From Vermamoeba vermiformis (taxonomy: Eukaryota), in contig JBEWZL010000011.1 in NCBI GenBank assembly GCA_045837725.1, positions 310,001-374,000 on the forward strand: 64,000 nt of DNA, given 5' to 3'. The position numbers were made by a program, and so were the translations under genes. The stretch's first letter is position 1. Every line of letters starts with the position of its first letter. Shown here piece after piece: positions 1 through 64,000 of the stretch. The notes under the pieces were generated by a model. It had not been told where the DNA came from and did no database searches. It was given only the letters and a program-made list of their open reading frames with translations.

Positions 1-1457
1 TCGCGCGTCTAAATATGAAAATATCTTAATCGCTAATTTGTATTGCATAACGGTGAGCTTCTTATTAGCGCTCTTGAAGCTCAATCGAAATTCTCTGTTT
101 TTCTTATCCGACTCTGCTTTTTTCGACATTGGATGCTTGACATTAGTATCACGATCAATTCCTCGGTTCAGAATCAATTGCCATGGGTCAATATGAATCG
201 TGGCTAATATAAAAATTTCCGTTAAAATCAAACAAAAGAATACGAAGAAATAGATCCGGATCTGTATTTCAGTACGTAAGAATAATTATACGAAGTAATG
301 GGTCTATATGATAGATTATATTAACATCAATATATAAGACGTACTTTCTTCGCTTTTAATCAACTCGTCATCTCGCCAGGTCTCTTTGAAAAATTGTCTA
401 GTTTCAAATTTGAATGCAATTCCTGTGCCGTGCTTGGCATTTCTTCGAAATTCACCTTCATAGCTATTTTTATTTGCTTCTATTAATTTGCCTCGTCCAT
501 GGTATTGACCTTCAACAAAGTCGCCTGACGAATTTAAAAAAAATTAGCCGTTACTAAATATTTTATTATTGTATCAAGATTATAATAAAAATAATTATTA
601 TATTATGAATGATTATAATAAAATTGCAAAGAATTGATAATTGTGTACCAAATCTGACACGGATGTGCTGGTAAGATACACGGGAGATTTTTATCGTAGT
701 ACAAAATTATTGTAATAATGCATATTTAAGCTAGAAATATTAAATATGCATTGGAAAAATATTATTACGTATTTGTTCAATTAAATTACCTTCATAGCGT
801 TGGTTTTTGTAAGCGATCGTTTTTGTTCCCCTTCCAGTGATATATCCATTTCTAAAACTACCAATATATACATCTCCATTAGCCCACTTCATCGTTCCTC
901 TGCCGTGCATTTCGTTGTTTTCGAAATCCCCTGCGAAAAGGTCGATTATTAATTAATTGAGTTAAAAAATATTATAAAAATGCCCTACCTTCATAAGATC
1001 GTCCATCAGGCCAAGTCTGAACGCCTTTTCCGTGTTTGTTATCATTTAAATATTGTCCTTCAAAAATGCTGCCGTTAGCGTACTCCAATCTGCCTTTTCC
1101 ATGCCGCCGTCCTTTTTCATATTGTCCACGGTAAATATTTCCATTGCTATAATTATATACACCTTCTCCGTGCTTTAATCCATCCAAAAAATCGCCTTGG
1201 TATGCGTCTCCATTATTGTAATGGTAAATGCCGTATCCAGATCGATTATTGTTCTCAAAATCGCCTTCATATCGCTCGCCATCAGCCCAAATAAATAGAC
1301 CTTTGCCGTGCCGCATTCCTGCTGCGAATTCTCCAATATATTTGTTGCCATTTGGGTAAGTTAGAATCCCGTAACCGTCCATCTGACCATCGAGCAGCGG
1401 CCCTTGATAAGTGGTCCCATTAGGCCACTTATATATCTTTGGGCCCGAATCACCCAT
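1..1457 (-). CDS. MORN-repeat protein; spliced, 3' end runs off the window
   Basis: Tandem YxGxFxxGxxHGxGxYxYxNG repeats in ORF 972-1457, continuing in exons near 790-931 and 345-525. The last exon is still open at position 1. Confidence 0.85.
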
Positions 1458-1723
1458 TCGGGATCCGTGGTGTTATTTATCAGCGCTAAAGAATAAATTT
1501 TAGTTTGTGCGCGCCATTTAACGCAGCACAGCACCAAAAATTCCTACGTTTAAAATAATACTACCAATGCGCAAAATATGTTCAATGGTGACGTTTTTTT
1601 ATGATTGTAAGCGTAAAGTAAGGCTGTGGTAGTAGATCGAGCAACGAAATTACTTAAAAATTAAATTTTTATTAGCCTGTAAATTTTGTTCAATTCAGTA
1701 TTACACCTCCGTTATATATACAT

Positions 1724-3531
1724 TTACAGGGTCAATGAGGCACCCAAACCAAACTTGTATTCGTTCTGAGGATAGTTCACACGACCGCTCAACGAGACTG
1801 AAATAGCATCGCTCAATTTTTCTTCGACGAGCACGTTAACTTCGCTCAATTGCACCACGGCGCCCTTCACTGTCATGTGACCGAAGAAATCGAACACGTA
1901 GCCTGCTGACCAGAGCGACATAACTTGACCTTCTTCGTTTTTAGCAAATGTGAGCGATGAAGCCACCTTCAAGTGACGAGTAACAGCACTAAATATTATG
2001 CATTAATAAATCGACGCTTATAGCTATAATTCCCATTGCAGATCAAGATCTCGCGAATTTTGTTTGTTACTTACCGAACGTAGGAAAATTCAGTCAAGCC
2101 CAAAGATGAAACTTGAGCAGTAAATATATCGCGCTTAGTGGGGGAGAATCTAAGTTGACCAGCAAAGAAGGATCTGAAAATTAAAATTTTGAGCAACCAG
2201 ATCTTGGGCTGTTACACGAGGCTCTTTTATCGAGCAATACTTACTTTCCCATCTTAGGAGCAAACAAAGCTTCCAAGCCAGCCGAGAACATCTTAGAAAT
2301 ACCTTGGGCATAAGAAACAGCAAAAATAGGTCCGTGGCTTTGGTACTTAATTTGACCGGTCCAATCGGATCCTGAATAATAATATAACGATTAGTTTCAT
2401 GTAAATATTACTAGCTTGACAGCTTCTATCTAAATAATATCATCGTAGTAATATATGATTATTAGTCTCATTGTTTCAAGTCGCTGAAAAGTACCTCTGT
2501 ATTCAGTATCAACTTCCATATAGTCGCGCTCGCCGTCTTGTGTAATCTATTAAATATTTATTATTAGCGCCTATATTATAATAAATAATATATTATGAGG
2601 ACTTACATCAGCAGAAACACGAGTAGTCAAATTAGGAGTAACATCAGCATTAACACGTGCGCTGACATTGAAATCAGCGTCGGTACGGCCCATCATGGAG
2701 AACTAAAATACAATAATATTAATATAAGCTGCAAACTTGCATTTATCTGACTGAAAAGCAGATCCAATTCTGTCGCGTGTAATGACGCGATTTGAATTAT
2801 TTTCTGAATGAAAAGTACTTACGCCCTTTTTAGCATATTGAGCGATAAAAGCGTATGAAGAGGGAGGAGCAGGTTCGCTTTGACCCATAGAAACTGAGTG
2901 TGTGACGACAAATGACGGAGTGAAGTTACGTTGAAAAACTAATCGAACTCCATCAAATAATTCACCTTGATTTTTAAAATGATTAAAATCTATTTGCAAG
3001 AGACGCGGTATATTGAAATTATAAAGCGCTACTCCTAAAATTAATTTTGGTTCATGGTGAAGTCATCCAGATCGGATCAGAGGATCACCGTTTTAAACAA
3101 TTGATTATATTATTCTAATGCTGTACTGTCGCTATATATAACATACCAGATGTTTGAGGGCCAAGGAAATCTGTATAATCGCAAATACAAATTATTAGCA
3201 ATCAGATCTATCAAGACGAAAAATATTTTTTGGTTTTATCGTGTATAATATTGCAAATAATGAATAATAAACTACGAATAATTTGATTGCATATGTAGCC
3301 GATTTTAATAGAATTTTTGACGAATTATGGCTTACCTTTTGACTCCTTGCTCAAATCCTCGTACTTGCCCGGATTGGGAGGGCTTCTATAAGGTCTGAAT
3401 CCTTTTTTTTCAGGCTCTTCATCGCCCACACCCTTAGGAAGCTCATAAGGAGAGCCAGGGTAGGCAGCCTGAGGAGGAACTGCAGCGAATCCGAAAAAAC
3501 CAAACTTGGCAGCTGCAAACAAACTAGACAT
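1724..3531 (-). CDS. TOM40: Mitochondrial import channel Tom40 (multi-exon)
   Basis: PNPGKYEDL motif, ELFDGVRL...FVVTHSVSMG and C-terminal YKFGLG. The exon junctions checked join in frame at GT-AG sites. Confidence 0.9.
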
Positions 3532-3756
3532 ATTTGTTATATGTACTGTATAATATCAATATACGGCCCTCAATGAACCAACAAGAAAATTTTATTTGAC
3601 GAGATCCAGCCCTGAGTTCAGTTAAGTCTGGGTTTTGCAATTAAGTCACGAGTCAATAAAAGTTAAATTTCCCACGTGCTAGATCGGTAACATTAGTCTC
3701 AAATTCTATCAACATATACCACACATCACTTCATTCAGTAAATAGAATAACCGACG

Positions 3757-5078
3757 ATGTCCGAGCCAATCTGCCTTTTGTTTGACATGGATGGCACTCT
3801 GTGCGGTAAGCCCTCAATCTTATATTTTATACATATTTATACAATAATATTCATACCATTGAAATGATCTTTTCGAGGCTTTGAACGTCTGAAACATTTT
3901 TCTGATTTTTTGTATTGCGGATCTAGACACCGACGCATTGCACTTCAAGATTTTCCAAGATTACTTGAAGCCCTTTGGTTACGACATCGACCAAGAATTT
4001 TGTAAGTTAATAGGGCGTTTTCAGACTCGTCTACGTGGCATCCGAATCATCATTTGAACAGCGATACATGTCCATAAACTTTGTAACTGTATAATACTAG
4101 ATTATTAACCGCCTTTTATTATCAGACAAATCTCGTATCAGCGGCAAGCATAACCCAGTACTGTTCCGTGAATTATTGCCTCCTCATTATACAGAAGACC
4201 AAATTACCCAAGCCGCTGAAGAAAAGGTAATTATATTCTTATATACTCAATAACATCGGTTTGTCTATGATTATGATCAACCGGCACTCTATTTTATTTG
4301 CTGAAATTCCGATCCATCGTTAAATATATCGGTGACTCACACTACTTCGCGCTAGGAAGCCCTATTCCGTAAAATCGCCCACGAAACCAAGTGCTTGAGC
4401 CCTATTCATGGCTTGATTAGCTTCCTCATCGAAGCAAAGCGCGATCCGAACGTCAAGATCGCCTTGGTTACAAACGCCATGAGGTTAAACGCCGAATTTT
4501 TGTTGAATAATCTCAGCGTAGTTGGTAAGCTTTTGGAACTACAAATAGTATAGCTCTTTCTAAATACCGTATGAGTTTTCGTCTGGTGCACAATAATTAC
4601 GAACGTAAATCTCCATTCGTATATTTTGCTGCGAGAAATTTAACTATATTCTTCGTGCTAACGGTTATAATTAACGATAATTTTCAGAATTCTTTTCGGA
4701 GGTAGTTATTGGTGATGAATGCACTCGAGCCAAGCCTCATCCCGATCCCTATTTGGAAGCCGCAAAGCGCCTTGGTACTGATATTAAGAACTGTGTTGTA
4801 TTTGAAGGTATGTCCAACTCTACACGGAATAATATGGGTCAAATACTTACTGTCTACTCAGATTCACCTTCCGGAATTAAATCCGGCGTTGCTGCTGGTA
4901 TGAAAGTTGTAAGTCTCAAAATATATACCACCTATAGATCCAATTTAACGCGTTATATCAGATTGCCATTGCCAGCACTCAAACGCACGAGACGTTGAAG
5001 GGATGCGGCGCATCTCACGTTGTAGACGATTTTTCAACGATCAATATGGAGTTTATTCGCAACTTCTTGAAGAACTAA
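3757..5078 (+). CDS. HAD-superfamily hydrolase (CbbY/beta-PGM-like)
   Basis: LLFDMDGTLCD motif I, LVTNA motif II, KPHPDPYL and VVFEDSPSGIKSG motifs III/IV, spread over short exons. Confidence 0.9.
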
Positions 5079-5206
5079 TTGTTACATAATATAAATACCC
5101 ACTATTTTAAACTTTCGACGCAAGGTTTATGTTACATATACAACAATATTATACAGAGGTTTTAGCTGCTACGTTTTTGTTTGTTCTTGATCTGACTCTT
5201 GTGGAT

Positions 5207-7087
5207 TTAATACCAGCAATCAGCGCCATTAATAAATGTTCTGGATGAATAGTTATTAAGGGGTTGAATTGCTTTCAAAATCAATTCAAAAGAGATGATC
5301 AAGCTCGACCACATCTGCATCAACAAATACAGCGTGGCAAACATGAGCAGCAACATTCTGTCGCTAAAGTTGAAAATGCTAATGTCGCGAGACAAGATGA
5401 TATCCACGTTCAAATAAGCCATAATAGCCATCATTCCAGCGATGACCAAGAAAAACACGCCGAGCACTAACAACGAGGCCGTGTAGCTCTTTGAAGGCTT
5501 TTGCATGATGATCTGATTGAAGTACGTGCACAAAGTGAAGCCGAGGAACATTGCCGCTGCCGAGTAGAGGTAGAGCGAGTTGGATAAGTTCAAAGTATGC
5601 AAGCCAATGCACATGGCAAGCAAGCCAAGAACAATTTTGCGTTTGAAGACCGAGATCAAGGTTGCTTTCCAAGGATTGACTTTGTTGCCGTTCTTCAACG
5701 TGTTAGGCATCTGATAAGACAGCAAGCCTAGTAAGAGTAACATAGGCCAGCCATCTTGCAATGAGAGCGATTGGAATTTTCCGAGCGTGATCCAAGGACT
5801 GCAGCACGCCAAGAAGAACAATATGCGTCGGAATGTGGTCCACTATAATAATAAAAACATCGTTAATTATTATTGCTCGATTAAATAGTTGACTACTATT
5901 TCTGTTGTAGCGTTGAGAAATTCCGAAATATTTCCTTTCTCAGAATAGCGTTAACATGATACGTATTAATTTCTCGTCTCAAAGCTCCGCCATCAAAATC
6001 ATATATCAGCAACTGTTACTTACCGATGAAGCTTGTGGATCGGCCGTTAGGTCTTGACCCTATAAATAGTAACCATTAAGAAACGCATCCAAATAAGCCA
6101 CAAATATTCAATAGCAACTTACTTGACCTCCTTTGCGTAAGAAAACGAATTGACCGTCAAAATCTGAGTAAAAGCGCGGGCGGGTCTCTGTTCGCTCGTA
6201 ATGGGCAATATCGGAGATCTTATGCGCCAGTTGTTTAGTAGTGCACCAGCCAGCTGTATTCTTCGAGTCGTTCCATGTAAAATCAGCGCTGTTGAACGCT
6301 TTGATTATCCAGTCGGTCAATTGTTGAGACTTGGGATCAGAAAATTGGTGGGTAATTGTCTGAATTGAACGGGAGTTCATAACTTGAGAAATAGGACCTT
6401 CTTTGCCTCCTTTAAATTCAGGCAGTTCATAACTGCGCGAAAGTGAATTCTTGATGGGAATCTCGTCTTCTTGATTGTACCGATCCAAGACCACCAAAAC
6501 GTGTCGGAATAAGTTTGCTTCTATTAAGGGAGACAAAAAACGCAAGAACGTCCTCTTGTTGCTGTTGCCCAAATTATAATCAAACGTTCCTAGTCTACCA
6601 TCCAAATCTCCAAATCCGCTAAAGTAAAAAATAAATTGGTGAAGGAATTCTGGCTGATGCTTGACTTTCTCCATCAAACTTCTGATCTGGTAGTCGATGC
6701 TGGGGCATGTAGCTTGCTCGTTAACAAGTGTGACAACGGAGTCAAAACTGAATTTCGATCGGAGGAAGTTGCCTAGCTTGTTCGCATTTTGTTCGCAGTT
6801 TCTAAGCGCCTCTTTATCAAAACTGTTGTTGCTGATGATGATTGCGTGATTCTGAGTGGTATCTACGATCTTCTGATAATCCTGTGTATTCTCGAATTAA
6901 ATTCTATTCAACGGGCGCCGTAGGGCGGAAATATTCGAAAGCCAGAATAATACTCGTAGTTTATCTTTGCAAGGCATATCCCTCGCAAGTAGAGTATTTA
7001 TACGAGGATTTTATATCAAAATTATACATTAATTTTTATTCGAAATTTGGATTTGCTAAAGAAAAATTGAAACAGTTTACCTACCAT
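5207..7087 (-). CDS. Caspase-like (peptidase C14 fold) domain without the catalytic dyad, fused to a multi-pass membrane domain
   Basis: Exons 7087-7085 (ATG), 6881-6123, 6059-6024 and 5842-5207 splice in frame. HAIIISNNSF..LRNCEQNA..L..FL...F.F, FIFYFSGFG, VLVVLDRY and terminal DGQFVF follow the C14 pattern. The C-terminal ~210 aa are strongly hydrophobic. Confidence 0.65.
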
Positions 7088-7957
7088 TATGCTTGATGTT
7101 TCTGTGTGGCTCTTGCCTTATAGACCTACAGTACGAGTTAAAAACTTGCGTTGCGTGGTGCTATGACTGTCGGCAGGTGTTGCACTGATTTTTTTGTCGA
7201 TCTAAAAATCTCGCTGCTTTATCTCCGGTGAAGGTGATTGAATCGTGCACAACAAGTTCGAACGGAACAATAGATTGGCTCACGTTAAGTAATTCGAACG
7301 AATTGTTGCCGATTAATCAAATTAATGAAGGTCTGAAAGCAGATGTGGTTTTGTTTGGCGAACTTGATGAATTCTCATACAAATTTAACAATATTAAGAT
7401 AATGGACACTTCATTTCGACAATACATTATCGAGGTACCGACCAAATGATCTGGCAGTTTTTCCACCAGCTTTCACAAATCCTTTGGTAGGTCGGTAATC
7501 GTCTGGTTTTGTGGAGTATTTTGTTGATCAGCTATTGTCGTTGAGGACTCACACTCTTCAACAAGGTCCGAAACCGCATCGGCCAATAATTTCTTGCAGC
7601 TCAGACTGTCTGAAATTCAAGCGAAAAAAATTGCACCATCGTTTTATGACAAATAACTGTTGTTCTTAGCAAAATCGTGTTCTTCATCGTTAAGACAGCA
7701 CTGGCGAATTTAGTAATTTTCAAAGTTCAATCTCTTCGTAGAGAGGACCTCATTGGTAAAAGTACCTTTTAGCCACTGCCTCAATAAATTCGCGGTAGTG
7801 TGTTCGTGTCTTATACGTGACATTTGAGGACTACGTGGTGTTTGTATTGTTGCGTTCAGATCGTCGAACGTGCGGACTTTTGTTGTGGGCGCGAACCAAA
7901 AAGTTTTTTTCTAAACCCGCATCAAAGCACAACAACACTACCCGCAAGAACACTACA

Positions 7958-8341
7958 ATGGTAAGTATTCTTTGGCATGAGAAACCTCTCTTGCTGTTGC
8001 TAGCAAAATATCCCATCTTACGCATTCGTGCTTAGGGCAATCCGCAATCAAAAGGCAAATTGATCGAAGCTCTTGCTAGCAAGAACAACGAGGCTAAGAT
8101 TTTGGACGCCTTCAACTCGTACGATACTGACAAATCCGGCTTTTTGAACAAGAAGGAGTTCTCTCACTTCGCTGAGGATCTTTTGAAGATTATGACTCAA
8201 GGAGGAATTGACGCTAAGGCTTTGTTGGGTGGCATGTCGAGCAAAGAGTTCGCCGACACTATGTTCGCCGGCATCGACTTGGATAACAACGGTAAAATCT
8301 CTTACACTGAATTCCGCGCTGCCATTCAAAAGAGCACTTAA
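7958..8341 (+). CDS. Small two-EF-hand calcium-binding protein, probably N-myristoylated
   Basis: ATG, intron, then GGC gives MGNPQSK (MGxxxS). EF loops DTDKSGFLNKKE and DLDNNGKISYTE. Confidence 0.88.
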
Positions 8342-8754
8342 TTATATTTTTATTTGTTACCACGATGAGTTATATATGCCCTTAAAGGCTTCGTTTCTAG
8401 CTCGTGGAATAAAAACTTAAATCTTAAAAAAAAGCAGATTTCAGAATTTTATTTTTGCTTTGCTTCAAAATACTACGATTATAGACGCGTCAATTATATT
8501 GACTAGATTAAAATGAAAATAATTAAATTTCTACTCTTGAAATTGAATTTTTAACTTTGAGAGCCAAAATCTGCAGTACGATTGTTTTTCTGCAATACCT
8601 CAGTGGCGCGAGCATAAAGGCAGATAATAATTTCTCCTACCGTAATCGATGTCGAAAGTCAAGTTGCGGGAAAGCAGGAAACCGGTAGAGATGCTGCAGC
8701 CTGGTAAGGACGTTTATTACGCACAACACTAAGAGAAGTGCACGATGTTAGTAT

Positions 8755-9633
8755 CTATGCTAATATACTTTTCATTATAGCCACAGTTGCTTCGGGCATT
8801 GGATCGAGATCGGTCGAGCCGGAGATGTCTTTATACTTCTCTAAATCGGATAATTGCTGGGTGATATGACTCTTAATCATATGAGCCGAGTCACTACCAA
8901 GAGGGATGCGCAGTGGAGGCTTTTCAAGAGCGAGAACCTTTTCCAAAGCAACGGCAAATTTTTTCGGATCGCCAGGTTCGTTGCCACGGATCACCTGCAT
9001 AAGTGCAAAGGTCTGCTTAACGATGGTATATCCTTCGAAGTCTAGCCTGGCACCACTGTTAACTTTGTCTCCGAAGCTCGTGTTGTATCCACCAGGCTCA
9101 GCAATGATGACGCGAATGCCGTGCTCAGCGACTTCTTTTGCGAGACCGTCGGAAAAGCCTTCAAGTGCAAACTTGCTTGCGCAGTAGATCGATGCTGCAG
9201 GGTATGTAGTGACACCCATTGCCGAGCTTACTTGAACTATAGTACCGCTGCCTTGTTTGCGTATGATCGGGAGAACTTCTTGGCTCATGAACACAGCACC
9301 AAAGAAGTTTGTTTCGAACACACCTCTGATCTCGTTGTCTCGTAGAGTCTCCGCGGGACCAAAGACGGCGTATCCAGCGTTGTTTATCAATACGTCGATT
9401 CTGCCAAACTTCTCTATGGTCTTGGAAACTGCCTTCGAGATGGATGCGCGATCCGTTACGTCCAACTCCAAGGTGAGTGCAGTTTGTGGGTATCTTCGTT
9501 CAAACCCCGATATCTTCGTTGCATCTCTTGCAGTGACGACAACGTGTTGCCCAGCAGAGAGAAAGTGTTCTGCGAGATGAAAGCCAAATCCGGTAGAGCA
9601 CCCTGTAATAATGAAAACTTGTTTTGAAGCCAT
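8755..9633 (-). CDS. Classical short-chain dehydrogenase/reductase, intronless
   Basis: TGCSTGFG, NNAG, YCASK and IAEPG motifs in a single 292-aa ORF. Confidence 0.93.
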   Translation of the reverse strand: MASKQVFIITGCSTGFGFHLAEHFLSAGQHVVVTARDATKISGFERRYPQTALTLELDVTDRASISKAVSKTIEKFGRIDVLINNAGYAVFGPAETLRDNEIRGVFETNFFGAVFMSQEVLPIIRKQGSGTIVQVSSAMGVTTYPAASIYCASKFALEGFSDGLAKEVAEHGIRVIIAEPGGYNTSFGDKVNSGARLDFEGYTIVKQTFALMQVIRGNEPGDPKKFAVALEKVLALEKPPLRIPLGSDSAHMIKSHITQQLSDLEKYKDISGSTDLDPMPEATVAIMKSILA

Positions 9634-10224
9634 GAAGATCTTGCTATTGAAATTGAAGATTGATTAAGTGCGCCTCCTACGATACTACTTATACAAGGAT
9701 GGAGAAACGGCGGATCCGTTTTACCTTTACTCCTCCTTATTAAATTCCCGATTAGGACCTGTCATTTTTCTCCTGATCGAATCTTCTACCAGTCGAAGGT
9801 TCTACTGACTTCGCACAGAGAATTGTGAAGAAAATATCGAGATATCCTGGATGAGAAATTTGACAGTAGAGGGACGAGACACGCCGAAAAAACGAAATAT
9901 TTTGTTTTTGCCTCAACTTATTTAAATGCACGTTAGAGTTTCCTTGTCGATTTAATCTAACAGTAACGAGTCACGAGGACTGTGAGGACAACGAATTAGA
10001 CGATCGCGAACTCTGGCAGGGTCGTGTAAAAGGACCTCTTATTAATTAGAAAAATAATGTAAGTTCTAATAATCCTACGTAATCTGCTTGTTTCAGTAAT
10101 GTTCAAATTGTAACCACCATTTAATTGATTAAAATCCAAAAAGCTTTTAATTAAATTAATCGCCAAAAATATGTTCTGTGCTATATTATATACTAATAGT
10201 AAACGCAATTTTTTAGAAATAGAA

Positions 10225-12702
10225 ATGAAGCGATCGATAGTCGTATTAATTTTGGTCCTCTTTGGTTGCCTCGTAATCTCGAGCGAATGTCGCGAGCAAG
10301 CCTCAAACACGTCAATTCCAAATCTATTACCAATTGGTATGTATTAATATCGGCCTTGTAAAAGAATGATTAACCGACATCTTGGATTTAGTGGATCCAA
10401 ACTCAAATTGCTCTGGCCACGGAAATTATACAGATGAGGATATAGGAGTGGGCTGCGAATGCGAAGAAGACTATATTGGACGTATTTGTGAGATCGAGAC
10501 TCATTTACTGACCTCTACGAATTATAAATGTTGGGTAGGTGGTTGATCTCGATCCGTCTATTAATTTAATTCATTAGTCGAGCTCATTAATTTAATAGTA
10601 TGCGAATTGCTATGACTGCGAAGAATATGATTGCAACAACCAATTCTCTTTGCAAGAAAAGATCGAAGTTTGTCCACAAAAGAACGAGTACCACATCCAC
10701 ACAAAATGTACGAACATTACAGTTCAATGTTTTATCAAATGCGAACAAAGAGAGTGCCCTGAAGGTATTGGAATGATAGCCTCACCATGCTTTCATAACG
10801 AGCTCAGAGAACGATTCGTTTTTTTTATCATCGTTATGGCCGTTCTTACGGTGATCAGTATTGGCTTTGAATTAGCCACTCATAAGTTTGAACACGTAAG
10901 TTTAGCTTAATTATAATGTTACCACTATTATTTGAACTCTGCTCATCGTTAGCCATTATTTGATCCGGAAATTAGTTTTCGAATTTACGCAGCAATCAAG
11001 TTAACCATTTCAATATCGATATTAATATGCTCTCTATAGTACTTGGACCATCATCATATGAAAGGCGTGTTATCAATCATTCATAGCTTTAAGTCAGAGC
11101 TGATGTACAAGGCTTGATCGGGTTGAGCTTATTTATCGTTCATAATACTGACGGTAAGCATTATATAATCGATCGCATATTATTTTGAAAGAATAGTAAG
11201 GTTTAACACAAAACGAGCGAACTTTAGGGATCGCGTACTGGATCGAGTTTTCCTGATCTTGACAATGAAATCTCAGTTTAATAATTAATTTGTTTAGCGT
11301 TCGAGCACTTGTTGCATTACCTCACTGGAAGCATGGAGATCATTGAAGGAGTTCATTTCTTGGTATTCTTCTTCGTCGTAGCATTCTTGGTAATGGTCGT
11401 GCTCGCTTGGACCCCTACATTGCTGTATCACTATCGTAGTTTGGATTCATATGAAACTAAGTATTTCAGTAAGTGCCAAACGTTAAATCCAGCCATTTTT
11501 TACCGTTACTTTTTTCGTTTCGGATCCGCTACTTTCGATGCTTGCCGCTCCATACCAGGATGATAAATTTAATTCATATTCAGAATTTATACAAAGACTG
11601 TCGGTTTAATCATATCAATTGCAACTATATTGAATTATTAATTACGGGGACTGTCGGAGTTAGGCCGAAAGTGGACGGCACGAAGCGAAATTTCAAAATT
11701 ACCGCAAAACTTTTAACAGTGTATTTCTAACGATAAATTGCTAGCGATGTTACAAGGTTTGATTCGAAACAACTTTAAGATAGAAGAGAAAGAGTAAGTC
11801 ACGCGATTTTTTTATCAATTTTAATTTAACTTTTTCGTTAGTAGTACTAAAGACTTAGGCGCTTTGTACAACCGCTACTGGAGGTCTCGAGAGTTATTTG
11901 AAGCCTCTTTAAAACTAGAGAGGCCAAATGACACTGATTCTGCAATTTTCTTTCCGTTCAGTGCCTACGTCAAATTATGCATGAACGATTTAATTGCAAA
12001 ATTTGCGAGCTCCAGTTGGCTCGTATGGATTATAGGCCTAGTCTATTTTTATACGGACATTTATCTTGGAGATAACCCATGGTTTGCATTAATTCCTCGC
12101 TCAGTTTTGTTCATTACGCAACTTTACATTTTCATTTCGTACATCGTTATTAACCGTAGACTCAAAAATTATAAAGCGGTACGTATTAATTTTAAAAAAA
12201 ATCAAACCCTAACCCTCAAAAAGTTTACTAACGCGTTATTTTTCAAAAGGGCAAAAATGAAGATGAAGAAAACCGTCCATTATTAGACGATCAAAAACGA
12301 GCAGCACTTACTAGAAAATATTACGCGTTATTTCCGTTCAATAGTCCAAAGCTATTCCTATTCAGCTATCAATTGCAAATGTGGCTCATGACTGTCGGAT
12401 CTCTCATGGAACTCTTGCTATTGAACGATGGCGCAGTTTTGCGGCTCATTCTAGGTTTTGCTGGCTTCTTTTTCGGAATTTCGTTCAACGCCGCGTACAT
12501 CGCAGCCTTATTAAATGTGGGTCCTAATCTCAACATGTCATTTGTCAAAGAAGTCGAGAAACGACAGCCACGAGAAGCTAATGCCAACGCACGACAAGCG
12601 TGGAAAGAAACTCTTCAAGAAAAGATTCGAGAACGTGTTGCCGGCCAACGCGGCAAAGCTAATGGTAATGCGGAGTTGGAGGAAAGCATATTGATAAATT
12701 AA
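10225..12702 (+). CDS. MLO-like multi-pass membrane protein with signal peptide and EGF-like Cys-rich ectodomain; apparent 1-nt frameshift near 11105
   Basis: CSGHG...CECEEDYIGRIC EGF motif. SIGFELATH, KSELM/QGLIGLSLF, EGVHFLVFF and FPFSAYVKLCMNDL resemble conserved MLO blocks. Confidence 0.65.
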
Positions 12703-12852
12703 CATAAACGCTCTTTCAACAATAATAAAGGAAAATACGTTGTAACTTTGCACAATGGCCAATCAAACCAGCCTTAAGGTACACTTTAAGCTATCATATT
12801 TACTAATGATGAGAAATTTTTATTAAAAAATGTACAATATTTACAGGTGCGT

Positions 12853-15800
12853 TTAGTTTTGTTTTTGTTTGTTGTTATTTGGTGCAGCATTAGTCTTCTT
12901 CGTGAACAACGAGAACTCGCTTGAGATCCATAAAATGATGTAATCAACGACGAAGCACAAAGCACCAGCTAATGCGACTATAAGGAAGTCGTAGTATGAT
13001 AGGTCGGGAATCTTCGTTGAGCCGCTCAATCTGATGCGCAGTTGTTTGTCGTACAATAAATTAATGCGGGCGATGGGCAGTAATAGCACAATGCTTGACA
13101 CGCAAGCGATCAAAATCAATAAATTCCAGCTCGATAAGCTTGATATGCCTCGTTGTCGTTCAAAAAGGAGTCTAATAATGATAAAGTTAGATCAAAAGGT
13201 CGGATGTGGATCAGGTCATATTTTGTGCTTACCGAACGTTCGATACCAAACAAATCATTTGACCGGCCACAACACCACGTACTAAGGCATTTTCTTGCTT
13301 CAAAAATACCTCTGAGACCGTCAGAATGATCGCTACATGCAAAAGAGCGTTGAGCCACCATTGTATTTTCTTTCGAGTGTTGAATCGATTGTTCCTAAAG
13401 CAAAAAAATGAGTTAATATCGGGAACGGCAGACAAATTAACTGAAAAGAAGTTGGGGCGAAAAATAAAAAAGAAATCTCCAACACCGGGAATCGAACCCG
13501 GGTCACCCGCGTGACAGGCGGATATGCTGAACCCCTACACCATGTCGGATTGTTGATTCGAAAATTCGCTCAGATTGGACGTCCCCGCTTCCGCACCAAA
13601 ACTAGGCAGCTAAACTTACCTGTGTCGTGAGTAGAAGTCGGGATTGGCTTTCAAATCTTTGGCAGACACTGGAATGTTGAAAATTCCGTACACCATGAGC
13701 GGATAAGCGAGCAGCAATGTTGAGCAGATGAAAATGATCTCGCCAGGCACGAGCGGATCTCCTTCAAAACCTTGAATCATTCTACGCAACAGTTAGCTAT
13801 ACTATTCCTAATTTCGAATGAGATTTGCTTACCTTGAGAAGTACGGCACGAGTGCTAAGACTAGGGCTTTGTAATCGTTCCACAAATAAACAGTCGATAG
13901 CTTGAAGTAGTTCTGTGAGCCATGTATGAGCATCTGTTGCAAGTGTTTGAACTTGAGTGTCTTGAAGTCACTAGCGCGACCAGCGGCGTCTGTTTCTTTG
14001 CTCTCGAGGCCAATGCCTACATGTGCCTCTTGCAACATGGGCACGTCATTGCCGCCGTCACCAATGCTCAGGGTCGTGTACTTGGACTCTTTGAACATGC
14101 TCGTCAACAGCGATTTTTGCAAGGCACTAACACCCGCAGCAATAACGTTGTTGTACAACACGAGCGTGCTTCTAAGCAACTCATACTATAAAAAGAAAGT
14201 TAGGCACGTGGGTCATAGTTACCGAGACTAATATAACTTACGTTTTGCTTATCGATTTGATTGTCTTTGATGTACGTGACAGTTTTCATCGCGGATCCGT
14301 CAATAACGAGGACTTTGTGAGTAATGACTTGCGAGTTATTAACGTTGATATTATTAGGACTCGTAATATGGTCTTCTACGTGATTATCTCCTCGTGGACT
14401 TTGCGGTGCTTCAGTTTGAATTTTTTCGTGGAAACGTTTCAATTGGTTGATAATCTCGTCTTTCGTATAAACCACGTCTGATTGCAAGTCTTTTGTCGTT
14501 AAATAATCATAATCATAGTGATATTGAACCAACTCTTGTTCTTCTTGCTTTTTTGCGTTTTTGCCACGATTAGCGCTCGATTTGAATTGCGTGCTTTGGT
14601 GCACGTGACAATGACTTTGCAACTTTTTCCAAATCGCGACAGCAGTGCGAGGGTTGTCGCCAGTGGCCATGACAAACTTAATATCGCAATCACGGATAAA
14701 TTGCAACGTTTCTTTGGCTCCCTGCTGCAATTCATCTTCGATGCAAGTCGCACCTGCAAATTTAAGTCCGTGCTCGATCTGTCGGAAAAATTATTGTAAA
14801 ACAAGCCGTTCATGAAAACTGAAATTTCGTTGGTTTTTACGTACTTCAAGCCAAGCTTCTTTCAATTGCGGAGAATTATCGCCTTCAACGGAGGATTCAA
14901 TTAATTTTCCGTGTTTGTTCCACCAATTATCGAATTCTTCTTGCGTCAATTCTTTTTGTCCCCAATACAAAATTCTAAATCCGTCTGCAGCTTCATTTGC
15001 CAAAATTTCACCAAGTTTCTTTTCTTTCCAATTATTCTGTTCTTGTTCGGACAAAAGTTCCAAAACGACCGAATCAGCGCCTTTCAATAACAACTTGATT
15101 TTTCCGCTCTCGCAGCCACGTAAAATAGTGCACATGTATTTGATGTCGCTCGAGAACTTCCTATTGGCCAAAATCTCGTACTTGCTGTCGGTCTTCCAAA
15201 CCGTTGATATTTGCACCATTTCTTTGCCTTTCTGTCGGTATCGCAGGGCTAATTTGCAGTTGAACATTGCCGCACTGTTAACGAATTCTTCGTCATCGGG
15301 ATTGGCTGTAAAATAAAATCATTAAAATGCTATTGAACTGAAATTTTATCGCATATGGCCTTAATTTCACCTCTTCATACTAAAGTCACGAGTAATATAT
15401 AGTAAAATTATATAATTAATCAATAATATTATATTGTTAAATGTCGCTAAAAAGTAGGAGTGTTTTCAGTGAAAAAATAAATTTGATAAAATGAATGTAA
15501 CTTACATGAATAGATCTCGCTGCCTTTCGGCAAGACATTATTACACAGCGCCATCATTTCGAGGAACTCGCGAATTCTTCCCGTTTTAGCAGTTTCCAAA
15601 TGAAGTTCTTTTTCGAACGATCCTTGACGCAGATCGAACATGGTGTCGCTGACCAAAACTTTGCGAAGTTTCAACGCGTTTTCAGTGAGCGTGCCAGTCT
15701 TATCCGAGACAATCACATCGACCACGCCTAACACTTCAGGAATGGTTCTGTACACGTCAACACTCAGCTCGGGATCGTCGCGCATTTGCACGCATTGTCC

Positions 15801-17791
15801 GATACGAACAATGTCGCCAGTCAGTTGCGTTGAAAGATTGTTCAGGCCGTTCAAGTGCAAGAAATTGATTACCATCTAAAGTACGAATAAGAAATTATTA
15901 AGAGTAATCAAAATTACTGAATTTCGCGATAATCACTGAATTATTTAAATACACTTATATAAATTAGAAATATCATTAGTTCTATCCGAAAAAAACCAAG
16001 CTTTGTAAAAATAATTACGTCGTAATATTAATAAGATCAAGCAATATTTCAGGACGAATATTCGAAGTTTGAAAAATAAATGGGGGACGTACCTCTTTCA
16101 CCATAAACAAGGGGTCAATGCCGCTAACGCCAACTTTGAGCGATTTAAAGACGACGGCAATAAATACCAATATGCCCAATAAAGGAAAGTTGTACTTGGT
16201 GATCAAATTCTGCAATGAAATATCGAGTGGGGTTTTCTTCAACGGTGTGCGTGAGAAGCATTGGCCTAACTTAGTTTCGTAGCCAGTGTAGATAGTATAC
16301 ACTAAAATCCAATCGGTGCTGTACAAAAAAAATTAGACAAAAAATTCGAAGAAAAAATTGTCGATTTTTTTTCTCTGCACTTACCCTTCTAAGACGGAGC
16401 CACGGAAGACGCTGTTGGTGTGATTGAAAGGAGCGAACTTATTATTAAATAAGACTGATCCTTTGAATTGTTTGAAGAAGTTGTTTGGCGGATCGCACTG
16501 CACGTGACCATCGAGACCTTTGTACAATTGCAAGAATTTCATCAATTTCAATTCTTTTTCGGTCATTGTCTCGTCCTCGAGTTCTCCTTCAACTACAATA
16601 ACTTTATAAGTATTAAATTCTTCATCTATTTTTTGCAACTTACGCTGAATGTCACCGAACAGATCCAAACAGAATTTTTCCTGCGGTGCAGTTTCGCCTG
16701 TCAACGCAGCTTCTTTCAATAAAATAGGCGAGCTAATACTCTCCGATGACCCGATAATAACACCGTCGATAGGGATTTGATCCCCATCGTTAATAATGAT
16801 CAAATGACCGGGCAAAATATCTTTGTTGTGGATCGACTTGATCCAGCCCAACGTTCTTTTGCACAATAAAATTAGATATGAGATAATAATAATTAATATA
16901 TGTATATACTTACTGATCGGATGTTTCTACGGTGGCTTCAGCATCGGTAGCTAGTCTCGTGTAAGTTTTCAAATTTTCCAAATTGTCCTCTGTATTTCGA
17001 CGCATTTCTTCGGTCAAAACCAACCTATCATATTATAACAATATATTAATACGATATCTTAATAATATATAAATCTTATTAAATTATGAATAATTACGTA
17101 CATAATTTTGCCTACGAAGGCAATTATGACACCGGGGTAAGTGCTGTGTTTGCCAGTAGGACTCCAATCAGTAGCGACTTGGAAAAACACTACGACTTCA
17201 AAATATATGTTGGCGACGTCGAGTATATACTCGAGCAATACGAGCGGGAATAAAGTGAGCGACGTGTAACGAGTGGTTTTGATCGCATTGTTAGGCAGAT
17301 CCGTCGTTTGTTCGTCGTTAAAATACAACGTTCGCCTACAAAAATAGCAATATTAATACTCTATAATATAATAGAATATACTAATTATAAAGTTTGTTAC
17401 TTACTTGCCGCCACGGCGTCTGTTGTTGGATTTGTTGAGTTGTTTTTGGATGCGTAATACTTCGCGCATGACTAGCGCTAAAAGAAGCATGATGACGACA
17501 ACGAATTCGATCTTGTCTTCATTTAATACGCGAGATAAATCGTTGCTAATCCAATCTTCAAATCGATCACCTAATAAAAAATTAATACTAAAATTTTGAA
17601 CGGGCATAATTTTGAAATTTAAGTAATTTAAATTGACGTGCGGAGTACACGCCGGTTAATATTTATTAAATTATAAAATTAAATTTACCTCGTAAAATTA
17701 ATATGGCAAACCAGGTTACGCTCAGAGTGAACGGGATCCAAACCAAAGTTTGCATCATGCCTGTAATGTTATCTCCTTCTTTTTTCTCCAT
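12853..17791 (-). CDS. Divergent P4-type (phospholipid flippase-like) P-type ATPase
   Basis: NAIKTTRYT, YTGYETK, SDKTGTLTEN, NPDDEE, KGADS, ATGD and IGDGGNDVPMLQEAHVGIG motifs; C-terminal membrane segments. Confidence 0.88.
13477..13549 (-). tRNA. tRNA-Asp(GUC), inside an intron of the P4-ATPase gene
   Basis: TCCGACA/TGTTGGA acceptor stem, TCCGC-CT-GTC-AC-GCGGG anticodon arm, GGTTCGATTCC T-loop, discriminator G and a downstream T-run. Confidence 0.96.
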
Positions 17792-18340
17792 CTAAATATT
17801 TATTAATATGGCATACTCCCGAGATTAAAAGGTGTGGTTGACGCAGCAGATGCGTGACGTTGCATAATTAAAATTATTACGTGTGAATTTTGAAAATATT
17901 TGACCAATGAAAAATGGCGTCTATGATACTATATATTCTATCATACTTTACCTTGTTGTCAATGGGAAAAATTCAGGTTCCTAAGCAAAGCTTGATCGGC
18001 TTTCGGAAAAATAAAAAATGAAACTCGTAAGTTTCGGTTTGTATTAAGCTATTGGCTATAAATATGTGGCCTATGTTGTGGTCAACAGTTTATCATCGTT
18101 TGTTTTTTTCTTAACCAAGCGACGAATTTTTTCTGTCTTTTTGCAACCACGTCATCAATCGTAAAATTCTAAAAACGAAACCGTAATGTCCTTGTTCCGC
18201 AGCATATTCTTTATTTTGTGATAATTAACCTTTATTAGTTTCTGAAAAGTCTTTACCTCGATCTGTTGAGTACTAAAACTACAAAAAAGTGGATTCTCGT
18301 TACTTTAAGCCGATCGACTGCGCGTGATCGTGCAAACTTA

Positions 18341-19065
18341 TTAATTGCGACGATTACAGTTAGGACATACTCCGTAAACATTCTTTCCTGAACCGCACTG
18401 GCAATTCTGATTGCCTGGGAAGCCGCTTATAATGTTCATTGCATTGTTGTGCATGACAGAGCTCATTTGAGCTTGATTATGAATCGATTCTTGGTACCGC
18501 ATAGCAGCTGCTTGTTGTATACCTAACATCAAGTTTAGCGTTCACGATCCGATCCAAAACAAAGGAAAACTTGTGATCGAGCTTCACACAGTAGGAAATA
18601 AGAGAGAAGAGGAAATGGGTAATTGAACTCACCTTGTTCCAATTGTTGAAGGACGTGCTGCGGTGGTGGCGGAGGAAAGCTGCTCGCTTGGACTTGAAAT
18701 CCCAGGTTTCGGAAGCTAACTTTGAGCTTTTCAGGATAGAAACGAATATTGGTAGCTAATAAATTTGTATAGCTGTCTTTTGACATCGTTCCGTTCGGAT
18801 TGATTGGTATTCCTAATTAATAAGATGATTAATTTATTTAGATCTGTCAAATAATTCGTTATTACTCACCCAAGACGTTGCACAACAATTCGATATTTTC
18901 TGGCGTGGATGGGACGTCTCCTGCAGCCATTTCAAGAGCGTTAAATTCGGCTAGGGACAAAGCTCCATCGCGATCTTGGTCAAATTGCTGAAACAGCTGG
19001 TCTACTAACGATATTAAATACTGAGCAGGCTGCTCTCGTACTATTAGAGGTCGTGTTGAGTGCAT
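18341..19065 (-). CDS. EF-hand protein with Pro/Gln-rich linker and Cys-rich C-terminus
   Basis: DQDRDGALSLAE loop; three exons join in frame; ends CQCG...CPNC. Confidence 0.75.
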
Positions 19066-19188
19066 TATGGCATTGGAATTCGCCTAGTTTTACTTTAATT
19101 TTCCACGAGTTTACCAAGCAACACAAGGAGGAAGAATGGAACCAGAGACATTTATTATTCAACACAGATTGATATCAAACATAGGTCG

Positions 19189-20497
19189 ATGACGATAAAC
19201 AGCAAGACGTTTTATGCATTCGAGTATAAGGAAGACACGTGGACTTTTGAGGAGAGATTCGTTCGCTTTGTTGCTAGAGCGGGCAAAGTTGGCTTTGTAT
19301 TTCGAGGAATAATTTATTTTGTTATCGGGGTAAGTATATTTATCGTTTGGAGTCTGTCGTGGCCACATCCGTAATTTTGAAATATTTTTTCTGCTTTTTA
19401 TTGTGTTCGTCACGGAATGGATAGGCAATATTTCACCCATAATAATTAATACTACATTATGAATATTAGTTGCTAATATTTAAATTTAGGTGATCGCGTT
19501 GGCGGGCATCCCAACAGCACGCAAGACAGAAGGAGTTGTTGGCGCCATAGAACGTATGTTTTAATACTATAAATAGTCAATATTCAATTATTAACCTTTT
19601 TATTATTAGTTCTCGCTAATAGTACATTTGGAACAACGATGCTGATTATTTTGACGATCGGACTTTTTGCGTACGCGATCTGGCGTTTATTTGAAGGCTT
19701 GGCAGGACTACAAATACGTTCAGAAGCCAAATTAATAACAAAGATAGTATTCCGATTCCCGCCAGTAATTTCAGCCTTGATCTACATGTTTTACGGCGTC
19801 GCGGTCATTTTAACTCTAAGCGATCCACGTATGTTTTTAAACACATTTCGACCACATAATATATATATAATAATATTAATTATCACTAGAGGATGAAAAT
19901 TCGTCTTCTTGGAGCGCTCAATTTGCCGCCACGGAGTTTGGGCGCGTAGTTTTGGGCATTGCTGGCGTGATCTTTGTTATTCTTTGTGGCTATCAAATAT
20001 ACTACGGAGGCACTAATAGGTTCAAGGTATGATATAGTTGATAGTATACTATGAAAATAAGCGATAAATAATTTATTTTTTTTCGTAATTTAGCAAGATC
20101 TGAATTACAGCCGCATGTCCAGGACGACACGAAGGTTTATATTTACTATCGGTCGTATTGGCATTATCGGGCGAGGCATAGTTTTCTTATTGTTTGCGGT
20201 GCTATTGTTCAGGTAAGTCACATCCAGTCCGTTACAAATCCGGATCGGATGCGCAATTTCGAATTACCTCTAAACTTCAATAATACTAACAATAATTATA
20301 TTCGTAGAGTTATTGCCTCTGATTCGAACGAAGAACTGGGCATTGGCGGTGCTTTGGGCCAGTTACAAAGCTACGTGTGGGGCCAAGTGATCATCGTCCT
20401 CGTGAGCGTGCCGCTCTGCATCTTCGGCGTATTTTCAGTGTTTCAAGCCAAATGGAAGAAATTTAAACGCACTACTGAAGAGCTCTTGTTGCCGTAA
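19189..20497 (+). CDS. DUF1206-like membrane protein (repeated units), 6 exons
   Basis: ARAGKVGFVFRGIIY, FG..MLIILTIGLFAYAIWRLFE, GRIGIIGRGIVF and GIGGALGQL...WG motifs. All exon junctions are in frame. Confidence 0.8.
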
Positions 20498-20826
20498 CAG
20501 CTCTCCTCGGAGTACTGCTGCAAAGCAAAACAAACCACAAGAGGCCACAAAAGTTGATCAGTCACGTGGACCTTAAGTTCAAAATACTCTTGACTTATCT
20601 TAGGTCTCTCGATGTTAAGACAAGAAGTGGGTGCTTAAGCCACCAAAACCAAATATGAAGCTGTTGCCTAGATAATGACAAAGAATTTGATTCTGATGAG
20701 GCATTCAAAGGAAGAGCTCATTCCATCAAAGAATATAAGATGACAATAGTCTAGATTGGTTTCACAAGTGACTGTCTCTGAGGCCTCAGCAACAGAATAG
20801 TGATTTATGCATAAATACAAATCATT

Positions 20827-22925
20827 TCACAGTTTTTGGCTTTCATGGTTTCTTTTGGAGTCCAATCTTAGTTGTGCACAAAAGCTGCTTATTTGCTTCA
20901 ACAACTCTATTTTCGTATGGAGACCTTTTGAATTCATCACCTCAACCATGGCTAGATAGATCATTGCCTCCTTGTGTTCAGCTTTGGACAAGGCATAAGC
21001 TGTTAAGGGAGGAACAATAATATAGATATTGTTGGCATTGTTTGGAGTGTCACTGGACTGGAAAACAGATTCCTCATTGCCTTCCAACTGGATAACATTA
21101 ATCATGATGCATTTGTAGAAATTTGACAATGAACTGAACTTACCTGGTACTGTGGAGTTTTTGCAGTGTAAAGACCAAGAGCCCAAATGATTTGAAGAGC
21201 GTTGACAGATACCTCTTTGTTTTGCACTAATAAAGTTTGTGTACCATCTGGCTGGTATGGAGTTGCAAGGAAAGCGTCTTGGACAAATTGTGTGTAAAGT
21301 CTGAATTCATCTCCTTTGAGTTTTGTCCAAGCAGTTAATTCATATTCTCCACCTTGCTCTAAGATGTCTCTGTAGAGTGAAGATAGAAAGCTTTCCTGGT
21401 CCAGAAGATCAGCTGAAATTTCCTCATGTTTTTGTAAGTAGTTTAGAGCCCAAAAGACAATTCTAGGCACTCCTGCTGTTCCTACAGAAATTAACAGGGC
21501 TACATCTTCAACACTAATGCCTTTAAGCTTCAGTTTGTTTGATGCAATCAACTTGTTCGTCATGTTGACAATGTTATGGTGGAGTAGTCTATCAAAAAAG
21601 AAGTGCTTAACTGCACTTGGAGGCACTATGTCATAAAGACCTTTGCCCGTCAAATACAGTAGTGGTGATCTTCCAGAGCAATAAATGTAGCCATAAGGAT
21701 GAAGTGAATGAATCAGAGTCCAGAAGTTGAAGTAAGCTTGGATGTAGTCCCTGTTGGGCTGCAGAAACTGCACTAGTCAGCAAAGATGTGAGCAAATGTA
21801 ACTCATACCTTGTTTTGAAATCCAGTGATTGCATGTTCCTAATAAAGCCAAGTTAGTTCTGTTGACCTCACAACTTAGTAGTGCAACTTACTGAAGCAAC
21901 AGTGTCAATTTCATCAAAGTGAAACATTAGAGGTCTTCCTAACTTCAATTTGAACCACTGAGCTAACAGAGCAATGCTACTGAGGCTGTTTAAGTCTTCA
22001 TCCAAGCCTAGGTTTACACTAATGCACTGCTCTTTCATCATTTGTCGAAGCATGTCAAGAAATGTTGTCTCATTGAAGGGTTGTATCTTTCTCATGTCAA
22101 CATAGATGTATTGTGCTGTCAAAAATTCTTCAAACTTCCTCTTGTGCTTCTCTGGAATCAATCCTTGCAGCTTTTCTTTGCATTTGTTTGCAGAGCGAAC
22201 AATATTTGCGCCAAACCAAGTCTTTCCTGAACCAACCATTTGAGAGGCAATGGCAATTTGTACTTGATTGTTAGTTTCTAGAGTTGCCACACCAACTTCC
22301 CAATTGTGTACCAGCAACTGAATGTACTGCTGCAGTTCTTGCTCACGATTCTCAAAATCATAGTTATCATCCTTAGGTACTATTGCTTCACTGACAGGTG
22401 CAGGACCAAGTTCAGTATTAGCAGTAGTGTCAGATGATTGCATAGTGGTACCTTTTTCTGTGCAGGAGCTTTAGTGTAACTTGGGCAAAACAATTTGTAA
22501 ATTTGAAACAATTTCAGCATTGACAAGATTGAAACATCCTTGTATTTCTTAAAACTTACGAAATTTTGGTGGATCTTTGCATTCTGGTAGATCTGTCTTC
22601 TCTATCTTCCGTTTGAGGGCTAAAAGGTTTTTAATAAATAAACAGGAGGTGGATAAAGATTACCTTGGTACTCTGCTTTTAGCTTTGCGAGTTGCTGGTC
22701 AATCTCGGCAATTCGCTCTAATAAAATGAAAAAACAATTAACGGATTGAAGGTGCAAATTCAACTTCAGGGCGTAGCAATAGAGGCCCCATTTATTTAGT
22801 ATTTTAAAAATTTATCTTGCAATAATACGGGTGTTTTGCGGTTGTTGAGTGCAGCTAATCTGAGATCGAACTTTGTTTTTACGTTCAAGAAAAAGAAAAT
22901 AACGAATCTTACCATTCCCGCTCAT
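20827..22925 (-). CDS. Crinkler/RHS(CR)-type P-loop NTPase protein, possibly C-terminally truncated
   Basis: Walker A QMVGSGKT, Walker B MFHFDEI, CSGRS sensor-like and TAGVPR motifs; short coiled-coil N-terminal exons. No recognisable downstream nuclease domain. Confidence 0.6.
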
Positions 22926-23803
22926 TTCGACCAAGCCACGCTCGCTTTCAATGCTGACTTATGCTATCAGATTGCGTTTGTCCAGGAAACGTGAACGAGT
23001 TAACGGTCAAACTTGGTCAAACAAAAAATAAGTTTCATTTTGTCGAATTGAGCTTCGTACTGCGATGTATGCTGCCACAAGGCAATGTAAAAGCAGAATG
23101 TTAGGAACGAGCACTAATTAACTTTAGTCCTACTTAGTTGCAGATCGAGATTTGTGAGCGCCTCTGGAGCCACCTCCAAAGTGCGATGAAAATTTCCTAA
23201 TTACGATAGAAATATTCTTCGAAATACACTGCCAGTTTTTCCCGCTTGGGCGATAGAACGCTGCTTCGGATCAATATTTTCCGTGTAATGTAATTTATTT
23301 CTGTCAGGTAATTAATTTAATTTTGAATCGCCAATGCAATTGCCTAATTTATGTTAGTATTGCTTATTAATAATTTTTATTATTAATAATTAATTTATTT
23401 AACCGTTTTATTCATAAGATACTTGTTAAGCACTAGAGTACTACTACTCCGCGTCTTATTTTGTAGAGGATCGTCCGCGAACTACAGACCGTTTCAAATT
23501 CGACGAGGAATTCTTATTGGACGCTCAATTTTACTCATCTGAAAGCTTAAGCCACATCCGAGTAATGCAGGCTTGCTGCGTCCGTGCGAACGAACTGAGA
23601 GTTCGAGTCATAAATGCTACGTCTAGTGCACCCACGGACGTCTCCAGGAACGAAATGGAATTTACTAAGCGAAATTTCTCAACAAAGGCAACACGGCGTG
23701 TTCTCACAGCCCAAAAAGAAACCAGGAAATCGTTTTAAAACAACAAAACACCAATCACTATCACCACAACACAATATTATTCAACTAGATACACGAAAAG
23801 CAA

Positions 23804-26800
23804 ATGGAACGCTCGAATCCAGAAGTAAGTAAATTCAATTATAATTAAATGGAGTTTAAAATTAACGCCATTAATTCAGGAAAGCGTTTCTCTCGTGAAT
23901 TCCATATATGAGGAGTCTCATCCGAGAGAATCGGACTTAATCTCGGAGGCTGGAGGAAATGAATTCTTTCTGATCGAAGGAGATTCGTTGTTACTCGACA
24001 TTCTGAAAGCTCCTTACCGGCGCATCGATTGGAATTATTCCGGACAATTTCTACACTTGCTTGCTGCCATTGAACAGTTTCTGAATCAGATCTTGCTGGC
24101 CGGAGGAAAGTTTGCGATTATTTTTTTCGATTGCAATCGGTCACTCTGGGACCCCTCCATGCAATGTTTTAGATATCTATTTATTCAACATTTGACTTAT
24201 AAGACCGATTTGGCCGTCTATTGCTTGCCATCCTGGATTCCAGATGTCGACAGCAGATTCGCTCAAGAATTTATGCAAACTCTCCCAGCTTTTGTTGCCT
24301 TGTCCGACGCAGAATATGCTACCAATCCAACAATGGTAGAGCAATTTCGAGCATTTTTCGCCTTCTGCAAGCAAACTTTGAACACCTGCTTCATCTCGTC
24401 GATCCGACCTCGTAGCGGAAGATTAATTGGCTTAGTCTGTTCCCCGCTCAATCGTAGCATCAAATTTGATTGGTCTTCTATCGCACTCACACTGGAAGAA
24501 GTGCCTGCAAGGTCTGAATGGACGGAACCAACGGATCTGCAGTGGCTCGATTCAATCACCTCGCTGGCTTGCATGGGCGTTCTTGATGCATCTAATGATG
24601 AAGATACGCCTAGACTAATTGAATTATGCAAGGTTATGTTGGTCCATGTTTCTTTGATCGCGCATCTGCCGCTCGAACATCGTGCCCTCAACGTGAAGTT
24701 TGATCAAGGCAGCGAAATCATCCAAAGCTTCCTAAATAGTTATTTTTGTACTCTTAGTGCCATCTTAGAGCGATACAACTTCGGCCAGGCTTCATTGGTT
24801 GACATTTTTGACGGCCGACTTTTCAGCTCCTTACTCGTCTTCTTCGCGAACCACGAGTACTTGAAGCCCGAGGATATTCTTGCGGATGCCGAGTACACTA
24901 AATTGGAAAACATATGGACCCTAATCGCTGGCTCTGGATCGTCCGTCATACCTCGGATTGACTTCGTCAAGGGGGTGTGTGAGGCCACTGTCCCGCTCGT
25001 GGCTAATAATCAGATGATAACGTGCGACTCTGTAGTCAAGTCTATCGTCCTACCAGAGCTGATTGGCACCGAAGGAAGAGAGTTTCAACCGCCACGTCAA
25101 ATCGTTGAGTTCTCTGAAGACCACCATTGGCACTCGAACAAGCCACTCAAAGACACATTATGGGCGCTGGCCAGAAACGACGATCCGGTGCAGTCAAAAG
25201 ACAGGTGGCGTCAGAGAAAAGAAAATCGAAGTATTCAAAAGTATTACCACTTTATTACAAGGTAAGGTCGCAAAAGTTCGATTTTAATTTTTTATAAATT
25301 TAATTCTTTTTTTGTTTTAGATACGCATTATCGCTCGAAGGAAACAAATTATACCAAGGAACGCCTTTGATTCTCGGCTCTAAGGCCAAAGCGGAACAAG
25401 AAGCAATCGCCTCAAAACCGAAAAAAAGTTATGCGAAGAAAGGTGCAGCCCCGGCTCAAGCGCAGTCGAAGAAGTTAGCTATAATTCAGCAGAATAGCAA
25501 CAACAAAGATAAGAAGAGACGCGAGGAATGGCTTCAAACCAAAACCGTTATTACAAATCTTTGGCAAGGAGGTCACAGAAAAGACGCAATTTCGCGTTTG
25601 CAGACTGAACTTCAAACATCTTGCCCAGCAGATGTCAACTTGGAGATTCGTTTGTTATTGTTAAAAATCCATCTCAAGCGCTTAGAAGATCTTCGGAGGG
25701 AGAAGAAAGAAGCCGATTGGAAAATTCAAAGTCACAAAGTAGAAATTTTCAAGCTCGTGCACAAGATTATTGACAAACACGGCGCCAACGTTGAAAAACA
25801 ATCACTACTGACCGAAGCCATCAAAACGGACTTGGTTAAGGCTTTGGTCACTCTGAAGTTTTACGACTCGGCCGTCATAGTTGCCAAAGAACTTAACGTC
25901 AAAGTGCCAAAGATCGGAAAAGATGGCGAGTCCTCTATTAAGTTTCAGTTAGAAGTTATGGGACACCTTCTGAAGCGAAAGAATAGTACCGGATTTGACC
26001 CACGCGTTGGTTTTAATCCTGACGCCTGGCAAAAAGAGTTGATTGACATTGTTGACGCCAACGATTCAGCCTTAGTTGTTGCCCCCACGTCTGCTGGTAA
26101 GTTCAATGTTAGCACTTTTCTTCCACGCTAGCTAATGCAAATTATTAAGGCAAAACTTTCATATCTTACTACGCCATGAAACGAGTTTTGGAAGCGACAG
26201 AGGATGGCGTCGTTGTCTATATATCGCCTACTAAAGCGCTAGTTAATCAAGTTTCTGCCGAGATTTACGCTCGCTTTCGAAACTGCCAAGAACAATTGAA
26301 GAGCGGAACAGCTATTTTTGGCACCTTTACGAGGGACTACAGACACAAGCCTTTGAACTGCCGTATCTTGGTTTGCGTGCCACAATGCTTCGAAATTCTG
26401 CTCATGTCGCCTAACCACTCTGAATGGGCCAAGAAGATCAAGTACGTCATATTCGACGAAGTTCATTCAATCGCTGAAGTTGGATCCGGTGAAATTTGGG
26501 AGCACCTCTTCTCATTGATCAGTTGTCCTTTTTTGGCATTGTCAGCAACTGTCCAAGACACCGGCAAGCTCAGAGACTGGTTGCAAGTCAAATTTAGTCA
26601 ACAGAACCTCGAAGTCAAAATCCAAGGCAACCGCGTGGAATTTCAGCCACGCGCTGGCGCGAAGCAGAAAACAGTTCATTTGGTTGAGTACAAACACAGA
26701 TATTCCGATCTTTCAAGGTTCGTTTATTCTCCCGAAAACAGCTTGACGCGCATTCATCGTTGCTCGTTACTGTCTGCGACGGTCATCCAGCAAAAGGGAT

Positions 26801-28907
26801 TTCCCAAGGAGATTATGCTCGAACCTTGCGACTTGGTGCACCTTTATGACGCGATGGTACAAAGAAGTGATAAGTTGCCTGAATCAGAAAAGAATTTAAT
26901 CCAGTCTATGCATTATCAAAACAACGACGAGTTCAAGAAATCTCGGCAAATCTCGAAACTTCAAGTGATTGCTTGGCAAGAAAAATTAACGCAAATCATC
27001 GTTAAGCTCGCTAAAGAAGGTCATACAGAGTGGCTTGATAAGGTACGAACTTGATTTTTCTCCGAATTTTCTTACTAACTTTTTCTACGAAGGTGTTCGT
27101 TTCGTTAGGCAAAGTTCAATCGTGTAGCAAAGTTATGGACGACATCTTTTCCTTGCTGATGCATCTGAAGCAGCAGAATTTATTGCCTGTTATTGTCTTC
27201 AGCTTCGATAGAATACTTTGCGAAGTATTAGCCAGAATTACTGCGCTAAAATTACGCGCAGAAGAACTCAAATCAAAAAAGCCAGCAACCAAGGAACGCA
27301 AGATAAGATTGATTATTGATCCACGAGTGAAAAGACCTGACGCCGATCTGCTCCGTCTCACAGAGAGGGATATGGACTTCTCTCGCCTTAAAGCCGCGGA
27401 ACATTCTTTCGTGGATCCAGGAGCGTTAACCAACGTTGAAATTGACGAAAGTATGCTGACCGAGGATGAGTACAGAATGATTTCTCTAGGCATTGGAATT
27501 CATCACGCTGGTCGAGGCACAAAGTACAAACAAATGGTCGAGTTCTTATTCCGCAGCAAGGCTATTCAAGTCGTTTTTGCCACTAGCACTTTAGCTCTTG
27601 GTGTCAACATGCCATGCAAGACGGTTGTGTTCGCCAAGGACAGCATGTACTTGAACTCTTTGTCCTACAGACAAATGTCCGGAAGAGCTGGACGACGTGG
27701 CTATGAGAAACGAGGCAGTGTCATCTTCATGGAAGTCAACGAAGGAAAAATTCGACGACTTTTCAATGGCGAGTTACCGATCCTTGAAACGAACTTCCCA
27801 CTTTCAGTAACGCTAGTTCTGCGTGCGTTCCTATTATACAAAGACGACCCGACTCCGATGTCCGCATTGAAGATCAAAAAACTTTTCAGTGAACCACTTT
27901 CTGACAGCTCGAACAACCAAAAGCTCCAAAGTTACTTCAGATTTGCGATGGAATACTTGATGAAAGAGTGCTTATTGACGCCGGACGGAAAAACTATCGG
28001 ATTGGCTGGCATGGCCGCGCACTTGTGGTGGGCAGAACCTGCAAACTTATTGCTCGTGTCATTGATTCAACGATCGGTGCTTCACGACATCTGTCTTGAT
28101 GCCACTCTGACTGACGAACAAAAGAAGAAGCAACTGTTGATCGTATTAAGCACGATCTTTGACCCGCGAGAGATTCATCCTTCCATGATGAAGCATATCG
28201 AAGAAAACACTACGGCGTCCAAAATCGTTCTTGAAACACCACCGCAGAGCGTGATTGACGCAATTGCAGCGCACAACAGAACAATTATCGAGACCTTCCT
28301 CAATACTCGTCGTTCAATTCGACATAATGCATCTTCTGAACAAGTTTTGCCATTGTCAAAGGTACTTTTTTTGTATGTCTTCATTATTTTTGACCTAATT
28401 GTTAGATCAAACCCGCAACTCAATTTCAAGGGCCGAGCACTGCCTTATACATGCACTTGCAATCGACTCGTGTGGCTACTCAACTTCGTGATCCTTTCAG
28501 CGCCTTATCGGGTGCTACTGATGATTTTGGCTCGGTCAAAGTAAGTCAACGGATCAAAATTTTTAATTACTGACAAATTACAGGAAATTTGTGCTTGCGT
28601 ACCAGACATCGATCAAGGAATGCTACCTGTTTTCAAGTACTCTCCAGATATATTGCTAAATCGTTACGTACTTGATTACTACGAGCACGAACAATTGGAT
28701 CTGCTCGAAGAGGCCAACTGGCTAAACGCTGGCGACTCCTACGAACTTACAAATACTTTCCGCATGGTTTTAAGAGCTATTTCTACAATTCTCAACGAGA
28801 TCACAGATGAATCAGATCCGCTCAGAAAATTCATCGATGAACTTGCCTTGGAGTATGGATCGAGATTGCAACCTGAACGCCAGAAGAGATCCTTTTTCTC
28901 AAAATAA
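23804..28907 (+). CDS. DDX60: DDX60-like Ski2-family DExH RNA helicase
   Basis: N-terminal EFFLIEGDSLL/GQFLH, HHWHSNKPL, FNPDAWQ, APTSAGKT, DEVH, SAT, HHAG, ALGVNMPCK and QMSGRAGRRG motifs. Confidence 0.88.
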
Positions 28908-28942
28908 TGTCCTTTACTAGATATTCTAGATTATATAATAAA

Positions 28943-30323
28943 TTAATTGTTCTTCTTTTCAAGAGGCTTGCGCATTACGATCAAATAATCAGGGCTGAAA
29001 ATTCCGAGTTTGCCGGATTCGACGAGTGCGACGGCAGTTTTCATCAACATAGTGCTGGTTGCAACGGTACCTTTAGGAGCAATGCCAACGGCTTCCAAAG
29101 TGCTCACCATACTGAAGAAATAATCAGATCCGATTCGCGGAATTTCGTAGGAAATTTGTAACGTACGCGTGAGTGGCCCAATGACCGAGACGAGTGTGTC
29201 TGAAGCCAGTAAGACTGAACTTGCCTTCCAAGGAGTCGTACCAAGGTGTTTCCATATCTCCAGTCAATGCCATGTCTTCGGTATGCACGATTTCAAATCC
29301 AGCTGAAAAAGGAAATTAAAATTTTATTAATTTTATCAAAGAGAATCGTACCTTGGCTGCTTGCAATACTTCTTCGACTGTTTCGATGTCAGGAAGACCG
29401 TTACCCTTCATAATACCCATCTTGATATCGTTGTGCTTCTTGTTGTTCGGATCGTACTTGTTCGTCATGACCCATTCCAGATCCGCGAAGCAAGCGCCGG
29501 GCTTAAGCACTCTAAAAAGCTCTTTATATACCACAACCTTTTGTGGCGCATGTTCGATTGCTTCGAACGAGAATCCAGCATCGAGACTGTTATCTGCAGC
29601 TGGAATATGATGGAAGTCGCCCTAATGAATGAACGGTGAGTCCATAATAATCATTATTATTAATTATATTTTACTAATCAATCTTACTTGAAGCCATTCA
29701 AGATTAGTCAAGCGGAATTCTTTGGTAATGTCGCGGCAGCGTTGAAGTTGGTACGTGTTGTTATTTAAGCCAATAATCTGCGAATATTTGAGTTATTCTT
29801 AAAGCCGCAAGAAATACTCGAATTATACTTACGGTAGCTTGAGAAAATCGGGCGATGGCTCTAGCGGGACCTCCAATACCGCATCCGACATCCAACACCC
29901 GCATTCCTTTGTCCAACTTCAACTTAAGTGCAATATAGTACTCCAAGCGGCCTAAATAACATATTTTTTTAGTTTATATTCGCAGAAGTTATGAAACGGA
30001 GACCAATTTTGTTCCGTAGTTTTTATGATCCGGATCGTAATTTTGAACTTACTGACGGAAGCTTCGAATGATTCATATCTATGTCTAGGCGCGAAGTGAA
30101 GTGATTGACCCCAACCATATTCATAGAAGTGCGTAACGAGGTCGTAGAAATCGTTTACCATCTTCATATAATTTTCTCTTCGGGCTTCAAGATTACCACC
30201 TTTTTCTTCGATAAATAAGTTGTTGTAGCCATCAATAGTCGCTTTAACTTTATCGACGTCAATTGAGTCTTTTCCCATAAAGGAAGTAATCCTTTTGAAG
30301 TCGCCTTCCATTGCCAACGCCAT
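28943..30323 (-). CDS. SMT1: Sterol 24-C-methyltransferase; one splice junction near 29302 is out of frame as assembled
   Basis: YEYGWGQSLHFAP, LDVGCGIGGP, SFEAIEHAP and RVLKPG motifs. Confidence 0.92.
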
Positions 30324-30569
30324 TTTTTCAAGATCTTGAAAAATAATCTGCGATCAAGGCATAAAATTAGTATTATTGACAAGTATACATTATATTAGTA
30401 AAGATCAAGCCAATGAAAGCTTTCGGGTCATAGATCGGGGAAGGTACAAAATTTTTTTCGTCGATCTGTCTAACTTAAAATCTTGCAACTTACCTCGTAT
30501 GACTAACCTATGCTTTGTTTATATCAATACTGATTAAACAATGACCGAAGATATTTATGTTCTCGTAGG

Positions 30570-30791
30570 GAAGAACTTTTGTTACGAGAGTTGTCGGGCG
30601 GAGACAGAATAATTACGCGTGTGAATTCGGGCCAAGAAATTTTGTCGGGTTTGTTCCCCGAGAGCTGCCGTACTTTTGTATCTCCTGGAGACGAAAAGTC
30701 ACAAAGTGGAATGCCTCATAGTTCCGCAGCGTCAAAAAAATGGAAGAAGATGCTCGTTTTTCCTTATCGCAGCAATAGTATCGTAGCTTAA
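30570..30791 (+). pseudogene. Possible relic of a D5/P4-type SF3 primase-helicase
   Basis: LLRELSGGDRIITR and, 46 aa after GGD, WKKMLVFPYRS resemble the KELTGGD.I.AR and WRR..V.PF.S motifs. No Walker A and no ATG start. Confidence 0.3.
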
Positions 30792-31102
30792 CTTGAACGA
30801 CTTTTCATCCCGAATATCAACCTAGTTGGATCGCGTATGACAAACTTTTTAAACTCTCGCACGAAAAATTGAAGTAAAAAAAGCCTACGATGGCGATTAT
30901 TTGTTATGGAATTCGAAGTTCCCTTATAAAAAACTGACCAATATAATAATGTGATGTTACTTGCGAAAAGCAACCGCGGAATTGCCATATCAAAATCTCG
31001 GACGATTTCTAGCAGAAAACAATAGAGTAGTAAACCAGTTTAAATAGTGCGTTTAAATAAATTAAATTTTACACGCTATTTATATTAAAGAGCACTTACT
31101 TT

Positions 31103-32719
31103 TTAAAAAAAGTTTGGAACGACAGATCCGAGACCTTGCTCGACAGCTTTTTCGAAGACTAATAATCCAGAGGCCATATCTTCAATAGCCAAACCCAACG
31201 ACTTGAATAAAGTAATCTCTTGGTCATTTCTACGCGCTTCAATTCGTTTCCACATCAGATCTGCTAACTCGCCAACAATATGTTCTCGCGTAATTTTGCC
31301 TTCTTTTAATGGCGCCAAATAATCGCCAGGTTCATTTTCTAACGACTCTAATTTATCCGTATATAATCTGCTCTTCACTACGCATTCTGTATCTAATTCT
31401 CGGTACGCTGGTTGCGAAGCACCAACAGCATTTATATGGCAGCCAGGCTTGAGCCAAGCTCCTAATAAAAATAAATAATCAATATACATGCCCCTAGTAA
31501 CCAATATATATATTAAATATTAAATACTGCATGAACTGAAATGGAAGGTTGATCCGGATTTGATCAGGAAATTTGGTTATGAAATCAGTTAAATGGGGTG
31601 CCTTATTAATATTACCCTTCAATATAGGCTCTTTAGCCATAGTACACGTGCAGATAATGTCTGCGTTTTTGACGGCGTCTTTCGCGGATTCGATCGCCAA
31701 AAATTCAACGCCTTTGTACATCTGCTTCATTTCTTCAACTAAAGATTGTGCCTTATTATGTGTTCTATTCCAAATAGTGATCTATATAAGGTAATGGTAG
31801 CGGTTAAGAACTGAATTACGTTGACAAAAACAGGACCAAATCCGGATCTTACTTTGGTAATTCTTCTGACGGCTAACATTGCTTCAATATGAGTTCTAGC
31901 TTCGAGGCCGGCACCCATAATACATAATTCCATATTATCAACGTCTCTATTAGAATTTAAGGTTAGAGATCGAGATAACTTTTCAATCAATCTTGTTCTT
32001 ACCTCGCTAATAATTTTGTAGCTACGGCGCTCGCAGCAGCAGTTCTAATTCCAGTGATTGATCCTACGAGCAAAATAAAATTAATAAAATAAATAAAAAT
32101 CAAAAAATTAAGGTTGTGCTGTACCTGCTTCAATTAGCGCAAATGGAGCGCCGTATTCTGACTCAAAAAGCATAACAGTACCTATTATAATATATTTGAG
32201 TATTTATTAATGTATTAAAATGCTTTATCGTACCATAATGAGAATCTTTGTTCGGGATCGTCATATTTCGAGCGAAAATTCCCAGTGCTTTCATTCCGAA
32301 CACTGCTCGGCCTCTAATATCCAAATAAGCTACGACAGTGATTAATATTAGATGTGAAGTAAATTAAGAAGAGAAGATTGAACAAAAGTTTAGCGACAGA
32401 TCTGATCAAGTCCCGTTCTTGGGACACAAGTTTTCAAAAAAAATCAAATAAATATGCTAATATCGCGATTAGGTCGTATAAAATTATCTAAGCACTAATA
32501 AAATAGCGTACCAGGTTTGCTAACAAATAAAGCAAGATCTTCACCAGGTAGTCTCATGCCAGTTCTCAGAGGTTGAACAGCACGCACCTTTTCTTTGTCT
32601 CCTAATGCGGTAAATGCTTCTTCTAGCACAGCAATGCAATCTTTCATCTTCAATACTTTTTCTACGTCGTGCTTTGAGATCACGGTCAAAGATCCTTCTT
32701 TAATTTGATGTGCTGCCAT
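31103..32719 (-). CDS. Ornithine cyclodeaminase/mu-crystallin family protein
   Basis: ITGIRTAAASAVAT, GAGLEA, ADIICTCT, HINAVGA and FKSLGLAIED motifs. Confidence 0.92.
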
Positions 32720-33247
32720 CTTCTAAGGTACGGTCTGTATTGTGCTATATAGACAAAATAGCTTTTTTAAAATATTTAAAAAAATCTTCAACCCAGCCCT
32801 TTTGCGATTTTTAGACGCACAACAAAGCCTTTTTTTCTGCAACGGTGTATTTCTGTTGAAACAGCATTAGGACGCGAGCCAATAGTGAAGATGCTATGTA
32901 GCAATAATAGCGCTATTAATAACACAAGTACACGCCTTTAAAAGTTTTCCTCCAGGAGATCAGATCGGATTTTTCTGAAATAACCCAGGCAGAATAAAAA
33001 CCCTTGGGGTCAATATGCCTTTCCCAAGCAAGATGAGGCATTTATATGCCTCCCGTCAACCATCAGTCCACTGACGTGACATAAATATAAATAGGTTATT
33101 TCTGGTGCTAAATTTTTTAATCGCAACGAACTTTGATACCACACGAGTTTCCATATTTATTTTATAGAACTTATGTACATATAATTTATAGTCGCCCTTC
33201 ATATTTAGCCCGTGTATTATATATTTTATTGAAAAGTTGTTTTCAAG

Positions 33248-36200
33248 ATGTACAAACTCTCGTCAATATTTATTCTTGGTATAATTATTGCCGTATTATA
33301 TGGACCCTCTAATATTGATTCATGTGGTTGCTCTACGCATAACGAAGTCGCAAGACGAGCTGCTTATTGGTTCGCCAAAACAAGTAAGTTTTTTGGAATT
33401 TAAATCCTTTATTTAAATTTAATATGATAATACTATAATTATAATATGTAGGGCTAGGCCCAATCGTTGCACAATACGTTAATTTTTTGAATTTTTATTG
33501 ACTTTTGGAGTATTTTTCCATCGTGGAGATCTCATTAAGCCACTTTAACTCCCTTGAACCCGTCATAATACTAAACTAATATAATACTCTCAGATCATAC
33601 TTATTACTCCAATTTAATCGCGCGATATCCGTCTGCATTTCAAAATGGCGCCTGTTTTCCAGATTGGGGATTTCCTTTGCCTGGAATGCACGATGCATCG
33701 GAATTTTCGCATTGGGTAAGTATTATTATACTACATGATATGCACCTATAATCCAAAGCTACGTTATTGAAAAATTTCATTTCGATCCGTTTGGATTTGG
33801 CAGATTCGCTTTTCAATGCCCATAGAATTGATCCTAATAATCTTGAATATTATACTTATCATTTAATTAATTTCAGCCACCATTTTTCCGCTACGCTGTC
33901 GAGCATTTCCGCCATAAATACGCCTTACCCTACGATTACAATGCACAACGCTACATTGCATTTTTATTCGGTGCAATTGCGCATTCAGTGGCTGATATTC
34001 CATGGCATGACTTGGAAATTACATATGAAGGATATCAAGGATTTATTCAGTCAATGGCAGATCACGACTTTTTCGGCAACTTTGCTGGAGCTCATTCAGT
34101 CGCTGATAGTAAGTACTATATATACTATAATAGGACCTATAATAATTTTATCAAATTTATTATCGCCGTACTTTGATTGAAAAGATTTTTACCGTGAAAA
34201 ATTTTCGTTGCGGAGCATCAACCTTTTTGACGATTTTTCCAAATATGGTTAACTCGAAAAGATCTCTACTGATATTTTTTGTATCATAGCCGGCGGGGAG
34301 TTCGTAGTGGCATATACCATGAACACCTCGTACTACGCGCATGAATGGTACTTCCCTCTCGAAGACATGGTCGAAGTGTTTCACAAAGCGAATTACACTT
34401 CCGTCTGGGGCAAGGAATTGTTGGAAGGTACGAACAGATATCATGCAGTCTTCAGTTTGACACTTTGACACTTGATTTATCTTTCCGTGGAACCTTGATT
34501 TTGACACTTTGTTATGATTCGTGGAAGCGTCTACTTGACATTTTTGACATTTGACACCTGCTTGATACTTTACGCAACGTATCTTGATCACGTGACTAAA
34601 TTTCCTTTTTAGGCAACACGCTGTTGTTCTCATCAGTCTGGGCCGTGCATTATTTCGGCGCGTCGTTGTACCCGTTCGCAGCTGGTCCTAGTCCGTTCTT
34701 AGCGGAACAAATGAACGAATTCTTTTCAGGCGGCGTTGACGACATGACGTATTGGAGTCAAGATTGTTGGCGCGATCTGATCAAGTGGATTGAGTACGGA
34801 GACTACACGACCAATTGTCTCCTTGAACCGCCTCTCCGTCGCAATCATACGAGCGCTGCGTCGTCGCACACGAGACACAGAAATCAAGTGGTGCAAATGT
34901 ACAAATCTGACTCGCTCTATCGCAAGTTGTTGGACTCGTTCAAGAACCACGTGGAGGTCCGCAAAGAAGGTAAGACCAAATTTTGTTTGTGCCTAGATAT
35001 TTTTTGAATTGACACGTGTCAAACATAATTTTTCACGACACACTGGACCAATCAAATCGAAAGTGACACGTGTCAAGCCATGAAAATTTTAAAGGGGGCT
35101 ATCAATTGACACGTGTCAAACGAAGGACTTGTACTGACGAAGATATTTTTAATCGTAGGCCGCGGAGTAGTTCTGTCGATCAACAAAGACAAGTTCGAAT
35201 TGAACCGCAAAGATTGGTCAAAAACTTTCCAAGAGTTCGTCCGTTCAAAAGTAGGCGGAAAATTCCCGTGGGAACAGCAACAAAAAGTCGCACATTTCGA
35301 GAAAAAACAGTCACGTGATGTCGCTGCAAAGACTTGCGTAACCGTCGATGAATTGATGAGCAAAGAAACTGCCAAAAAATTCCAGCTCAAGGACATGAGA
35401 TATTCCTATTTAGGAAATTCCATTGCCTTCGGTACGTTCTCAACAAATACCCGTTAAAATTTCTGCAAACTCTCTACCGTACATTAATTAACCCCTTGAT
35501 CGGATAACTTGACCAATCTTTGCGAAAATTTTTCTGACTTGATATTTGCAGGTGATTTCAACGGCGATGGCATGCAAGACATGGCCATGGGCAGCTACGG
35601 CTACGGAGTTGGCGAACAAGAACAAGTCGGTGCAGTGTTCATCTGGCCTGGTGGCAGTTTGCCGCCCAATGCTGTCACGATATTGGACGATGCCAGCAAT
35701 GTCACTGACACCTCGTAAGTAAAACCTATGAAAGTGACACTTTGACACTTTACCTGAAAACTTCGGTTATTCACAGTCAAAGTGTCAAAATGTCAAAGTG
35801 TCATCTGCTGCACCGTTCAAACTGATAATTTTTACGTAGCATTCAAACACTTGTCGGGCCAGGCGAATATACCCGATTTGGCTATGCAGTAACGACCGTT
35901 GATTTGAATCGTGATGGACTTGGTAAGCACCTTTAACCATCAATTACTAAATAAGGAAAGAGGTCCTGCCTCGATCATCGAAAAATTTTACTTCTGAACG
36001 GCTAGTACTTTGTATTAATTTCTATTTTTAGATGATTTGGTCGTGTCAGCCCCGACAACAGACGCGCAAAGTCTTCACTACCGCGGCACGTTGTTCGTGT
36101 ACCTCGGTCAAAAATCGGTCTCCAATGGTCTCGTCTTGCCGACCGAGCCGTCCCTCGTCATTGAAGCAAGTCAAAACCAGGGCGGAACGTTCACTAATCT

Positions 36201-37912
36201 CGGCACGAGGCTGTATAGTTGGGATATTGATAACGATGGATTTAAGGACTTGGTAATTGGTGCGCAACATGCGTGCGATGTGACATATATTTGCAACCGA
36301 ACCGGTACGTCATCGAATCTAAACTTTGCAGAAATTTATTGACTTACTAAATATAGTCGGGGAATTGCAACGCGGCATGGTAGCGGTGTTTTTATCTTCC
36401 AAATTTAGTAACAAAGTCCTCGGCAAGTCAGCGATCAACGTGTCTAACGCTGATTGGCTGCAGTACGGCGACAAAGCTTATGATTGGTTTGGATCGCACG
36501 TCAATTTCTTCGTTGACAAGGCTAATGTAAGTACCATAGATATATTTTATCATATGATGCATACTTAACAACTTCACGACTGGTCTTAAAAGATCTGATC
36601 CAGATCCGAAATTTTTTTAACTCAAAAACTCGCCCCTTAATATCTGATATTATAATACTAACCACCTAACTCATTATTAATACTATTTTTAATATCTATC
36701 GATACCTTACAATTAGATATCTTGGATCCGCGTTCTAATTTTTTTCTACTCAGCGACGCACGCTATTGGTCGGCGCACCAGGCACAGATTTATTGACGTC
36801 AAATGTCACCGGAGATTTAGACATCGGAACATTATACGGCTTCGATGTGACAAATATAGCTTCAGGAGTCGTTACGCGCCAGTGGCAGCTGATTGGTGAT
36901 TCTAATTTTAGCAAGCTCGGATCATTTACCGTAATAGGCAATCCGTTCACGAACGACAATCCCGGACAATTATTTTTCATTGCTGTCTCGAGTCCGGATC
37001 GTACCGTCAAAAATCCTCCGTTTGAATGGTACCAAGGTGGTCGTGTTACTATGTTCGATTATGCCTTACTTCGCTACGGTAAGTTTCAATTAGTTATAAG
37101 TATACCAAATAAGGAAAAATCGTCAATAATAACAAAACATTAAATTAAATTCTGAGAAAAAATAATCGGATCAAGATCCGTACTCTAAGCAGCCAGAAAG
37201 GCAAATGGATAATCATAATAATAGTATATAGTATATATAATTGTAGTGATAGTTATTCTAATCTACATTGCCATATTAGGAAACTACAGCATTTCGGATC
37301 TGAGCGCGTCCTCGGTGAATTTCGATGCAATTGGCGACTACTCTCGATTCGGACAGTACTCGCTGTTGCAGGACATTGACAACGACGGCATTGCTGACCT
37401 CGTGTTGGGTGCGCCGGGCTTCACTGTGCCACAGGACTTTGAGTCCAATGGCGAAATGGGCGCTGTTTACGTGTGGAAGGGCGGATCTAATTTCCCACGG
37501 TACGATCACTTAAATTTTAATTACAAAACCTTCATTATTATACTACTCATAATTATTATCGAACAACACTTTCTTTACATTGGTTAAACAACAAGTTAGT
37601 CAAATTTTTTTGTCGGATGCGATCCAAATTCTGTTTTTAAACTAAATTTTACTCCATTACAATTAGACGCTAATAAGTTAATTATACAGACCACCGCAAA
37701 CGTTTGTGGATCCAGTCGAAAGTTCAACTTGGTGTTTGACTATGACCGACGAAGAGCTCTCACGCAGCGCTAAATTTGGCTGGCAGATCCACGTACAAGA
37801 TTTGAACGGTGATGGCAAGAGCGAATTAATTATTGCTGCACCAAGACAAACCGCGAGTGGTTGGCGTGAGATGTCTGGTGCTGTTTACGTTATTACGCAG
37901 CCATTCCCGTAA
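33248..37912 (+). CDS. GPLD1: GPI-specific phospholipase D-like secreted protein
   Basis: Signal peptide, CGCSTHNEVA, GACFPDWG, HSVADIPWH and GGVDDM, followed by FG-GAP repeats (GDFNGDG, DIDNDG, DLNGDG). Confidence 0.9.
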
Positions 37913-38111
37913 ATTTAGAAAATTTTTGTTCGGATGTTAGATCCAACCAATTTTGTTAATTCTCAGTAAACTTAGTTTTTGTACGGCACTTGTAAGTTAT
38001 AATAACTAGATACAATTTTCCCTACACTCAGGATTGCATCCGATGATCGCAAAAAAAATTGCAGTAATGAAAAGGTTGTTTTGCACCTCACAATTTATTA
38101 TGCCTTTTTAA

Positions 38112-39656
38112 TCAATTAGGTACTTTCGGAGGTACTCCGAACAATTTTCTGGTCCAATTTGATAGGGAAATCGCTTTGAAAAACATCAGACAACAAGCCA
38201 ATGCGCCACCGGACACCAAAATCCACTTCATGAAAATTGAAATTTCCCAACTTTGTATGGTCTTTCCGATGATATAAATCCAAAGATTATGAGATAAGTA
38301 CATAGGATAAGCACTTTGTGATAAGAAATCGAACCAAGTTGGATCCAGCTTTGAATTGCAAAAATTCTTCGACCAAAGGCATAATACTAACATTATGAGT
38401 ATTTGCCCTAGTTCAAATCCAATAGCCAATGTAACGTCATTATAGGATCGCATGTCAAAGTTGTACGATGAGATATTTTGTGGCGTGAAAAATGTCAAGA
38501 ACGGTGCAATGAATAGTAACGTGACTGGTAACCATTTTTGGAAATTAAGCTTTGCAATTATTGTTGCCAATTCTGTCTCGAATAATTTGACGAAAAATCC
38601 GAGCAAAACGAAGTGATTGAGCGCCACGACATGAATGCCCCACGTGATTATGCTGAATAAGGAGTTGTTTGGTATTTCCATATTTGGGTAATAACTGACT
38701 ACTATCATTCGAGAAACGATGAACGAAATAACTGCAAAGAATGCTGACCCAGGGAAATTTCGCTTTGGATCTGCTGACTTGAGTGCCAAGAATGGAAGGT
38801 ACATGAATGATCCATAGACTATAATAATATGCCATACTATTGATGTTGGAAATGATAGCTTTGTAATAGCAAAACAGCTGATTAATACGACAATGGTTTG
38901 AACGAAAATGAATTTGAAAGATCCGCTAAGACTGTCGTTGCTTAAAATAGCTTCGCTGTTCATGAACGATGCTTTAACGTTCATTAACCATTGAAAGAAG
39001 CATATATTGAGGCCACTAATGACGAGCAAGTACAGGATCCACCACAAATGATAGATCGCAAAGTACGATCTCCAAAAATCCACGAAAATGTACGATATAA
39101 ATGATCCTTCGTAGTCTCGTGCTAATATATAGCTATTGGGGAGTACCAAAAATAGTTCACTTGCCAAAAAAGGAATAACCAGTTTGTGAAATCGTTCAGT
39201 GAAATAAGTTCGGATCGAGTTCTTGGCTTGAAGTGAGAGGCATATTGAGAAGCCTGATATTAATGAAAATAGAGGCATGTGCCATTGTGTAATTGATATG
39301 CTTAGTTGTTGGGCGAGAGATGAATCAGCCATGTTCAGATCCGTTCCTAAATATTGTCGTTAATTGGTACAAAAATGTTTAAATTTTCAAAAAATATTGA
39401 AATATTATTCCAAGTTATATCTTTTAAATCTTTACACTATAATTGTGGTACTTTACCGCGATTTATTTAAATTAATTTTTGTAAGATCTCGTAAAATGAT
39501 TATTCTGCTGCACAAGAGTACTCGCAATAAATATTTAGTAATTATTCATTAATTATTACCTTTTTCATCGAATAATCTGTTCGCATGATAAATTACAATC
39601 AACCACGAACAACTGATCCTCAGCCAGTCAATCCAATATTCGCGTTTATTATTCAT
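38112..39656 (-). CDS. Acyltransferase-3 (OpgC/MdoC-like) membrane O-acyltransferase
   Basis: Exon 1 REYWIDWLR...YH; HMPLFSLISG, ERFHKLVIP, HLWWILYL and AYPMYLSH motifs; one intron. Confidence 0.85.
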
Positions 39657-39952
39657 TTTAGTGCTATATTCAATAATTAATTATTAATAATTATATACGC
39701 ATTAAATAGTGGAAATAATTGCTTACGTTGGTTCAAAGTTCGAGAACAGCGTTGGAAGAATTCATTTGCTCGATAAAGCAAGATAGTCTTGTTACATACA
39801 ATCTATAACTATAATAAAATGATAATTTATTGTCGCAAAATTTCTATCACGTCCGCAAAAAAAATTCGTTGAGCTAAATTTTGGTTGTCGGATCTCTAAA
39901 TTGTCTACAATCGGCCATAGAGCTGTTAAATAACGACAGGAATATATAGGCC

Positions 39953-42900
39953 TTATTTGAAGAAGATCAAAGGCTTGCCGGGCTCAGCGGAGTTACGGCT
40001 GGCAATGGGTTCAGGAGCAGATTCGTCCAAAGCGGCGTAAATCAAAACTTCCTTAACTTCCAAGGTCCTAAAATAAATAATATATTAATATCATCTTCAT
40101 ACCAAAGAGGTTCAACATGTTGGAAGAAGAAAAAATATAGGTTTCAGGTCGATCTGATCGAATTATGAATCTACTTACTTGCAAACGTAAGCGATGTTGC
40201 TTTGCAAGACGTCCTTCTCGCTGAAGGTAGTAGTCAAGTCCATAGCTTCAACACCACGGTTCTTAACCTCTTCCTTGATGAAGTTGACGAAAGGCATGAC
40301 CTTCTTGGCTTGAGCCTTCAAAGCTGCATCCGCTTGAATAGCATCGTTGATCTCCTTGTTGGCGGGGAACTCCTTAGTTTGCTACAATAAATAGCATATA
40401 TTAGCATTATAGAACATTAAAAGGGAATGGTAAGAAAAAAGTTGTTTTTTTGATCCGGATCTTACCTCGTTGTACAACTTGCGAACCAAGACCAAGGTCT
40501 TCTCTTGCCACTCAGGGTATCTATCAGCAATGTAGATGCTGGCAGTCGTAGGAGCAGCAGGCTTGGCGCCCTTCTTGGGGTTCATGTGCGCGGCCAACTT
40601 CAATCTGAAAGTGTGCAAAGTGTGCATCAAGTAGTCGTTGCGCTTCAACAAGTCATTGTCAATGGGACCAACTGCAGGCCATGAAGCCTTGGTGACGGTG
40701 CCTTGCTCGTTCAAGACGTTACGCCAGATGTGTTCGGCCCAGTGAGGAGTGACAGGGCTGATCATGATGACTTGAACGCGGATGAATCGTTCGATCAATT
40801 CCTTGTTCAAGTCTTGACCCTCAGCTTGGCACACAGTCACGTAGTTGTCACGAGCAGTTTGCAACTCATAGAAGCCAGTCTTGACGGCGTCGTGGAAAGT
40901 CATACTAGAGCTCAGTTAGACACGTGTCACGTGATCGGAAAATATCAGCAAGAACTTACTCAGCGTAGGCCTTGTCAGTCAACTCGATAGCCTTGTTGAT
41001 CTTGCTCTCGAAGACCTTGTCGGCGAAGGTCGTAGCAGGGCCAGCACGCAACTTAGCGTTCTCCTTCAAGGTGTCCTATGACGCGCACGTGAGTCACAAA
41101 TTCAAACGTGTAACATTACTGTTGTAGCCAGTACTTACAACAATCCAGTGGTATTGAGCGTACAACTTCAAGACAGCGTTGTTAACAGTGTCTTCAGAGA
41201 AGTTGGCGTCTTCCAAAGAGTCACCAGCATCGGCCAAAGCAAATCGCATGCCATCAGCGCTGAACATCTCAACGGCATCGTGCAAGATCAAGAAGTTACC
41301 CTTGCTCTTGGACATCTTCTCTTTGTCTCTCAACAAGTGACCGTTGGTACGGACAGACTTGGGCCAGTACTTCTCGGGGAAGATGGCAACGTGGTTGTAG
41401 ACCCAGAAGATCAAGTGGTTAGGAATCAAGTCCTTGCCAGATGCGCGCAAGTCAACGGGGTACCAGTAAGAAAACTCCTTCTTCAACTTGGCCAAAGTGT
41501 CAGCGGGAATGTCACCAACAGCAGGACCGTCGCAGAAGATGTGCTCGAAGAACTAACCACAAAATATTAATAATGGTGTAGGGCTTACACGAATAGTCAG
41601 GTCGTACCTCGTAAGTCAATTGCTCGGGCTTAATGGCAGAAGGTCCAACCTTGGATCCGTCCATAACTCCACCTTGCAACAAGTGGGCAATAGTGTAGTA
41701 AGCCATGTAGATGGTAGAGTCGGACAAAGACTCGATCAAGTAAGAAGGATCCCAAGGCAACTTAGTTCCCAAACCGTAGGTTCGAGAGCAAGCCCATTGG
41801 TGCATCCACTTGAAGGCAGCCTCCATCTTGATGCGGGTCTCAGGGTCGTAAGTGGTCATGCCGTTCAAGCATCTATAAGCATAATCTATTAAAATCCAAT
41901 TCCATAGTGATTAGGGTGACAAGGTGCACTTACCTCTCGGCCAAAGTTCTCCACTCGTCCTCACCGTAGGTCAAGTACCATTGGTCAACCAAGGCGACAA
42001 CGCAAGTGTCACCAGATCGAGAGACGACAGCAGCTTCAGGTTCGCTGTAAATAATGGCTTGTCCGGAAGCCAACAACTCGCTGCGGATCTTCTCCTTGGC
42101 CTTCTCGACCTTCTCGCCGGCGTAAGGGCCAACAGTCATCGTGCCCTCGTAGAAACCAGCCTTGTAGACGATCTCCTTAGCTTCGTCCAACTTGACGCGA
42201 TCACCTTGACCGTTGATCTTCATGCGAGTAACAACGTTCTCGGCGGCCTTATCGCCCAAATCAGGGATGTTGATAATAGGCACAACTTCGAAGTTGACTT
42301 GTTCAGCGGTCAACTTGAAAGTGTCGCGCAATTGTTGCTTTTGTTGAACGTCTCTCCAAGCAACAAAGTCGTCCGGACTGTCAGAAGGTACTGAAGTGAC
42401 GACACCAGTAGTCTTTTCAGTGCTGACAGAGAACATGGGCCAAACGAAGATCTTGTCGTACTTGGTCAAGGGAGCCTTGACGGCGGCACCAATCAAGTCC
42501 TTGCCAGTGAACGAGGCCAAGCACTTGATCTTGCCGAACTCGTGGCTGTAACCTTGGTAAGACAAGTCTGCAAAGATCGTTAGTCACGTGACTTTATATG
42601 ATCAAAGTTGGTGACTTACTAACAGCAGCACGTTCAGTGCAAATGAAGATTTCGTTGTCATTGATCTCAAAAGCACCGTATTTGCCGTCGGGCAAGACCC
42701 AGACGTTAGTTTGACCGTACATGGTCTCAGGTCTCAAAGTCGCAGGGACCAAGTAGACCTTCTTGGTGGTGCCGTTCAACGCGGACAAAGCAGCGGGGAA
42801 AGGCTCCAACAATTGTTGCTTGACCAAGACGTACTCTTGAGGCATAACACCTTCACCAGTAGCACGATCGTGGTCCATACAGGGTTGACCGTCCAAAGGC

Positions 42901-44548
42901 GAGTAGATGGTAAATCTGAAAAACCGATCAGTAACACGAGCAAGCCAAAATGGATAATTTTGATATCAATCGTTTCGTAATATTATATTGAACTAAATAT
43001 GCGTTAAAAGGCGCGTACCGCTTGCCGAATTGGACCTTGCCCAACTTCTTCAATTTTTCGAATTGCCAACGAACGAAAGCGTCATAGTAAGGGTTCTTAT
43101 CGGTCGTGATAAATGTTCTGCGCCAATCAATTTTAGCGCCCATCATATTCAAATCAGTCTACGCAGAAGAATGTTAATCACTATCTCGGATTCGCATCCA
43201 AAAATTTTGTTTGCTTGAGACTTACAATAGCCAAGGGAGGGAAGTAGTCCAGCCAATAATAAGGATCAGCGAACTTATCAATAATGTTTGTGGGGACTCC
43301 TGAGCTCTTCATGATATCCCATTGATAAGCGGCATCACCAGTTTTCTAGTCAAATAGCCGTATTAGTAATTAATTCAGGGACTATTCTCGCAATACAATC
43401 TATCGAGACCGACGGCTTATATAATAAAATGGTAATGCTATTGAATAGGATACTTACGGCAACTGCTTTAGCCTTCTTAGATCTGCCCTTGGTCTCGGGT
43501 TTCTTTTGATCCTTAGACTTATCATCTGCTGCGGGTTTAGCTTCTTCCTTCTCTTCAGGTTCTTCTTGAGGCTTAACCTTAGCTATAATAGCGAAAATTT
43601 GTTAATCGCACGTTGTCATAACGAGATCCATAGCACGTGTAACGGAAAATCGGAAACTTACCAGGGAATTGTGGAGGGTTGCCGTAAGTTTGAATTTCTC
43701 GCTTAATCTTGTCAGCGCTGGCCTATAATTAAATCAATTAGTTAGAATTTTGTAAGCAGAAATTAAATTATTGGATAGACGCTTGATCTAGCTACTTTAT
43801 TGATCCGGTGCTACTTACCATAATAGGCATACCAGTGCAGTGGAAACCGAAGGGGAACAAAGCGTTCTTTCCCTTCAATCTTTGATAGCTGACTTCAAAC
43901 TATAATAATAAGAATAAGCATTTCGATCGCGTGCCAAAAAATTTGTATTACTTACCTCGCATTTGCTCAAAGTAAAAGCGTGTCCCAAATGCAATCTTCC
44001 GTTCATATAAGGGTAAGGGAAGGTGGCAACGTACTATATTAGAAAAAACAGACGATCAGTAAAAGTATTTTTGATAGGAGTGAGTAATTTTTATAATTTT
44101 ATGGTCAAGAGTGTGCAAAAAAAAAGCTAAATATTTATAATATTAGAAAAAAACTTACTTTAGGAACTGAGGGATCTTCGGGAGCATCCATCTCAAACAT
44201 TTTGTTCTGTGCCCAATAGGCTTGAATGTCTTTTTCAACACCCCTCAACCAGTCGCGCTTGGCGTATGATTGAGGTTCCTAATGAAATTAATAGCGTGAG
44301 AAGCAAGCTAAGAATTGGAGTTAACATCCAGATCAAAAAAAAACGTCAGTAATAATTTTCAAAAAATTGAAAAAAGCTACCTTATTAATTCCAAATATAT
44401 TCTTTATGATATACACGCATTTTGCAAATATTTTGACGAGTAAAATAATAACTAACTTCCAAATGTTTCGTCGATCTGCGAAAGATAACGGATTTGTATT
44501 CTTTTGACTTACTGATTTAGTTTGCTGTTTATTCTCTTGTTTTTCCAT
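39953..44548 (-). CDS. LARS1: Cytosolic leucyl-tRNA synthetase
   Basis: [42 protein letters not shown] and KMSKS motifs. Confidence 0.97.
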
Positions 44549-45041
44549 GATTAAATACTCTGTTTACTATCTATCTGTTGTTGGTATTTGTGGTCTGTTC
44601 AAAGAGTCAGCAACAAAAATGTTGCGTTGCGCTTATCAGCTGTTTATTCTCAGATTTTGATCAGAAAGCAATAATTCGTATTTACTATGTAGTAGGCTGA
44701 TGGTAATAATGTTTCGCGTATATTTGGTAACGATCGGTAACTCGTTGGTTTGGATGGGATGCGATGAGGAAACAAACACTACACCGCTGCGAACCCCGAG
44801 CCAAACATTAATATCTCGGGCCGAGAGATGCGACTGTAAGCATTTACTTCCGGCTCTAATAGCCAGCTTTTTATTTAAATCTGATTTCGTAATTTAAAAT
44901 ATTAATTTACAAACTTGAGCTGCTTTAAAACAACCATCAATCCGCTGAAGGCTCACATTCAATTTATTTCTTCCAGAATCGGAGAGTTTCTCGTGCCAAA
45001 TTTTTTTCTTTTTGGCTATTAATTATTATCTGGTTCGTACG

Positions 45042-48000
45042 ATGGCCTTCACCTCGAATAAAAGACAAAAAACTTTTCATATCTCAAATGAGTGGTTTTG
45101 TGGAGGCCAATTGCCGAACGAGATCTTATACCCGATCGTAGATAAGCTGGACATCAAATCAGTGCAAAGGTATTGTCATTTTAATTCTCTAGAATCATTT
45201 AATAATATGGATTAATTATTACGATACTAATTTATAATGGATATTTCTTATTCTTTTTTATTCTTCTTAGAAATTATTGACGCTCGTTACTATTAATACC
45301 ACGATAAATATTATAAGTTCATTATTTAGTACTTCCGGAAGCACAGCCAAAAAAAAGTCTATCCCGAACACGGTTTTGGGATAGGGATAACGGAACATTC
45401 GCACGATAGCGCCGAGAGAACACCACGGAGAAACAAACCGTCCATATAAAAAATATTGTATTTATTGTTGTCTATGTGATGAAAGTGGTGGCGAGTTGCC
45501 TGGCGAACAAATTTTTGTGGAGTGGATTTGCTCGATCAAATCCGCAAGACCATGAACGATTTTGCCTATTGCAAGATCGTTGGATATATATTTGGGTGTG
45601 GTCAAATCAGAATATATACGTGGTAAGTGAAAATAAATTTTGATTTTTATGGCGGACATCAGCTCGATCAGAAAAATTCAGATCTAGCGTAGAAAATTAG
45701 TTTTACGATAGGATCAATTTTAGATATACTTATACTATTAAATTATGACGATTAATATGTTTATTTTAGCGATTAGACGTAGAACTTTCCGATCGTGCAC
45801 GCGATCGAAATCTGACTTGCATGAACGTAACTCCCCGGACAACAAGGTAAGTAATACTATATTATAAATATATTATACATATTAATGTGTAAAATTAATA
45901 GGAAAAATCAGGGTCACGAGTGGCAATAGGCCCCGAGCACGATCCGGTCTCAGACGAAGTATGTGATTGCGCTTGCTCGGTAAGTCGACTTTATTTGTAT
46001 ATTAGTATATATTATAACTATTTATTTAGATAGAAATCGACGAGATAAAAAGTTTTGGCGGATTGGCTAGCGGATCAAATATTGTAAGTTTCTTTATCAT
46101 CCTGTCATATACAAGCGATTTATATAATATATTTGACCGTTTTTTTATTATAATAATGCAAATCGATGACTAACATTTTTGTTTTTAGACTTGATCCGAT
46201 CAGCGTACTTTGGAGCGGACGTATGATGCACAGCGAATTTTGCATCATGATCTGGCATCAAGTAGATATGCTCATTGGTGACCTAAATAACATCAATAGA
46301 GGGTTAGTGCTCAGAATTGCTTGCTTGAATAGCATTGCTTTATTAAAGTACGTGGCACGCACTTTTTTTTAAATAATATATACATTGTTCTTATCTTTAA
46401 ATAGCGTTAATATTTTCACTATAGAGCAACCACCCCATCCGAGAGGAAATGACAACGATTGGCCACAATTCGCAATTCTCACTGCCCGATCTTCGTCACT
46501 CGTGAATTGCAACAATCTCAAGTCGAAGAACACATGTGAGGCTTGACTCAACCGTTGGCGATCTGGTCCGTAGTTTCTAATGCTCGCCTCAAACACGCGA
46601 GTTAACTCGCCTTCATACTCAATGCCCTGGTACTATAGATGGACGTGAGAAGATAGTCAGATCGGTATGTACCTTGATCTTCAATCCAGTTGTAGGAGCT
46701 ACGACAACCTTGGCTCCTTGATAGTAAAATCCTAATTAACACCGTATTAATAGGTTATGATCGAATTGCTTGTACCTTTGAATGTGACCATGCTGCGAAT
46801 TCTAAACGCTGTCACCCGCGGATCGACGTAAATTTGACGAAGTCGGTTCTTGTCATTGTCGGTTGGCTCTACTTTTTCAATTGCTTTATGCAACTCGAAT
46901 TCTCTAATTAGAGCTCTGTAAGTATCAATCTTATTGTGCCAACGTTAGTTGACTAACGTTTTAGCAGTGCGACTCTTTCGTGGCGAGAAGAACTCAGCCG
47001 CTGACTTGACATTGCCGTCATCATCAACGTACGTCTTCATTCTTGCTGCACGCATGTTTTCATTCTAAACTCTTATTAATACAACTCTTGTTCGTAGGCA
47101 TTGGTCTAATTACCTGCAGCAAAATGTCGTTGCACGTGTTCACGTAGTTGGAGTAGTGAACAGCCTTTCGTTTGTCTTTGTTCGTACCCTCTTCAGAGCT
47201 CGTTGATTGCACCCAGAGCGGACCAAGGAAACGAATTTGAGACGACACTGCATAGAGAGTCTCGAAGTTCGGATTTTTGAATTTTCGATCAGGAAATAGT
47301 TTCTACGATGATTAATCAAGTATGGAACAACACATCCTTACGATCAAATCAGATCTGACTTGATGCACGAGAATATCCAAGTCATTATGCACTTGTATCT
47401 CGTCAAATGTCCACTGTCGTTGAAGAATTGCAAGCAGGCCATTCATGATCCGGGACCAAAGCATATACTTCTCTGCTTTAAGAAGCCTGTACGAGTTAGA
47501 AGGTGTGGTACAAAGACATGCAGCTTACCTTTGATGGGCAATTATGGATAGGTGCCCATACGTGCGCCACATTTTACCCGAAAGGGGTCCCGTGAACTTA
47601 CGGCTATCGTCTATGGTTGTCAATAGGTAAGTACTATCTAGTATTGCTATTCAAATACTTACTTTTTGCATCCTTGTAGATATCAAACGAGATTGTGGTC
47701 AAGTGTGGCGGTGTATGAAGACCGTTAATTGCAGCGTTCATTGTGTTCCTGTACTTTGCTGGCGATAGATCATCCTTGTAGGCACCTGCTAAACTGCATA
47801 TTGCTTCTGCGCATAGCTTGATGAGGCCAAGAGATATTAGATGAAGAGAGCAAACGCCAAACCGCTCAAAGAAGTTATGCGAGAATATTCTTAACTTCCA
47901 AAAGACGCTCTAAATAGTAAGTGAGCATTTGTAATAACTATTATACTAACCTTCTTTGCAGTGAAGCCACTATCTTCTTGCGTTTCTTGAACCAGGTCGG

Positions 48001-51000
48001 GATCATTGCTTGCAATCATGGTGTCAATCATTTGTTGCACTACTTTCATTTGTAAGTTATCTCATGATACGTTGATATACGTACTCCTTTCGGGATCTCT
48101 AAAGAGTCGACCTGCGTATTCTAAATTTTTAAACTCCCAGCTTGGAGTCTCAGTGTAGAAGGATGGAAAGTTCCCACTCGAGCCCACAGTACCTGCCAAC
48201 TCGCAACGACCTGGATGATCGGACTTGACCATGTGGAGGCCACCAACAGGTAAGACAACCTTTCCTTTAAACAAAATCGGGTTCGCGCGTTTGTTCTCGA
48301 GGTCAGCAAAGTACGTAATGAGGACATCATCGATGAATTCCTTTTTTCGCTCCGCAAAGTCTTTTCCGAGAGTGACGATATCAAACTTGCAATCACTTTT
48401 TTTCGAGTCCTATTAGAATAGAGTTAATTTGAGTATCTCTGTGACTTGAGCACTTACCTCCAAGCCAACGTTCGCAAACGAGATGTACATCGAACAAAAG
48501 TTTTGTTTTTGGATTGCGTCAAACCCGTCGACCCATAAGTTGAATAATATCAACTTGTATAACCCGGTGTCAAGGTCTGTAGCAAACTCCTCGTCATACT
48601 TTTTGAATCCTTCGTAGCCAGAAGGGTGCTTGACGTCATCGTTGGCACGCTCAACCCAATGAGCATCGAATAGTCCTCTCTTCGTGATGTACTCCAGTAT
48701 GTCGTGAGGGTGATGGTACAGAATCGGCTTTGTTGCACCAGCAAAGTAGTATTCTCTGGTAGGAATGCGATCGAGTATAAACTCGTCGCACTTATTGGCG
48801 AGGTGAATTGTGGGTGCCACTGTCTCATTGTTCAACGAGAAGAGTTGAGTCTGAGTAATATCAAGTAGCTCTTGATATGCAGCATCTGTACACACATGTC
48901 ATAATCGTTGGTTCATTGTTACTGTGACTTACCGCTGATGTTATTGCGATGTCGCCAGTTTGTCAGTGCAATCTGAGCTTCACTATTTACGTATTTGATA
49001 TATTCAGCAGGGCGTCCTATTTTGTTGACAACTGGCACCTTCTTTACTTGCTTGGGCGAGTGTCGAACAGTGCACGTGGTGACCGACGTCGACAGTTCGT
49101 AGTCGTCTATGTCAACACCAGTTGCCAATGACACGTGAGTTTGAGCGAGTAGATCGCTGGTTACGCAAAACTTCTTGGTGCATTGCCAAGTATTGTCCAA
49201 ACTCTTCACCTTGAAATTGAGCTGCAGCTCTACGTGAAACAGACCCTCGCTATCATCACGTTCTCTTGAAGTGATGAGAATGTTGTACGTGCCGGCGTCT
49301 GCTTTCACAAGTCGAACATTTAAACTCCTATTAAGCTTTAATAGACATCAACTGATTATAGTATTACCAGTTGTCGAGACCAGGAAGGCGAACACTGTCA
49401 GTTGTCAAACTGGTCACCGTACTTCTGAACCATTGTTCAACAACAACTTCAGGCTCATCAGCGTAAGTATCTATATCCATTTCGTCTTCAAACGAGTAAT
49501 CATCATCTTCGACACTATTATTATTATTGTTGTTATTATTATTTATATTATTATTTCGGATCTCATTCGCCCGCTGAACGTCTCCTTCAGCTGGTATCAT
49601 TTTAGTACTATCATATACATTAATATATTATCTTACTATAGGCCTTCATAATTTCAGCATGAAGTGGTTGCGAGCGATGCGTTCCTAGGATGATCGCGCG
49701 GTACGTGACAGGATCTGCTCCGCAGACTTTGCAACAGTAGGCCTTGCCATATTGGGACTTGCTAAACAGTTTACTGTTAGTCTTGAGGATTGTGGACATC
49801 GAGAGATGGTGGTCGAGGTCAGTACAAATGAATTAAATTTGAAGTTCAATTTTTTCGTTTTATTTCTGCTAACGAACCAGTACAATAGCATGCCACCAAA
49901 GCGACAGAGATCCAGTGACGATACAACCCTTGCCATGGGCCTTGGCTCGCCATTGCCAGCTGCAGACTGTGGCAATCAAGCAAAAAAGTAAGTTAAATCT
50001 GCCGATCCGGAATTTTCGAAACTTTATTTTGCTTTAAATAATTTGCAACTAATATATAATAGCATACGAAAATATATAATAGCCAAATTTACTATTTTTA
50101 AGAGAATCGAGTTGCATACAAATTTTAAAAAATTAACTAACGAACTAAATCCAGGCAGAAGATCTGCGCCTCCGAACCGAATGGCTCTTCCATGAATGAG
50201 GAACCGTAAGTAATATTAGAATATATTAATTTTGATTAACCATATTATTTAGGATTGATTGGAGCGAATCAATGAACATTCGAATTTTGAAGGTCTGGAA
50301 CGCGCTTCGTCGTGGCGATGTACCTGCAGAGGTACTAAAAAGGTATAATGTCGACGAAGTAGCTCTTCGAAATCAAGAAGAGCAATACATAAAAGAGCGA
50401 GAAGAAGACACACCGGCCTTGATCTGGGTACGTAGCCGTTTGATCTTAAACTTGACTAACCAACTGACAGAGCAAGATGAAGGAGCTCTATCATCGCGAC
50501 ATATTCTGTACGCACCCGAATTGGAAGGCTCAACAGCTTCGACCCTGGCTTGATGACGAGATCAAGTCCAAGAACGTTCAACCAATGACAGCAGTCATTC
50601 ATGAGAAGATTATTGACAAGGTAAGTTAAGCTTATATAACAACTCTATGCATATGACTCACTTTTCTGTTCAGCTTGTAAAGTTCTTCTCTCGTGAACGC
50701 GATGCTCTTGGTCAGCACCTGATCGACTTTGCCGAAAGCCATCACGATCACAAGGCCAAGGCTAAGGCCGACAAGAACTACTTAACGACAAAGGAGGGAA
50801 GGCAATGGCTAATCCGGGCAGCAAGACACATTATGGATCCGAGGTCAACAGTTCCGAACCACCTCACGCCCAGCAATGAGCTCTTAGATTATCTTGAGCC
50901 AATGCTGCTGGTGATTGGTAAGTACTCGAACAGTTTGATTATATACTAACTATATACAAAGCCCTCACTCCTGTTGGCAAGGTGCCTGACCTTGGTCAGT

Positions 51001-52980
51001 TCAAGAGCCGAAAGAAAGACAAGTCCATCGCCAAGGACTTTATGGGATACAAACATACGCAAAAGCCGGGTACGTTTTATTTGTTTAGTAATAACAAGCT
51101 GACTCTGTTAATTAGTTGAGCCAAAGCTCCCAGCGGAAGGTACGTAGTCTCGATCCGTAAACTGATCCTTACTGACCGTGTCCCTTAGTGAAACAAGGCA
51201 AGTCAAATGCGAACAGTAAGACTAATGTTATTTTTAATCAATTCTCATACGAACTAACGTACATTGAAGAGAAAGGCGGCAAATCCAAGGCAAACGCATC
51301 GGCGAAAAAGACCACTGGTGAGTACAATTACAATAGAATTATTTCTCATTGTTAATAAATCATAAAATTAAGGAACGCGCACAAGCAACAGAAAGAATAG
51401 CACAAGTGGTAAGCCACCTAAAACTTGATCCGAATTAATTTATTAATTTTTATTTACAGGCATGTCTGTTGGTGAAGATCGCCCTGCTTCTTTAGATGAG
51501 AGCTGCGAGACAGTCAACTACGACATCTTGCTGAGTGACAGTGACGAAGATGAAGATCCGATCCCGATGCGGATCACGAACAACACCAATGCCAAGAAGT
51601 AAGTCCGGCACCCTGTCTATATATTATATTATGTAACTTATTATGTATCTCCTTATTGTATATAAATAAATATTATATTAAACGTAAACTGTTGTAATGT
51701 ATTGTACGTACCACGATCTTATCCACCTGCTATCCGCTTCTCTTATCCCTCGTTATTATATCCGTTTTTATCCGGATTCGTGGTGTCTTTTATCCTGTCC
51801 GTTTTGCTGTTTCCGGACTGACTTTTTTTTGGCTGTGAGTTTTAAAAGAATTAATCTTTTTCTTTAGTATGAGCCTCACTTGCAAAAGCTGGAACCGGAA
51901 TGTCTGGAGATACGTCGCGCATTTTGACACAAGAATTGAAGAGGACAACGGCACTATTAGTAGACTATCCTTTACGGTGGCGAATGCCATTTTATGCAAA
52001 TTGGATCCATTGCACCTCTCTTCAATTTATTTCCACGCCAAACTTTCTCCGAATCAAGGGTATGAAAATTCGAATTACGAAAGTTTTAATTTATCCTTCG
52101 TTTAGGTTTCCAGGTGTCTTGTTGCAATGCACTCGTGTGTGCGGCCTCACGTACATTAATGGCCTGAGTACCAGATCCGACGCTATGCCCTCGGATGCTC
52201 CTCCTCCTTTCAAGATAGAAAAATTCTCGAGGCTATATTCATTAAACCTATCGATACCTTTCAAAGGATGGATCGCAGCCATGACACAGTTAACTTCGCT
52301 TAGTCTGCCGAGTTGGCCAATCAGTAGTAATCAAGAATTACTGAAAATGACGAATTTAGTGCATCTTCGTATTGGTAACGAAGTTTTTCCGCAAAGCTTG
52401 CAAGATCTGGCAAAGATGACGCAGATCCAAAACCTAGAGCTAGACAGTCAGTCTCAGTATGACAACGTTCTGACGTCAATGACAAACCTTACTCATTTAA
52501 GGGTATTTAATTTCGAAGAAAACGACGTACCGCCCCCGAATGTAACTTCGCTGACAGTATTCCAGATCAACAATTATCCGAAACTAATGAAACTGGAGGC
52601 GTTGGAGCTGAGTAAGTATTCATAATAGCAAAATACATATGATATACTTGGAAGGCTAATTGGACGCTGTTCTAGCTGGCTATTGCTTCGAAGATCGGTT
52701 TGACTTCAAAAAAATTTCGTCTCTGGCAAGCCTTCGTAGTCTAACTTATCGCGATTTCAGTATTTTTCATGTTCCATATTTAACCAACCTGACAAAACTG
52801 GCAATATTGGACAGACGAGCAACCTCCTTAATGAATTTGAATTGGATCCAGCATTTCACTTTGCTAACGCGATTGCAAGTCTTCGAATACAGCTGTAAAC
52901 CAAGAGTGTGTCCTTATATGGTCGCTGCATTGTTTCCGTTACGAGACGTTGTTATCAGGTTCCTCCCAAACTTGGCTTAA
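45042..52980 (+). CDS. F-box/leucine-rich-repeat protein; intron 1 carries the transposon
   Basis: Exon 1 (45042-45169) LPNEILYPIVDKLDIKSVQ joins exon 2 (from 51868) SMSLTCKSWNRNVW to complete an F-box. Later exons carry LRRs (MTQLTSLSL, MTNLVHLRI, LTNLTKLAI). Confidence 0.8.
45342..45359 (+). repeat. Left terminal inverted repeat
   Basis: CACAGCCAAAAAAAAGTC is the exact reverse complement of 51820-51837. Confidence 0.95.
46369..49799 (-). CDS. EnSpm/Plavaka-like DDE transposase, about 14 exons
   Basis: N-terminal CKVC...H.....H zinc finger, poly-Asn/acidic linker, LWVDGFD, KSDHPGR, CSLH (C/DxxH), GKMWR and FLGPLW...SEEGTN. Manual splicing gives one uninterrupted frame. Confidence 0.82.
49890..51602 (+). 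CDS. Transposon accessory ORF of unknown function, 11 exons
   Basis: All 11 exons join in frame from MPPKRQR to TAA at 51600-51602; basic micro-exons and an acidic tail. Confidence 0.75.
51719..51796. repeat. Subterminal TATCC/GGATA repeat cluster of the transposon
   Basis: Six TATCC copies inside the right TIR; GGGATAGGGATAA at 45378-45390 inside the left TIR. Confidence 0.65.
51820..51837 (-). repeat. Right terminal inverted repeat
   Basis: GACTTTTTTTTGGCTGTG followed by AG. Confidence 0.95.
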
Positions 52981-53069
52981 CATTCAAAAACTAATAAATT
53001 CGGCAAATCAATTTTTCTTGTCATTAAAGAAACAGCTACATAGCAACATATATTTTTCAATACACGGAG

Positions 53070-54368
53070 ATGTCGTATAAGTATTTCGAAGGAAAGCACG
53101 TCTGGTAAGATCGGATCTACCAATAGCAACGAAATCTTATGTCCTATCAGGATTACTGGTGCATCGAGCGGAATCGGTGAAGGGTTGGCAAAAGAATTAA
53201 CTAAAGCAGGAGCGATTGTTTCTTTATCGGGTAATTATCATAATAATTTAACGGCAATTTTATTTTGCAATCAGATCTGCTCAAATTATTAATTAATTAT
53301 TTATTTATAGCTCGTCGTGAGGCAGAAATTTTAGAATTGATTAAAATTATTGAGAAAAGTGGAGGCAAAGCACATTCTTTTCCTTTGGATGTGACTGACT
53401 CAAAAGCAATCGTAGAAACCCACAAAAAGGCAAGAGATCGCAATAATATTATAGCGTATATTTATTACAATATTTCTAAGTCTAACATGACGCTATCTTA
53501 GATTTTAAGCCAAGTTGGTCCAATTGACATCGTAATTGCAAACGCTGGTGTCGGCCAAAGTGGCGTTAAAGCAGTAGATTTGACTATCGAAAAAGTTGAA
53601 AGGGTAATATTAAGCAAGTTAGTATTATCTAAGCTAAACTAACCTACTAATTTTTAGATGGTCGATACAAATCTTACCGGTGCTATTATGACAATCGTAG
53701 CTTGTTTGCCTGATATGATGTGCGTATAGAATATACAATATTATAGTAAAATATTATTATCATTCTAATTTTTCTAATTTTAGCGCTCGAAAGTCTGGAC
53801 ACGTAGTAGGAATCTCTTCATTGGCTTCTTATCGGTAAATATTGCAATAATTTAATGCAATCCTAATTTGCGGTTAGTGGCATGCCCGGATCATCTGTAT
53901 ATAGCGCTGTTAAAGCTGGTTTGAATATCTTTTTAGAAAGTGTCAGAGTCGAAAATCTTCATCACGGTAAGTGGAATGGTATTATATGGGCTAATATTAT
54001 ATATTAATGATATAATAGGTATTTCTGTTACTGAAATTTGCCCTGGATTTGTTGACACGCCAATTTTGGTACGTTGTTAGATCCACTTTTCAACGCGATC
54101 TCCCATTAATTCTATTCATAGAATGGCACTACTCAACCTACTCCCGGAAAGATCCCGTTGTCTAAAGCTATTACTGAAATTATGAACGCTATGGTCGCTA
54201 AGAAGAGTAAGATCTAGTCATGAAATTTCATACTTGTACGAGGTTTTGAAATTTTGCTTAATAGGACACCACGGTTTCCCTTGGGTTATGGAACATATTC
54301 TTATGAACATTACAGTATGGATGCCCGCTTGGATTTATGAGAAGGCAGTCTGGTTATTTAGAAAATAA
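53070..54368 (+). CDS. Short-chain dehydrogenase/reductase, intron-rich
   Basis: ITGASSGIG, ANAG, GISS, YSAVK and ICPGFVDT motifs over about 10 small exons. Confidence 0.9.
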
Positions 54369-54462
54369 TTTGTTTATTTTTTTTGGCTTTATTGTGGTCT
54401 AGCAGATCTACAGTCGAGCTCGTAATCCCTGTAGGATAAAACAAATGTAAGAAACTCTTAGT

Positions 54463-55896
54463 TTAAGACTGTTCCGTTCTCAGTCCTGATTCATAGCCCA
54501 TTGCGGTCTCGTTGTGCGGCTTGACTTTCTCGTTCAAGTGCAGATCGTGCAAAACTGGATGCTGCTCGACGAAGTCGTCTTCAGGTTGATACCCTAAGAG
54601 CTCCTTAGCCAAGGTAATGTCCATTCGGTTAAATCTGAATCACTGATTAGTACGGGAACAAAATTTTGGATGCGATTGTAGTTATTTAAAGCTAGAACAC
54701 AAACCTGTTGCCCGACAAAGCATTGAAAATACCAAAGTGGATGAGCTTATTCTCGATACACTTCGTAATGAGCTGAGTCATATCACGAGGCGAGATCCAA
54801 GCGTTCATCATCCACAAGCTCTTCTCTGGATCTTGAACTTCTTCAGGACCTTGGAATGCACCAATGCGAAGGCAAATAATAGATAACCCTTGTTGAGTTG
54901 CCATGTAGCGTGCAAGTGATTCTGAAAAAAGGAAGATCAATAATTAGATCAAAAATTCATTTGTTGCTAGATAGTTAAGATAATTATGAAGAGCGCTCAA
55001 ATGTGTAAGTAAATATGTATAGATAATTTTAGGCATTTTTCCAAATTAAATTACCTGAGAAGCATTTGCTCACTCCGTAGATGTCGCCAGGGTTTACTGG
55101 ATCGCTTTCTCTAATTTGTTGATGGGCAGGATAGCCACTGATGGCGTGAATAGACGAAGCATAGATAACTCTATGTAGCAACAACGTTAGACAAAGCTTG
55201 AGAACATAGATCAAGTTGCACCCCGATCGAGATCTTACCTCTTTATGCCGGCATTCTTTGCAGCCAAGAATACATTGTAAGTACCGATAATGTTAGCATC
55301 AAGGGCCTATTTAAAATTATGTTAAGACTTTCGCGGTACGAGATCTTGTGACTAGAAATTTGGTTTTAATTTCTTTGTTCGCATTTTGCAATTTAAGAAA
55401 TATTTACTACATACGTCTTTCCATTCAGTACTCGGGCTTGACATGCCGGCTAAATGCACAAGTACGTCGATGCCTTTGAAGAGACTTTGGAGTTTAGTTA
55501 CATCCGACAAATCACTGACTACCACTTTGCCGTATTCTTCTACTTCCTTCTTTTTCTTGTCGCTATGGAGCAACAAAGTAAGATTATATTTATCCTTAAG
55601 CTTTTCTGAAATGTATTTGCCGATGTTTCCTGTTACAAATTCGGATCAGTTTTGTTTCTGAAATTAAGGCGATATTTATTTAGAATAATAGCTCGAATGT
55701 ATTATATATTACCTGTGGCACCAGAAATCATAACATTAAGCTTCGAGCTCGAATCGCTCTTGCTGTCCAGTACGGATTTCGCGCTGTCCTTAAAAATAAT
55801 AGCGTTCATTTCGTTTGTTGTTTTGCAATTGACTAGACTTTGAATAACCTTAAGATAATCTACACCGTATGCACCGAAAGCATAATTTTTTACCAT
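54463..55896 (-). CDS. NAD-dependent epimerase/dehydratase (uronate-dehydrogenase-like extended SDR)
   Basis: ISGATGNIG, VHLAG, YASSIHA, YGVSK, LRIG and WISPRD motifs. Confidence 0.85.
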
Positions 55897-56014
55897 CCCG
55901 AAGAATTTTGCCTGAAATCCGCATCCGATCGCGTGCCTTACAAAAATCCTCGCGGGGAACGGAGAAGAATTTAAACATTAAGCAATGTTTATTTAATATA
56001 GAACCGTAATAATG

Positions 56015-57092
56015 TTATTTGCGGAAGAAAGCAGTCACAGGGTTGCCGGTCCAAGCTTGGGTACAAGTGATGTTCGGATTCGTCTTGGTAGGAGGAGCCT
56101 GAACGATACGTACGTCAATAATAGCTATTATGGAGATAATATAATATCTTACATAGACGTAGGGAGATAAAGGACCAACGGCGGTGTTGAAAAAGTTGAT
56201 CACGACGGTGTTCACGTACTCAACGTTATCGACTTGAACTTGAACAACGTTGTTGCCAGGGCCAGTTGAGACCCAAACGGTAACAGGCATAACGACATCG
56301 AATACATTAGCTAATTACGGACGTTAGAACTAATTCCGAAATTTTGTAAGGATGCGATCCTGATCCGAAAGTTGTACTTACCCACGAAGTTCCAGCCAGT
56401 GCACGATTGGCCCAAGACGACCTTGTTGCCGAGGAAAGTCGAGTTTGCAGGAATTTGGAATGGAAAAACAGCAACAAACCAGATCGGAATTGAGCCTAAT
56501 ACAAGATCCGTAAGTTCGGTAATAACGTTTATTGAGATGAAAAAATTACTAGTATACTATTAATAATAATTTTGCTAGTGTATTCATATAATTTGTTACT
56601 CACCCATATTCCAGCACAAAGCTCCTTCGAACATGTAACCTAAGATCCGGAAATTAGTTCGTCACATCCAAGGTTCAAATTACTCATGTCATACCATTAA
56701 CAGAACCTTGGTTATCAGGTGAAGCTACAAAGTTGGTATGGAAAGACAACGGGACAACTGCAACATCAAAGTGTCAGATCCGGTTAGAAAGATTTTTTTT
56801 TCGAAGGGTTTAACGTACATTCTTCACGGCCAATATCCAAGAATGCACCGCCATGAACGAAATCTAGCGCAAGGAATCCATTGATGTACACGGGTGAAGT
56901 AAAGTCGGGGAAGACAACTGCAGATAAAAAGTAAGTGGATCGGATTGCAATTTTGCTTAATTATTATTTTAATTGATGCTTACTAGTATAATTAGAAGTA
57001 AATTGTTGCGGGAGCTTCGGAGCTGTTTGGCAAAAGCCGGATGCAGCGACGCAAAGGATCAAAGCGAGTAGAAGGAAAGCTCTATTGTTCAT
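56015..57092 (-). CDS. Secreted ependymin-related/LolA-fold-like protein, paralogue A
   Basis: Signal peptide, APKLPQQF, NGFLALDF, LCW, FLG...LGQSCTGW and FFNTAVGPLS. Confidence 0.55.
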
Positions 57093-57579
57093 TTGTGGTA
57101 TGTATTATAATGAATTAATGAGTATTTAAATAACAAAAATTCCTCTTTTTATGTTTGGGCTGGCCCCACGCGAGTTCCACCAATTTTTCGGTTTGCGGAA
57201 ATTCTCGGAGTAACTATTGTGGCGTTGACAATTTTTCTATTTTTCAAACAGGTTTTGTGATCTGCACCTATTCTTAAAGTGTACACTATCTGCCGATAGA
57301 TATTTTTCGTGTTTTGGAAATCAGAGCCGTTAATTCGAAATCGATCCCGAAATATAACTGGTACACAAATTGCATCAAATACTGAATCATCGTACTAAAT
57401 ATTGATCTTCTCTGCTTTTTTGAGCTACTGTAGATTATGGATCTTCTTTTGTTCGGAGATACGTCCGGATCTTTTTGCTAGCACAAACACCCCACTTTTT
57501 TTACGAGCGTTAAAACGAAGTATGAATGTACGAACTATATTTTATAAGTATTTAAACTACAAATAACGAAATATATTAC

Positions 57580-58687
57580 TTAAGATCGGAAAAGGACTGA
57601 CAAAGGGTTGCGAATCCATGCTTTTGTGCAACTGAGCTTTGGATTAGGCGGAGCCTAAGAAACACGTAAGTCAGTTCATGGATAAATTACATTGAATATT
57701 AGTATTAATAACATTATCTTACGTAGATTGATGGCGAGAAAGGACCAACTGCGGTGTTAAAAAAGTTGATCTGAACAGATCCGACGTATTTCAAATCACC
57801 GATGTGAACTTGAACGATTGCATTGGATTTATTGGACACCCAAATAGCAACGGGAATAGGTATATTGAGGTAATGAACTATAATATATTGTTAGATTTGA
57901 AAAAAGGAGCACTTGTTAGGTGACCAGATCCGGGGACTATACGTACGAGTAAATATCCACCCGCTGCACGATTGACCTTCTATCACTTGATGGCCCGTGA
58001 AAGAAGCATTGGAAGGTATTTGGAATGGGAAAAGAGCTACTAAGAATGTTGGAATCGAACCTGAAAGTGAACGGATCCGTTAGGTAAAAAAAAACTGCCT
58101 ACATACTTCAAAACCGCCCAATTTACTCGAAAATATATTTGCTAAAATTCATAATTGAATATAGATACTAACCAAAGTCCCAGCATAAAGGACCTTCGTA
58201 CATGTAACCTGAAAGAAGTTTGTCAGATCTACCGTTGAAGAAATTTCTCACCTGAATAATTACCAGTTACCGAACCTTGACCGTTAGGCGAAGCAACAAA
58301 TTGGGTGTGCATCGATAAAGGAACGACTAAAGTGTCAAAGTGTCAAAATTGAAACGAGACTTGATCTGAACCTTACACTCTTCTCCACCGATTTCAATGA
58401 ATGCGCCGGTATTAATATAGTCTAGAGCTAGCAGTCCTTTGATGGAGATCGGAGAAGCATAGTTTGGAAGGACGACTAGAGCAAAATCATTAGTAAGTAT
58501 TTTAGAAAGATTTTGTGCAACAATTTAACGCACTGAATAATTCAATTAATTATAGTAAATATAAAATTATAATTATATAATTACCCGATATATTAGAGAT
58601 AAATTGCTGCGGTAGCTTTGGAGGATTTTGGCAATAAATACTTCCGAGGCACAAAGCAGCCGCAACTACCAGAAATCTCGCAATCAT
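57580..58687 (-). CDS. Secreted ependymin-related-like protein, paralogue B (tandem duplicate)
   Basis: PPKLPQQF, GYMYEGPLCW, FPFQIPSN and FFNTAVGPFS; exon layout matches paralogue A. Confidence 0.55.
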
Positions 58688-58863
58688 TTAAAGTTAGAAC
58701 GAATAGCTGTGCTAATACTTAAATATTTTGTTCAAAAATGAAAATACTCCACGCACAATTCACAAATTTTGGCTTCCGCAGAAAAAATTTTGTCAACGAA
58801 CGAAATAATTTATCAAGGTACAAATGAAAAGTTACCATAATAGCATTTGTTACATCCCTTCTC

Positions 58864-59188
58864 TTAGAGATACCAGGCACCTCCAGCGTCATCGTCGCTA
58901 GAAGGAGGCTGAGTGCAGTTGCTACGCGCATCGTCGCTGTAGTCTTCGTCTTCAGCGTCAGACACTTCAGTATCGTTCATCTTCATGTTCTTGTCGCGAA
59001 TAGCAATTCTGATGACCCAGTCACAAAACTCGGATTCGCCAAGCGCGTCACATCCACCAGCAGATCCGACGACTTTGAGCATTTTCAAAGCGCTGATCTT
59101 GCCGACGGTTCCGAAAAGAACGGTTTCGTAGTGCTCCAGGCGAGCGGCTGATGGAATGACTCGGTCAAACTTTCTCGTGCGGTCGTTG
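58864..59188 (-). pseudogene. 5'-truncated tandem paralogue of the C-terminus of the 59387-60535 gene
   Basis: Shares RKFDR.IP.AA.L..YE.VLFGTVGKISALKMLKVVGSA.GCDA.GESEF.DWVIRIAIRDKNMKMN; no ATG or upstream exons. Confidence 0.7.
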
Positions 59189-59386
59189 AGCGCCCCACGT
59201 GCTCGATCCTGCTGTATTTTTCGGTCTCGCGCCAAAGTTAAATTTCGTTATTTCTTATTAATAAGACGCAAGCAACGATAATTTTGGCAAATAGTTTATA
59301 TAACGTAACAAATGAAACTACAAATCGCTTAAAAGCCAGCTGAAAAGATCAGCTAAATCCACCGCAGAAGAGAAGGCGGTTGGTTC

Positions 59387-60535
59387 CTATTGCATCGATT
59401 GTCTCAAGAGGTACCAAGTTGGATTAGGATAGTATCCTTCACCATCAGAAGAGTCATCGTCGCTCTCTTCCGAAGGAGGATCCGTGCAGTTGCTCTTCGA
59501 GTCGTCGCTGAACTCGTCTTCAGACTCAGACACTTCGTTCTTGTTCATTTTCATGTTCTTGTCGCGGATAGCAATTCTGATGACCCAATCGTCGAACTCG
59601 GACTCGCCATGGGCGTCACATCCAGCAGCAGATCCGACGACTTTGAGCATTTTCAGAGCGCTGATTTTGCCGACAGTTCCGAAAAGAACGTCTTCGTAGT
59701 TCTTGAGGCAAGCGGCCGTTGGAATACTTCGGTCAAACTTTCTCTTGCGATCGTTGCGCTTCTTTTGGAACAATTTCGTGCCTGACTTTTCGAGATCCGG
59801 TTGAGGTTTGCCGAGCATGGCGGGAGATCTGACGCCTCCATAAAGCGACACGAAGCGCGGGGGTCGAAGATGATAGTCGTACTTGAACTGGACCGATGAG
59901 GCGTTGCCTATTGGCGAGTACAAGCGCAGATCTAGCTCGATCGTACGAGGTTCGTAGACGTCCTCCCAAAGCACCGAATCTTTGATAACGTAGATGCCTA
60001 TTATATTATTGTTATATTCCGTCAGTCGAATCACCTAAAAGAAGCTTACCAGCTTCGAGAGTGTCCAGCAGGTCAAGTTTTCAAATTGCTTGATCCCTTT
60101 GGCGACTTGACGGAGATTCTCTCGAGATCGCTTGAGTACGGTAGCGGAATAGTCGTCATCGTCGTCCTCAACTAACGGTAAAGTTTAAGAAAACGGAAAC
60201 GCTAAAAATGACACGTACTGGATTTAGCATCCAAAGAACTTCTTTCTTTGAAGTAGGCCTGCCATTGAGATTCAGTGACGGTACTGTCGAAAGGAGCTTG
60301 CAACTTCCATTTCTTGATGCATTTTTGCGCCCAATCTCCGTTTGGCAATTCGTTGCCAGAGTTTGCCTTGGCAACTCGAGTCTTCTTTGAGTCTATCGAG
60401 ACCAAACGTCAGACAGACAATTTAAAAATAGTCCACTAATTACCTTTGTTGCGCGATCGAGATTCCTGCAAGGCTATGTCAGCAACGTTTCCATTTCGAT
60501 AATTTTGCCAAGGTTGGCAAATCTGGACTTACCAT
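59387..60535 (-). CDS. Hypothetical protein with acidic C-terminus
   Basis: ATG-only first coding exon followed by spliced exons; a duplicated copy supports coding status. Confidence 0.75.
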
Positions 60536-60777
60536 TTCTTTCAGAAGATTCTTTCCGATTAAGAACGAGAAGCTGTTGTCTACTTGATAGTTATAACAAA
60601 AAATAAAACCGAAAACTGCAACTTATTTCGACACCTTCGAGTCACGTGCTCGATCAGTTGGGATCGCGATAATCTCAACGTTGTCTTTCTTGAATTTAAG
60701 AAAATATTATTATTGTGCTATTACTGGCATCATACGATGCTTTTTTCTTTCCTATTTTTCGGTCGCTTTAAGGTATT

Positions 60778-61070
60778 ATGAACCACTCCACGACAAATCC
60801 ATCGATTTATGTCGCAAACACGAACCAGGTCAGTACGAAGAAGCGAAACAAAAAGTTTATTAGATTGATTTTCCGTTCTAATTACGCCAGTCTTGCCGTC
60901 AACCTTTGGTGATAGGCGGTATTGCTAGCCAAGTGTGGTTCTTGAACACATTTTCAGACTTTCAATTCCCACGAGTTGTTCTAGGGACAAATACGGTTTA
61001 AAAATAGATTGGCTCGCCTAATTAGACAGACCGAATGGAACGCCTTGTCAACAATGGCATTTTAAGAACT
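60778..61070 (+). other. Possible small spliced gene fragment
   Basis: Three candidate exons join in phase 0 without stops; no recognisable domain and no 3' end identified. Confidence 0.2.
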
Positions 61071-61352
61071 GTAAGTTACGAGTATTCAACGAGTTCTTAT
61101 AAATATATTCCTGGTGAACGATGGCGTCAAGATTACACTTCTACTCACCAAGCTGGAGTCATGTTTTATCGCAATTCTTTTGAAGAATTCAGGTAATTGG
61201 GACAGCGGGTGAGTTCGACCAATCAGCGCGCAAGAAACTGAAGCTCCGCTCCCGCACCGCTGACATAAATAGCTTGCTTCAGAATCTTTACGCGCCTGCC
61301 TTTGAAGAAAAAGTCACGTATCTATTATACACTATAACATATTTTTGATATC

Positions 61353-62780
61353 ATGGTTCAATTACGTAGCTTTATTTCAATCGTTATTGTGGCGGGTATC
61401 CTAATCCAACTCTCGAGTTGCGAATTCAACAACAATTGCTATGCGACCGCTCCTGATGGCACTAAATATGATTTATCGTCTCTTGAGTAAGTACAAAAAC
61501 TATTGTACCGGCAATCGGTTTCGTAGATTTCTGCAGAAAAAAATTTTCGATTTTTTTATTAAACGCGATCTAACGATAATGCTATTGTAGTCAAAAGCAA
61601 TACTATTATGACAATCAAAACGGCGTTGTCTACAACGTTAGCATCTGCAACTATCAGGAAACCAACTGTGGGAGCTGCGATAACCCTAATTATGCAGGTA
61701 ATAAAACCGTTATTTGTACTATTTAAAAATTGCTATAGTTATGCACTATAAATTAATAACGTTGTATTAATAATTCATACGCAGGCATTTGCCAAATTCG
61801 GGGTAACAATGACAATGTGTGCTTGGGTCAATATAGGCAATCCTACGTTGGAGGATTCAGTATGATTGCAATTTATTATTTAATTAGTTGGCAAATTAAA
61901 CTAATTTTTTCAGATAACGGACTTGGTGTTTCGATCGCGTACTGGGGCGGAGACAATTGCACCGAATGCAAATATCCAGAACAGATACATTCAGTGATTA
62001 CTTTAACGTGCAACAATTCAGGTATTTAAATCGTTGGTTTCAATTTTTGTCGCTGATCAATATTTTTTGTAGTTGCCGATGATAAGAAGATCCACTGGAC
62101 AAGGTTGACTCGTTCGTATTCTGTTTTCTATTTCAACGGCACCATCCGCTGCCATTATTCTGCTCCTGTTAAGCCTCCTCCAGTATTCAAACCCCACTTG
62201 ACCCTTAATTACTTTGGTACCGGCCCCTACTGCTCCTCGTCATCAGTCTACAGGGTCATTGTTAATCACACAGATTCTTGCACACCTGGCTGCCAAAAGA
62301 TTGGAGACTCGTACGTAAAGACTGAATGCGACACTGAGCCGATCTTGCCACCTGGTGATAATTGGATCGCAGAAATTAACAATGGAAACATCTACTCGTG
62401 CAACAAGTACGTATAAACTACAAACAGTAACTCTTACGGATGACTTAACGAGATCTGAATCTGGATTTGTTTTCTGGATTTGGGTCAATTAAATTAATTA
62501 ATTGCCTGATGCAGATTACGTACTTGCTAAATTATACGCATATATCTAATAGTATTGTTTTAGTCCCGTATCTGTGAAGTACACCAAGCAAAACTACTGT
62601 GACGGTGCATACAAGATGTATGAAACATGCGACGCGGACACGGTGTATTGGCACAAATGCAACACTGCTACTTGCAACCAATGCTCGTTGTACACTAAGG
62701 CCGCTACGAACTATTGCATGTACGGTTATAATTATCAGTGCATCAAAGCCAATTCTACCGTTGCCATACCTTTTATGTAA
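61353..62780 (+). CDS. Secreted Cys-rich protein with an N-terminal mannose-6-phosphate-receptor-homology (MRH)-like domain
   Basis: Signal peptide, YDLSSL, YNVSIC, GICQ, VSIAYWGGDNC and SVITLTC, followed by Cys-rich segments. Confidence 0.7.
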
Positions 62781-63084
62781 TGCGACAAACAGGCTACATA
62801 ATTACTCGTGCTTAACTTTTGCTTTCCACGGGTCTTATTCTAAATAACAAAGTCTCTGATATCAAATAAAGTCGATCATGACCAAAAAAAGTACGTTCGA
62901 TCCACGTTAAAATTACCAAATAATTTCAAAAATCTATCGTTGATACGCTCTAGGCTCACTCGCCTTATGTTTATTCCTGGATGTGTTCTTTTTTTTGGAC
63001 TTCAGCGAAATTTCCAATGGACGATTCCTAATTACCCGCAAAGTATTCCTAGTTTATTATAGAAATACGACTTATTACTACAAC

Positions 63085-64000
63085 TTATTTTGTGAACTTT
63101 TTTCGCAGGAAAAATGCACCGATACAAATCGCACCAATTGCTGCCACCGCGCCAACGATCAATGAAGTATTAGTACTCTTAGTCGCCAATGATTTGGTGC
63201 TTGAATGGCGGCCATAGTTCTTATTTTCAAGCATGCGCTCGATATTCTTCCGCACTCTTTGCTTCAATTTATCGGTGTCGCCATTCGTGGAAATTTCGAC
63301 GCCGTAAATAACTCGTAACGGCGAAATAACGGCAGCTTCAAACGACACCGTTTCATCATCGAACTCAAGATCTAATATACTTAATAAATCTTGCAAGTAA
63401 TCATGCTTCATCTCGTCGGTGATGAGTTTCTCGTTCTGTTTGAAAACTTCTTGGACGTAGTCTTTGACCAATGAAAAGTCGTTCGGGGAAATCTTGAGCT
63501 TGTAAATGCCATAAAAAACAACGTCGCGTGGTCTGTCGTCAACCCCATTGATAACATTATGCGCTAGTACTTGTATCTCTATCTTTCTGAGGTATTCGGA
63601 GTGAGGTTTGTCCATGAAAAAGAGCGGATCCGATGCACTTTTTTGAAAGAGATCTTCAATCAAAGCCTTGTATCCATCATTCAGGCGCTTGTTTTCTCCG
63701 AAAATCGCCTGTTTAATCCTTTTGTTAAATAACGAAGTAAAATTTCATCGATTTAACGCACCTTCATCTGTTTGAATTCGTCCGCCTTAACTTGAGCCAA
63801 ATACTTGCATCTTTGCGCAATAACGGAGGTCTTAACTAAAATTCTTCTAAAGTACAGTCTGTGCATTACAATAATGTTAATAAAGCAACGGACAATGGGC
63901 CGTTAATTGTTAACTTACACAGTCGCCACCATAGCCTGAAATATCTCGTGTAGTAGCTCGCCGTTCGTAGATACAATTGACATTGAAAATTGCTTTGTCC
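63085..64000 (-). CDS. Hypothetical tail-anchored protein; 5' part lies outside the window
   Basis: In-frame exons ending in LIVGAVAAIGAICIGAFFL-RKKFTK. Confidence 0.7.

Follow-up and report, generated by a model that had tools for sequence, protein, structure and literature searches.

In the window, a 64-kb stretch of Vermamoeba vermiformis contig JBEWZL010000011.1 in whose own numbering all positions are given, a transposon lies inside intron 1 (45170-51867) of a host F-box/LRR-like gene, an intron that measures 200 nt without the element. A sequence-only reading of this DNA had described a two-gene element, a count that had to be revised upon the finding of a third spliced unit in the left arm. 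The features are as follows.

45042..45169, plus strand: exon 1 of the host F-box/LRR-like gene, coding for the first half of an F-box-like motif (weak Pfam match to PRANC, E 0.081)
45340..45341: target-site duplication, left copy, 2-bp AG
45342..51837: transposon
45342..45359, plus strand: left terminal inverted repeat (TIR), 18 bp, CACAG end (inverted-repeat comparison; junction in DNA run X1)
45359..45389: left subterminal region; GGATA/TATCC motifs lie at 45360, 45379 and 45385
45479..46372, plus strand: unit 3, five exons, convergent with the transposase; introns 45623-45769, 45847-45901, 45980-46029 and 46084-46188
46369..49799, minus strand: transposase gene, 14 exons, 951 aa (spliced open frame)
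49021..49837: segment that a second copy lacks in X1, a source-like DNA run (joint 49020-49838, depth 310.9)
49800..49889: 90-nt spacer between two start codons, presumed bidirectional promoter
49890..51602, plus strand: gene 2, 11 exons, 367 aa (spliced model and joints in RNA-like run X5)
51720..51795, minus strand: right subterminal array, six inward-facing GGATA motifs
51820..51837, minus strand: right TIR, 18 bp (inverted-repeat comparison; junction in run X1)
51838..51839: target-site duplication, right copy, AG
51868..52625, plus strand: exons 2-3 of the host F-box/LRR-like gene, separated by intron 52060-52105 (open frame over the joined exons)

The host exons 2-3 match LRR_14 in Pfam (E 1.3e-5) and, weakly, F-box (E 0.78), and the gene probably runs on to about 52980. 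Since the element lies within an intron, this copy is probably tolerated.

The termini, CACAG...CTGTG and hence of the CA..TG type, form perfect 18-bp inverted repeats as had been proposed, with 89% identity over 27 bp. Because the window contains two further perfect 18-bp inverted matches, which a single short tandem motif accounts for, TIR length alone is not proof; the proof that the element is real lies in the CAC ends, the duplication, the subterminal motifs and the enclosed genes. The expected 2-bp AG duplication flanks the element left and right, and a duplication of 3 bp is not found. The GGATA repeats noted earlier are enriched over shuffled sequence: within the terminal 150 nt, six inward-facing copies lie at the right end, where shuffles give 0.46 and none of 2000 has as many, and two at the left end, where shuffles give 0.22 and 21 of 2000 have as many, and the left GGATA/TATCC motifs form an imperfect 26-bp palindrome (45359-45384). 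In DNA run X1 a contig whose flank is different and ends in CA meets the element at 45342, and a contig whose flank is likewise different and starts with CA leaves it at 51837; these two junctions, which may belong to different copies, again give a duplication of 2 bp.

The transposase gene splices into one open frame as predicted, all 951 codons being open, and its 13 GT-AG introns are as short as had been claimed, with a lower limit of 39 nt instead of 38 (39-52 nt). WVDG is found at residue 378, KSDHP at 465, CSLH at 561 and SEEGTN at 735, and there is an N-terminal CxxC at residues 23-26. The candidate D, D and E residues noted earlier correspond to D380, D467 and E737, a putative D-D-E triad with aligned acids at all three positions in 4/4 full-length sequences and a spacing of 87 between the two aspartates. 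The CxxH (C561-x-x-H564) is also present, but it is a motif of the LH/DxxH type and not the C(2)C that marks CMC. Introns 3 and 4 coincide with in-frame insertions in the relative P0001, and several relatives' sequences end at intron 5; the ATG and the introns other than 3-5 are placed by frame and splice consensus only.

Four of 23 candidate sequencing runs were aligned, the remainder being 16 with a small or zero share and three of the same sample or label; the run search listed no RNA run as a carrier. No spliced transposase mRNA was seen among the joints listed from run X5, where transposase pieces occur at a depth of 2-5 with introns 8 and 9 still present, and two raw RNA runs, X20 with 2 aligned reads and X22 with 5, left the host gene nearly bare and are uninformative on expression. 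With the segment missing from the second copy, the start codon of the transposase is gone, as are its first two exons and the greater part of exon 3. The transposase core includes a 1963-nt stretch without a variant despite the second copy in the sequencing data, and recent copying of the element is suggested. Of the earlier description as an intact and potentially active element, intactness is supported (open frame, perfect TIRs), but activity is not: the transposase RNA was shallow and intron-retaining, and neither an empty site nor a footprint of excision was shown.

Gene 2 starts on the opposite strand at exactly the stated distance of 90 nt, ATG to ATG. All 10 of its introns are supported by run X5, nine in eight joints, one of which covers two introns and a 27-nt exon, and the tenth by a loose end that runs on into the exon after it; both gene 2 and unit 3 are spliced in a near-identical copy. 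The product has a basic tail (residues 241-330, 22 K+R against 7 D+E) and matched no known family: a protein search with exon 5 gave 0 of 30 candidates, ESM matches were at chance level, the exon 5 fold (single sequence, pLDDT 72) had no Foldseek match and a best Z of 4.8, and exons 3, 4 and 5, scanned singly in Pfam, showed no BEN domain. We propose, tentatively and at somewhat less than even chances, that the spacer drives both main genes and that gene 2 encodes a TnpA-like helper which would bind the GGATA arrays. In maize En/Spm the duplication is 3 bp and TnpA binds the subterminal repeats, whereas the duplication here is 2 bp and gene 2 has no sequence match to TnpA. The DDT elements of Dictyostelium have two genes and 2-bp duplications. 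A head-to-head layout is probably not unusual, and the short introns, the 2-bp duplication and the gene layout are ordinary or host-typical. The contrast drawn earlier with plant TnpA/TnpD co-transcription survives as regards the divergent genes, which differ from the one alternatively spliced unit of maize En/Spm, but not as a novelty; CAC ends, subterminal repeat arrays and a second element-encoded protein are shared with the maize element (PMC1636069, excerpt).

Unit 3 contains four GTAAGT donors against 0.17 in shuffles (0 of 2000), its introns have a GC content of 13-26% and its exons of 36-55%, and X5 contigs skip the positions of introns 1, 2 and 4, while a fourth X5 joint, with diverged flanks and a depth of 11.9, spans intron 3. 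That the GTAAGT words of the left arm are branch sites of the minus strand was rejected, as they bound plus-strand AT-rich segments skipped in X5, and a 15-bp match between unit 3 and a nearby intron at 43920 is attributed to chance (E 0.05). The longest ATG frame starts at 45479 and stops in exon 3 after 82 codons, and this lack of a long clean frame, together with an X5 copy that has a nonsense codon and no 45479 ATG, would fit RNA that reads through from a promoter in the flank and is spliced at cryptic sites, or a non-coding antisense RNA that regulates the transposase. Moreover, in the X5 record the left TIR is preceded by 15 foreign letters and the sequence departs after 46362, so that this record may come from a short derivative elsewhere. 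We give such an origin odds of roughly one in three. Against it, the four donors are of consensus type and delimit AT-rich segments that have acceptors to match, in one case with a clear branch site; the exon 1-2 differences within the 82-codon frame are mostly synonymous (5/7, the others being one nonsense and one missense); and the sequence of exons 2-3 is found again in further X1 contigs, where the intron has diverged. Unit 3 is probably a decaying or fast-evolving third gene, and we lean slightly towards a captured or accessory gene that would now be decaying.

The possibility of a new family agrees with the searches, in which no close match was found in the collections covered and the nearest full relative was ~49% identical. 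No Pfam transposase family, including Transposase_21 (PF02992) and PF18759, was matched with nine of the 14 exons (E<=1) or with 19 relatives (E<=0.1); a protein search with exon 4 returned P0001 as sole match, and the P0001 core retrieved itself only. PDB searched by sequence gave nothing significant, with RAG1 only at E 5, and Rfam gave 0 matches. Viral contigs held no loci for P0019, P0005 or the TIR and one chance locus for gene 2 exon 5, the metagenome locus scan yielded one chance locus only, and 12 TIR matches in prokaryote genomes were without transposase or gene 2 homology. Literature searches on amoebozoan EnSpm, on head-to-head EnSpm and on CACTA with BEN found no description. By ESM features the core of the relative P0019 is nearest to an unnamed basidiomycete cluster (0.96) and to Plavaka (0.95) and Transposase_21 (0.91) clusters, and PF18759 is present on 41-100% of members in the nearest named clusters. 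A model of P0019, which is poor (pLDDT 53, pTM 0.37) and gives a relative's fold and not that of this protein, placed RAG1 at the top of the Foldseek ranking (E 3.4e-4, prob 0.97), RAG, RAGL and Transib accounting for all 32 matches listed to rank 39; as a noise control, the same model drew a spurious match at E 5.5e-5 in the viral library. VIA-align also ranked RAG1 first, with a Z of 7.0 that falls in the range the tool calls common (rmsd 13.3, 267 aligned), BbRAGL reaching 6.9 and HzTransib 6.0, and residue 712 of the model aligned to mouse RAG1 932-937.

The CMCT clade comprises EnSpm/CACTA, Mirage, Chapaev, Transib, Plavaka, ESTA as well as Lanisha, with RAG1 (PMC12730594, excerpt), and the element shares with it the CA..TG termini, a 2-bp duplication (2-5 bp in the clade), a D-D-E with a long helical insertion and the LH histidine; a RAG1/Transib-like fold may be indicated by the weak P0019 model. 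According to the excerpt of Kojima 2025 (PMC12730594), a C(2)C after the second D and an H(3-4)H before the final E are common to all CMCT lineages and RAG1. In pig RAG1 the cysteines lie at D+19/+22 and the histidines at E-25/-20 (PMC13056857, excerpt), and this ZnC2/ZnH2 site stabilises folding (PMC7204232, PMC13056857, excerpts). In the transposase described here these zinc-ligand positions are occupied by S486/T489 and E713/A717, and no CxxC is found between D467 and E737. Relatives align with it over D, D, CxLH, GP and E, P0019 over 759 columns. Out of 20 aligned sequences, 11 cover D+19, all with Ser, and at D+22 Cys is found in 0/11 (5 T, 3 S, 2 F, 1 R), three of the 11 being near neighbours of this transposase or of each other (71-93% identical). 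The first His position is Asp or Glu in 5/5 and His in none, and the second keeps His in 2/5; these positions were set by spacing and a rough structural range, and the named CMCT lineages were compared by description, not by alignment. The C-x-L-H motif is conserved in 4/4 full-length sequences, and its histidine would be equivalent to RAG1 H795, the third conserved His (LH motif). As judged from the alignments, the D-D-E and CxLH are kept while neither C(2)C nor H(3-4)H is present in the transposase and its lineage. Because the same substitutions occur in relatives only 20-26% identical, we interpret the zinc-site change as old and selected, not as decay. The element thus behaves as a CMCT-type transposon yet lacks two CMCT membership motifs, and the earlier assignment to CMC is kept for the type, cut-and-paste of the CMC/CMCT kind with 2-bp duplications, but not for membership in CMC itself, whose diagnostic motifs are missing.

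Another reading is an ordinary divergent family of EnSpm/TRC or Plavaka type in which the ligands have been moved or replaced (H468, C472, C561, H564, H606/H610), or in which such losses already exist among Repbase families. The ESM neighbours point in this direction, as do animal CACTA elements with CAC ends and 2-bp duplications (PMC6004678, PMC1636069, excerpts), H468, kept in 9/11 sequences, and C561/H564, kept in 4/4 full-length ones. Furthermore, a Cys at D+18 in P0019, a CPPC overlapping CxLH in P0005, and H606-x3-H610 and C472 here make another metal site possible. C472 and H606/H610 are, however, not conserved in the full-length relatives, Pfam EnSpm and Plavaka remain unmatched even with these, and the excerpt of Kojima 2025 gives C(2)C and H(3-4)H for all lineages it lists (PMC12730594). 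The animal and fungal EnSpm/TRC families (SmTRC1, ENS1_Cis, CMC-NA; PMC1636069, PMC6004678, excerpts) share the 2-bp duplication, the CAC ends in the case of ENS1_Cis, the first-D motif I-x-F-x-L-x2-D-G, a comparable D-to-D spacing (87 here against about 80) and the SmTRC1 box A, matched here with C for D (PMC1636069, excerpt), but the present element has no Transposase_21 match, lacks W-P behind the first D and CxxC behind the second, and has a separate divergent gene 2 and a third unit. Plavaka of fungi and red algae (PMC12730594, bioRxiv 10.1101/2025.02.11.637652, excerpts), the nearest named family by ESM features, also has 2-bp duplications and accessory genes; its termini are TGT..ACA (PlavakaA) or CATCA..TGATG (PlavakaB) in contrast to CACAG, and here the scanned exons and relatives do not match the PF18759 HMM, the motifs are absent and the accessory genes do not match TET/JBP or other families. 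ESTA has a TA duplication against AG and CA here, and Chapaev, with CAC ends, a duplication of 3-4 bp and the motifs C(2)C, LH and H(4)H, shares CAC and LH, while the 2-bp duplication and the absence of the other motifs set the element apart. On balance, we consider an ordinary divergent family unlikely.

Less probable still is a transposase that is catalytically dead or domesticated, zinc loss being decay, with copies moved in trans by another element. The second copy without a transposase start and the failure to see a spliced transcript would be in accordance with it, as would the report that RAG1 zinc-site mutation disrupts the domains (PMC13056857, excerpt), but the 951 open codons, the conserved D-D-E, the perfect TIRs, the intact duplication and the recurrence of the substitutions in distant relatives speak against it. 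Target-site duplications of KDZ, hAT and Mutator elements are longer than 2 bp, and an assignment to these groups was rejected by the 2-bp duplication and the RAG1-type spacing.

We consider it likely that the element is an autonomous-looking cut-and-paste transposon of the RAG1/Transib/EnSpm (CMCT) type, belonging to a divergent lineage that lost the two-Cys/two-His zinc site from its transposase. RAG1, ProtoRAG and HzTransib are the best structural matches of the P0019 model, and the motif spacing relative to the second D and the final E agrees with theirs, whereas the ligands of their ZnC2/ZnH2 site are not found here (PMC7204232, PMC13056857, excerpts). The transposase, with D380, D467 and E737 and with H564 beside the active site, would bind the TIRs, excise the element and insert it with a 2-nt stagger. 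With an even chance, zinc may be replaced by polar contacts of the invariant Ser and of the Asp/Glu that stand where the ligands used to be, and these contacts would hold the insertion domain together.

In a wider sense, we give equal weight for and against an undescribed old protist lineage of RAG1-like transposons without structural zinc, with Ser and Asp/Glu instead, of which this recently mobile three-unit member carries an orphan helper gene. The two-Cys/two-His zinc site is a diagnostic of CMC/CMCT and is needed for RAG1 folding; if the proposal is true, an intact, recently copied element of a lineage in which both halves of the site were replaced would show that this enzyme fold can do without it. 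The lineage would then mark a group overlooked by motif- and Pfam-based annotation, and would offer a natural comparison for structure-function work on RAG1 and a natural test of the purpose of its zinc site.

The transposon in the window is real and intact, and occupies the following interval.

45342-51837, transposon, bounded by terminal inverted repeats and a flanking duplication and carrying coding genes

As the sequence-only reading had stated, the terminal inverted repeats are perfect over 18 bp (27 bp at 89% when extended), and AG is duplicated on either side of the element. Two other perfect 18-bp inverted matches, both originating from one tandem motif, occur within the 64-kb window; repeat length alone is therefore insufficient, and the case is made by the whole anatomy. 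An 18-bp tandem motif, TGACACTT, lies at window 34456, 35735 and 58345-58347, with both orientations represented. The subterminal GGATA repeats noted earlier withstood comparison with shuffled sequence, the six inward-facing copies in the right-end 150 nt being reached in 0 of 2000 shuffles and the two in the left-end 150 nt in 21 of 2000.

The transposase, on the minus strand, does splice into a single open frame (951 aa), and its 13 GT-AG introns are uniformly short, although the computed range is 39-52 nt and not the proposed 38-52 nt. A second gene indeed begins on the opposite strand with 90 nt between the two ATG codons; it encodes 367 aa and has 10 introns of 43-55 nt, intron 1 excepted (167 nt). 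P0001, a relative 49% identical over 352 columns, lends separate support to transposase introns 3 and 4, its in-frame insertions coinciding exactly with their positions, and several relatives end their match at intron 5. Four of the 23 listed sequencing runs were compared with the window, among them X5, a run guessed to be RNA under a record labelled as another organism, in which pieces of host exons showed 1 mismatch in 155 and 1 in 232 letters. In X5, eight GT-AG joints cover nine introns of the second gene and a loose end reads across the tenth, while the transposase appears as pieces at depth 2-5 only, with introns 8 and 9 retained and no spliced mRNA among the joints listed.

The element sits inside intron 1 of a plus-strand F-box/LRR-like host gene. 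When 45169 is spliced to 51868, an F-box-like motif is re-formed ahead of leucine-rich repeats, and with the element taken out this intron would measure 200 nt; Pfam matched LRR_14 (E 1.3e-5), with only weak F-box/PRANC matches on the two halves. Since the second intron of this gene measures 46 nt, intron shortness seems to be a feature of the host, an intron-rich microbial eukaryote whose gene content hints at an amoebozoan. Head-to-head with the host gene (45042), about 800 nt away, is a gene that by eye resembles leucyl-tRNA synthetase (40382-44250). Elsewhere in the window are two intron-rich tandem paralogues on the minus strand (56145-56776 and 57715-58345; patches 67-84% identical) and a coding segment duplicated in tandem (58885-59191 and 59450-59759; 82% identical), whose copies end in acidic tails and are unmatched in Pfam. 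A spliced minus-strand gene (20827-22470) contains a P-loop-like GSGKT motif, and two of its exons gave no match to Pfam.

The product of the second gene combines a helical core with a basic tail, and Pfam, homology, ESM and fold searches with single exons assigned it to no family. Maize TnpA binds subterminal repeats. Based on this behaviour and on the position of the gene, we infer that its product might act as a TnpA-like factor on the GGATA arrays.

The element was described as having two genes, but a third spliced unit was found in the left arm. The plus strand of this arm carries four GTAAGT donors, where 0.17 would be expected and none of 2000 shuffles has as many; they flank AT-rich segments with matching acceptors, and these segments are skipped by X5 contigs at depth 11.9, the maximum for the element among the X5 records listed. 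The unit lacks a clean frame, that from ATG 45479 terminating in exon 3. Relative to this frame, exons 1-2 of the X5 copy differ from the window at seven positions (five synonymous, one missense, one nonsense); by arithmetic from the listed joints, the junction of its exons 2 and 3 is shorter by 2 nt, a change that would connect the 45479 frame with the open frame of exons 3-4. The X5 copy itself lacks that ATG, starts beyond the terminal repeat and diverges past 46362. Exon 2-3 sequence was found again in other X1 contigs (X1 being a DNA run). Our reading is that the unit is an accessory or captured gene in decay, but it may instead be a read-through transcript or an antisense unit that encodes no protein. 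Exon 1 holds a 20-bp near-perfect palindrome (45524-45543; 90%) bordering a segment absent from the X5 copy. The X1 contigs with exons 2-3 (45798-45916) have a diverged intron and different sequence beyond, which suggests that they are sister elements or belong to a family of host genes. At 46369-46372 the transposase stop (minus strand) and that of a 49-codon ATG frame in exon 5 (plus strand) share one TTAA, an overlap that may be chance in AT-rich DNA.

Evidence on other copies comes from X1, which is not independent because it is probably the source sample, and from X22, a raw RNA run. In X1, one contig joins the left terminal repeat to flank ending in CA and another leaves the right repeat into flank beginning with CA; if both junctions belong to one copy, they would represent a second duplication, again of 2 bp. 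A variant without 49021-49837, the segment containing the transposase start, has a depth of about 305-365 against 770-1140 for the main contigs listed; no sequence variants are listed across 47034-48996, and no listed joint skips the element. Although depth does not equal copy number, the pattern is what an intact copy and one or more defective copies, separated recently, would give. Four X22 reads carry the right terminal repeat with other sequence on both sides and represent a sister element, in a strain where the host gene did not map. Across 51167-51250 the second copy differs by nine substitutions and one deletion in 84 nt, with none in the transposase core, a patchiness that suggests recombination between subfamilies.

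Pfam transposase models matched none of the 9 exons scanned (of 14) and none of 19 relatives. A full HMMER scan with P0001 as query returned 18 proteins; P0005, P0016 and P0019 cover the entire catalytic core and are 24-26% identical over residues 260-510. The first D, second D, C-x-L-H and final E are kept in all four full-length sequences; the CxxH of the sequence-only reading is the LH motif, which is separate from the zinc site. The transposase matches the first-D motif of animal and fungal CACTA-related elements (PMC1636069) and also their box A, with C replacing D. ESM features placed the P0019 core closest to basidiomycete, Plavaka and Transposase_21 clusters. The AlphaFold model of P0019 (18 rows, pLDDT 53) is poor; it ranked RAG1 first, then RAGL and Transib (Foldseek and VIA-align), but also drew a spurious match in a viral library (E 5.5e-5), and the RAG1-like fold is consequently supporting and not decisive. 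In the relatives P0018 and P0019 the transposase core is preceded on its N-terminal side by a MIB_HERC2 domain and a zinc-finger-like region (Pfam E 1e-10 to 6e-12).

According to PMC7204232 and PMC13056857, two Cys and two His of RAG1 bind one zinc and stabilise folding, and the latter locates the pig residues at D+19/+22 (from the second catalytic D) and E-25/-20 (back from the final E). Among 20 aligned sequences, with ligand positions set by RAG1 spacing and not by direct alignment to a named CMCT sequence, 11 cover D+19 and D+22 (three being close neighbours), of which all have Ser at D+19 and none has Cys at D+22; the first His position is Asp or Glu in all five sequences covering the histidine motif, two of which keep the second His. 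The window transposase has S486, T489, E713 and A717 at these positions, and VIA-align paired P0019 residue 712, immediately before the histidine motif, with mouse RAG1 932-937. Since both halves are lost with fixed polar substitutes in sequences 20-26% identical, the comparison points to an old, selected change; against this, stray Cys/His residues could make another metal site.

The element works in like manner to the CMCT clade of DDE transposons, but two motifs of the clade are lacking, C(2)C and H(3-4)H, which Kojima 2025 describes as common to every CMCT lineage and RAG1; it also departs from Plavaka, ESTA and Chapaev in terminus or duplication. On account of these motif, terminus or duplication differences it is filed in none of the four. 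Sequence look-up in the collections searched returned no look-alikes; CAC ends with 2-bp duplications were already known, as PMC6004678 reports. The head-to-head layout is probably not unusual, though a literature search for it found no paper. The interest of the element lies in the loss of its zinc site, not in its gene layout.
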